Shown: one piece after another, positions 1-34,484 of the stretch
Layout of the letters: every line of letters starts with the position of its first letter
How positions within the stretch are numbered: the stretch's first letter is position 1
Assembly (NCBI GenBank): GCA_973895155.1
Contig: CCZZQB010000056.1
Location: 1-34,484, forward strand
Reading direction: 5' to 3'
Length of the DNA: 34,484 bases
Origin: Marsupella aquatica
Taxonomy: Eukaryota > Plantae > Marchantiophyta
Made by a program: the position numbers and the translations under genes
The notes under the pieces: model-generated
Database searches by the model: none
What the model saw: only the letters and a program-made list of their open reading frames with translations
Told to the model about the DNA's origin: nothing

Positions 1-702
1 CAACAAATATTGGGAGTGACAACATTACAATTCATTCGAAAACTTTTGAGTGCATTGTTTGTTGCTCATTCTCCATTTCAAAGAGGCGAGGGGAAAAAAG
101 CTTTTGACAGCTTCATGACAGGATATGGTCCTTGGAATAGCAGTTACATGGGTGGCCGTTTGACTTATTACACACACCAGAAGAAGATGAATACCATTTT
201 CGATGATTGCCTTGATGTCAAAGATTTTGAGAAGTGGATCGATAAATATTCACATATTGAACTTATGGATATTATATTGGGGCTTTATATGTGGTGGTGC
301 CCAGAGATGATAGAGTGTTTTTTGGAATACTCTCATCCGTACTTACTATCATCTGATGGTGACAAATATCATGGAAGTGAAGAGCAGATAGGGGAGAATG
401 TTAGACCTAGTACTTACCAATTATATATAAGTGAGGATTATTGTGTGCAAACACATGCTGATGATGATGCAACTGACTTCACCTTAGCGTATGCTAGTCA
501 TCCTGACCATTTCCTTTCAGCAATCGATTTTGTAATTCCAGAGTATGGAATTCGATTGCCAATTAGAGATGGAAATCTATTTGCATTTCGGAGCGATGTT
601 GTTCATGGTACAGGCTTTAGAATGAAAACATCGAATCCTGCATATGTTGGAGCTATTACCGTGAATAAAAACCTCAGCAGACTGATGCAAAAATTACATT
701 AA
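1..702 (+). CDS. TET/JBP-like Fe(II)-dependent dioxygenase, paralogue A (5' part lies outside the window)
   Basis: Frame 1 is open from base 1 (QQILGVTT...) to TAA at 700-702. HAD is at 454-462 and the distal His (VVHGT) at 604-606, in the beta-strand pattern YQLYISEDYCVQTHADDD...DFVIPEYGIRLPIRDGNLFAFRSDVVHGT. By hand count it is 44/95 identical, ungapped, to the C-terminus of 11671-13113. Confidence 0.75.
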   Translation, partial: QQILGVTTLQFIRKLLSALFVAHSPFQRGEGKKAFDSFMTGYGPWNSSYMGGRLTYYTHQKKMNTIFDDCLDVKDFEKWIDKYSHIELMDIILGLYMWWCPEMIECFLEYSHPYLLSSDGDKYHGSEEQIGENVRPSTYQLYISEDYCVQTHADDDATDFTLAYASHPDHFLSAIDFVIPEYGIRLPIRDGNLFAFRSDVVHGTGFRMKTSNPAYVGAITVNKNLSRLMQKLH

Positions 703-1359
703 AATTATTGTGTAGATGTGCTCTCCCGGGGCAAGCTGAGAGCGCTTGGAGGGGCTACTCAAAGTGGTGAGTGCTCGTAGGGTGGAGATGACACCATGGT
801 CATTTTGGATTTAGCCTGGTCATCATTATATTTGGTATTGAAATTCAGATTCTGACGTCATTTTAGCGATTCTTTCAAGAAGAGTAAGGGTTTGGCATAA
901 TCTCGTTGAAAAATGGAATGTTGTCATCATGACTTTGCAATATTGGGCATGTTGAGGTGTGAAAGGTAAGGCATGTTACTTGTTATGGGGGTGATATATT
1001 GAAATGGGGAGGTTTTGCAAGATAGAAGAACTCAAATAAATCAACTCAAAGGTGGAATTGACATGATCAGCACACGTACCCTTGAGAGTAACAAACACTT
1101 TGATGATGAGGCACCAACCACAAGTTGCAAACCCCAAAGGACAAGGGTGGGTGTGGATGTCCGGAAAATGGTCTTATTCTTGTGGGGTTAGTGGTATGCA
1201 TTCATTGTATGACTTTGTAGAAGAAACATACAGGCAACTTCACCTTGTTTAGTAAATCACCCTTATTGGGCTTGTTACTTGCTTCCCATGGGCTGAAGAT
1301 ACAACTGTAGAGATTCTATATAGGTGGGCATCCAAACTCATCAAGGGCATAGTTACACT

Positions 1360-1600
1360 TGATTTGCGTGAACACCTCCAGTCATCAAATTATTGAATGT
1401 TGTCCAAACTAATCTTCTAAGCCATTTTGGTTTGCCATGACACAACCCATGCAGACCATTGAAATAAGCACATGTGAAACTGATTTTTTTGAATACCCTG
1501 TCTGATTCTTGTAGGCCCGCTTGTAGGTCCATTACAAGGAGAGTGAATTGCAGAATTGGCCATTGTTTCTAACGGGTCTGGAAGGCTTGACAAGGTTAGT
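1360..1600 (-). mobile_element. Possible heavily decayed Ty3/gypsy integrase C-terminal fragment
   Basis: The minus strand reads L*WTYKRAYKNQTGYS, which resembles the integrase motif LWAYRTAYKxxTGxSPF. Stops and frameshifts surround it, and this single motif is the only support. Confidence 0.25.
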
Positions 1601-1607
1601 ACATCTT

Positions 1608-2260
1608 AACACTTGCATTTTATGATTGACATGAGGGCATTCCAGCACTCATGTTGCAAGGCAGGGGGCTGTTTCACCTGGATTCAATTATGATAAGAAT
1701 TACATATAAAAGTAGTTCTAAAGGAAGAATTAAATTCACATCCTTTATTGCCTCCTATTATTTTCACCTTCCCATGTACTTGTTTCGTCTTAGGGTATCA
1801 CAATATTTCTGGGGGCGGTGGTGGTTGGAAAAGGTTGGCACATTTTGACACTTGCATTTAACAATTGAGATAAGGGCATTCCGGCACTCATGTTGCAAGG
1901 CAGGGGGCTGTTTGACCCGGAGTCAATCATACAAAAATTATATATAAAAGTAGAAAAAAAAAAAACCAAATTCACATCCTACATTTCCTCCTACTGTTTT
2001 CCCTCTCCTGCTTGTTTCTATTATGGTATCATATTATTTCTAAAGAAGGAGGGGGGCAGCTCAAAAAAGTTAATATATCTTGACACTTACATTTTAATGA
2101 TTGAGATGAGGGCATTCCGGCACTCATGTTGCAAGGCAGGGGGCTGTTTGACCCGGACTCAATCATACAAGAATTACATATAAAAGTAGAAAAGAAAAAC
2201 CAAATTCACATTCTACATTTCCTCCTACTATTTTCACTTTCTTACTTGTTTCTATTATAG
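1608..2260. repeat. Tandem repeat, about 238-bp unit, about 3 copies
   Basis: ATGTTGCAAGGCAGGGGGCTGTTT recurs at 1651, 1890 and 2126 with similar flanks. The small ORFs here are repeat artefacts. Confidence 0.9.
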
Positions 2261-4891
2261 TTGTAGTTTGCCAGAGAGAACCAAAAGCACACTTTTATGT
2301 CTCTAAACTTTTATGAACCCTAAAGTTCCACTGACCATTTGTCTTATGAATCTATACAACACAGCGGTGTTATATGAATTCACATGGTCCGAGAATTCCC
2401 AAGATTACAGGGATTTATGAAAATATACATTTTGACTAGGATGACAAAGATTTAGAGTAAAGAATTCTTTATTTTCACACAAAGTGCATTTTGGAATGAC
2501 ATGGGAGTTTAAAAGTTTACATGGATATCCTCTACGAATGCATGATTCTTTCAACATCCCATCCGAGCTTATGACTCTTTTTGGTCTTTCGCCGTGGTTT
2601 AAAAAGCAAAAGCCAACGCCCGCTGAATGACTCCCTTTTTGCTAAAAGACGTTAAAACAAAAGCTCAATTTAGTCAATTGACACATTAGCTGTCCGCTAT
2701 AAAGTTGGATTGCACGACATCACGAGTGACGTGTTTACCATGTTTTGGGAGCTATTCCTTCACAGTAGCTGTAACCTTCTCCCAAGCCTGGTGGGTTGTG
2801 TTGTTGAGAGATCGCTACTACTACAGTACTCGTTCTGTTGACGGACGATCAGCTGGGCAGGAAAGCAAGGAGCGATACAAATCAGACTTTGAGATTTGTA
2901 ACTCGATTCTGACCTCTGTGTCAATTAGTAACATTTGGCAGTACTATCTGCGGGTTTCCTTCTCAAGCTATCACCAATGGAGAAATCGAGTCGTTGGTCA
3001 GTCTGTTTTACTGGACCATTGCACCTTCATTCGCCGGTGCCCCATGATCAGAAACCAGCGTCAATTGTATCAGAATTTGTGAAATCAAGATCTAAAGTGC
3101 CTTGGTCCTCTTAAAGCGACAGGTTGCCAACCAGCTTTCATAGCAGATCGGAAGGAAAAATTGAACTAAGTCTGCCTCACTGAAGGTGCATGTTTACGGA
3201 TTTTACACGTCTTGCCTCTACCACTTCTGTTGACATTTTGTCCTAGCTCAGTGACTGAGGTAGACTTGTGATGATATCCGAAACTCTATGTTAAGTGTAT
3301 GCGGAAAAGAGATAGTCCTATGAATATCTTAAGAACGTCCTTGAACTAAAGGACATGAGGGGCATTTTGACTAAAGCTTTGTACAGATCATTTAGAGTAG
3401 GTCCATATCAATAGACATAAGTTTACGGCTGGAGTTAGTAGCCATTCGGATTAATACAACACGGCACCTTAGGCATACTCCAAATCCCACCTTGTAATTT
3501 TACTGGAGACCCCAGTTTTGATCAGGTTGACGGCACTTTGTCTAGCTACTCAATTGATTCAGAGCCCTACACCAGCTTGCCAATTTGTGATGGCATAAAT
3601 GAAGGAATTTTGCGTCCTCATCGGCCGCTGCAGTCTAGCTCGTCTACCAGCAAGACAAGCGCGAACCATACTTACACCAATAGGTTCAGATCCATGATTT
3701 AGGAAAATAACCTTTTTTGGGAAGCGTTCGCGGCACCAGATGGGACCCGGCCCCATGCCTATCGATCTCATGAGTGCCTCTGTAATTATTTGCCTTGTTT
3801 TGAGCTGTCACTTACATAATCGTACTGTCTGGAGTCTCCAGACAAGAAGTTTTGTTTGATTTGCCTTGTTTTGAGCTGAGGCAAGAATCGTACCCACATC
3901 TTAATTTCAATGAAGAGCAGATTGAGACTCTGCAATAATACTGCAAGAAGTCGCCCACGTACGAAAGGTTGTTCTGAAATTGGCTAGTGACCGAGTTCCA
4001 GTAATAATGATTCAACTTAGATTACAAACGTTATAGACGAGGAGAGAAGTAGTTTTCACCGCATTCTGCAGACCACGACCGACCTAATCTGAAACGTCGA
4101 GGCTCTTATTCACAATGAGGAGTAATCCCCAAAATCAGGCAGCTTGAAATCTGAAACCTTGGATAATAAGTGGGCTGCTATGGCAGTATAGTGTTGACAA
4201 CACCTCAGAAACACAGACCTCTAAATCTTGTGGAGATGAAAGCACCGACTGATTTCTCACATGGTAAGGGACTCCATTAATCTTAATAAACGATCATGAT
4301 ATGGCCAGGAACTAAACTGTAGCAGAAGATAGTTTATTGCGTTGATCTTTATGCACCACCAAGCCAGTAGCATCTTCTAAACCAAGTCAACTGGATAGAA
4401 AGTTGGAATTAGGTCCAGAACATTATTTTGTAGCTAAACAAAAACAATTACGACACAGGAGCACATATCCACCATCATTTCTTATGTTTTCCTAAATTGC
4501 CATCTACAGAAAATATCGTAGATGTCCCTAGCCCTCATATGCAGAAGGCATTCACGAAATCACATTCCATTTCCAATGACAAGAGCACAGCTTATAGGGA
4601 AGAGTACAACTGCAGCAGCTCGAAACAACCTAGACAGACATTGAAGGAGAAGTATTTCGCCCCGTACAGAGTGCGCATTTACACATTGGAGATTCGAGAA
4701 GAATTTTGATCTCGAAATACTTCACACTATTGTGTCATGTTGGTCATGCCAATTTGCACCTTGCTGCAAATGCATGGCTGGCTGCTGGCGCGGCCAAATA
4801 GAAAGGGGGAGTGTTGGGTAGACATTAGTCGTATGCGGGTGCTCATCTTGCTCTAAGATAGAGGCGATGGGGCAAGGGTAGGCGCTGAGGT

Positions 4892-5534
4892 ATGATTAAC
4901 AAAATATCGAAGCGCCTGCCGATTTGCAACAAAGGGAGTAATGGGCCGAATGACCCCAATGAACCAGGATCTGTAGGCGCCTCAACAACTGGAGGGGTTG
5001 GACCTGCAGCTCTGGCCCCAGCCCCGGCTGCTGCATATTTAGTTAATCTGCTGCGGGAGCTAGGGCTGCTGTAGGCCCCAGTAGCAGGAATAACGCTTTG
5101 ATCAACGGCATCGGTACCCCAAGATTTGGACCAGGAAAGGAGAAGTTGTTACCAAACTTGACTCACAATGGTTGAGGTCCCTTTTTCTATCCTCTGCCTG
5201 CTTTCAAAGACCTTCCAAATTCTGACAGGCAGAACTTGTTCATTAACAGCTCCATCTTTGCTGTTACACTTTTGACTTCACTGACCCGACAAAGAATGTC
5301 AATGACAAAGAGATTAAGAAGCAAACCTTAGTGGAGCTGATGGAAGATGCGACATCGGGAACAGGGAAGTTCACGGAGGCTGTGTTCGAAGATATCACCA
5401 AAATGCATGTAACAAGCCTGTTTCGTACGCTACCCCCCTCCTCTCATGAAAATACCGGAGTTGATAACTTTGATCCCAAAGAGGAGGATCCAACCTTAGA
5501 ACCGGCATGGCCCCATCTTCAAATACTGTACGAG
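4892..5534 (+). pseudogene. Protein phosphatase 2A B' (B56) regulatory subunit pseudogene, N-terminal part only
   Basis: MINKISKRLP at the N-terminus, then YPLPAFKDLPNSDRQNLFI, then LHLCCYTFDFTDPTKNVNDKEIKKQTLVEL...LFRTLPP...EPAWPHLQILYE, which is the B56 signature. There is a frameshift near 5044, an in-frame TGA at 5173-5175 and a frameshift near 5248. Homology ends at 5534. Confidence 0.92.
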
Positions 5535-6053
5535 GTATGTATTTGAAGTCAATTTACAGGATATCAATGAAGTCAAAAGCGGGCACTTCGGGTTTCAGCC
5601 CGGATCGCTCAGCTTGAGCATAGAATGCACTCAGTTACAGCAGTCAAATCTCTGTGGCTAGACGTACTACGAGTGCTGAATCTGCACTTCAATGTAGCCG
5701 CTTCGGTGAGCGTCCGAGGTCCACACTTTGAAGCATTCAGCTCCACTGGCGCACAATAAGAGGCACGACAAATCTAATTACTTTTGAACAATCTAACTCT
5801 CTCAAAAGCGGGACTTCTAGGCAATGGATCATCAAGGTTTAATTCACTCTCCACAAGGTGCATGATCTTGCAACTTGGTCAGCACACTCTTCGGTTCAAT
5901 CCCCCCAAGACTTTGGGTCTGCTTAGCTTGGTCGGGATGCCCGATCCTACATCCTATTGTTATATGTTGTTTCTTTGGCGTCTAGGTACCGTGGTTTCCC
6001 CATATGGATTGATCTGGGCCTTTCTCCCCTGACTCTCGGCCTTTGGCACTGAA

Positions 6054-6315
6054 GCAAAAGTTTTGGCCTTTTCTTGCCTCCTCAGCTCAACCTCCCCCTC
6101 TCACCCACCCCTTCCTGAAAGGAAAAAAAATTCACACATCAGGAGAGTCCGTAAAGCAGGTCAGTTGTAAGAAAGAGAAAAAGCTTAGCAAAAGTTTTGG
6201 CCTTTGATTGCCTCTCAACCTCCCCCTGCCACCCACCCTTCCCGAACGAAAGAAAAATTCACACATCAGGAGAGTCCGTAAAGCAGGTCAGCTTGTCAGC
6301 TGTAAGAGAGAGAAA
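6054..6315. repeat. Tandem duplication, about 134-bp unit x2
   Basis: GCAAAAGTTTTGGCC...TTCACACATCAGGAGAGTCCGTAAAGCAGGTCAG begins at 6054 and again at 6188. Confidence 0.9.
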
Positions 6316-7246
6316 TATTGTTAGTATATAGGATTTATGTTGGCCCTATGAAGGTGGGTCAAAGGTGTGCATTGCGCCTAGCTAGGGTGCCTGTAAGACG
6401 CATGTGTAATGGTGGAATGCAATTCTATACATATTATTTTTGAGGCTAAGGGGGTGGGACAAGGTGGCTGCACAGAGCCTGTCATTATGTTATCAGTATG
6501 CTCATCATCTTTCCTCTCCAGCCTTCTGCTGCTATGCTTGGGAAGCCTGGGATTCCCTTTCGGGTTGTTATGTTGTTTTGGACTAAGATAATCCAATGAA
6601 GGTAAACGACAGAACAAGAAGATGATATTTCTAGGAGAAGCTCCGTGCATGCACAATGGGTTAAAGAGTGGAGATTCGGACACAGGAGGCCGGGGAGAAG
6701 GACCCTGAAAATCGGGAATCGGCAAAGGAAATGTAAACACAAGCAGCGTTGTGCTAGAGCAGCGGCCAGATTTGCTTCTTTAAATAGAAGGCAGTAGAAA
6801 GGGAAGGGGGGGATGTAATCAAATTCGCGGCAGCTTCATTCGGTGGGCCACATTGGCTGACAATTGTTTTTTGAAACCGCGGACTTGAGATTTAGTTGGC
6901 TTCAATGTGCTGGGCACTTAAGATCGACCTTGGAGCTTCAAAAGTAGAAATTGGGATGTATGAGCTGCAATTGCCAAAATGCGTATGAGCTGCAATTGCT
7001 AAACTGCGTCTTGTTGATTGATCACTCTACTATAGAGGCCGCCTTCAGTATATTGACCCCACGTCAGTACAGTGCTCGCTAAAATGATTAGAGACTACAA
7101 ACATATAAAGACAAATAATGCCACTCAATTGACGACAATCTTTATTTTTGGTTCTTTTGTTTGTACACCAACAACTGATTCATAGATCCACAATTTCATC
7201 ATTATTGTAATGCAAGGTACACGGGCCGTACCAATCCGGCAGAAGT

Positions 7247-7400
7247 ACATCTTGGTTCGTCTAAGCAACTATCCTTTCGTTCTCGGTTGACTAACCCCTA
7301 TCTGCATTTCAGCGCACTGAGACCATTCTTGGTCCGTCTAAGGAACTATCTTCTTGCTCTCGCTTGACTAGTCCTTATCAGTATGTGCATCCACTGAGAC
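7247..7400. repeat. Diverged tandem duplication, about 77-bp unit x2
   Basis: CAT(T)CTTGGT.CGTCTAAG.AACTATC...CACTGAGAC occurs twice in tandem. Confidence 0.7.
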
Positions 7401-7822
7401 ATTGCTTGTGGAGAGAGCATTTGCTTTGAACTAGATCAAACAGAGTACTAAAGCTCTATTATTGAACTTCAAGGAATTCTCGTGGTTCAAGCATCGTCAG
7501 AATGAGCTGAAAATTCAAATACAGCTCTGGAAATAAATGAGTAACAACATCAATTGACACAGCTGTGCATGTAACTCGGGCAACTGCAATGAACATTACT
7601 GAGAGCTAATAAGTCTTCTGAAGGACTAGATTTCACTTTTGTCAGCTGCGGCTAGGATGTTGTACTTCTCCGCCCGGACCGCCCGGGTCTCCGCCTCTCT
7701 TGGGTGTGTTAGATATTTCTCTTCTTGTCGGTACTTGAGTCATTTGACCACCGGCATCAATGAAGGCAGCAACTGCAGCCATCGCTGCTCCGGCTCCCAG
7801 TCCCACAGGTATTCTGCCAGCT

Positions 7823-8079
7823 CTCAAGGCCTAGAATAGAACCAGCCAAAACAAACTTGAGAGGGGACAAAAACAGCAACCCTTAATCAGCGCTAACCTC
7901 TGTTAGGGTATATGCTCAAGCCTAGAATAGAACCAGCCAAAACAAACTTGAGAGAGACAAAAACAGCAACCTCTGTTACGTATATGCTCAAGCCTAGAAT
8001 AGAACCAGCCAAAACAAACTTGAGAGGGGACAAAAACAGCAACCCTTAATCAGCGCTAGCCTTTGTTAGGTATATGCTC
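7823..8079. repeat. Tandem repeat, 92/72/92-bp units x3
   Basis: CTCAAG(G)CCTAGAATAGAACCAGCCAAAACAAACTTGAGAG starts at 7823, 7915 and 7987; the middle copy has an internal deletion. Confidence 0.92.
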
Positions 8080-8415
8080 CCAGCAGGGACATTACCTTGT
8101 TATTTTGGGGGGCGGTTTGTCTTTCTGGCTACTTTAATTAGCGGTGTTGTGCTGGGGATAACCGGGGACATAGATTGGTTAGGACAAGGCACTTGATACT
8201 CACTAGCATAATCTTAATTAAACTAACAAAACTCCACGAGGCAAGCATGACCTTCTTTCTCAGATCAGGTTTAGGTAGCACGAAGTCACTACAATTTCTG
8301 CATGTGTAGCACAAGATTAATCATATATATACTACTAGTTAGCGGGGATCAATTGTACAGGCTTCATTAGTATCTCACTTGGAATCAGACTTGGGTGGCA
8401 TAATAGCGGTACAAT

Positions 8416-8615
8416 ACTATGTGCTTCGGTAGCTTAATATGATCGATAGAGTTTGTACCATTGGCGAGAGGTGCTCGCCTACTATGTGCTTCTGTAGCTT
8501 ATGATCGATAGAGTTTGTACCATCAGCAAGAGGTGCTCGCGGAGGTGCTCGCCTACTATGTGCTTCTGTAGCCTATGATCGATAGAGTTTGTACCATCAG
8601 CAAGAGGTGCTCGTC
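8416..8615. repeat. Tandem repeat, 65-74-bp unit x3
   Basis: ACTATGTGCTTC.GTAGC...ATGATCGATAGAGTTTGTACCAT...GAGGTGCTCG starts at 8416, 8481 and 8555. Confidence 0.92.
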
Positions 8616-10114
8616 GTCGTTGTAGTATGTTGGCAGGCATATATTTCTGTTGCTCCCGACATTTGCAGAATTTTAAGATACTCGTACCAGTTGATAGTGG
8701 GAGTTGTAGACAACGTTCCTTTGGAACTCACAGGCACTTCTAGCTCGTTCATCAGCGGGCCAGCAAGCCAGCCAGCCACGCCGTCGTCAACTGAGAGAGG
8801 TAATTCAATTTCTCCGTGAACCTTGTGCATTGATAAAAATGACACTGCTATCTTCCCTCACTCTTGCTCAGCTAAAGACCGGGAAATATATAGGGGGGTC
8901 ATTTCTACCTGAAGCTTTTGAATTGATAAACGGTAATCCGTCTGTGCTCTCTCGATCCCCTGAATCTTGCTTTGACAAACAATGCTTGTTTCTCGGGGTG
9001 CAATCTTGGTTTGGTTGAAGACGAAGATGACGTTTACTTGTGGCAAGCACATCATGCATCATTTGAATTGCGGCTTCGTCTGCTGCCTTTTTGTCCCTTT
9101 TCCTTATCCTGTGGAGGATTTCCCTGTAAATGAGGACCAAGCGTGCGTTGCTGGGTTCGTTGGTGGAATAACAAAAGAGAAAGGGAGAGACACGGGACAA
9201 TTTGTAGATATCCTGTCCTTGAGTCACTCATGCCCTACGGTCGTGTTTCTGTTTCTCGATTGTGGTCTTGCTCTGTCTGACTCTTACCTGGTTGAGCTTT
9301 CTATCGAATTCCCCTACTTCCCTGGACTTTGTAATTTTATTCAACAGCAATTTATTCTCTCCAGTTGCAATAGCTGCATCCAGATCCTTTCAAAGATCGC
9401 ATACTCGTTTTGGGCTGCATTAGATTTTAGGCTTTCTTGTGCGAGTATGCCTACCAGTCGAGCTCCCAGTTCTTTGTTTGTTGGACTAAGTCCGACGCAA
9501 GTGATACTGATCTTCCCCGGCCAGTCTTTCGATTTCTTCCTTGAGGGAATTGTGTAAAACGAACAGTATTTTGCTCGCGGAATGCTGCAGCAGAATCTTT
9601 GGTGGGTATATGTCTGGTGCTGGAAATTTCATTGCCTCTAGGTCAATGTACAGGAATTGGAGTGTAATCAAACGACAAACTGAGAGGTCTGTGTGTCATC
9701 TATGTGGTCTTTGGCAGTCTGTGACGCTCTTGTCTTCCTTCTTCCGTGTCTTCGGTCTGTCTGTGGAATTGACGATGTTTAAGCCCGACATGCTGATTGA
9801 ACTGAGGTCATTTGCAATAGCAATTTCTTGATTTTCCCCTTGTAAATTGACTTGCATTGAAATCGTGGTGCTTCAATCCTAGTCTACTTCTAATCTTCTT
9901 CCGTAACAGCCTTTCTCGGGCAGCCTTTTGTAGTAGTATTCAACCAACGAGCACCTGCACGAGAAACTGAGAAAGTGCTGTGGATGAAGTACTGTAGTTG
10001 ATTAGATGCTTCTGGGAGTTTGCAATAATTGTCCAAACTTGTCCAAACCCACTTCACCACAATGAAAACAATGTAGATAAGCATGAAATCTTGGCAGCTC
10101 TCTAGACAATCTCA

Positions 10115-10438
<324 letters not shown>

Positions 10439-11291
10439 TTATAAATCAAATCTTCTCCCCACACTTCAGGGACTTTGCAATCTGTTCCAACGCAAAGGAC
10501 CCTGGTGAGCTCAGCTCAACTCAGTGGGGCCGCAGCATAAGTAGAAGGTCCTTCATTGATCTTCTAGCTCCCAACACTTCAGGCACTTTGCATGAGTCTC
10601 GTCGTAGTAGTACGTACCCGTAAATTGTGGCGCTTGATTCAATTGTTGAGTTATATGGCATTATGGAGCTTTACTTCTCCTTCTCAACAAGCGGGGTTGC
10701 ACACCAACTTTGCCACAACACTTGCTACCACCCATCAACAAGCTAGTTGATTTTGAGCACAACCTTTACATGGTATGCTTCTTAGTTGGTATTTTTGAAA
10801 TGTCTTTTAATTGGAAGTTCACACCCATTGATTCAGTCCTTAGATTGATTTTTGGTAGGGTGCAGCTCATATAGAATTAGTGATACAATGATTGTTTCTT
10901 TCACGTTCCTAACCTCACAGAGTTTACTTTAGTCTCTTTTGGATACCCTGTTACAATCTACAAAGTAGTTATTTGCTTTTAGGTAAACATTTGTCTTGCA
11001 TGTCATTTGTACTTTGCTAGGTTGGAAGTCTAAATGCTAACACTTTGGCAACAATAGGTTCCAGTTTCCTATGTTAAATGTGTACAGTCAGAAGGGAGCC
11101 AGAGTATATTCTTAAGGGCTTTTGTTCTTCAAGGACTTACTGCAAGCAAGTGAAACTTGTTAGTTAAGTACAAGCTCATTTTGGCATTAATTTGATGTTT
11201 GTTTGCAATCAGCTCAAGTTGCTACGTGGAGCCCCAAATACTAACCTAGAAGTTGGGAAATCATACTTGAATTTCGTTTATTTTCTCTAAG

Positions 11292-11670
11292 GTGAGTTCC
11301 TACTATCATTTATTTGTTTTAAGTATAATTCATGAAGGACATGGAAAAATAAAATAAAGCAAAGAAAATATAAGTATTTTAAAACAAATATTGACTATAT
11401 TTTTCTACTTATTATCTTATGAATTTGCCTAACATATGTATTATAAAACTAAACAATTGACTTTATTTTGAAATATATATCTGGCATGCTTTTCTGATTA
11501 TTGTTATTTAATAGTTCCAGATAGTTTGGCCGGAGATATGTATTTTGAAATATGTATCTGGCATACTTTTCTGGTTATTGTTATTTAATAGTTCCAGATA
11601 GTTTGACTGGAGATATGTATTTTGAAATAAATATCTGTATAAATTAAAGTATGTTTTTGGAATTTTTCAG
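11292..11670 (+). other. Probable 5'-UTR intron of the dioxygenase gene, containing a 77-bp tandem repeat (11464-11640)
   Basis: Donor AAG|GTGAGT at 11292, a very AT-rich interior, and acceptor TTTTTCAG|ATG directly at the start codon. TATTTTGAAA recurs at 11464, 11541 and 11618. Confidence 0.6.
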
Positions 11671-13113
11671 ATGGCAAAACGAAAGTTTTGGAAAGTGAAC
11701 AAACAAATGAAGGAAGATGGCAAATATGAGTATGAGAAAATGAAATTTGCAATGGACGTTTTCATTCAAATTTTTTCAGCGATCATGATATTGCATCCAC
11801 GTTCACAAAAGTTTGCCATGTTATTTCTTCTTCAAGAAGATAATATTTTTCAAGCATTTGTACAAAATGTATTGAATATTAAACATACTGTATCGAAAGC
11901 AATGATATATAATGCTTACTATAGATTTAAAGAAATTGGACCACCAAAAACCTTTACTTCTTGCGCATGGGAGAATATCTGTGATATTCTCGATCATCAT
12001 TATTCTTTAGATTCAGTACCCTATAGTATAAGAAAATACATCCATTTTCTTAGGTCATCTACCTATATTGAAGAGTGTGTAAAAAGAGAAAAAAATATGC
12101 TAGAGAAAAAAGAAATGGTGTTTGAAAAAATTATTTCCCAATTTTGGTGGGGAAATGTGAATCCAATGGAATTAGTGCAAGGATTTTGGGGAAGAGTTGA
12201 TGATGAAGGTGAATGTTTTTATCGCTTAGAATTAGAAAAAACATTACAAATACTTTCTAGAAGAAAAAACAAAGGGAAAGAAATTGAAATTGAAGAGGCA
12301 CCTATATATAGGGAGCTTCCAATTTCTTACGTTGAAATCCAAAAAACAAAACAGGTTACGGAGATCTATGATAAAATCTCAAGTGAGCTAGTGGGTATCC
12401 ATATTCGCCCTAAAGATGTTCATAAATCTTTTACTATATTGATACGAACTTATCTTAAAGATCTTTTTTGTGCTCATCCAAGTTCAAAAAGATCTAAAAC
12501 TAGAGCATCCTATATGAGTGAAATGGTGGGGTTCGGTCCATTTCACCATACATGGACACCTGGAAAAAATGTTACATCTTTCTACACTCATAGTAATAAG
12601 TTAGTAAAAGCTTCAAAACCTTTAAAAGATTTTGGTAGATTTATTGATCGATTTGCACATGGGGCTGTGGTAGAAATTTTAATGTCTATGTGGTTTAGAT
12701 ATTATCCTACGTTATTACATACTTTTCTTAGATGTTGTAACCCTTACTTAGAAACTTCCCAATATATTAAGGAAGGTGTTGAGATACCATTTTTTGATAA
12801 GCACATGAAGAAGGGACCTCCTGCTTATCAACTATTCATTACTAGAGATTATTGTTCACGTTTTCATGTGGACAATGATAGGACAGAGTGGACACTAGCA
12901 TATACTAGTCACCCTGATGAACATATTTCACCAGTTGATTTTGTATTTGCCAAACATGGATTTATATTACCTTTGCATAATGGTGATTTATTTGCATTCA
13001 AAGGCAAACATCTCCATGGTATGGCTTTTAGAAAACCAACAGAAAATCCTGCATATATTGCAGCTTTAGTTATGAATAGTGGCTTAGGACAATTATTAAA
13101 TAGAATAGAGTAA
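11671..13113 (+). CDS. TET/JBP-like Fe(II)-dependent dioxygenase, paralogue B (480 aa)
   Basis: Intact ORF. H399-V-D401 is at 12865-12873 and H449 at 13015-13017. The 50-residue His-to-His spacing matches Naegleria Tet1 and trypanosome JBP1. It also has the DFVF..HG..LPLHNGDLFAF strand pattern and an upstream MVGFGP motif shared with paralogue A (MTGYGP). Confidence 0.78.
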   Translation: MAKRKFWKVNKQMKEDGKYEYEKMKFAMDVFIQIFSAIMILHPRSQKFAMLFLLQEDNIFQAFVQNVLNIKHTVSKAMIYNAYYRFKEIGPPKTFTSCAWENICDILDHHYSLDSVPYSIRKYIHFLRSSTYIEECVKREKNMLEKKEMVFEKIISQFWWGNVNPMELVQGFWGRVDDEGECFYRLELEKTLQILSRRKNKGKEIEIEEAPIYRELPISYVEIQKTKQVTEIYDKISSELVGIHIRPKDVHKSFTILIRTYLKDLFCAHPSSKRSKTRASYMSEMVGFGPFHHTWTPGKNVTSFYTHSNKLVKASKPLKDFGRFIDRFAHGAVVEILMSMWFRYYPTLLHTFLRCCNPYLETSQYIKEGVEIPFFDKHMKKGPPAYQLFITRDYCSRFHVDNDRTEWTLAYTSHPDEHISPVDFVFAKHGFILPLHNGDLFAFKGKHLHGMAFRKPTENPAYIAALVMNSGLGQLLNRIE

Positions 13114-15385
13114 ATTAGATATGTTTCAGGTATCATGAAACAAACTTTAATGTATCTTTTTAGAAACAATTATGAAATTTATTAAATATGTATTTAATAT
13201 TTGGACCAATTTAGTTTAGGATTGTAATTGTAATATAAATACTTATGTTTGACAAAATCTTTATGTATATTGACTTACTTTAGAAAATAATTTACAACTC
13301 TTATAGCTCTAGAAGTTAATAGGCCTAGGGTAGAGTAGGTAAAATCTATAAGGCAAAACTAACACACCCAAATAAATCAAAATTATCCCACCTTATGTAG
13401 ATAATTTGCGTAGCCAGAGGCCTTTATTGGGTCAGCCTACTCAGGCACCAACTATATATGCAGCCCAAATGCCAACTCTACAGTCCAAATAGGTTAATTG
13501 GCTAGTTAATGCTACAAACTTTCCATGACCTTGGGTGGAGGGTTTGAAGACCTTTGGTGGAGGGCTTGAAGGGGTTTAGGGAGATTTAAACCAAGGAGAA
13601 GTAGGGCAAGTTTCGGGATGTGTTTGTATTTCAGGTGTCTGATGCTCATAATTAGACCATCCTCAGTCCAAGCGGGGACATTAAAACTCTCCTTCTCAAT
13701 TAAAAGCCTGTGATGCAGCAGGCTATGAATGGGCTATGACCATAGAAAACACATTAGAAATTGTCAGAATTGCAAATCAAAGACAATGTCCAACGTCATG
13801 GTTGTAAATCAACGTTGTTTTTAGGCACAAAATAAGCATCAACTCTGCGCTGCCCTATCCTGTGCTTTACTGCTCTCCATCCATGGCCGTTCTCAATTGA
13901 AGAAGCATCGAGACGATCAACCCAGATGTTTAGAGAAAAAGGAGGCATACTCTGTACTATGATTACTGCTTCTTTATTACCGGTCGACTACTGTCAATCC
14001 ATATTTGATGCTACATGTTTTGCAGCACAAGAGCTCTCCTTAGGGTCACTGTTTGTTAGTGTCATCCATGCCTCCCGGGTAGTAGATGTGCTGTGTGTTG
14101 ATCTCCTGAACGGGGCGCACATTTGGCATAAGCCGCAGGAACATCACAAACCAAAAGTCCGTCATATCATTTCGATTGCACCAATTTCATTTGATCAGGG
14201 TTAACTCTTCAATTTGATAACAGGCTCCATAACTACCAACCAGAAGCCAAGTGTCAATCTCTTCTTGTGAAAAACAAGTGAATGCTCACCTCAAGGGTCT
14301 TGCCGTCTCCACGACTGTAGCGTGGGCAGAGTGGTAGTAAATTTTGGCAGAGACATCCACGGTTCCTCGTCGATGTCTACGGAGCTCTGGTTGGCTCCCT
14401 CGCTGCATTTGTTCCATTCTCTAGACAACTCTCCCTAGTGAGCAGGCCCATTGGGCCCTTCACTATAATCTCATTCGATATCTGGACCGACACAAGACCC
14501 CCCAAAAATCAATGATGTGTGGAACCACTATGGCATTGAACTCGAACCGAGCTTTGATGGTGAGTACGCTCTGCAAAGTCTGAAGAAAAGAAGTTTACTG
14601 TGAATGTACCTGATTTGGTCAGCACAGATTGTAAACCAGATGAAAATAGCCCCGAGAGGTTGGACTGTCGGACAGGGGCCGGGGGCTGTCGTCTCTTAAT
14701 GCTCTCAAAATTGTTTCACTCTTTGGTGAATTATAGGTGAAGCAAGATACAACACAGAGTCCTCAAGAGTATTTTGAGCCTGGTCCAATGTGAGCTGGAA
14801 AATCGCTTGGTTCCGTGGGGGCAAAGTAGAGTAATGTTATTAGTTAATAGAGGATTTAGACGGTTATCATATGCTTCAATTGTTACGAGCTTATTTGCAT
14901 TAGACAAGCACAAAGAGAGCGTTGCAAATGGTCTCTCGCTTAATTCTTTGGCAAAAACAGAGTCAATTTTGACTATCATATATTTTATTCTGAGGTTTGG
15001 TTTTGTTCTCTCTCAATGCGTGATCATCAATGGTTTGATTCACCTTTGACGGTTGTTTCACGAAGACGATTGAAAGTTTATGTATTGAGGTGAATGTGGC
15101 AACCCCAATTGCTCTACAGATCTGGTATTCTGCTGAAGAAACCATTCATGCCGTCAAAACCTGACAAGTCACAAGTTTAGGGTCATCATTTATTTTGGTA
15201 CTGTTGTGAATGTCTGTTTCAAGGAGATTACAATTGAATTTGCTCTCCTGACACAGCAACTGAAGCGCAATATATATATTCCTAGATTAGTTGATCTTGA
15301 ACGCAAAAGTCTCCTTTTTGGATAGCCTACATGTTCAAATGAAACAGAAACAAAGGGTACGTAGTTTGAGACTCTAGATCATAGA

Positions 15386-16721
15386 CCCTTGCTCTGGGCA
15401 CTGCGGCTGAGACAAAGCAGGCTTAAGGATGAAGTCGGTGATGATCTCCAGAATGAAGGATTGCCTGTCTTTACCAGCGGGTAGAATGGCCCCGAGATGC
15501 CCATGATCCCTGAAGATAGCCTGAGACAATACCCTGCACAGATTCCAACCGCTATTTGACCGCCAATGTAGAATGGCACCTGTGGTGTACAGCATTGCAA
15601 TTGACCCCTGGGTTTAGTGCAATCCATCATCTGTTGTTGATTTGACTTGATCTCGATCCTCTACGACCCCGTACCCAACTTCCACTAAAGAATATGCTTG
15701 ATGGAAAGATTGCTTATCTAGGCAAGCATTCTGGCAAAAGCACTCACATCTTTCCAGGGAAAATGCCGCACAGTTGCAAAGGCAACGGTGACCGAAGGAT
15801 TCAAGTGTGCACCTGAAATGTGACCCACTGCATATATCATGTTCATGACAACAATCCCAAAAGATAAAGACATGCCCACATGCGTCACGGCTCCATTGAT
15901 CGAGCTTCGCATCCACTACCGCAGATCCACAATCAGTGAACACCAGGATGAAAGTAGCAATGATTTCTGCTCCAACCTGCTTCAATACAAGGATTTCTCC
16001 TGGTTAGCTGGTGAGATTGGCCGTTGGCATTGTTCTCCTCAAGGGATGTGGTCTTCACTCACTTATTGCATTGACCCCATTGAGGATGTCTACGTTCAGA
16101 TTCATTTCGTTCGTATAAGCTTCAAAGGAATGTTATTTAGCTTCCCAACAGCAATACTGCGGACAGTATCACAAGCTCCCAAGTATTAATCGGGATTAAT
16201 TACAAGGACTTATGTGAGGACTGGGTAGAGGGGTCCATGACATTCATTTGAAACTTTTAAAAAAGCCTGTAGTAGTCCTCACCGAGAAGTTCAGAGCGAG
16301 TGCTTTCAATGCAGCATGCAAGCCAAAAAAGATTAATGTGCGAGGAAGAGGTTCCAAGATGTGGTAATTGCCAAAAAGATGAGAGATCTTGAGAAACTAT
16401 GCTACTACAAAAACAAGCTAGCATAGTACAGAGATGAAATTTATCAGTGTGCAACCGGTAGTAGGAACTTACCTTTCGCATAAGACATGTATATGGCAAT
16501 TTCAAGGATCCCAAATATCCACACCCTGGTTGTTCGTCTGCGAGAGGCATATCGACGGTCTGGTCAAGGGGAGAATTCTCAAATCGCTGGCTCAATGACG
16601 GATGTTTTGCTGCAGCAGGAGGAACGTCAGTTGGAACACGGGTATCGTTCCCCAACACATAATGGTCCTTGGCTTGCAGTTTTGCTCTTCCTGCCATCTG
16701 GTCGTTCGAATGATCTGCCAT
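15386..16721 (-). pseudogene. NIP: NIP (nodulin-26-like intrinsic protein) aquaporin pseudogene: exons 16721-16473, 15976-15748 and 15579 to about 15386
   Basis: Exon 1 is MADHSND...YTCLMRK|gtaagt. Exon 2 is cag|VGAEIIATFILVF..., then a frameshift near 15903, then GHISGAHLNPSVTVAFATVRHFPWKD|gtgagt. Exon 3 is cag|VPFYIGGQ..., then a frameshift, then LPAGKDRQSFILEII. Both introns are phase 0 at the usual NIP positions. The exons with the second NPA box were not found. Confidence 0.9.
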
Positions 16722-17229
16722 TTTTCTGGCTGCAAACAGATTGTCGTCTGCTTACAAGTAGTTCTGGCACCTGCAGCACGTACGTACCGGCACCTAACGA
16801 TGATCCTCTACCGTTACATACATTGACATCCTTAATTGGAAGGAGCCAGACAGTGCAGCAACCCCACTACTGTGAACTCGTTAACCCGTGAAGAAGTAAT
16901 TCTGGCTCGTTCAACTTGGGATGTCAGAACAGGACTGCAATATAGGTCATGCACATGCGTGCACAATTGTAAGAGAGCAACGATGAAGAAAGCTGAAGCT
17001 TCATTGATTGCGGAATCCCACAAATCGATCACCACACAAACCTATTCTCTAATGAGACAACCAGTCATTCTCAATCCTGATATCTCTCACACTAGCACAC
17101 TTCGCCCCTTGTAACATTCGATTGTGCTGACAGGTCTAGCTAGGCAGCAAGTATCACAATCACCACTTCCACATTTGTGACTTCTAGTCGGTCCCTCCCT
17201 CTGTCTGAGACCATAAAACTTAGCATGTA

Positions 17230-17263
17230 GACCCCAGTTGCCACCATGATTTCACAACCCTTC
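17230..17263 (-). repeat. 34-bp exact copy of helicase coding sequence (18959-18992)
   Basis: GACCCCAGTTGCCACCATGATTTCACAACCCTTC is identical at both loci and encodes KGCEIMVATGV (around helicase motif V). Confidence 0.9.
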
Positions 17264-17911
17264 TATATTCCCAACCTCTGTCAGCCCTTGCACTCTCTAG
17301 CTCCATTTGGGACCCTTTTTGAAAAGTGGGAACAAAGATTGAAGACTACTTCTGCCCCCCTTGGGGCCTCTCTCCTCGACCAGTGAGAAGAAGGACAAGA
17401 CAAAGTTTAGGGTGGAGAATGAATACTGCACATCAAAGCACCGAGAGGGGGGGGGGGGAACGGAGCAGAGAAATAAACTCAGTGATTTAGTTTTCACAGG
17501 CCTGCCAAGGCAAGATGCATGAAACAAGCTCTCTAATACCATGATGAATTTTGAATACTTTACTCAACTTGATCATCCCACGTAAAGTTAACAAGAAATA
17601 GCTTTGCCCCAAACTGACTCCTAAGTCACAAAATAGGAGTAGGAAATAATCTGGGTCTAACAAAGCATATCCTATTTAAACTTCAAACAGCTAGAGAGAG
17701 CTGACCTGCATGCCAATGTGATCTACATTAAGAAACCGAAGCTAAAGTATGGATCTCTCCCCTGAAACTTTCCCACCGAACACCATACTTCCATCTAAGT
17801 AGTCTGATATTCATTTCACCCTTCATCTCCTGAACTTCACTTTTGAAATCTTCCAAGTAATTTACCACACTGTCCGGCCTCTATAAGAATTCTTCTCAAT
17901 TCTCTGATTGA

Positions 17912-20900
17912 TCACCGAAATTCAGGATACTTGATCCTCACAATGGTTGCTACAAGACGCATAAAATTGTTGCCCAGAGCCTCAGGACTTGTAGACACAA
18001 CCCATTCACACAGCTCCTGGTCACTTTTCCCTTTGATTTCAGGAATTGCTCGGAATAAATCGCTCTGTATGTTATCAAATCGCCATGCCTTCCACACAAA
18101 AAGCCGCAATCTCTCTCCTGATTCATCTTCACACTGATCTCCATACAGCCCTTCATGAAATCTCATCCCACTAGGCTGGTGTGGGAAGTGACACTTGAAA
18201 CAAGTGTCTGGTCGAGAAGGAAACTTGTTATCGCAATTTGCACGGTTGTGTGTTCCTAGACACTTCACACATCGTCCCCGTACATAAGGACATTGCAAAA
18301 TACCATGAGGAACACTCTTTGAGAGGGGACTCCAACACATCAAGCACTTTTTCCTATCCCCAGCAAATTTACGGATGATACAAATCTTATTCATGGCTTC
18401 GTCAATTCTTTGTTTGATGAGTGTTGGTCGAGCTCTTGCCACAACCGTGGTTGTGGTTCCTTTGCCTTGGGATGATCCGAGTGATGATGCTGGTGTTGTT
18501 CTTTCACCTGGTGCTGTAACCCTAACACTCTGTCCTCCTTGTATGTTTTGGGAGATGCTCCCCTGAGATACAATTTCAACCACTTCTGACCTAGCTTGTG
18601 ATAATTCTTCGGCCTCATATTCCATTGGTAGTTCCTGATTGTCTGCTGCTTGGGAGCATATGTCACAAGGAATTGCATCCGGGATGAGGTAACACATCTG
18701 TGGCTTACCATCAACGCTAGCATGTAGTGCAAAGCGACGACACATTTTTGTCTCCTCAATCCATTTGTTTGGAATCTTGAAGTTGGAGTCCATCCTCAAG
18801 GCCTCATTGCGGTAGCTGGAGTTAGAAACAACAGTGCTTATTGCTAATAAACCATCACGCCCAGCTCGGCCAGATTCCTGATGAAATTGCTCAAAGGACC
18901 TGAAATTACCTCTGTGAATTACAAGTCTGATTGACTTGTAATTATAGCCAGAACCAATGACCCCAGTTGCCACCATGATTTCACAACCCTTCGACTCCCA
19001 CTTCTTCAAGGTTTTCACGGTGTCTGCTGTGCTACATCCTGCATGCAAAAATGTATAGCACAAGTTCCTGGCTTCGAGTAGCTTTGCCATCTCTTGGACT
19101 TCATCTCTTGTTAGGCAATAGACAATGGCCCGGTCATGAACCAGGCTAGATCTCTTCCAATCTTGAAGCTGTCTAACTATTTCTCCATCCATGTCAGGCA
19201 CTTCCACAACCATGTATCGGATGTTTGGCCTAACAGTAGAAGAACGAACCCAATGTAATCTTGAACCCAAAGTCAGTTCGATATCAGATTGTTGTGTGGG
19301 TGGTAATGTCGCTGTTAATCCTATAATTTGACAGGGAACTTTCATTAGAGAAATCAGATTTCTCATTTTTGGACGGAAATGACACTGTAGTGTATGAATC
19401 TCATCAAAAACAATCGAATGCAATCTTTGTGTAGCTTGCAAGTGGTTTGCAAAGACACCAAATGTATCTGAATCAGCTGCAGTCTCGATAGATACAAAAA
19501 CAATTGCAGGTGTTACTCCTATCCCGAGTGCAAATCCACTTGTAAACACAGTGTGACCAATTCCTGCTTTTCTGCATTCAGATAAGTGACCCGATATGAG
19601 AGATTTGAATGGGACTACCACAATCACTGTTTTGTCCATCAATGTGGAAGGGGCCATGAAAATCAATGACTTTCCTGTTCCAGTGGGAAGTACAGTTACA
19701 AAATCCACAGTGTTTTCAATAGCCAAAGCAACAGAGATTGCTTGTTCAGTTGACCTCCACCTTTTGTGACCCAACTTGTGTAGAGCTATGGAAGCTCTTA
19801 TACTTGTGTCGTGACAGATGTGCAGTGCCGAATCAACATCTCCCACAACTGATGTTGATGGTTCTCCATAGGCAGGGCAATAAACAACCCTTGTCTTGCT
19901 TGGAACATGATCAATTTCAAGCTCAATGTCATGACGTGGACGTAGAACAGTAGTGGTTCTTGGAAAAGGATCTAGTGTGACTTCCCTGCAACCTGTTGTT
20001 GAGCTATCCAGATGAATCAATCTTGGGGACTTATCCGAAAGATTAAGCAATGCATGCCACTTATCTGTAAATATTCGGAATGCTCTCAAGAGATGTCCAT
20101 CAATAGCTCTTAAATCTTTTACACTTTGAGCATAATGATGTCCCATTGTAGCTGTTGTATGTCCACCTGCCACATCTACAATATCATCAAGATCTTGAGT
20201 GCGTTGGTCTCGAATCTTTTCTGAAAAAAATGCTGCTAGGTGTCGGTATTCTGAAAGCCCGAATGTGACTCCACAACGCTTAAAGAAATTGTTGTGTATG
20301 CTCTTGGAAAGATCATGTGCATCTTGCTTTTTATCCATATCAACGAACCAACAATCATCATAATTACGGGCAACCTCCTTTCCCCATATTTTCTGTGCAA
20401 CATAAGATTGTGTAGGCCTCACCAAACAAAAGTATACCAGAAACAGAGTTCTTAAAGAACTTGGAAGAAACCGTATAAGTGGTTTCATTGGAGCACCTGT
20501 ATTTGCACCTTTATGATAGGTTTGAAAGAGCGCTATTGTATGATGCTCTAACAATTTTGTTGTTGGATCATCATCTGGGCCTGCTGTTGCCCAATAAAAT
20601 GACCTCTCGCTTGTGGCTGTGTTGCGAATCAAGAAACTGTTGTACTCTTCGCCCCTTGCTGGTAGACCGGCAGTGAAATGTATAAGCAGATTCAATTTTT
20701 CTTGTAAATCAGAGCAAGCAGTCATCCACTTATAAAGTGTGATATCATTCCAAATGACATCATTTCGATCTGTCCGCCCGAGAATAAAGTGTCCTCTAAT
20801 CTTAGGATCAACAAACAAGTGTGTTAGTAGATCGAGGCCATGTTGCTGAAGAATCCGGTTGCGAGGATCTATGACAAAGTTGTACCCAACTTCTGTGTTG

Positions 20901-22873
20901 TTGACATCGTCGTAAATAGCACGACTCTCCTTAAGTAATTTGTCAACCCAATCTGTTCGGAGACCAAGAAGCACATCACAATTTAAAATTGAGTGGGCTT
21001 CTTGAATAATAGCATGCACCATATCTCGAAAATTGTCGATTGTAATAGATTCACCATCAACTAGACATGCTGTATTATTGGCATTCAATGGTACTAGTCT
21101 TGGCCATACTGGAGTCCCTGCAGTAATCCTATTTGCCAAGCGCAGAGATTGCGATACAATAGTAAATGGAGTAGGTAGTGCTATGTCACTTAAATATTGA
21201 AGAAGTCGATCAACTTCTTCATTAAGAATGGTGCTTGGGTTTTTATGCCAAAAACATTGTGCAAGGTGCATCAAAATGGTCACCCTAGCCCAATATTTGA
21301 GTATCGCCATTGGTTGTGTAAGATGACGAACATGCCAAAATGAATACTCTTCTGCTTCTGGACTGTGGCCAACTTTTATGAGTGAATGTAAAATAAGAAA
21401 CCGAGTGAAAATACAGTTCGCTGCTCTTCCTGCTTCAAGTGTTGCAGGCATCTTTGGAGTCCAAAGATGAATCAACACATTATGTAGAACAGCTAAATCA
21501 ACATTGTCAATAGAATTGTCATCTAATTCATTGAGTTGACTCATGAATTTTTGAAGAGCAATTTCCATTTCTTCTCTGTTTGTTTGAAAAACATGAATGT
21601 CCGAACTAAGCTCATTAGAAGATGATCGAAGCAAGCAGAGAATGAATTCTGTGATTATATCACAGTACCTACTCCTTGATGATTTTGAGTTCAATTGATT
21701 GAATCCCACTGCAACATCATCATTGATATTTGTCTTCTCCACTAGTCTTCTCAATCTGTAATCCACCTCTTTAAGAACCAAATCTTGTACATTGTTCATG
21801 TAGATAGTCACCACTTGACTGACATATGAGAGTGGAGATTTGCCCTGCTTTGGTGGTGGGAGCATCTGTGCTTTCACCTGCAAAAATGGTACCCCTTTTG
21901 GCATGAATTGGGCCGCAAGCTCATGCCATTTAGACTGTGCTAGCCATGGAGTTAGCTCAGCAATTGGAGGTAGAAGTTCTAACCGCAAAGACTGAAAATG
22001 GTCATCAAACTCCTTTGTGATTATAGCCCTCAAACTTTTAGATTGCAAGTGACAGTCATCCCCATCGAGATTGAGATTGTGATGTTGAACACCAAAGTAT
22101 TTGAGGCCTATAACACGATCTGAGAGGATTTGAACTTGGCATTCACTCTTCACATTGACATAGGACAACTCAGGATGTTTTCTCAAACGATGATTGGACA
22201 TTGACCTTTTCTCCCCACAATAGTAGATGCATTGTTTGCAAGAAAAGCCGTGTCGAATGACAACACCTGGTACTGGAGAAAGCAATGCAGCTGGTGGATC
22301 TCTTGTATATGGTAATATGGATGTATCATCCATGCTTGTAAAAGAGAACTGTTGTAAGCTCCTCAATAGTTGATGACTGTCGTAGTCTGATGCTATTCGA
22401 TGACACCTTGATTTCTCCCGTTGATGCTTTTGAACATGATGAATGATATTGATATTTTCATTGTATATGAGTACCGAATGACACTCTATACATACAAGGA
22501 AAACCAATTCCTCATGACGAACAACGCAGAGATTAACACTTCTCAAGATCTCTGGTGTACCAGAATGATCTGGTGTAATGCACAATCCTTCATTAACCGC
22601 CAAGTCGTGTGGATCAACAAATCTTTCGACTTGATTAACATGGATTGTGTCATAGTGTCGGCGAAGACTATCGCCACGTGTGTAATACTGAGAACACATA
22701 TTATCGGGGCATGCGAACATCCCATTTTCAGACTTGTGGAGGATCTCCACAGTGCCATCGCAATGCTTGAATTTGAACGTCATCCTGTGCTCAAAACGTT
22801 TGTGAGCATCTCTTGCTCTTGCTGATTGAAAAATCTGCTCACACGCACTACATGGAAAAATGGTTGTCTCCAT
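17912..22873 (-). CDS. Telomere-linked-helicase-like protein: C2H2 + DUF3505-like Zn region + tyrosine-recombinase-like domain + RecQ-family helicase + C-terminal Zn knuckles (1653 aa)
   Basis: Intact, uninterrupted ORF. Helicase motifs are LPTGTGKS (K1068), VVVPFKSL, FDEIH (1156-1160), LTATLPP, VATGVIGSG and HQESGRAGRDG, plus the RecQ Zn motif CRR...C...CDIC. N-terminal C2H2 fingers are CSAC..H...H and CPDNMC..H...H. DUF3505-like motifs are LVCIEC...HVQKH and GFSCKQC...H...H...CQVQ...YFGV. The central region has TAGLPARGEE, YHK, SEYRH and GGHT...HHY. Confidence 0.88.
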   Translation of the reverse strand: METTIFPCSACEQIFQSARARDAHKRFEHRMTFKFKHCDGTVEILHKSENGMFACPDNMCSQYYTRGDSLRRHYDTIHVNQVERFVDPHDLAVNEGLCITPDHSGTPEILRSVNLCVVRHEELVFLVCIECHSVLIYNENINIIHHVQKHQREKSRCHRIASDYDSHQLLRSLQQFSFTSMDDTSILPYTRDPPAALLSPVPGVVIRHGFSCKQCIYYCGEKRSMSNHRLRKHPELSYVNVKSECQVQILSDRVIGLKYFGVQHHNLNLDGDDCHLQSKSLRAIITKEFDDHFQSLRLELLPPIAELTPWLAQSKWHELAAQFMPKGVPFLQVKAQMLPPPKQGKSPLSYVSQVVTIYMNNVQDLVLKEVDYRLRRLVEKTNINDDVAVGFNQLNSKSSRSRYCDIITEFILCLLRSSSNELSSDIHVFQTNREEMEIALQKFMSQLNELDDNSIDNVDLAVLHNVLIHLWTPKMPATLEAGRAANCIFTRFLILHSLIKVGHSPEAEEYSFWHVRHLTQPMAILKYWARVTILMHLAQCFWHKNPSTILNEEVDRLLQYLSDIALPTPFTIVSQSLRLANRITAGTPVWPRLVPLNANNTACLVDGESITIDNFRDMVHAIIQEAHSILNCDVLLGLRTDWVDKLLKESRAIYDDVNNTEVGYNFVIDPRNRILQQHGLDLLTHLFVDPKIRGHFILGRTDRNDVIWNDITLYKWMTACSDLQEKLNLLIHFTAGLPARGEEYNSFLIRNTATSERSFYWATAGPDDDPTTKLLEHHTIALFQTYHKGANTGAPMKPLIRFLPSSLRTLFLVYFCLVRPTQSYVAQKIWGKEVARNYDDCWFVDMDKKQDAHDLSKSIHNNFFKRCGVTFGLSEYRHLAAFFSEKIRDQRTQDLDDIVDVAGGHTTATMGHHYAQSVKDLRAIDGHLLRAFRIFTDKWHALLNLSDKSPRLIHLDSSTTGCREVTLDPFPRTTTVLRPRHDIELEIDHVPSKTRVVYCPAYGEPSTSVVGDVDSALHICHDTSIRASIALHKLGHKRWRSTEQAISVALAIENTVDFVTVLPTGTGKSLIFMAPSTLMDKTVIVVVPFKSLISGHLSECRKAGIGHTVFTSGFALGIGVTPAIVFVSIETAADSDTFGVFANHLQATQRLHSIVFDEIHTLQCHFRPKMRNLISLMKVPCQIIGLTATLPPTQQSDIELTLGSRLHWVRSSTVRPNIRYMVVEVPDMDGEIVRQLQDWKRSSLVHDRAIVYCLTRDEVQEMAKLLEARNLCYTFLHAGCSTADTVKTLKKWESKGCEIMVATGVIGSGYNYKSIRLVIHRGNFRSFEQFHQESGRAGRDGLLAISTVVSNSSYRNEALRMDSNFKIPNKWIEETKMCRRFALHASVDGKPQMCYLIPDAIPCDICSQAADNQELPMEYEAEELSQARSEVVEIVSQGSISQNIQGGQSVRVTAPGERTTPASSLGSSQGKGTTTTVVARARPTLIKQRIDEAMNKICIIRKFAGDRKKCLMCWSPLSKSVPHGILQCPYVRGRCVKCLGTHNRANCDNKFPSRPDTCFKCHFPHQPSGMRFHEGLYGDQCEDESGERLRLFVWKAWRFDNIQSDLFRAIPEIKGKSDQELCEWVVSTSPEALGNNFMRLVATIVRIKYPEFR

Positions 22874-23599
22874 CGATCCTACACATCAATGTCACAAGCT
22901 CGTGCCATAAATCGCCATGTACTATCGGGAATAGATTACAAGAAGCGCAGGAATAGATTACAGGAAGCTCATGCAAGTGTTCTTTGTCTCTAGTATCTAC
23001 CAAGCTACTGAACTCTCAAGCATAGTTATAATTGAGCTTGCGCTTGAGTTCTGATCATGATGTTACAAGGTAGTCTATTGGAGTTCAGTTCTCTGTAAAA
23101 AATTCAGAGCAATGTAATAAACTAAAACCGTAAAGATTTGGAGTCTGAAGACATCAATGTAAAGCTAATAAATGTGTGCACAAAAATAGATAATCATTGC
23201 ATGGCCAGCTATGCAGTCAACCCCCAGAGCACAACTGACAGCTACATGCCCAATGCATTTTGCATACATATATAGATTCAAAATCATAATCCCATGCATA
23301 TATTCGCATTTGTTAAGAGAATTTAAGGAATTATGTCCTTCATGAATTAAAGCTTGTCCCAATAGATTACTTTTATTTAATTTACCTGACAAAATATTAT
23401 GGGGCTTGGAAGCTTGTAGAATGATTCTGTTCAATTCCCAAAGGTAGATTATCGCAGTTCAACTTGCCGCCGACATTTGCAAAGTGACTAGCTGCAACCA
23501 CTGTGTAATGCGATACATGTGGGCAACCACTGTATAATGTGATGTGGCAACTCTACCATCTAATGAAGACAAAATGCTTGAACTAAGGACATCAATGTT

Positions 23600-25070
23600 T
23601 GGTTGTAGATTGGGTTAGGAAATGTGGGTTGTGGCATGGGTTTAGGGTCTTATGTTGGGAGTTGAGAAAGACTGGAGTTACAAAATTTGGTGTGGTGTTG
23701 GGGCTGAGGGGGTTGGGAGTTGTGTGTTGGGGATTGAGGGGTTGTGGGTTCAAGGGGAAGTTGTGTCTTGGGTTGGGTAGGTTGAGAGTTGTATGTTGGG
23801 GAGCTTGGTTGCAGATTGGGTTAGGAAATTTGGGTTGTGGCATGGGTTGGGGGAGATGTGTTGGGGGTTGAGAAAGTCTGGAGTTAGGGAGTTAATTTGT
23901 TGTAGAGTTGGGTGTTGGGGGTTAAGGGATTCATTTGGGGAGTTGTGTCTTGGGTTGGGTAGGTTGAGAATTCTGTGTTGGGAGTTGAGTAAGTTGGGGA
24001 GTTTGGTTGTAGGTTAGGTTAGGAAATGTGGGTTGTGGCATGGGTTGGGGGAGATGTGTTGGGGGTTGAGAAAGTTTGGAGTTAGGGAGTTAATTTGTTG
24101 TAGAGTTGGGTGTTGGGGGTTGAGGGATTCATTTGGGGAGTTGTGTCTTGGGTTGGGTAGGTTGAGAGATTTGTGTTGGGAGTTAACACAGTTTGGAGTT
24201 ACAAAATTTGGTGTTGTGTTGGGGTGTGAGGGGGTTGGGAGTTGTGTGTTGGGGATTGAGGGGTGTTGGGGATTGTTGGGTGTTGGGGGTTGAGGGATTG
24301 GAAGTTGTGTCTTGGGTTGGGTAGATAGATAGTTGTATGTTGGGGGTTAAGGGAGTTGGGGAGTTATGTGTTTATCGGTTGAAGGAGTTTGGAGTTTGGT
24401 TGTGGGTGGGGGTTGACATTGTGGGTTGGGGGAGTCGTGGGTTGGGGATTGAGGGGTTGTGGGTTCAAGGGGAAGTTGTGTCTTGGGTTGGGTAGGTTGA
24501 GAGTTGTGTGTTGGGAGTTGAGTGAGTTGGGGAGTTTGGTTGTGGGTTGTGGCATGGGTTGGGGGAGATGTGTTGGGGGTTGAGAAAGTCTGGAGTTAGG
24601 GATTTAATTTGTTGTAGAGTTGGGTGTTGGGGGTTGAGGGATTCATTTGGGGAGTTGTGTCTTGGGTTGGGTAGGTTGAGAGATTTATGTTGGGAGTTGA
24701 GAAAGTTTGGAGTTACAAAATTTGGTGTAGTGTTGGGGGGCTGAGGGGGTTGGGAGTTGTGTGTTGGGGATTAAGGGGTTGTGGGTTCAAGGGGAAGTTG
24801 TGTCTTGGGTTGGGTAGGTTGAGAGTTGTGTGTTGGGGGTTGAGTGAGTTGGGGATTTAATTTGTTGTAGAGTTGGGTGTTGGGGGTTCAGGGATTGGAA
24901 GTTGTGTCTTGGGTTGGGTAGGTAGACAGTTGTATGTTGGGGGTTGAGGGAGTTGGGGAGTTATGTGTTGGAGGTTGAAGGAGTTTGGAGTTTGGTTGTG
25001 GGTGGGGGTTGACATTGTGGGTTGGGGGAGTTGTGGGTTGGGAGTTGCCGGGGAAGTTGTTTGTTGGGAT
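23600..25070 (+). repeat. G/T-rich modular minisatellite with telomere-like strand bias
   Basis: The 20-mer TTGTGTCTTGGGTTGGGTAG occurs at 23761, 23943, 24141, 24305, 24476, 24655, 24798 and 24902 (spacing 104-198 bp), mixed with other recurring modules. The plus strand has very few C. Confidence 0.92.
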
Positions 25071-25083
25071 AGAGACAACCATG

Positions 25084-25260
25084 TTGTAAAAGATGGACAA
25101 GAAAGATGATAAAGAAAATCCAACACAAAAGGGAAAATCAACACTAAACCTTTGAACCTTTGATCCCTGAGTATAGACAGCCACAACAAGGGCAGACTGA
25201 CACATTGGGCAGTCAGTTGTAAAAGATGGACAAGGAAGATGATAAAGAAAAGCCAACACT
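25084..25260. repeat. Direct repeat of about 44 bp, copies about 133 bp apart
   Basis: TTGTAAAAGATGGACAAG.AAGATGATAAAGAAAA.CCAACAC near 25084 and 25217. Confidence 0.8.
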
Positions 25261-25435
25261 TAGTCTAGAAAGAGGGGAAATTCAGAGAAAATCTGGACTG
25301 TCAATAAGAAGAGATAGATGGGCAAGATCATGTGCAAGGACTTCAATTCAATCCAATCTTCAATGGAAAATCCCAGTTCTTACAATATACGGTTAACATA
25401 ATTATGTATACAAATCATCATTCCTGCTTATATGT

Positions 25436-25675
25436 CACAAGTATCTCCTCGACAAGACAAGTCAACAATAAATATCAACCTGCTTATCCGCCACAAGTAT
25501 CTCCTCGATAGGACAAGCCAACAATAAATATCAACCGTGAAAAGTCAAAAATAAATGTTAGCCGTGGAAAGTACCTCCTTGACACGACAAGTCAACAATA
25601 AATATCAGCCATCGAAACAATAAATATTAGCATGGAAAGTCAACAATGAATGTTGGCCGTGGATTTTAAATGAAC
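25436..25675. repeat. Degenerate tandem repeat, about 45-60-bp unit, 4-5 copies
   Basis: Variants of AAGTA.CTCCT.GA.A.GACAAG.CAACAATAAATATCA.CC recur. Confidence 0.8.
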
Positions 25676-26030
25676 GGGCCAGATGCTTGTATACACACGA
25701 CCACACCATCTTCTTCACGACCGCCACTACACTTGTTACAGGCCTCCAAAACAGCCACACAGCCGCTGCACTACGGCCGTAATGCGCCGATAATATATAT
25801 AGGAACCCCTCCCCCACCCTCACCCCCAGCTCGTTACACCCCCAAAAGCTACAGTAGGGTGGCACTCGCCCCCTGGTACACGCACCCCGAAAATTGGGGG
25901 GTACCCCCACCCCTAGCCCATCCAAAATGCGCACACAACAAACTGGGGGTCAAACTCACCCCCAATATTCGATAATCATACCAGTACTTAAAAAACTGGT
26001 ATGCCACATGTGAAAACTGGGGATGACACT

Positions 26031-26130
26031 CTAAACCCTAAACCCTAAACTGATGGACCACTTCGAAAACAAGGGGCGAGAACTCGGGGCCAAACTCGGG
26101 GCGAGAAACCCTAAACCCTAAACCCTAAAG
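26031..26130 (-). repeat. Two short interstitial telomeric tracts in inverted orientation (CCCTAAA on + strand)
   Basis: TAAACCCTAAACCCTAAAC at 26031-26049 and AAACCCTAAACCCTAAACCCTAAA at about 26106-26129. Confidence 0.9.
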
Positions 26131-26273
26131 ATCCAAAATCCCACATTCCAAGTGTGAGGGCCGCCTCCTGGTCCTGATCCTAAGTCTAAACTTGGAGATC
26201 AGCGCCCCCCTGCCCACTCACGCCTCCTACCTCCACGTCCGCCCTTCCTAAAAGGAACGGCGCCCTTGCACCA

Positions 26274-28091
26274 TCACGACACCGGTGGTGGATCCTCAAT
26301 GGACGCCCCCAACGCTCCCTCCGCAACCACTGCCGTTGGTCCGTCCTCTGACAGATTACCTGCCTCTGACCGAGTCAACTTTTCATTGGCCTGACTGGGC
26401 CCACCCTCGGCTTCGGCTTCGGCTTCAGCTTCGGCCACGGCCTCCAACACGGCTACAGTCTCCCCGGCCTGCTCAAGAGGTGGATCTGGGATACCGGCCT
26501 CATTATTGAGAAGTTCGGCTTGGGCCGCGCCATCCCCACCTTTGGTGATAGTGGGATCTACTACCGCATTCATGCTGGAGGTTGGTACCGGTTTTACTAC
26601 AGCTTGAGGGGTCGAATAACCTCCGGACCCCGAAGGTTTCCGCTTCTTCTTCTTCACTACCTCTATAGCCGGTTCCTTCCCCTTGCCGCCAACGTCCGGC
26701 ACCGGGCCGTGTGTCATGGCTGGTCCTTCGGCAATTACCACCCCTAGTAACTGGTTTGCCCCAATGGGAGATGGACCTGATGCAGCTAAGCATTTAAATA
26801 CTGCGGCTTGTTTCTTCAGCCGCTCTGTTTGGTTGTCGGCCCGCCGCTGTAGGTTCTCCATCTTCCTCGTGACTTCCTCCAACTCCTCCTGGGTCTCATC
26901 CAGGTCCTTACGTGCCTCCTCCAGCTTGTTCTTGGCTTCCTCCAATTCCCTGTGGGCTTCCTCCAATTCCTTCTTGGTGGTAGCCCTCTCCTCCTGGGTT
27001 GCTCTTAGCTCCTTGTCGAGCTCCGCTACGACCTCAGACTCCATGTTATTCATCTTGGCATAAGTCTGGTCGAGCTGGGCGTCCTTCTCCCGCAGGTTGG
27101 CCTTGAAGCTGGCCGTCAAGGACGCAAGCTCCTGCTGTAGCGCAATAATCCCTTGATAGGATTTCCCTAACTCAGCCTCCTTCTGCTCAAGGGCTCTGTG
27201 GATGACCTCGAGCTCCCCCTTCAACGCCCTCTCCCTTCTCTGAGTCTCCGCCGTGACCCGGTTATTGGCTGCTATATGGGCCTCCTCTGCGTCTCTCAGC
27301 TCCTTCTTCCACTTCTCCCTCTCCTTGATTGCGTCGGCCAATGCTCCCTGGGTCTAAGTCAGTTTATCCTTGATAATCTGATTATCAGCCTGCGCGGTAT
27401 CCAACTGCCCCTGCATGATGTTCAGCTCATGCCGCTTAATCCGCAGTTCATCTTGGGCTTTCTTGGCCACCCTTAGATCTTCAATCTCGGCTTCCATCCT
27501 CCTAAGCCGCCGGATGACCTCGTCCTTCTTGCTTCTCTCTAAAGCCACCGCTTCTTCTAATTGGTGCTTCTCTAACTGCTCCCTCTGGAAAAAGGGTCCT
27601 ACCTCCAACTCCTCCCCAAAGATGCTGAGCGCAAGTTCCCCACACATCTCACCATAATCCATGGCTCTATTTTTAGCGTAGGTGGAGTAATTAGAAGTGA
27701 TCGGCATTGCCCATCGCGGCCTCTGCTCCCAAGCCATCTTGCGGATCTCTTCAATCGTGGCTAGAGGTTTGCTTCCTTTTTTGGCTAGCCGCCTGATGTC
27801 CTCCGGCCAATCTCCTCCTGGCAAATCCTTTTCCCTAGCCAGGGCTGCCTTTTCTGCTTCCCTAAGTCGCTCCTGAAATTTCTATGCCGTCTGCTTTATG
27901 CCGTCAAATCTCGGGGGAGCAACATTTGGTGGGGGAGACTTGGGAGGGTGTGGACGAGGTATATTTGAAGTTGGCAGAACTAGGAGACCATTTGTACTGT
28001 TGCTATATGGCTTAGTTGTATATTTTGGAGTGCACTGCTTGTATGGATCTCTAATTTTAATGGAGACACGAGCAGCGCTGATTTGTCTCAA
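26274..28091 (-). pseudogene. Coiled-coil protein reading frame (about 606 codons) broken by two in-frame TAG stops; probably transposon-associated
   Basis: ORFs 28091-27882, 27824-27354 and 27341-26274 share one frame and are separated only by TAG at 27884-27882 and 27356-27354. Strong heptads (ELEEAHRELEEAKNKLEEARKDLDETQEEL), a KKKKRK basic patch and an acidic low-complexity tail. Confidence 0.7.
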
Positions 28092-29399
28092 CTTTGTTTT
28101 GTACCATCCACACTAGTGGGAAATCTGAACGTTTCTTTCAAATTGGGACCGACGAGGAACTTACGAAGTTTTTCAATCGACATGCAATTCTCATATTTTT
28201 CATAGTCTCTAGCTTTACAAATGTAGCAACGCCTTAATCGAGTTGGGCACACTGACTGTGTATGTGTTTGTGTTCAGCTAATTCGAAGAGTACATGCACT
28301 TCTGGTGAACGCTCATCCGGATGAAAGTAAAGATGAAGAAAGCACCTGGGATAAAGATCAACATCGTGATGCTGATGCTAAAGCTGTTCCGGACTTTTAT
28401 TACCCTACTTGGCCAACAAAGCAAGAGAACTGAAGTGATGACTAAATCCCTTGGAGGCCGACCAGGAGTTGCAACGTAAAGGTAGTGCGCCAGGTGAAGG
28501 AAGTAGGGTCACGAAAGGCAAATATCGATGATGTATCTCAATTCTGCGGGAATTGCATCCAAACGTGATTATAGTTTATCTGGAACAGTTGGAAGTTTTT
28601 GAGTTCTGATTCATACCAAAGTCGTGAGATCTTTTGAATGACAGAAAATGTAGTTTTTCTATCAGGTGCTCTGTCCCAAATGTGCAAGTTACTCCAAGCT
28701 TTTAAGGAGTACTTAGTGCCTACACCGGGATTTTTGGTGTTTAGTGTACCAGAGTACTATAGGATGCTTCGTTTTCTCAAAATCTTGGGGGAAGGGCAAT
28801 TCAAGTGGATAATTGTCCCACATATTTTTTATGCAGAAGAATTGGCATCGAGGCAGGACCGCTTCATACAACTTTAATGAAGCCAATTTCGTCAGTCTGG
28901 CATATTCAGGTTTCTGCCCTGAAATGTGTACTTAGTGTTGACATAGAGTCAGAGAAGGCCCTACATACATACAGAGAAGGCCACTTTGTTGTTAAACCAG
29001 AAATGCCTTCTTCGTTGTCTAAACGTCTTGTTGGTACCTTTTTAACTCTTTAATATGCTAGGTGACTCACTAATGGGGTACGAGAAATTCATTTTTTAAT
29101 GTCCTCGGCTGGATGCGATGACAATTTAGCGGGCTGAATGAAGTTGATCAAACTGAGGGCATTGCTCGTACAGAGATGCAAGGTCAACATTTTGTTGTAA
29201 GGCAACAACGTATGGTAGAATTTCGACAATCTTTTTCAGGAACAAGAACAAATTTAGGGGACTGAGAAACGTAAAATACATCCCTCCATTTTATATGTGT
29301 ATCTCCCTCCCCAGATTGTGACATGTGACTCCTATTCATGACCACGGCAAAGGAATATGCTGACTTGAAGGAAATTATTCAGAGGCACAAGGTTCAGAG

Positions 29400-29620
29400 G
29401 GAGGGGAAGGAGGAGGAGGAGGAGGAGAAGAGGAAGAAGAGGAAGAAGAAGTGGAGAAGGGAGAGGAGGCTGCAAGTCCTATGCAACCTGAGCCTAAGAA
29501 AATGAAGAAGCTAAGAGTCCTAACCCCAGGAATTTACATTCCTAAGGGGACAAAGAGGAAGAAGAAGAGTCCTTTTTGGAAAAAGGACTATTATGTGGAG
29601 AAAAGATATGAATCCTAAAT
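29400..29620 (+). other. Purine-rich (GAG/GAA)n tract, possibly an E/K-rich coding fragment
   Basis: GGAGGAGGAG...GAAGAAGAGG run; one frame reads EEEEEEVEKGEEAASPMQPEPKKMKKL. No family recognised. Confidence 0.3.
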
Positions 29621-29899
29621 GTTGAAATTCTTTTACGCTTGTTGACGATTAGGTCTTTTGTAAACTCTCTGTGGCTGAGCTTTGTATATTAACCTTGTTG
29701 AGGCACTCACTAAGTTGTTTGAAAGCACATAAGACCCTGAAAATGAGCCATGGTGTTGAGAGAGCTGTGAATACGCGAATAGCTGGCCTCGGGGTCAGCC
29801 TCGACCCTACTATCACGAGATCAGTCCCTATTGCAGGGCCACTACGGAACTATTTCTACTTTGTTTGAGCTCAAATTTAGTGCGGTTGAGGGGAAGAAC

Positions 29900-30085
29900 C
29901 TGGGTGTTTGACAAAGTGTCGGCAAACGAGAAGGAGGCAAAAGGGGTGGGGACTAACGGAGCAGGCCGTTTGGTGCAAAATTGACTAAGAAGCGCGATGG
30001 GCGACGATCTGTTGAACGAGATGGGGGTGATGGGTCGGGAGGTAGAGTAGGGGTTGCAACAGCGGGAGGAAGTGAGCAGCTGCAT
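29900..30085 (-). other. Possible orphan first exon encoding a plastid-transit-peptide-like segment
   Basis: GTAGCC-ATG start, an S/T/R/P-rich sequence with almost no acidic residues (MQLLTSSRCCNPYSTSRPITPISFNRSS...), and a possible CAG|GT donor. No downstream exons identified. Confidence 0.25.
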
Positions 30086-32610
30086 GGCTACGACGATGAA
30101 GTTTGCCTTTAGGGCGTCAAAGCTGAAGTTTTTTGCTTCTGGACCGCCTCAATTTTCAAGAGGTGACCATGGCAAGCGGCGGAGCGAGGAAGGAAGAGGG
30201 TGGGCAGGTGAGGACAATAATGTGGTGTTTGTGACGGGGTTCGATGAGTAGGGTCTCATGGGAAAGGATTCCTAAATAGGGTTAGGAGGAGCGAGAGTGA
30301 TTCCCATTGTTGCTGACATTGTACTACGCAGTGTGACCGATTTCTCTCTCACAATTCTGACTTTAATGGCTTAGGATTCCAACCTAAATCCCTCGTGAGC
30401 CTCATGCAAACCCCTCCCCTCACAGGCCTGATGTTACTATTTTTGTAGTCTGCAAGATGTCCGGAGCGTTTCTTCCTCTTCTGCCGACCTTCATACAAAC
30501 ATAAACAAGAGGACTCAAACTTTTTCTTGGAACTGACCTTCTGGAATCGTGAAGAGAAAACAATTTTGTCTTGTTGTTTGGATGCGAGCCTTCCCAAGCC
30601 TATCGCAAAGTCCTTCCCTCCCAGGTCCGATGATGCGAGTGTTATTTGTTCATAAACGTGTTTGTGCCCCCTCTTCTTAACTCAAAGCTTTGTCTCTTCT
30701 AGAGCTGTCAAGTTGTAAGTTAGCATAAAATCGATTACGAGTTGATTGGCAAAATATTTCTTGTATGACACCTGGCATATACTTGTCAGCAATCATTCAG
30801 AGCTTGTCATCATTTGCTATTGGAGTTTTCTTCGAGCGACTTCTTAATTGTAGTGGTCGTAAGTTACAATCACGTTAGGCCCGATTGTCATACGAAAGGT
30901 GAATTGTGCGGATGCTCAATTCCCCTGGATTGTCACATGGGGCTATCCCCGTGCTCACTTCCATTTGCCAATAGCATTGTGGAAACTTATGATACCACTA
31001 TCCCTGTCCATTCATCTTCAAATGTAAATTTAGATAGCTTGTCGACCTCAGCATCCCTACAAGTTGTTTTAACCAGCCAGATTAATTATTCCATGTGCAC
31101 GTGGAATTCATTGTTCATTGGACAATTTTTCCTGATAAAATGTCAATCGCTGAATATATTCGGGAGCCGAACAGACCACAGGTCTAGTATTTTTTGACGC
31201 CCTAAATACCTAGTGAATTTTCATTATCTTTGTAGGCTACGGACTGATGCCCAGTACATTTCTTTTTGTACATTTGAAAGTCATGAAGTCTTAATTCTGA
31301 AATACTCTCTATTCTTGTCGTTTTGGTCCAATAGCCTTCATCGGAAGGCCCCTCTTAAATTTAGGATCTCTTTTTGTATGATTGAGACTTTTAACTCATG
31401 CTTCTATAGTCAAGAAAGTAGTTACAACATCTTGCTGCTCAGCCAACATGAATTAGAGGAGCAAAAGGACCCTCTAGCCCAAACTTTTCTTTTGGTAAAT
31501 AGGGTGAATGAAAATACTGTGAGTAGATGATTGATGGACTGAATTTGTAATGCAGTTGTTAAGGCTCCACTTTTGTAATCGTCTTGTCGGGTGGACTCGT
31601 CAAAAGGTCGTGGCCCTAGTCTTTCTACCCACTAAGCACAATCCTCAGTAGGAGAGGATGTCAATTTGTAGTCGAAAAGAGAATCATAGATTGCTGAAGC
31701 AGCAGCGGAGTCTGGGCCAACGCTTCATCTGTGCCCTTTAGGCACCATCTATTGACTTTTTGTGGTCGTAGCTGAGGGACGGCAGGGGAGAGTAACTCGG
31801 GGGGTTGAGCCTAATATATGTAGTAGAGCACAATGGTGACCGCTCTCTAACAAGTGTGCAAGGTATGCATTAGGTGTTCGACCATCCTCATTAAGTAAAG
31901 CAGTTATGTTGGGATTTTCCAATATGTTCATATCGTTATGTAGCATCTACATAGAGCAAAATATGATAACTAAGCCAAGTGTCAATGAGTTTCAGACTTG
32001 ACCAAGCCTTTACTTCAAATGTCTTAACACATGACATTTTGAAGAAATAGACCACTGAGTCATGTGTTTTGTAACCCGATCTACTCAGGCTGAATGATCT
32101 TGTTCGCGTTATCTGGGGGGAAATGTGGTTCTTGAGGAAGCATCTGGCATATGGCTGCTAGTGTCAAGAGAGAATGTAAGTTAAGATCATGATTACTATC
32201 CTAGACTGGGTAGCAGACACCACAAGGAATGGTTCTGTGAATGAAAGCACAACATCATAACGCTTTTCTCCATACTTATGGATTATTGCCTCTTTGGCAA
32301 CTACCTTGGGTCGAGTTACAAAACAAATATCTTCCAATGAGAAAGAAATAGGAGGTTCATCGGAGAGAAGTTTGTTGAGATCCATCTCAATATAAGATGA
32401 AGATTGTGCAAGCCCAATCCTGCCCGTAAATTAACTACATAAGGATATACAAGTGGCTCTATTGAATTTAATACTATAGTTGCAAATGCTTCTCCAAAGT
32501 AAAAAGTCATATGCTGACACATTATCTCTTTTTGGAGTACATGAATTCTAATAAGGAAAGGATTAGGGAGAGGAAGAACAGGTACTGGTCTGGGCATTCT
32601 TGTACTATAA

Positions 32611-34484
32611 AGGGTTTAGGGTTTAGGGTTTAGGGTTTTTAGGGGTTTAGGGTTTAGGGTTTAGGGTTTAGTTTAGGGTTTAGGGTTTAGGGTTTAGGGT
32701 TTAGGGTTTAGGGTTTTTTAGGGTTTAGGGTTTAGGGTTTAGGGTTTAGGGTTTAGGGTTTAGGGTTTAGGGTTTAGGGTTTAGGGTTTAGGGTTTAGGG
32801 TTTAGGGTTTAGGGTTTAGGGTTTAGGGTTTAGGGTTTAGGGTTTAGGGTTTAGGGTTTAGGGTTTAGGGTTTAGGGTTTAGGGTTTAGGGTTTAGGGTT
32901 TAGGGTTTAGGGTTTAGGGTTTAGGGTTTAGGGTTTAGGGTTTAGGGTTTAGGGTTTAGGGTTTTAGTTTTAGGGTTTAGGGTTTAGGGTTTAGGGTTTA
33001 GGGTTTATGGGTTTAGGGTTTAGGGTTTAGGGTTTAGGGTTTAGGGTTTAGGGTTTAGGGTTTAGGGTTTAGGGTTTAGGGTTTAGGGTTTAGGGTTTAG
33101 GGTTTAGGGTTTAGGGTTTAGGGTTTAGGGTTTAGGGTTTAGGGTTTAGGGTTTAGGGTTTAGGGTTTAGGGTTTAGGGTTTAGGGTTTAGGGTTTAGGG
33201 TTTAGGGTTTAGGGTTTAGGGTTTAGGGTTTAGGGTTTAGGGTTTAGGGTTTAGGGTTTAGGGTTTAGGGTTTAGGGTTTAGGGTTTAGGGTTTAGGGTT
33301 TAGGGTTTAGGGTTTAGGGTTTAGGGTTTAGGGTTTAGGGTTTAGGGTTTAGGGTTTAGGGTTTAGGGTTTAGGGTTTAGGGTTTAGGGTTTAGGGTTTA
33401 GGGTTTAGGGTTTAGGGTTTAGGGTTTAGGGTTTAGGGTTTAGGGTTTAGGGTTTAGGGTTTAGGGTTTAGGGTTTAGGGTTTAGGGTTTAGGGTTTAGG
33501 GTTTAGGGTTTAGGGTTTAGGGTTTAGGGTTTAGGGTTTAGGGTTTAGGGTTTAGGGTTTAGGGTTTAGGGTTTAGGGTTTAGGGTTTAGGGTTTAGGGT
33601 TTAGGGTTTAGGGTTTAGGGTTTAGGGTTTAGGGTTTAGGGTTTAGGGTTTAGGGTTTAGGGTTTAGGGTTTAGGGTTTAGGGTTTAGGGTTTAGGGTTT
33701 AGGGTTTAGGGTTTAGGGTTTAGGGTTTAGGGTTTAGGGTTTAGGGTTTAGGGTTTAGGGTTTAGGGTTTAGGGTTTAGGGTTTAGGGTTTAGGGTTTAG
33801 GGTTTAGGGTTTAGGGTTTAGGGTTTAGGGTTTAGGGTTTAGGGTTTAGGGTTTAGGGTTTAGGGTTTAGGGTTTAGGGTTTAGGGTTTAGGGTTTAGGG
33901 TTTAGGGTTTAGGGTTTAGGGTTTAGGGTTTAGGGTTTAGGGTTTAGGGTTTAGGGTTTAGGGTTTAGGGTTTAGGGTTTAGGGTTTAGGGTTTAGGGTT
34001 TAGGGTTTAGGGTTTAGGGTTTAGGGTTTAGGGTTTAGGGTTTAGGGTTTAGGGTTTAGGGTTTAGGGTTTAGGGTTTAGGGTTTAGGGTTTAGGGTTTA
34101 GGGTTTAGGGTTTAGGGTTTAGGGTTTAGGGTTTAGGGTTTAGGGTTTAGGGTTTAGGGTTTAGGGTTTAGGGTTTAGGGTTTAGGGTTTAGGGTTTAGG
34201 GTTTAGGGTTTAGGGTTTAGGGTTTAGGGTTTAGGGTTTAGGGTTTAGGGTTTAGGGTTTAGGGTTTAGGGTTTAGGGTTTAGGGTTTAGGGTTTAGGGT
34301 TTAGGGTTTAGGGTTTAGGGTTTAGGGTTTAGGGTTTAGGGTTTAGGGTTTAGGGTTTAGGGTTTAGGGTTTAGGGTTTAGGGTTTAGGGTTTAGGGTTT
34401 AGGGTTTAGGGTTTAGGGTTTAGGGTTTAGGGTTTAGGGTTTAGGGTTTAGGGTTTAGGGTTTAGGGTTTAGGGTTTAGGGTTT
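32611..34484 (+). repeat. Terminal telomere, (TTTAGGG)n, about 267 units
   Basis: Continuous TTTAGGG to the end of the window with the G-strand on +. Variant units occur only in the proximal about 450 bp. Confidence 0.99.

What the first reader, a model, noticed from the sequence alone, without database searches (positions are those of the whole stretch)
11671..13113. TET/JBP-like DNA-modifying dioxygenase in a land-plant subtelomere
Seen: an intact 480-aa ORF with H399-x-D401...H449 in a double-stranded-beta-helix-like pattern. Known: the 50-residue His spacing matches Naegleria Tet1 (H229/D231/H279) and JBP1 (H189/D191/H239). Angiosperms are regarded as lacking TET enzymes and use DME/ROS1 glycosylases. 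Fungal TET/JBP genes travel with KDZ transposons, and base J is telomere-enriched in kinetoplastids. Inference: this may be a candidate enzyme for oxidising 5mC or T in plant DNA.
Basis: partly seen in the sequence, partly recalled or inferred. Interest (0 to 1): 0.88.

Follow-up and report, generated by a model that had tools for sequence, protein, structure and literature searches.

The report
Divergent TET/JBP-like dioxygenase near a telomere
An intact, single-copy gene about 20 kb from a plant-type telomere encodes an iron-dependent enzyme whose predicted shape best matches the TET/JBP enzymes that oxidise methylated DNA bases, a family said to be unidentified in plants, but the host's identity, the gene's expression and its activity are all untested.

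Summary
Window 11671-13113(+) is an intact 480-codon ORF with H399-x-D401...H449, far longer than chance allows.

The enzyme reading is largely supported. The protein alone hits nothing in Pfam or PDB. An exhaustive search found 33 relatives, and a truncated paralogue lies at window 1-702. An AlphaFold model built on them (pLDDT 81) matches the fungal CcTet best, then CMD1, TET2, NgTet1 and JBP1/2. AlkB and small-molecule oxygenases rank lower. The iron triad is invariant across the family.

It is not a canonical member:
- No Pfam Tet model reaches threshold.
- The arginine on the last strand that binds 2-oxoglutarate in TETs appears to be alanine (A461).
- There is no KDZ transposase, no J-binding domain and no helicase domain.

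"Land plant" rests only on the TTTAGGG telomere. The neighbouring gene is a fungal-type telomere-linked helicase. Four DNA runs show a single-copy locus. No RNA evidence was obtained.

First-reader notes from this scan flag similar genes on other pieces of this genome; none has been followed up.

Verdict: a new, rare, divergent branch of the TET/JBP superfamily. It probably modifies nucleic-acid bases, but substrate and co-substrate are unknown.

The parts
11671..13113 (+). Intact monoexonic gene, 480 aa: divergent TET/JBP-fold Fe(II) dioxygenase
   Evidence: ORF listing. Chance test. 33 relatives found by exhaustive phmmer. N- and C-termini align with full-length relatives P0001, P0004 and P0014.
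11671..12108 (+). N-terminal helical domain (aa 1-146)
   Evidence: AF2 model pLDDT 88-96 over aa 20-130, all helices. Conserved in P0001, P0004, P0009 and P0020. No family assignment.
12109..12321 (+). Low-confidence linker (aa 147-217)
   Evidence: pLDDT below 50. Poorly aligned among relatives.
12322..13110 (+). Catalytic double-stranded beta-helix domain (aa 218-480)
12865..12879 (+). H399-V-D401-N-D403: two iron ligands plus an invariant Asp
   Evidence: H399 28/28, D401 27/28, D403 28/28 in alignment A2. Codons read.
13015..13017 (+). H449, distal iron ligand
   Evidence: 23/23 in A2.
12490..12492 (+). R274, invariant upstream Arg, 125 residues before H399. Candidate counterpart of TET2 R1261 and CMD1 R244.
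   Evidence: 16/16 in A2. The two-Arg rule is described in PMC7854593. Equivalence was not tested structurally.
13030..13053 (+). R454 (H449+5, nearly invariant in the close subfamily) to A461. A461 is the position that aligns with the canonical last-strand Arg, which is kept only in outgroup members P0025 and P0030.
   Evidence: Canonical Arg: CcTet R385, TET2 R1896, NgTet1 R289, CMD1 R410.
1..702 (+). C-terminal half of a paralogue, cut by the window edge, same orientation
   Evidence: BLASTP 35% identity over 226 aa, E 1e-50, with HxD and distal His kept. 72% identical over the compared C-terminal stretch to P0019, from another sample.
10800..13400 (.). AT-rich island around the gene (GC 0.26-0.36, against about 0.45 in the flanks; ORF GC3 0.23; CpG o/e 0.43)
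11464..11637 (+). 77-bp tandem repeat, 2.3 copies, ending 34 bp before the ATG. A GT...AG pair (11293 / 11670) could be a 5'-UTR intron.
   Evidence: No coding exon is visible upstream. The splice was not tested.
17912..22873 (-). Context: 1653-aa telomere-linked helicase (DEAD + Helicase_C + OrsD)
   Evidence: Pfam E 1e-16, 3e-15 and 3e-7. Nearest Atlas clusters score 0.99 and 0.98; all members are eukaryotic, and the only one with a known phylum is a basidiomycete.
32611..34484 (+). Context: telomere, (TTTAGGG)n, about 267 copies

Best explanation
The gene encodes an active Fe(II)-dependent dioxygenase of the TET/JBP superfamily. It belongs to a rare, very divergent branch.

Shown:
- The ORF is intact and single-copy.
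- A family of relatives keeps the H-x-D...H iron triad invariant.
- A confident predicted fold lies closest to the DNA-base dioxygenases CcTet, CMD1, TET2, NgTet1 and JBP1/2.

Inferred:
- Like those enzymes, it probably flips a methylated base out of duplex DNA and oxidises the methyl group at the iron centre. 5-methylcytosine is the most likely target; thymine or N6-methyladenine are possible.
- The co-substrate pocket appears remodelled. The last-strand Arg that holds 2-oxoglutarate in canonical TETs is Ala here. An invariant upstream Arg (R274) and a nearly invariant Arg five residues after the distal His (R454) remain. So 2-oxoglutarate may be held differently, or another co-substrate may be used.
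- The gene sits in heavily CpG-depleted subtelomeric DNA beside a telomere-linked helicase. That fits a role in marking or de-silencing subtelomeric DNA.
For: - ORF reality.
- Family: 33 representatives among 1.84 billion and a paralogue at E 1e-50.
- Invariant H399, D401, D403, H449 and R274.
- Pfam on 33 members: the only recurring families are PF20515 Tet-like (5 members, best E 0.0014) and PF12851 Tet_JBP (2 members, best E 2.9e-4). None hit AlkB, P4H or 2OG-FeII_Oxy.
- AF2 model pLDDT 80.9, pTM 0.79.
- Foldseek PDB: top 11 chains are all CcTet, followed by CMD1 and TET2.
- VIA-align: TET2, CMD1 and NgTET1 rank above AlkB, with longer aligned lengths (about 200-245 against about 170 residues).
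- AFDB clusters: hits include several fungal 'Tet-like 2OG-Fe(II) oxygenase' entries and two JBP1/TET entries, among many unnamed ones.
- Swiss-Prot: top 11 are JBP2, Cif1 and JBP1.
- ESM Atlas points to the same families by features and by shape.
- Uniform depth over ORF and flanks in four DNA runs under two organism labels, so the locus is single-copy and genuinely part of this genome.
Against: - No sequence model reaches significance for this protein itself.
- The canonical 2OG-binding Arg is missing, and in CcTet R385A abolishes activity. The aromatic base-stacking position two residues before N469 is Val, by motif spacing only.
- TM-scores are modest (0.3-0.45), and the margin over AlkB is only about 2 Z units.
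- No RNA evidence.
- No residue-level structural superposition could be made, so the active-site equivalences are inferred.
- Substrate and product are untested.
Confidence: 0.6

Rival explanations
1. Same fold but a different job: an iron dioxygenase acting on RNA, a protein or a small molecule rather than on DNA bases.
For: The canonical TET co-substrate Arg and the aromatic stacking residue appear replaced. FTO, AlkB-type RNA demethylases, ACC oxidase and gibberellin oxidases also appear in the fold lists at E about 1e-4. No recognisable DNA-binding domain was found by Pfam.
Against: Every library ranks DNA-base dioxygenases first, and they have the longest aligned lengths. Sub-threshold Pfam hits go only to Tet families.
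Confidence: 0.18
2. An intact but functionless relic: cargo of an extinct mobile or telomere-linked element, sitting silenced in heterochromatin with no role for the host.
For: Fungal TET/JBP genes are transposon cargo (PMC12730594). The gene forms an AT-rich, CpG-depleted island. It sits in a subtelomere next to a telomere-linked helicase. No RNA run was found.
Against: No TIR, LTR or transposase around it. It is single-copy by depth. A 480-codon ORF in 32% GC DNA does not stay open without selection. Catalytic residues are invariant among relatives at about 35% identity.
Confidence: 0.13
3. A catalytically dead regulatory protein, like S. pombe Cif1, which keeps the TET/JBP fold but not its chemistry.
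For: Cif1 is among the best Swiss-Prot fold matches. The 2OG-binding Arg is lost.
Against: All three iron ligands are invariant across the family, which would not be expected once catalysis is lost.
Confidence: 0.05
4. Foreign (for example fungal) DNA wrongly joined to this assembly.
For: The nearest fold and feature neighbours of both the dioxygenase and the helicase are fungal. The local GC differs from the flanks.
Against: In the best-resolved runs one contig spans the whole ORF, and depth is about even across gene and flanks in four runs under two organism labels. The contig ends in a long TTTAGGG telomere, whereas fungi generally use TTAGGG (own knowledge).
Confidence: 0.03

Closest known systems
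Fungal Tet-like dioxygenases (Pfam PF20515 2OG-FeII_Oxy_6 / PF12851), e.g. Coprinopsis cinerea CcTet (PDB 7VPN, 7W5P, 8JKK)
   Same: Best structural match in PDB and AFDB. Identical H-x-D...(50)...H spacing. Intronless gene of a few hundred codons. Several paralogues per genome, according to unchecked first-reader notes.
   Different: No significant sequence hit. The Arg equivalent to R385 is Ala. A conserved 215-residue N-terminal region (a helical domain plus a linker) precedes the catalytic domain. No linked KDZ, hAT or IS3EU transposase was found. The telomere is TTTAGGG.
Chlamydomonas CMD1 (vitamin-C-dependent 5mC glyceryl transferase; PDB 7CY4-7CY8)
   Different: CMD1 still has the Arg in its sequence (R410), whereas here it is absent. 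There is no detectable sequence similarity. The architecture differs: the CMD1 chains solved are about 860-870 residues, against 480 here. Ascorbate use here is pure speculation.
Animal TET1-3 and Naegleria NgTet1
   Different: D403 is at HxD+2, not +3. There is no Cys-rich or CXXC domain. The last-strand R...F/Y.H motif reads A...V.N here.
Kinetoplastid JBP1/JBP2 (thymine hydroxylases of base J synthesis)
   Same: Best Swiss-Prot fold matches (JBP2 E 4e-8). The telomere-proximal setting recalls telomere-enriched base J (own knowledge).
   Different: The protein ends with the catalytic domain, with no J-binding domain and no SNF2 helicase domain. No glucosyltransferase partner was seen in the window.
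AlkB / FTO family
   Different: Ranks below TET/JBP in every library, with shorter alignments (about 170 against about 200-245 residues). No member hits any AlkB Pfam model.

Membership tests
TET/JBP superfamily (fold level) | Double-stranded beta-helix fold closest to solved TET/JBP enzymes | tested here: met
   CcTet, CMD1, TET2, NgTet1 and JBP1/2 top every library. The model is confident (pLDDT 80.9).
TET/JBP superfamily | H-x-D...H iron-binding triad | tested here: met
   H399, D401, H449 present and invariant in the family.
TET/JBP superfamily | Conserved Arg on the last beta-helix strand that binds 2-oxoglutarate (CcTet R385, TET2 R1896, NgTet1 R289) | tested here: not met
   There is no Arg or Lys between residues 456 and 477. 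The aligned position is A461, and only outgroup members P0025 and P0030 have Arg there. This rests on sequence alignment, not on structural superposition.
TET/JBP superfamily | Second, upstream Arg at the co-substrate site (TET2 R1261, CMD1 R244) | tested here: inconclusive
   R274 is invariant (16/16) and lies at a comparable distance before the HxD. Its spatial equivalence could not be checked.
Pfam Tet_JBP (PF12851) / 2OG-FeII_Oxy_6 (PF20515) | Score at or above the curated gathering threshold | tested here: not met
   No hit for this protein. Relatives reach only 12-19 bits against cut-offs of 27 and 34.9.
TET/JBP superfamily | Oxidation of a methylated base in nucleic acid | not testable with these tools
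   Needs an enzyme assay and nucleoside mass spectrometry.
Fungal transposon-borne TET/JBP (KDZ, hAT7, IS3EU cargo) | Linked transposase with terminal repeats and target-site duplications | tested here: not met
   No Pfam transposase in any ORF of 95 aa or more that was scanned. No TIR or LTR. Single-copy depth. Shorter or degraded ORFs were not scanned.
JBP1/JBP2 | J-DNA-binding domain or SNF2 helicase domain fused to the hydroxylase | tested here: not met
   The protein ends 31 residues after H449, and Pfam finds no further domain.
AlkB family | Best profile and fold match to AlkB or ALKBH | tested here: not met
   AlkB ranks below the TETs. No AlkB Pfam hit in 33 members.
Land-plant gene | Host is an embryophyte | not testable with these tools
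   The only evidence is the TTTAGGG telomere. Run organisms are coded. There is no Rfam hit and no diagnostic plant gene in the window.

The most novel reading that the evidence does not exclude
A plant-lineage organism, which by current belief has no TET homologue, maintains a family of active TET/JBP-fold dioxygenases whose co-substrate pocket has lost the universal 2-oxoglutarate-binding arginine. These enzymes would write an oxidised or adducted base, not yet detected, on subtelomeric DNA, possibly using a co-substrate other than 2-oxoglutarate as CMD1 does.
Probability: 0.2. Interest if true: 0.88.

Novelty: new variant of a known kind. Interest (0 to 1): 0.62.

Why it matters
Plant reviews held in the library state that TET homologues are unidentified in plants and that nothing is known about plant TET/JBP genes (PMC11233409). 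[quoted passage not shown] Reports of 5hmC in plants are meanwhile contested.

If the host is a plant, this gene family is a concrete, clonable candidate for enzymatic 5mC or T oxidation outside the DME/ROS1 glycosylase route.

Whatever the host, the family is of interest. It is a deep, rare branch of TET/JBP: 33 cluster representatives among 1.84 billion proteins. It keeps the iron site but has lost the co-substrate arginine whose mutation kills CcTet. That makes it a natural test case for alternative co-substrates in this superfamily.

One caveat on novelty, from memory: the abstract of Iyer et al. 2014 (PNAS 111:1676), which is not held in the library, mentions lateral transfer of fungal TET/JBP genes to some Viridiplantae. 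Presence in the green lineage is therefore not wholly unprecedented.

Tried and rejected
- Single-sequence Pfam and PDB searches: nothing relevant.
- Word-indexed homologue search with the protein, the family profile and the helicase: nothing, or only P0025.
- Profile of the family against PDB sequences: one spurious USP16 hit.
- P0025 and P0015 against PDB: nothing useful.
- Single-sequence AlphaFold: pLDDT 34, unusable.
- Metagenome and viral contig scans with two sub-alignments: no relatives. One alignment was too diverse to use. A giant-virus origin for the AT-rich island therefore has no support.
- Transposon structure: no TIR or LTR. No transposase domain in ORFs of 95 aa or more.
- Further copies in the window: none by tblastn.
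- Upstream coding exons: none seen.
- Expression: the RNA-run search returned only the same four runs. They behave as DNA, with flat depth across intergenic sequence and no splice joint.
- Host identity:
  - no Rfam hit;
  - no exact-protein record;
  - run organisms are coded;
  - SRA accession prefixes searched in the papers gave only irrelevant hits.
- Contigs of five relatives: 0.7-4 kb each, with no telomere repeat, no informative neighbour and no DNA similarity to the window.
- Literature: no held paper describes a land-plant TET/JBP gene.
- Iyer et al. 2014 is not held.

Full report
**1. The observation**

Window 11671-13113(+) is an ATG-initiated ORF of 480 codons plus stop. The local DNA is AT-rich: the ORF has GC 0.32 and GC3 0.23. 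Stop codons should therefore be frequent. The stop-free run is 495 codons, against a maximum of 164 in 2000 Markov shuffles of the same region. The composition-based probability of 480 open codons is about 2e-18. The window ends in about 267 TTTAGGG repeats with the G-rich strand running toward the end. That is a true chromosome end, 19.5 kb from the gene.

**2. Is it a gene with relatives?**

The protein alone matches nothing in Pfam or among PDB sequences, and nothing in the word-indexed protein search. An exhaustive phmmer scan of 1.84 billion cluster representatives found 33 proteins at E <= 1e-3. The best was 9e-55 at 35% identity.

The first 702 bases of the window encode the C-terminal half of a paralogue in the same orientation. 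It is 35% identical at E 1e-50 and keeps the HxD and distal His. A first-reader note (s1-327511) had flagged this; I confirm it.

Full-length relatives (P0001 449 aa, P0004 427 aa, P0014 457 aa) align from near the N-terminus to the same C-terminal end. No coding exon is visible upstream. The gene is therefore probably monoexonic and complete.

Across the family, H399 (28/28), D401 (27/28), D403 (28/28), H449 (23/23) and R274 (16/16) are invariant. Conservation of exactly these residues at about 35% overall identity is strong evidence for a selected, catalytically competent protein.

**3. What fold?**

Scanning all 33 members against Pfam gave only two recurring families, both sub-threshold: PF20515 'Tet-like 2OG-Fe(II) oxygenase' (5 members, best E 0.0014) and PF12851 Tet_JBP (2 members, best E 2.9e-4). 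None hit AlkB, prolyl hydroxylase or generic 2OG-FeII_Oxy models.

AlphaFold failed on the single sequence (pLDDT 34). With the 33-row alignment it gave a confident model (pLDDT 80.9, pTM 0.79). The model has three parts:
- a helical N-terminal domain (aa 1-146);
- a disordered linker (aa 147-217);
- a beta-rich catalytic domain (aa 218-480).

The fold searches agree with one another:
- **Foldseek against PDB:** the first 11 places go to chains of the Coprinopsis CcTet (E 6e-7 to 3e-5), followed by CMD1, FTO, TET2 and NgTet1.
- **AFDB clusters:** several fungal 'Tet-like 2OG-Fe(II) oxygenase' entries and two '2OGFeDO JBP1/TET' entries, among many unnamed ones.
- **Swiss-Prot:** the first 11 hits are JBP2, S. 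pombe Cif1 and JBP1.
- **ESM Atlas:** the same families, by language-model features and by shape.

TM-scores are modest (0.3-0.45), and the margin over AlkB is about 2 Z units. The assignment is to the superfamily, not to any described subfamily.

**4. Where it departs from canonical TETs**

In TET2, NgTet1 and CcTet, an Arg on the last strand of the beta-helix binds 2-oxoglutarate: R1896, R289 and R385, which lie 9-15 residues after the distal His. [quoted passage not shown]

Here residues 456-477 contain no Arg or Lys. The position that aligns with an Arg in the two most distant family members (P0025, P0030) is A461, and it is Ala, Thr, Val or Ser in the main clade. This confirms, at alignment level, the first-reader note s1-327526.

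Counting +8 from that position gives N469, nearly invariant. This matches the spacing from the Arg to the base-contacting His or Arg in the known enzymes (R385 to R393, R289 to H297, R1896 to H1904). The +6 aromatic stacking position is Val. These equivalences come from spacing, not superposition, and are inference.

Two other basic residues remain: the invariant R274, and R454 at H449+5, which is nearly invariant in the close subfamily. D403, invariant, sits one residue earlier than the NgTet1 D234 / TET2 N1387 / CMD1 D350 position that reads the cytosine N4. It is a candidate base-edge contact.

Taken together, the iron chemistry is kept, while co-substrate and base contacts on the last strand are remodelled. 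CMD1, where the corresponding Arg turns away and ascorbate replaces 2-oxoglutarate, shows that such remodelling can go with new chemistry. Nothing here shows that it does.

**5. Genomic setting**

The gene lies in a 2.6-kb AT-rich island (GC 0.26-0.36, against about 0.45 in the flanks). CpG is depleted across the whole region (o/e 0.43-0.58), as expected for germline-methylated DNA.

A 77-bp tandem repeat ends 34 bp before the ATG. A GT...AG pair (11293/11670) could be a 5'-UTR intron.

I found no terminal inverted repeats, LTRs or target-site duplications. I found no transposase domain in any ORF of 95 aa or more, and no third copy in the window.

Logan contigs of four runs under two organism labels cover the gene. 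In the two best-resolved runs a single 2172-bp contig spans the whole ORF, and depth matches the flanks (about 121, 197 and 300-470). One run lacked most of the ORF, but only 57% of it was read. The locus is therefore real, single-copy and not a recently active element. The same flat profile shows that these are DNA runs, not RNA.

Three variants fall in the ORF: two synonymous and one I258M (with codons read). A fifth run, from a third organism label, shares 17% of 31-mers, consistent with an orthologue at roughly 95% identity. I could not examine it.

The only other recognisable gene is a 1653-aa helicase (DEAD, Helicase_C, OrsD) at 17912-22873(-), of the fungal telomere-linked type.

**6. 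Host**

I could not test it:
- no Rfam family matched;
- no diagnostic plant gene is in the window;
- run organisms are coded;
- no exact protein record exists.

TTTAGGG is also used by green algae, oomycetes and several alveolates (own knowledge). Both recognisable genes have fungal-looking nearest neighbours. Contamination is unlikely, given the even depth and the terminal telomere.

Relatives come from short contigs of two SRA series (SRR18067351/435/441/545 and SRR33208268/280) and from environmental metagenomes. I could not identify their organisms.

**7. Known or new?**

Held reviews say that TET homologues are unidentified in plants (PMC11233409). They also say that CMD1-like proteins seem restricted to a few green algae (PMC11066809; PMC11065753). 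The recent survey of transposon-borne fungal TET/JBP genes does not mention plants (PMC12730594).

From memory, the abstract of Iyer et al. 2014 mentions lateral transfer of fungal TET/JBP genes to some Viridiplantae. I could not read it.

This family is invisible to the Pfam Tet models and lacks a feature that defines canonical members. I therefore class it as a new variant of a known kind.

First-reader notes record similar genes on at least three other pieces of this genome (s1-327383, s1-327433, s1-329037). These are unchecked and do not count as independent support.

**8. Verdict**

- TET/JBP-type fold and an intact iron centre are well supported.
- DNA-base oxidation is the most likely function (about 0.6) but is inferred.
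- Canonical membership is not met at the co-substrate Arg and at the Pfam thresholds.
- Transposon linkage and the base-J analogy are unsupported.
- The plant host and expression are untested.

Noticed in passing
window 17912-22873 (-): Intact 1653-aa ORF with DEAD, Helicase_C and OrsD domains: a fungal-type telomere-linked helicase about 10 kb from the telomere. Its nearest ESM Atlas clusters score 0.99 and 0.98.
   Followed up: partly
window 23700-25050: G-rich degenerate minisatellites (periods 17, 22, 31, 104 and 198; units such as GTGTTGGGGATTGAGGG) with GC skew up to 0.9, between the helicase and the telomere. They look like decayed telomere-like repeats.
   Followed up: no
window 11464-11637: A 77-bp tandem repeat (2.3 copies, 92-94% identical) ends 34 bp upstream of the dioxygenase ATG. 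Assembly contigs of all four runs break at about 11527-11576 inside it.
   Followed up: no
window 1595-2258: A 236-bp tandem repeat (2.8 copies, 81% matches) lies about 0.9 kb downstream of the first dioxygenase paralogue.
   Followed up: no
window 26274-27824 (-): A GC-rich stretch (0.53-0.57) holds ORFs of 355 and 156 aa. Only weak coiled-coil-type Pfam hits (ATG16, Snapin) were found, so its identity is unknown.
   Followed up: partly
window 17230-17263 and 18959-18992: An exact 34-nt direct repeat. One copy lies inside the 3' part of the helicase ORF and the other about 650 bp downstream of it.
   Followed up: no
window 10446 / 13027: Run X4 has a minor contig (depth 12, against about 370) that joins 10446 to 13027 with 'TA' between, skipping 2580 bases that include most of the gene. 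The shorter side is only 23 letters, so it may be an artefact or a rare deletion allele.
   Followed up: no
L007 3-467 and 484-924: In a relative's contig (SRR33208280), a 154-aa ORF directly precedes the 146-aa C-terminal fragment P0006. It may be one family gene split by a frameshift or by an assembly error.
   Followed up: no

What the first reader, a model, noticed from the sequence alone, without database searches (positions are those of the whole stretch)
20120..20700. Tyrosine-recombinase-like catalytic set inside the telomere-linked helicase
Seen: R740 (TAGLPARGEE), K788 (FQTYHK), S874-x-x-R877-H878, H905 (AGGHT) and Y914, with His-to-Tyr spacing of exactly 9. Known: tyrosine recombinases use R...K...HxxR...H/W...Y with the same 9-residue spacing (lambda Int H333/Y342, Cre W315/Y324), and protelomerases are members of this fold. 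Inference: the ORF is a recombinase-helicase fusion that could excise or circularise itself, promote exchange between chromosome ends, or resolve hairpin ends. That would make it an autonomous subtelomeric mobile element rather than a plain helicase gene.
Basis: partly seen in the sequence, partly recalled or inferred. Interest (0 to 1): 0.92.

Follow-up and report, generated by a model that had tools for sequence, protein, structure and literature searches.

The report
Tyrosine-recombinase module inside telomere-linked helicase
The unexplained "TLH domain" of a telomere-linked RecQ helicase gene, found here intact about 10 kb from a plant-type telomere, has the fold and conserved active-site residues of a DNA-cutting-and-rejoining tyrosine recombinase, which suggests that these chromosome-end genes can recombine DNA as well as unwind it.

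Summary
R740, K788, S874, R877, H878, H905 and Y914 are all in the 1653-aa minus-strand ORF (17912-22873).

- **Conservation:** In 55 homologues averaging about 23% identity, the six best-conserved of 401 columns are R740, E743, K788, R877, Y914 (all 55/55) and H905 (54/55). The His-to-Tyr spacing is 9 in 54/55. S874, the canonical HxxR histidine position, is variable.
- **Relatives:** The same module is in S. pombe Tlh1/Tlh2 and S. cerevisiae Y'-Help1. It corresponds to the fungal "TLH domain", which the two TLH papers I read treat as having no known function.
- **Not shown:** No sequence profile links it significantly to known recombinases. Mobility is untested: this window has no terminal repeats, and the contig-level read data gave no excision or circle evidence. 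The ordinary (TTTAGGG)n end argues against hairpin-end resolution.
- **Earlier scan notes:** First-reader notes on other pieces of this genome (s1-327367, s1-327435) report further copies of the same fusion.

Verdict: the recombinase module is real and probably catalytically competent. Its role as a mobile element is plausible but unproven.

The parts
17912..22873 (-). [quoted passage not shown]
   Evidence: The only copy in this window.
22169..22873 (-). N-terminal C2H2 / OrsD-type zinc-finger region (residues 1-235).
   Evidence: Pfam OrsD PF12013 at residues 120-233, E 3e-7. C2H2 patterns at residues 8-29, 55 and 212-233. The same domain is present in 5 of 6 full-length homologues scanned.
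21107..21838 (-). Helical domain (residues about 346-589) resembling the N-terminal core-binding domain of tyrosine recombinases.
20024..21106 (-). Tyrosine-recombinase-fold catalytic domain (residues about 590-950). It corresponds to the 'TLH domain' of the fungal literature.
20645..20656 (-). R740 (Arg-I) and E743 (acidic residue at R+3), in the motif TAGLPARGEE.
   Evidence: Both 55/55 invariant. The R+3 acidic residue is also present in XerD, Cre and lambda Int.
20510..20512 (-). K788, the candidate beta-hairpin lysine.
   Evidence: 55/55 invariant. It lies in the turn between model strands 219-226 and 239-243. The K-G context matches XerD.
20240..20254 (-). S874-E-Y-R877-H878: Arg-II, with a non-conserved residue at the canonical His-II position.
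   Evidence: R877 55/55; H878 is H in 45 and Q in 10; S874 is variable. hhalign places S874 opposite lambda H308 and R877 opposite R311, but the match is not significant (E 0.097).
20132..20161 (-). H905 (His-III) and Y914 (candidate nucleophile), 9 residues apart.
   Evidence: H905 54/55, Y914 55/55, spacing 9 in 54/55. Both align in register with lambda Int H333/Y342 and XerD H270/Y279. Y914 lies in a low-confidence loop of the model (residues 349-361).
18851..19744 (-). RecQ-type SF2 helicase core (residues 1044-1341).
   Evidence: Pfam DEAD 1.2e-16 and Helicase_C 3e-15. Motif I at residue 1063, DEIH at 1157, motif III at 1187, QESGRAGRDG at 1332.
18179..18742 (-). RecQ zinc-binding Cys cluster (residues 1378-1407) and C-terminal Cys/His-rich knuckles (residues 1510-1565).
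   Evidence: Sequence motifs only.
23597..25052 (+). Degenerate G-rich, telomere-like minisatellite directly upstream of the ORF start. Its G strand has the same orientation as the terminal array.
   Evidence: GC skew 0.67. A link to the gene is not shown.
32611..34484 (+). Terminal (TTTAGGG)n telomere array, about 267 units, 9.7 kb from the ORF start.

Best explanation
[quoted passage not shown] Its central 'TLH domain' is a tyrosine-recombinase module.

Shown:
- The module has a catalytic domain of the Xer/Cre/Int fold, preceded by a core-binding-like helical domain.
- It carries an invariant Arg-Lys-Arg-His-Tyr pentad plus Glu at R+3.
- It sits between N-terminal C2H2/OrsD zinc fingers and an intact RecQ-type helicase.

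Inferred:
- The module is catalytically competent. Y914 would attack a DNA phosphodiester to form a covalent 3'-phosphotyrosine intermediate, and the break would be resealed or exchanged.
- The most likely role is conservative strand exchange at or between chromosome ends. This would spread or maintain the gene unit in subtelomeres, in the manner of a Crypton or of Y' circles.
- The zinc fingers would provide site recognition. The helicase would unwind or branch-migrate the recombination intermediate.

The missing conserved His-II makes this a distinct branch. Its chemistry may be closer to the type IB topoisomerase pentad.

My separate odds are: fold 0.97; catalytically active 0.75; self-propagating element 0.4. 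The overall confidence given (0.6) is for the statement as a whole, weighted toward the active-recombinase-module core.
For: - **Residues:** Present and exactly placed.
- **Conservation:** The five invariant columns, plus H905 at 54/55, are the top six of 401 columns in 55 homologues at about 23% identity. The H-to-Y spacing of 9 holds in 54/55.
- **Upstream domain:** It best matches YR core-binding domains.
- **Motif contexts:** They match XerD, Cre and lambda Int fetched here: acidic residue at R+3, K-G, xxRH, GH(S/T)...Y. The box II alignments are in register.
- **Independent language-model search:** It returns Phage_integrase, NDC10_II and Integrase_2 clusters. The structure of its top hit resembles XerC.
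- **Family architecture:** OrsD, then this domain, then DEAD/Helicase_C recurs in relatives.
- **Yeast relatives:** S. pombe Tlh1/2 (E 2.7e-14, TM 0.69) and Y'-Help1 (E 3e-8) share the module.
- **Selection:** dN/dS against the Calypogeia copy is about 0.13 for the catalytic domain and 0.09 for the core-binding-like domain.
- **Automatic annotation:** One AFDB cluster representative of the family is named 'Tyr recombinase domain-containing protein'.
- **Position and copies:** The ORF is telomere-adjacent. Other copies in the same genome are reported only by unchecked scan notes.
Against: - No significant sequence-level link to characterised recombinases. Pfam Phage_integrase is not hit by this protein or by any of 55 homologues, even at E up to 10. 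The profile against PDB sequences finds nothing. hhalign E values are 0.1-0.4, and one XerD run aligned out of register.
- The canonical His-II is absent and variable.
- Y914 lies in a low-confidence loop. Clustering of the residues in space could not be measured.
- No element boundaries, target-site duplications or repeats flank the ORF.
- Homology to the Calypogeia copy ends at the ORF, as expected for an ordinary gene.
- Contig data show no circular or excision junction.
- Expression is unknown; no listed run could be identified as RNA.
- dS is saturated, so the dN/dS values are rough.
Confidence: 0.6

Rival explanations
1. The recombinase-fold domain works as a helicase-coupled nicking-closing (type IB topoisomerase-like) or junction-resolving activity that serves the host. 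It would relieve torsion or resolve recombination intermediates during telomere replication or recombination-based telomere maintenance, without moving the gene.
For: - The conserved set is the pentad R-K-R-H-Y without His-II, as in type IB topoisomerases.
- It is fused to a RecQ helicase. By established knowledge, RecQ enzymes act together with topoisomerases (RecQ/Sgs1/BLM with Top3).
- Purifying selection is apparent.
- No transposon boundaries are seen.
Against: - The upstream domain resembles recombinase core-binding domains.
- The family is multi-copy and patchy. A Botrytis preprint reports it present in one strain and absent in two others. The Calypogeia copies are decayed. This pattern is typical of selfish DNA rather than of a host maintenance gene.
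Confidence: 0.25
2. The domain is an exapted, catalytically dead recombinase fold used only for DNA binding, as in Ndc10 or the Crypton-derived DUF3504 proteins. The protein would then be functionally a plain helicase with an unusual DNA-binding module.
For: - No Pfam integrase hit.
- His-II is missing.
- Y914 lies in a poorly modelled loop.
Against: The catalytic Arg, Lys, Arg, His and Tyr are the most conserved positions of the whole domain across 55 sequences at about 23% identity, with fixed H-Y spacing. That is hard to explain for a mere binding scaffold. The best matches are active Xer/Cre enzymes, not Ndc10.
Confidence: 0.1
3. It is a telomere resolvase (protelomerase-like) that makes or resolves covalently closed hairpin chromosome ends.
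Against: - The chromosome end here is an ordinary 1.87-kb (TTTAGGG)n array with the G strand running 3' outward.
- Protelomerases are the weakest matches in the superfamily.
- No inverted-repeat resolution site is seen near the gene.
Confidence: 0.02
4. The residue pattern is a chance resemblance, and the region is a family-specific helical domain unrelated to recombinases.
For: Sequence-profile comparisons with lambda Int, Cre, XerD, Pfam and PDB are all non-significant.
Against: In the unbiased structural search, 31 of the top 31 hits among 48,161 chains belong to one superfamily. An independent language-model search also returns integrase families.
Confidence: 0.03

Closest known systems
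Fungal telomere-linked helicases (S. pombe Tlh1/Tlh2, Magnaporthe TLH1, Ustilago UTASa, Fusarium and Botrytis TLHs) and the S. cerevisiae Y' element helicase Y'-Help1
   Same: - Same architecture: C2H2 fingers, 'TLH domain', RecQ motifs (bioRxiv 10.1101/2024.02.27.582403).
- Telomere-adjacent position.
- The domain superposes on Tlh1 residues 658-1074 (E 2.7e-14, TM 0.69) and on Y'-Help1 (E 3e-8).
   Different: - It sits in a genome with plant-type TTTAGGG telomeres. Its nearest relative is in the liverwort Calypogeia fissa (62% identity over the module, 58% over the whole ORF). Fungal relatives are at most 40% identical.
- It has a 14-residue insertion between R740 and K788 relative to most of the family.
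- The two TLH papers I read describe the TLH domain only as a TLH-specific conserved domain, and one says TLH protein function is undetermined. No paper in the searched library pairs TLH with tyrosine recombinases.
Simple Xer-type tyrosine recombinases (archaeal XerA, XerH, XerD) and Cre
   Same: - Two-domain layout with a helical N-terminal domain.
- Arg-I with an acidic residue at R+3, hairpin Lys, Arg-II followed by His, His-III, and Tyr 9 residues later.
   Different: - No conserved His-II.
- Longer, with insertions: the module is about 600 residues against about 300.
- Not detectable by Pfam PF00589.
- Fused to zinc fingers and a helicase.
Eukaryotic tyrosine-recombinase elements: Crypton, DIRS/Ngaro, Starship 'captains' (DUF3435)
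   Same: They are eukaryotic genes encoding a tyrosine-recombinase fold. Cryptons are essentially a single ORF without terminal repeats (established knowledge; PMC7175516), which would fit the absence of repeats here.
   Different: - No GCR1_C, DUF3435, reverse-transcriptase or methyltransferase domains.
- A RecQ helicase fusion was not mentioned in the recombinase-element papers I checked.
- Mobility, target-site duplications and dispersed copies are not demonstrated here.
Type IB topoisomerases (vaccinia/variola, bacterial, human Topo I)
   Different: The upstream domain looks like a recombinase core-binding helical bundle. Xer-type recombinases match better.

Membership tests
Tyrosine recombinase / type IB topoisomerase superfamily | Catalytic-domain fold | tested here: met
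   [not shown]
Tyrosine recombinase / type IB topoisomerase superfamily | Arg-I, Arg-II and the nucleophilic Tyr conserved | tested here: met
   R740, R877 and Y914 are invariant in 55/55 homologues.
Tyrosine recombinase / type IB topoisomerase superfamily | Beta-hairpin Lys, and His/Trp-III nine residues before the Tyr | tested here: met
   K788 is 55/55 and lies in a hairpin turn of the model. H905 is 54/55. Spacing is 9 in 54/55, the same as XerD, Cre and lambda Int.
Canonical tyrosine recombinases (R-H-R-Y tetrad) | His-II of the HxxR motif | tested here: not met
   The position is Ser in this protein and variable in the family (S12, N11, A11, R8, Q4, K3, H1 and so on).
Canonical tyrosine recombinases | Significant match to the family's sequence profile (Pfam PF00589 or a solved relative) | tested here: not met
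   No Pfam hit for this protein or any of 55 homologues at E up to 10. The profile against PDB finds nothing. hhalign E values are 0.1-0.4.
Canonical tyrosine recombinases | N-terminal core-binding domain forming a clamp with the catalytic domain | tested here: inconclusive
   [not shown]
Canonical tyrosine recombinases | Catalytic residues converge on one pocket; covalent 3'-phosphotyrosine intermediate | not testable with these tools
   Model coordinates are not exposed. Biochemistry is needed.
Telomere-linked helicase (TLH) family | C2H2 fingers, TLH domain, RecQ helicase motifs, subtelomeric position | tested here: met
   (Tlh1/2, E 2.7e-14). The ORF start is 9.7 kb from the telomere array. 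Family definition taken from 10.1101/2024.02.27.582403.
Crypton / Starship / DIRS transposable elements | Family-specific accessory domains (GCR1_C; DUF3435; RT/RNase H/methyltransferase) | tested here: not met
   None was found by Pfam at E up to 1.
Crypton / Starship / DIRS transposable elements | Defined termini, target-site duplication, evidence of transposition | tested here: inconclusive
   No flanking repeats. Homology to the Calypogeia copy ends at the ORF. Contig-level reads are uninformative. Other genomic copies could not be fetched.
Protelomerase (telomere resolvase) | Hairpin chromosome ends and a palindromic resolution site | tested here: not met
   [not shown]

The most novel reading that the evidence does not exclude
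Telomere-linked helicase genes are a previously unrecognised superfamily of eukaryotic selfish DNA elements. The family includes S. pombe tlh1/2, budding-yeast Y' elements and this liverwort copy. They would be mobilised or amplified at chromosome ends by their own helicase-coupled tyrosine recombinase, for example through excised circles that re-integrate at telomere-proximal sites. The family would have crossed from fungi into liverworts by horizontal transfer.
Probability: 0.3. Interest if true: 0.9.

Novelty: new variant of a known kind. Interest (0 to 1): 0.78.

Why it matters
TLH and Y' helicase genes sit at chromosome ends in many fungi, and their conserved "TLH domain" has had no assigned function. 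The 2024 Fusarium preprint says TLH protein function is still undetermined.

Assigning the domain to the tyrosine-recombinase fold, with an invariant catalytic pentad, gives a concrete and testable biochemical activity: DNA breakage and rejoining coupled to a RecQ helicase. It also suggests why these genes are multi-copy, patchy and telomere-bound, and how Y'-type units might circularise and spread. Tractable experiments follow directly, such as Tyr-to-Phe alleles in S. pombe tlh genes or S. cerevisiae YRF1.

An intact copy next to a plant-type telomere, with a liverwort as nearest relative, raises the further question of fungus-to-bryophyte transfer of such an element.

One caveat on novelty. 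UniProt's automatic annotation already names one family representative 'Tyr recombinase domain-containing protein'. My literature search covers only open-access papers and preprints, so the link may have been noted elsewhere.

Tried and rejected
- **Direct sequence detection.** Pfam on the whole ORF and on residues 560-960, Pfam on all 55 homologues at E up to 10, and phmmer and profile searches against PDB sequences returned no recombinase hit.
- **hhalign of the family profile against single sequences of Cre, lambda Int and XerD**. None was significant. Lambda box II and the XerD H-Y segment aligned in register. A low-mact XerD run and both Cre runs gave spurious N-terminal alignments.
- **A search with E. 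coli XerD to build a diverse recombinase profile**. It returned only homologues about 90% identical, which are useless for profile-profile comparison. That search was wasted.
- **Word-indexed homologue search**. It found only the Calypogeia protein. The exhaustive HMMER search was needed to see the family.
- **Exact-sequence look-up of the ORF product**. Not on record.
- **Sequencing runs**. Only assembler contigs of unknown library type were available, with no RNA evidence and no circle or empty-site evidence. The only joint is a 174-bp skip upstream of the ATG in one low-depth contig.
- **Search for element termini**. None was found around the ORF. The only repeat touching it is an exact 34-nt duplicate.
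- **Contigs of two more distant homologues** (L006, L007). They contain no telomere repeats, so they say nothing about telomere linkage.
- **Hairpin-telomere resolution.** Rejected because the end is a normal telomere array.
- **Catalytic residues in Tlh1/2 and Y'-Help1.** Their sequences could not be obtained by reference, so this was not checked.
Full report
**What is there.** The window ends in about 267 units of TTTAGGG (32611-34484), with the G-rich strand running 3' outward. This is a plant-type telomere. A single uninterrupted minus-strand ORF of 1653 codons (17912-22873) starts 9.7 kb inside the array. Pfam recognises an OrsD/C2H2 zinc-finger region (residues 120-233) and an SF2 helicase core (DEAD 1044-1194, Helicase_C 1246-1341). 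It finds nothing between residues 235 and 1040. The helicase has RecQ-type motifs: PTGTGKS at 1063, DEIH at 1157, TATLP at 1187, QESGRAGRDG at 1332 and a Cys cluster at 1378-1407.

**Check of the observation.** H905 to Y914 is 9 residues.

**Is it more than chance?**
- An exhaustive HMMER search with residues 560-960 found 1172 cluster representatives at E <= 0.001.
- I aligned 55 of them that cover the whole region, with 20-37% identity to the query apart from one 63% liverwort sequence (A1).
- Only five of the query's 401 positions are invariant: R740, E743, K788, R877 and Y914. H905 is 54/55. These are the six best-conserved columns.
- The H-to-Y spacing is 9 in 54/55 sequences.
- E743 corresponds to the acidic residue three positions after Arg-I in XerD, Cre and lambda Int.
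- S874 occupies the position of the canonical His of HxxR and is not conserved. The family signature is therefore R(xxE)...K...R(H/Q)...H-x8-Y.

**Fold.**
- AlphaFold2 with A1 gave a confident model (pLDDT 87.7, pTM 0.88).
- Foldseek against the PDB ranked Cre, lambda Int, XerA and other integrases on top, but with weak E-values of 0.1-1 because of whole-chain superposition.
- The order of secondary-structure elements fits the family. R740 sits at the start of a short helix after a long helix. K788 is in a beta-hairpin turn. R877 is in a helix. H905 comes just after a helix. Y914 is in a flexible segment before the last helix.
- A protein-language-model search independently returned Phage_integrase, NDC10_II and Integrase_2 clusters. 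The structure of its top fungal hit resembles XerC.

**What sequence methods do not show.** Neither this protein nor any of the 55 homologues hits Pfam Phage_integrase, even at E up to 10. The family profile finds no recombinase among PDB sequences. hhalign against lambda Int aligns S874/R877/H905/Y914 with H308/R311/H333/Y342, and against XerD aligns H905/Y914 with H270/Y279, but at E 0.1-0.3. Other runs gave spurious alignments. My attempt to build a diverse recombinase profile failed because the search returned only near-identical XerD sequences. Homology therefore rests on fold plus active-site conservation, not on sequence statistics.

**Which family is it?**
- The same module superposes on S. 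pombe Tlh1/Tlh2 (residues about 658-1074, E 2.7e-14, TM 0.69) and on the S. cerevisiae Y' element helicases (E 3e-8 to 1e-5). XerC/D/A follow.
- AlphaFold-DB cluster representatives that match at E 1e-12 to 4e-18 are named 'DNA 3'-5' helicase' or 'C2H2-type domain-containing protein'. One is auto-named 'Tyr recombinase domain-containing protein'.
- Five of the six full-length homologues scanned repeat the architecture OrsD, this domain, DEAD/Helicase_C. The sixth, P0040, lacks a detectable OrsD hit.
- Named members come from Basidiomycota (Ceratobasidium, Leucocoprinus) and Blastocladiomycota (Sorochytrium).
- This is the telomere-linked helicase (TLH) family.
- The two TLH papers I read define it by C2H2 fingers, a roughly 250-residue 'TLH domain' upstream of the helicase, and RecQ motifs. 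One of them states that TLH protein function is undetermined (10.1101/2024.02.27.582403; 10.1101/2022.03.07.483234).
- Full-text searches pairing TLH, tlh1 or YRF1 with tyrosine recombinase or Crypton found nothing. The library covers only open-access papers and preprints.

**The plant context.**
- The only close relative is in the liverwort Calypogeia fissa (62% identity over the module).
- Its locus L004 holds a near full-length copy (58% identity) broken into five ORFs. L005, at 8.5 Mb of a 46.8-Mb scaffold, holds a degenerate 33%-identity copy.
- DNA similarity between the window and L004 is confined to the ORF.
- Against L004, dN/dS is about 0.13 for the catalytic domain and 0.09 for the core-binding-like domain. 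dS is saturated, so these values are rough.
- Unchecked scan notes report a second intact copy and a partial copy elsewhere in this genome, one of them bracketed by long direct repeats. I found no such repeats here.

**Mobility.** Nothing in this window defines an element. There are no terminal inverted or direct repeats, and the only repeat is an exact 34-nt duplicate (17230-17263 and 18959-18992). Public runs holding the locus are available only as assembler contigs. They cover the ORF at about the same depth as its flank. They show a minor variant copy carrying seven transitions in 20584-20776, and a 174-bp skip upstream of the ATG. They show no head-to-tail or empty-site junction, and contigs cannot exclude one. 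The 'autonomous mobile element' reading is therefore plausible by analogy but untested. The analogies are that Cryptons are single-ORF elements without terminal repeats (PMC7175516) and that circular Y' DNA is known in yeast (my own knowledge, not checked here). Hairpin-end resolution is unlikely given the ordinary telomere array and the weak protelomerase matches.

**Mechanism proposed.**
- Shown: the domain architecture, the fold, and the conservation of the pentad.
- Inferred: Y914 forms a 3'-phosphotyrosine link, with R740, R877, K788 and H905 stabilising the transition state and leaving group as in Xer/Cre or topo IB enzymes. The zinc fingers and the core-binding-like domain would choose the site. 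The RecQ motor would unwind or branch-migrate the intermediate.
- The outcome could be exchange between chromosome ends or excision and re-integration of the gene unit (favoured, about 0.4). It could instead be a host-serving nick-and-reseal or junction-resolving activity (about 0.25). A dead DNA-binding fold seems unlikely (about 0.1) given the invariant catalytic set.

**Verdict.** The fold and catalytic-set interpretation is strongly supported, and the transposon and hairpin interpretations are not. The gene is a new, plant-resident member of the TLH family. Reading the TLH domain as a helicase-fused tyrosine recombinase lacking His-II makes it a new variant of a known enzyme kind. This reading also extends to the yeast tlh genes and Y' elements.

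Noticed in passing
window 11671-13113 (+): A 480-aa ORF in an AT-rich stretch (GC about 31%). It has no significant Pfam hit. Its protein-language-model neighbours are fungal clusters (Mucoromycota, Basidiomycota), some carrying 2OG-FeII_Oxy_6 or Tet_JBP, at scores 0.91-0.92. It may be a second fungal-type gene in the same plant-type subtelomere, in line with scan note s1-327395.
   Followed up: partly
window 23597-25052: A 1.5-kb degenerate G-rich, telomere-like minisatellite (units of about 50-200 nt, GC skew 0.67). Its G strand is oriented like the terminal array, and it lies directly upstream of the TLH ORF start. It is reminiscent of the internal telomere-like tracts next to Y' elements. 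A functional link has not been tested.
   Followed up: partly
window 17230-17263 and 18959-18992: An exact 34-nt direct repeat. One copy is inside the helicase coding region and the other lies about 650 bp downstream of the stop codon. Assembler contigs break there. Its origin is unexplained.
   Followed up: no
window 20584-20776 and 22878-23053: In run X4, a minor contig population (about a quarter of the depth) carries seven transitions inside the recombinase catalytic region. One low-depth contig skips 174 bp just upstream of the ATG. These are probably a diverged paralogue or allele.
   Followed up: no
window 26036-26049 and 26109-26129: Two short interstitial (CCCTAAA)2-3 tracts, in the opposite orientation to the terminal array. 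They could be telobox-like promoter motifs or relics of telomere repeats.
   Followed up: no
L004 8679-13636 and L005 8109-12776 (Calypogeia fissa GCA_965154635.1): The liverwort Calypogeia carries a 58%-identity copy broken into five ORFs. It also carries a degenerate 33%-identity copy at an internal chromosomal site (8.5 Mb of a 46.8-Mb scaffold). No telomere repeats lie within 10 kb of either. The family is therefore integrated in liverwort chromosomes and decays there.
   Followed up: partly
Swiss-Prot AlphaFold models P0CT33, Q1RKN3, P40105 and others: S. pombe Tlh1/Tlh2 and the S. cerevisiae Y' element helicases contain the same recombinase-fold module (E 2.7e-14 to 1e-5). Whether they keep the catalytic residues could not be checked here.
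   Followed up: partly
window residues 1510-1565 of the ORF (18179-18346): A C-terminal Cys/His-rich knuckle cluster follows the helicase. A scan note (s1-327581) reports a stand-alone homologue of this tail elsewhere in the genome.
   Followed up: no

What the first reader, a model, noticed from the sequence alone, without database searches (positions are those of the whole stretch)
17912..22873. Intact fungal-type telomere-linked RecQ helicase about 10 kb from a plant telomere
Seen: a 1653-aa uninterrupted ORF with C2H2 fingers, a DUF3505-like Zn region, a complete RecQ core with its Zn motif and C-terminal Cys/His knuckles, with no HRDC or winged-helix tail recognisable. Known: this layout is that of telomere-linked helicases of fungi (Magnaporthe TLH1, S. 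pombe tlh1/2) and not of the intron-rich plant RecQ genes. Inference: a plant lineage carries a telomere-linked helicase element, either ancestral or horizontally acquired. It is intact while nearby host-derived genes are pseudogenes, which suggests recent mobility or selection.
Basis: partly seen in the sequence, partly recalled or inferred. Interest (0 to 1): 0.9.

Follow-up and report, generated by a model that had tools for sequence, protein, structure and literature searches.

The report
Fungal-type telomere-linked helicase in a liverwort
An intact 1653-residue gene of the "telomere-linked helicase" family, so far reported only from fungi and one choanoflagellate, lies 9.7 kb from a plant-type telomere in what is most likely a liverwort genome, and its family-specific middle domain has the fold and conserved catalytic residues of a tyrosine recombinase.

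Summary
An uninterrupted 1653-aa ORF (17912-22873, minus strand) lies 9.7 kb from a 1.87-kb (TTTAGGG)n array at the window's end.

Its layout is: four C2H2-type fingers (two inside an OrsD/DUF3505 region), a middle domain, a RecQ-type helicase core with four conserved Cys, then three Cys/His knuckles. There is no RQC or HRDC domain.

It is a member of the telomere-linked helicase (TLH) family.
- The modelled middle domain (pLDDT 89) best matches S. pombe Tlh1 and Tlh2, then S. cerevisiae Y'-Help1.
- Against solved structures, all but one of the 32 best matches are tyrosine recombinases, type IB topoisomerases or other proteins of that fold (XerA Z 11.7).
- R740, K788, R877, H905 and Y914 are invariant or at least 90% conserved in 70 relatives.

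Of the relatives whose source gives a clear organism, all are fungi except a full-length pseudogene in the liverwort Calypogeia fissa (58% identity).

Contigs from two organism labels in two studies cross both ORF borders at the depth of the flanks, and they also show a roughly 10% diverged second copy.

My reading is a resident, multi-copy, probably selfish subtelomeric element of foreign origin. Not shown: mobility, expression, enrichment at chromosome ends, and the donor. An AU test leaves the rooting open.

First-stage notes of this scan report further copies on other pieces of the same genome. I did not check them.

The parts
17912..22873 (-). Intact 1653-aa ORF of the TLH family, with no introns. 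Its 5' end faces the telomere, so it is transcribed away from it.
22640..22852 (-). Two N-terminal C2H2 motifs (aa 8-29, Cx2Cx12Hx4H; aa 55-78, Cx4Cx12Hx4H). Both fit the patterns published for TLH proteins.
   Evidence: patterns quoted
22175..22516 (-). OrsD/DUF3505 Zn region (aa 120-233) holding two more C2H2-like motifs. C128, C131, H146, C212, C215 and H228 are conserved in relatives.
19994..21106 (-). The 'TLH domain' (aa 590-960), which has the tyrosine-recombinase fold. Candidate catalytic residues are R740 (20654-20656), K788 (20510-20512), R877 (20243-20245), H905 (20159-20161) and Y914 (20132-20134).
   Evidence: Model pLDDT 89, pTM 0.90. Fold matches. Residue conservation.
18644..19786 (-). 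RecQ-type SF2 helicase core (aa 1030-1410), with motifs 0 to VI and a four-Cys Zn motif (C1378, C1394, C1403, C1406).
18359..18646 (-). Ser/Thr/Gln-rich linker (aa 1410-1505) that is not conserved among relatives.
17915..18361 (-). C-terminal domain (aa 1505-1653) with three Cys/His knuckles and a conserved Trp at 1624.
17772..17911 (-). 3' flank that is shared with a second copy about 10% diverged and seen at lower depth in reads. The homology of that copy stops at 17772, which makes this a candidate 3' limit of the repeated unit.
   Evidence: records 9 and 15; loose end at 17772
22874..23399 (-). 5' flank. From 23016 the diverged second copy shares it, out to at least 23399 where the laid stretch ended. 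The 5' limit of the unit was therefore not reached.
   Evidence: record 7
17230..17263 (-). Perfect 34-nt direct copy of ORF positions 18959-18992, lying 650 nt past the stop codon. It is present in reads of three runs. Its origin is unexplained.
32611..34484 (+). Terminal plant-type telomere array (TTTAGGG)n with 263 perfect units, reaching the end of the window.

Best explanation
The ORF encodes an intact member of the telomere-linked helicase (TLH) family, the family of S. pombe Tlh1/Tlh2. Its middle domain also resembles that of S. cerevisiae Y'-Help1 in fold.

The protein combines four parts:
1. DNA-binding zinc fingers.
2. A domain with the tyrosine-recombinase fold and a conserved catalytic set (Arg, Lys, Arg, His, Tyr).
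3. A RecQ-type 3'-5' helicase core.
4. C-terminal Cys/His knuckles.

It belongs to a resident, multi-copy subtelomeric element of a liverwort-like plant genome. It is not a contaminant.

My reading of how it works is an inference. The element behaves as a selfish or semi-autonomous unit that keeps itself at chromosome ends. The zinc fingers would bring the protein to subtelomeric DNA. The recombinase domain would cut and rejoin DNA through a phosphotyrosine at Y914. The helicase would unwind or branch-migrate the intermediates. Copies would thereby spread or exchange between ends. A possible by-product is a back-up for telomere maintenance, as reported for Y' elements and tlh genes in telomerase-deficient yeasts.

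Its ancestry is foreign to plants, most likely a horizontal acquisition from a fungus or a similar organism.

What is shown: family membership, domain folds, conserved catalytic residues, position next to the telomere, presence in several independent samples, a second diverged copy, and a decayed copy in another liverwort. What is inferred: recombinase activity, mobility, effect on telomeres, and the donor.
For: **Family membership**
- A search of 1.84 billion representatives gave 412 proteins at E<=1e-30. Of the best 150 hits and their cluster members, 114 carry the complete middle domain.
- The middle-domain model has pLDDT 89.
- Its best reviewed matches are Tlh1 (E 8.5e-14, TM 0.71), Tlh2, and eight Y'-Help1 copies (E 2.5e-7 to 1.8e-5).

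**Recombinase fold**
- In a search over 48,161 solved chains that does not depend on Foldseek, 31 of the 32 best matches are tyrosine recombinases, type IB topoisomerases, Ndc10, protelomerases or integrase-like phage regulators. XerA scores Z 11.7, XerH 10.5 and Cre 9.5. Clearly unrelated folds start at Z 4.3.

**Catalytic set**
- R740, E743 and K788 are invariant. R877, H905 and Y914 are at least 90% conserved in 70 relatives. These six make up half of the 12 most conserved columns out of 371.
- They occur in the order expected for a tyrosine recombinase. The lysine lies between two strands, as it does in those enzymes.

**Helicase**
- It is of RecQ type and clusters apart from canonical RecQs (99).

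**Resident in the plant genome**
- The gene is contiguous with a (TTTAGGG)n telomere.
- Contigs of runs X1 and X2 (two organism labels, two studies) cross both ORF borders. Depth over the ORF (182 and 115) is comparable to that of the flanks (164-216 and 74-131).
- ORF GC is 0.42 and GC3 is 0.35, like the surrounding sequence.
- A 284-kb Calypogeia fissa contig holds a full-length homologue at 58% identity.

**Element-like behaviour**
- The gene has no introns.
- Reads show a second copy about 10% diverged.
- The Calypogeia copy has one frameshift and five in-frame stops, and blastn finds no similarity in the DNA flanking the two liverwort copies.
- Environmental relatives occur in tandem (L007) and 1 kb from a (TTAGGG)n contig end (L008).

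**Foreign ancestry**
- Seven relatives whose source gives a clear organism are fungi: Steccherinum, Ustilago, Schizosaccharomyces japonicus, Ceratobasidium, Agaricus, Pleurotus and Fomitopsis. Two more are labelled as bacterial or cyanobacterial metagenome bins, which is probably wrong.
- Placing the liverwort pair as sister to all other TLHs is rejected (p-AU 0.002).
Against: - No evidence of transcription. No run could be shown to be RNA.
- No element termini, target-site duplication or empty site were seen. Mobility is therefore unproven.
- Copy number and enrichment at chromosome ends were not measured. The other copies are known only from unchecked first-stage notes and from low-depth variant contigs.
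- The five nearest relatives are unlabelled environmental sequences. A tree in which this 7-row clade is sister to all other TLHs is not rejected (p-AU 0.31). Neither a fungal donor nor nesting inside fungi is demonstrated.
- The first His of the classical HxxR box is not conserved. The position three residues before R877 is Ser.
- By sequence alone only 1 of 70 domain members touches Pfam Phage_integrase, and a profile search of solved-structure sequences found nothing. The recombinase reading rests on a predicted structure plus residue conservation.
- Differences between samples are 3 non-synonymous to 2 synonymous, which gives no sign of purifying selection.
- Apart from the telomere repeat, the immediate flanks carry no clearly plant gene.
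Confidence: 0.6

Rival explanations
1. The gene is a domesticated host gene. It would be a stationary liverwort gene kept by selection because its helicase, and perhaps its recombinase, helps replicate or repair telomeres. It would not move, and the other copies would be ordinary subtelomeric duplicates.
For: - The ORF is fully intact with every catalytic motif in place.
- It sits at a chromosome end.
- Fungal tlh and Y'-Help1 genes are reported to be induced when telomerase fails (cited).
- No element termini were found.
Against: - The Calypogeia homologue is a pseudogene with six disruptions, and blastn finds no similarity in the flanking DNA.
- Diverged extra copies exist.
- The ratio of non-synonymous to synonymous differences between samples shows no constraint.
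- In fungi the family behaves as variable multi-copy subtelomeric repeats.
Confidence: 0.2
2. The family is ancient and was inherited vertically. TLH elements would have been present in early eukaryotes, kept in fungi, choanoflagellates and liverworts, and lost almost everywhere else. No horizontal transfer would be involved.
For: - TLHs are already known outside fungi, in Monosiga.
- Rooted on canonical RecQs, a tree with the liverwort-containing 7-row clade as sister to all other TLHs is not rejected (p-AU 0.31).
- The five nearest relatives have no organism label and could be other non-fungal eukaryotes.
Against: - Calypogeia was the only plant among the relatives that carry an organism name in searches of billions of proteins.
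- One member of the nearest clade is linked to a TTAGGG telomere, not a TTTAGGG one.
- The free trees place the clade several nodes inside the family.
- This scenario needs very many independent losses across plants.
Confidence: 0.15
3. The gene is contamination or an assembly chimera. It would belong to a fungus living in or on the plant and would have been joined to plant DNA by mis-assembly.
For: - Liverworts host fungi.
- All other clearly named relatives are fungal.
- The near flanks have no recognisable plant gene.
Against: - Short-read contigs from two organism labels in two studies cross both ORF borders without a break. Depth is the same on the gene and its flanks.
- The window runs on without a gap into a TTTAGGG telomere, whereas fungi typically have TTAGGG (L008).
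- GC and GC3 match the surroundings.
- An independently assembled liverwort genome carries a decayed copy inside a 284-kb contig next to an MCM gene.
Confidence: 0.05

Closest known systems
Fungal telomere-linked helicases (S. pombe Tlh1/Tlh2, Magnaporthe TLH1, Ustilago UTASa, Fusarium TLHs) and the Monosiga TLH
   Same: - The order of parts is the same: N-terminal C2H2 motifs, TLH domain, RecQ motifs.
- The middle domain superposes on Tlh1 and Tlh2 (TM 0.71 and 0.68).
- S. japonicus and Ustilago proteins are sequence relatives over the recombinase-like and helicase parts.
- It is an intronless long ORF next to a telomere, with more than one copy.
   Different: - The host is a plant with TTTAGGG telomeres.
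- The gene is 9.7 kb from the array. The one telomere-linked relative found here (L008) is 1 kb from its array.
- It is only 20-38% identical to any relative outside liverworts.
S. cerevisiae Y' element helicase Y'-Help1
   Same: Eight Swiss-Prot copies match the middle-domain model at E 2.5e-7 to 1.8e-5 and TM 0.54-0.65. It is also a subtelomeric multi-copy unit encoding a long helicase ORF.
   Different: The match is weaker and sequence identity is only 13-16%. I could not check whether Y'-Help1 keeps the catalytic residues or a RecQ-type core.
Tyrosine recombinases (XerA/XerH/XerD, Cre, phage and integron integrases, Flp) and eukaryotic Crypton transposons
   Same: - The catalytic-domain fold matches (Z 8-11.7).
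- Arg, Lys, Arg, His and Tyr are conserved in the usual order.
- QRICH1 also appears in the fold list (Z 5.6). From memory, I believe it is described as derived from a Crypton.
   Different: - The first His of the HxxR box is absent.
- Sequence similarity lies below Pfam's reach.
- The domain is fused to a RecQ helicase and zinc fingers. As far as I recall, this combination has not been described for Cryptons.
- No element ends or target-site features are known.
Canonical RecQ helicases (E. coli RecQ, BLM, WRN, RECQ1/4/5, plant RECQs)
   Same: It has the two RecA-like lobes with motifs 0 to VI and a four-Cys motif after them. The best solved-structure matches are BLM and RecQ at about 1e-28.
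   Different: - No RQC/winged-helix or HRDC domain.
- It falls in a separate clade from canonical RecQs (99).
- It carries about 1000 extra N-terminal residues, including the recombinase-like domain.

Membership tests
Telomere-linked helicase (TLH) family | Two N-terminal C2H2 motifs (Cx2-3Cx8-14Hx3-5H and Cx2-5Cx11-16Hx4-5H) | tested here: met
   aa 8-29 is Cx2Cx12Hx4H and aa 55-78 is Cx4Cx12Hx4H. The patterns are quoted from preprint 10.1101/2024.02.27.582403.
Telomere-linked helicase (TLH) family | A 'TLH domain' of about 250 residues directly upstream of the helicase | tested here: met
   The model of aa 590-960 matches S. pombe Tlh1 aa 714-1080 (E 8.5e-14, TM 0.71) and Tlh2. 114 proteins among the best 150 hits and their cluster members carry the whole domain.
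Telomere-linked helicase (TLH) family | RecQ helicase motifs | tested here: met
   Pfam DEAD and Helicase_C match. BLM and RecQ are the best solved matches. The motifs are invariant in relatives.
Telomere-linked helicase (TLH) family | Location next to the terminal telomere repeats | tested here: met
   The ORF start is 9.7 kb from a terminal 1.87-kb (TTTAGGG)n array. This was shown for this one copy only.
Telomere-linked helicase (TLH) family | Multi-copy family enriched at chromosome ends | tested here: inconclusive
   Reads show at least one copy about 10% diverged. First-stage notes list further copies on other pieces, but their positions were not checked.
Tyrosine recombinase superfamily (including Cryptons) | Catalytic-domain fold of the DNA breaking-rejoining enzymes | tested here: met
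   XerA Z 11.7, XerH 10.5, Cre 9.5-10. Of the 32 best matches among 48,161 chains, 31 have this fold, and clearly unrelated folds start at Z 4.3. This rests on a predicted model with pLDDT 89.
Tyrosine recombinase superfamily (including Cryptons) | Catalytic residues Arg, Lys, His-x-x-Arg, His/Trp and the Tyr nucleophile | tested here: inconclusive
   R740, K788, R877, H905 and Y914 are invariant or at least 90% conserved. The first His of the HxxR box is not present. Which residue matches which catalytic position was judged from order and spacing, not from a residue-level superposition.
Tyrosine recombinase superfamily (including Cryptons) | DNA cleavage and rejoining through a 3'-phosphotyrosine; for Cryptons also defined element ends and integration sites | not testable with these tools
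   This needs biochemistry and a comparison of filled and empty sites.
Canonical RecQ helicases (such as plant RECQ1-5) | RecQ C-terminal region (Zn-binding plus winged helix), often with HRDC | tested here: not met
   No Pfam match to RecQ_Zn_bind, RQC or HRDC. Only a four-Cys motif is kept. The helicase falls outside the canonical RecQ clade. No plant RECQ sequences were available for that tree.
S. cerevisiae Y'-Help1 family | Shared domain upstream of the helicase | tested here: met
   Eight copies match at TM 0.54-0.65 and E 2.5e-7 to 1.8e-5. The helicase type and the catalytic residues of Y'-Help1 were not examined.

The most novel reading that the evidence does not exclude
The 'TLH domain' is an active tyrosine recombinase. 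On this reading, TLH and Y' units are a so far unrecognised superfamily of recombinase-plus-RecQ-helicase DNA elements that insert or exchange at chromosome ends. This element type has crossed from fungi, or a fungus-like donor, into liverworts. There it still has intact copies and shares subtelomeres with TET/JBP-like dioxygenase genes whose nearest look-alikes are also fungal.
Probability: 0.3. Interest if true: 0.85.

Novelty: new member of a known kind. Interest (0 to 1): 0.7.

Why it matters
**A new host lineage.** Telomere-linked helicases have been described only in fungi and one choanoflagellate. I found no paper in the searchable library that links them to plants or to tyrosine recombinases. 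An intact copy beside a plant telomere, together with a decayed copy in a second liverwort, extends the family to land plants. It is also a candidate for cross-kingdom transfer of a subtelomeric element between partners that live in close contact.

**A testable mechanism for an old question.** The family-specific domain has the tyrosine-recombinase fold and keeps a catalytic Arg/Lys/Arg/His/Tyr set across the family. That offers a concrete mechanism for what Y' and TLH units are: relics or living forms of a mobile element. One UniProt entry in the fold cluster is already auto-named 'Tyr recombinase domain-containing protein'. The idea may therefore exist in databases even though I found it in no paper.

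Tried and rejected
- **Folding without an alignment.** Folding aa 602-1011 alone failed (pLDDT 37). An alignment of 70 relatives was needed.
- **Sequence searches for the recombinase domain.**
  - A profile of the middle domain found no solved structure by sequence.
  - Pfam saw Phage_integrase in only 1 of 70 members.
- **Word-indexed protein search.** The search with the full-length alignment returned almost nothing, because its words come from the variable N-terminus. A trimmed alignment gave the Ustilago member.
- **Exact look-up.** The window's own protein is not on record.
- **Naming the nearest relatives.**
  - The contigs of P0121, P0122, P0270, P0273 and P0127 are environmental or unlabelled.
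  - Their neighbouring ORFs are blank in Pfam.
  - Only L008 was informative, because it ends in (TTAGGG)8.
- **Is the G/T-rich minisatellite at 23597-25052 a decayed telomere?**
  - This is not supported.
  - TTTAGGG-like 7-mers are no commoner there than in shuffles of the same composition.
- **More TLH remnants in the window.** None was found by tblastn or by a full-length HMM on six-frame pieces. The only extra piece is the 34-nt copy.
- **A dioxygenase next to TLH in other loci.** None was found.
- **Selection from differences between samples.** Five sites are too few to test it.
- **Rooting.** The AU test rejects the liverwort pair alone as basal. It does not reject the 7-row clade as basal.
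- **Expression.** No run could be identified as RNA.
Full report
**1. What is there**

The window ends in a 1.87-kb array of the plant-type telomere repeat TTTAGGG (32611-34484, 263 perfect units). On the minus strand, 9.7 kb inside it, lies an uninterrupted ORF of 1653 codons (17912-22873). It is transcribed away from the telomere.

- Pfam finds OrsD/DUF3505 (aa 120-233), DEAD (aa 1044-1194) and Helicase_C (aa 1246-1341). It finds no RecQ_Zn_bind, RQC or HRDC.
- Pattern searches place four C2H2-type motifs in the first 233 residues and three Cys/His knuckles at aa 1510-1581.
- The part I could not confirm is that the neighbours are decayed host genes. The only trace is a 26-residue stretch like a NIP aquaporin at E 0.078. 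Twenty other neighbouring ORFs were blank in Pfam.

**2. Relatives**

A word-indexed search found only two proteins that match most of the length. One is an unnamed Calypogeia fissa (liverwort) product at 58% identity. The other is a Steccherinum (Agaricomycetes) protein at 24% that also carries OrsD. Everything else was canonical RecQ matching about a fifth of the query at under 100 bits.

An exhaustive HMMER search with aa 454-1653 found 412 representatives at E<=1e-30. A local HMM of the region between the zinc fingers and the helicase showed that 114 proteins among the best 150 hits and their cluster members carry that whole region.

Relatives whose source names a clear organism are:
- Schizosaccharomyces japonicus
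- Ustilago sp. (33 cluster members)
- Ceratobasidium
- Agaricus bisporus (11 members, on several large contigs)
- Pleurotus eryngii
- Fomitopsis serialis
- Steccherinum

All of these are fungi. The nearest ESM Atlas clusters are Basidiomycota and Ascomycota.

**3. The middle domain**

Across 20 full-length relatives the invariant or nearly invariant residues outside the helicase are R740, E743, K788, R877, H905 and Y914. In 70 domain sequences these six are half of the 12 most conserved columns out of 371.

Folding the domain alone failed. With the 70-sequence alignment the model reached pLDDT 89 and pTM 0.90.

| Library | Result | Call |
|---|---|---|
| Reviewed UniProt models | S. pombe Tlh1 (aa 714-1080; E 8.5e-14, TM 0.71) and Tlh2, then eight S. 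cerevisiae Y'-Help1 copies (E 2.5e-7 to 1.8e-5, TM 0.54-0.65), then XerC/XerD/XerA/Flp at E 0.15-0.5 | 50 |
| 48,161 solved chains, search independent of Foldseek | 31 of the 32 best matches are tyrosine recombinases, type IB topoisomerases, Flp, Ndc10, protelomerases or integrase-like phage regulators. XerA Z 11.7, XerH 10.5, Cre 9.5. The one exception is a QRICH1 complex at Z 5.6. Clearly unrelated folds begin at Z 4.3 | 106 (also 54) |

- The conserved residues fall in the order expected for a tyrosine recombinase. The lysine lies between two strands.
- The first His of the classical HxxR box is missing, with Ser three residues before R877.
- Sequence similarity to Pfam Phage_integrase is seen in only 1 of 70 members.
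- One AlphaFold cluster representative is auto-named 'Tyr recombinase domain-containing protein'.
- The TLH literature I could read calls this region the 'TLH domain' and does not mention a recombinase.

**4. The helicase**

The core matches BLM, E. coli RecQ, RECQ1, WRN, RECQ5 and RECQ4 at 1e-28 to 1e-14. DEAD-box proteins score 8e-10 or worse. Motif 0, GxGKS, DExH and QExGRAGRDG are invariant, and four Cys follow the second lobe. In a helicase-only tree rooted on 12 canonical RecQs, all or nearly all bacterial, the recombinase-bearing proteins form one clade (SH-aLRT 99).

**5. Family assignment**

The published definition of TLH proteins is two N-terminal C2H2 motifs with given spacings, the TLH domain, and RecQ motifs. 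They are known in fungi and in Monosiga. All three features are met here, and this copy lies beside a telomere. I therefore file the ORF as a TLH family member, not as a plant-type RecQ.

**6. Is it part of the plant genome?**

- Four runs under two organism labels and two studies hold 90-95% of the ORF's sampled words.
- Laid on 17400-23399, the contigs of X1 and X2 cross the stop codon and the start codon. Depth is 182 and 115 on the gene and 164-216 and 74-131 on the flanks.
- Over 4.4 kb they differ from the window at five sites, 3 non-synonymous and 2 synonymous.
- The same runs contain low-depth contigs about 10% diverged over 17772-17995, 18141-18446 and 23016-23399. This is a second copy whose homology stops 140 nt past the stop codon and continues upstream beyond the laid stretch.
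- ORF GC (0.42) and GC3 (0.35) resemble the surroundings.
- The Calypogeia homologue sits in a 284-kb contig 8 kb from an MCM gene. It covers aa 3-1653 and carries one frameshift and five in-frame stops. DNA similarity to the window is limited to the ORF.
- First-stage notes of this scan mention further recombinase-RecQ copies, one of them intact, and a bryophyte-like rDNA unit elsewhere in the same genome. I did not check them.
- Contamination or a chimeric join is therefore unlikely.

**7. Origin**

- In both trees the window and Calypogeia proteins pair (100 and 99). They sit in a well-supported 7-row clade with five unlabelled environmental sequences.
- One of these (the 90% cluster of P0126 and P0273) is encoded 1 kb from a contig end made of (TTAGGG)8, in DNA of 38% GC. 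It also occurs as a tandem pair. The nearest outgroup is thus itself telomere-linked, in an organism with a different telomere repeat.
- An AU test rejects the liverwort pair as sister to all other TLHs (p 0.002).
- The same test does not reject the whole 7-row clade in that position (p 0.31).
- Horizontal acquisition from a fungus-like donor is the simplest reading of the distribution, but neither the donor nor the age is settled.

**8. How it most likely works**

Shown:
- A protein that joins zinc fingers, a recombinase-fold domain with a conserved nucleophile and activating residues, a RecQ-type motor, and Cys/His knuckles.
- Position at a chromosome end.
- More than one copy.
- Decay of a copy in a related lineage.

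Inferred:
- The unit maintains itself at chromosome ends by recombinase-mediated exchange or insertion, assisted by the helicase, in the manner of a Crypton-like element.
- It may incidentally help telomere maintenance, as reported for Y' and tlh genes.

Rivals are a stationary domesticated gene, ancient vertical descent, and contamination. They are listed with their tests in the fields above.

**9. Leads left open**

- A perfect 34-nt copy of ORF positions 18959-18992 lies at 17230-17263 and is confirmed in reads.
- Run X5, a third organism label, covers only the ORF plus or minus 100 nt. It mixes near-identical short contigs with contigs that match only islands around the recombinase catalytic residues.
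- Two TET/JBP-like dioxygenase ORFs in the window have fungal nearest look-alikes in the Atlas. This is a lead only.

Noticed in passing
window 11671-13113 (+) and 10-702 (+): Two intact ORFs (480 and 230 aa) are 34.5% identical over 226 residues. They have a 2OG-Fe(II) dioxygenase-like C-terminus and an unusually low GC (0.32 for the longer one). Pfam is blank. The nearest ESM Atlas clusters are Mucoromycota and Basidiomycota proteins, some carrying the Tet-like 2OG-FeII_Oxy_6 family (score 0.91-0.92, so a lead only). None was found next to TLH genes in the other loci.
   Followed up: partly
window 17230-17263 and 18959-18992: A perfect 34-nt direct repeat. A piece of the helicase coding region recurs 650 nt downstream of the stop codon. 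It appears as a graph branch in contigs of three runs. It may be a remnant of a lost tandem copy or a templated patch.
   Followed up: partly
window 23597-25052: A G/T-rich minisatellite that is almost free of C (47% G, 2.7% C). It has the same polarity as the telomere G strand, several nested repeat families and weak 7-nt periodicity. It is not richer in TTTAGGG-like 7-mers than shuffles of the same composition.
   Followed up: yes
window 26036-26056 and 26109-26136: Short interstitial telomere tracts, (CCCTAAA)2-3, in the orientation opposite to the terminal array. They lie just beyond the 3' end of the coiled-coil ORF.
   Followed up: no
window 26274-27341 (-) and 27354-27824 (-): Two adjacent coiled-coil ORFs (355 and 156 aa) with much higher GC (0.51-0.57) and GC3 (0.61-0.64) than their surroundings. 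Pfam gives only sub-threshold coiled-coil matches. There is a faint Atlas lead to plant Transposase_28 proteins at score 0.84.
   Followed up: partly
window 15908-15985 (-): The first 26 residues of a 123-aa ORF resemble the start of NIP-type aquaporins (best match Aquaporin NIP2-1, E 0.078). It may be a decayed plant gene, and it is the only plant-like trace near the helicase.
   Followed up: partly
L007 1173-5822 and 7564-9963; L008 6832-6879: An environmental relative from soil-type metagenomes (38% GC) occurs as a tandem pair. On another contig it lies 1 kb from a (TTAGGG)8 contig end and is transcribed towards it. That orientation is opposite to the one in the window.
   Followed up: partly
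proteins P0135 and P0287: Two members of this otherwise eukaryotic family are labelled in NCBI as coming from metagenome-assembled 'bacterium' and 'Gloeomargaritales cyanobacterium' genomes, on contigs of 5.5-6.4 kb. These are probably eukaryotic contigs that were binned wrongly.
   Followed up: no
run X5 laid on window 17400-23399: A third organism label has depth only from about 17800 to 23000, which is the ORF plus or minus 100 nt. Some 151-nt contigs are identical. Others match only 50-150-nt islands around R740 and H905-Y914 and then diverge. The kind of run is unknown, so it could be RNA or a relative carrying the element elsewhere.
   Followed up: no
fold search of the middle-domain model: A QRICH1-containing complex (9hjt_H, Z 5.6) appears among the recombinase-fold matches. 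From memory, I believe QRICH1 is described as derived from a Crypton, which would fit the recombinase reading.
   Followed up: no
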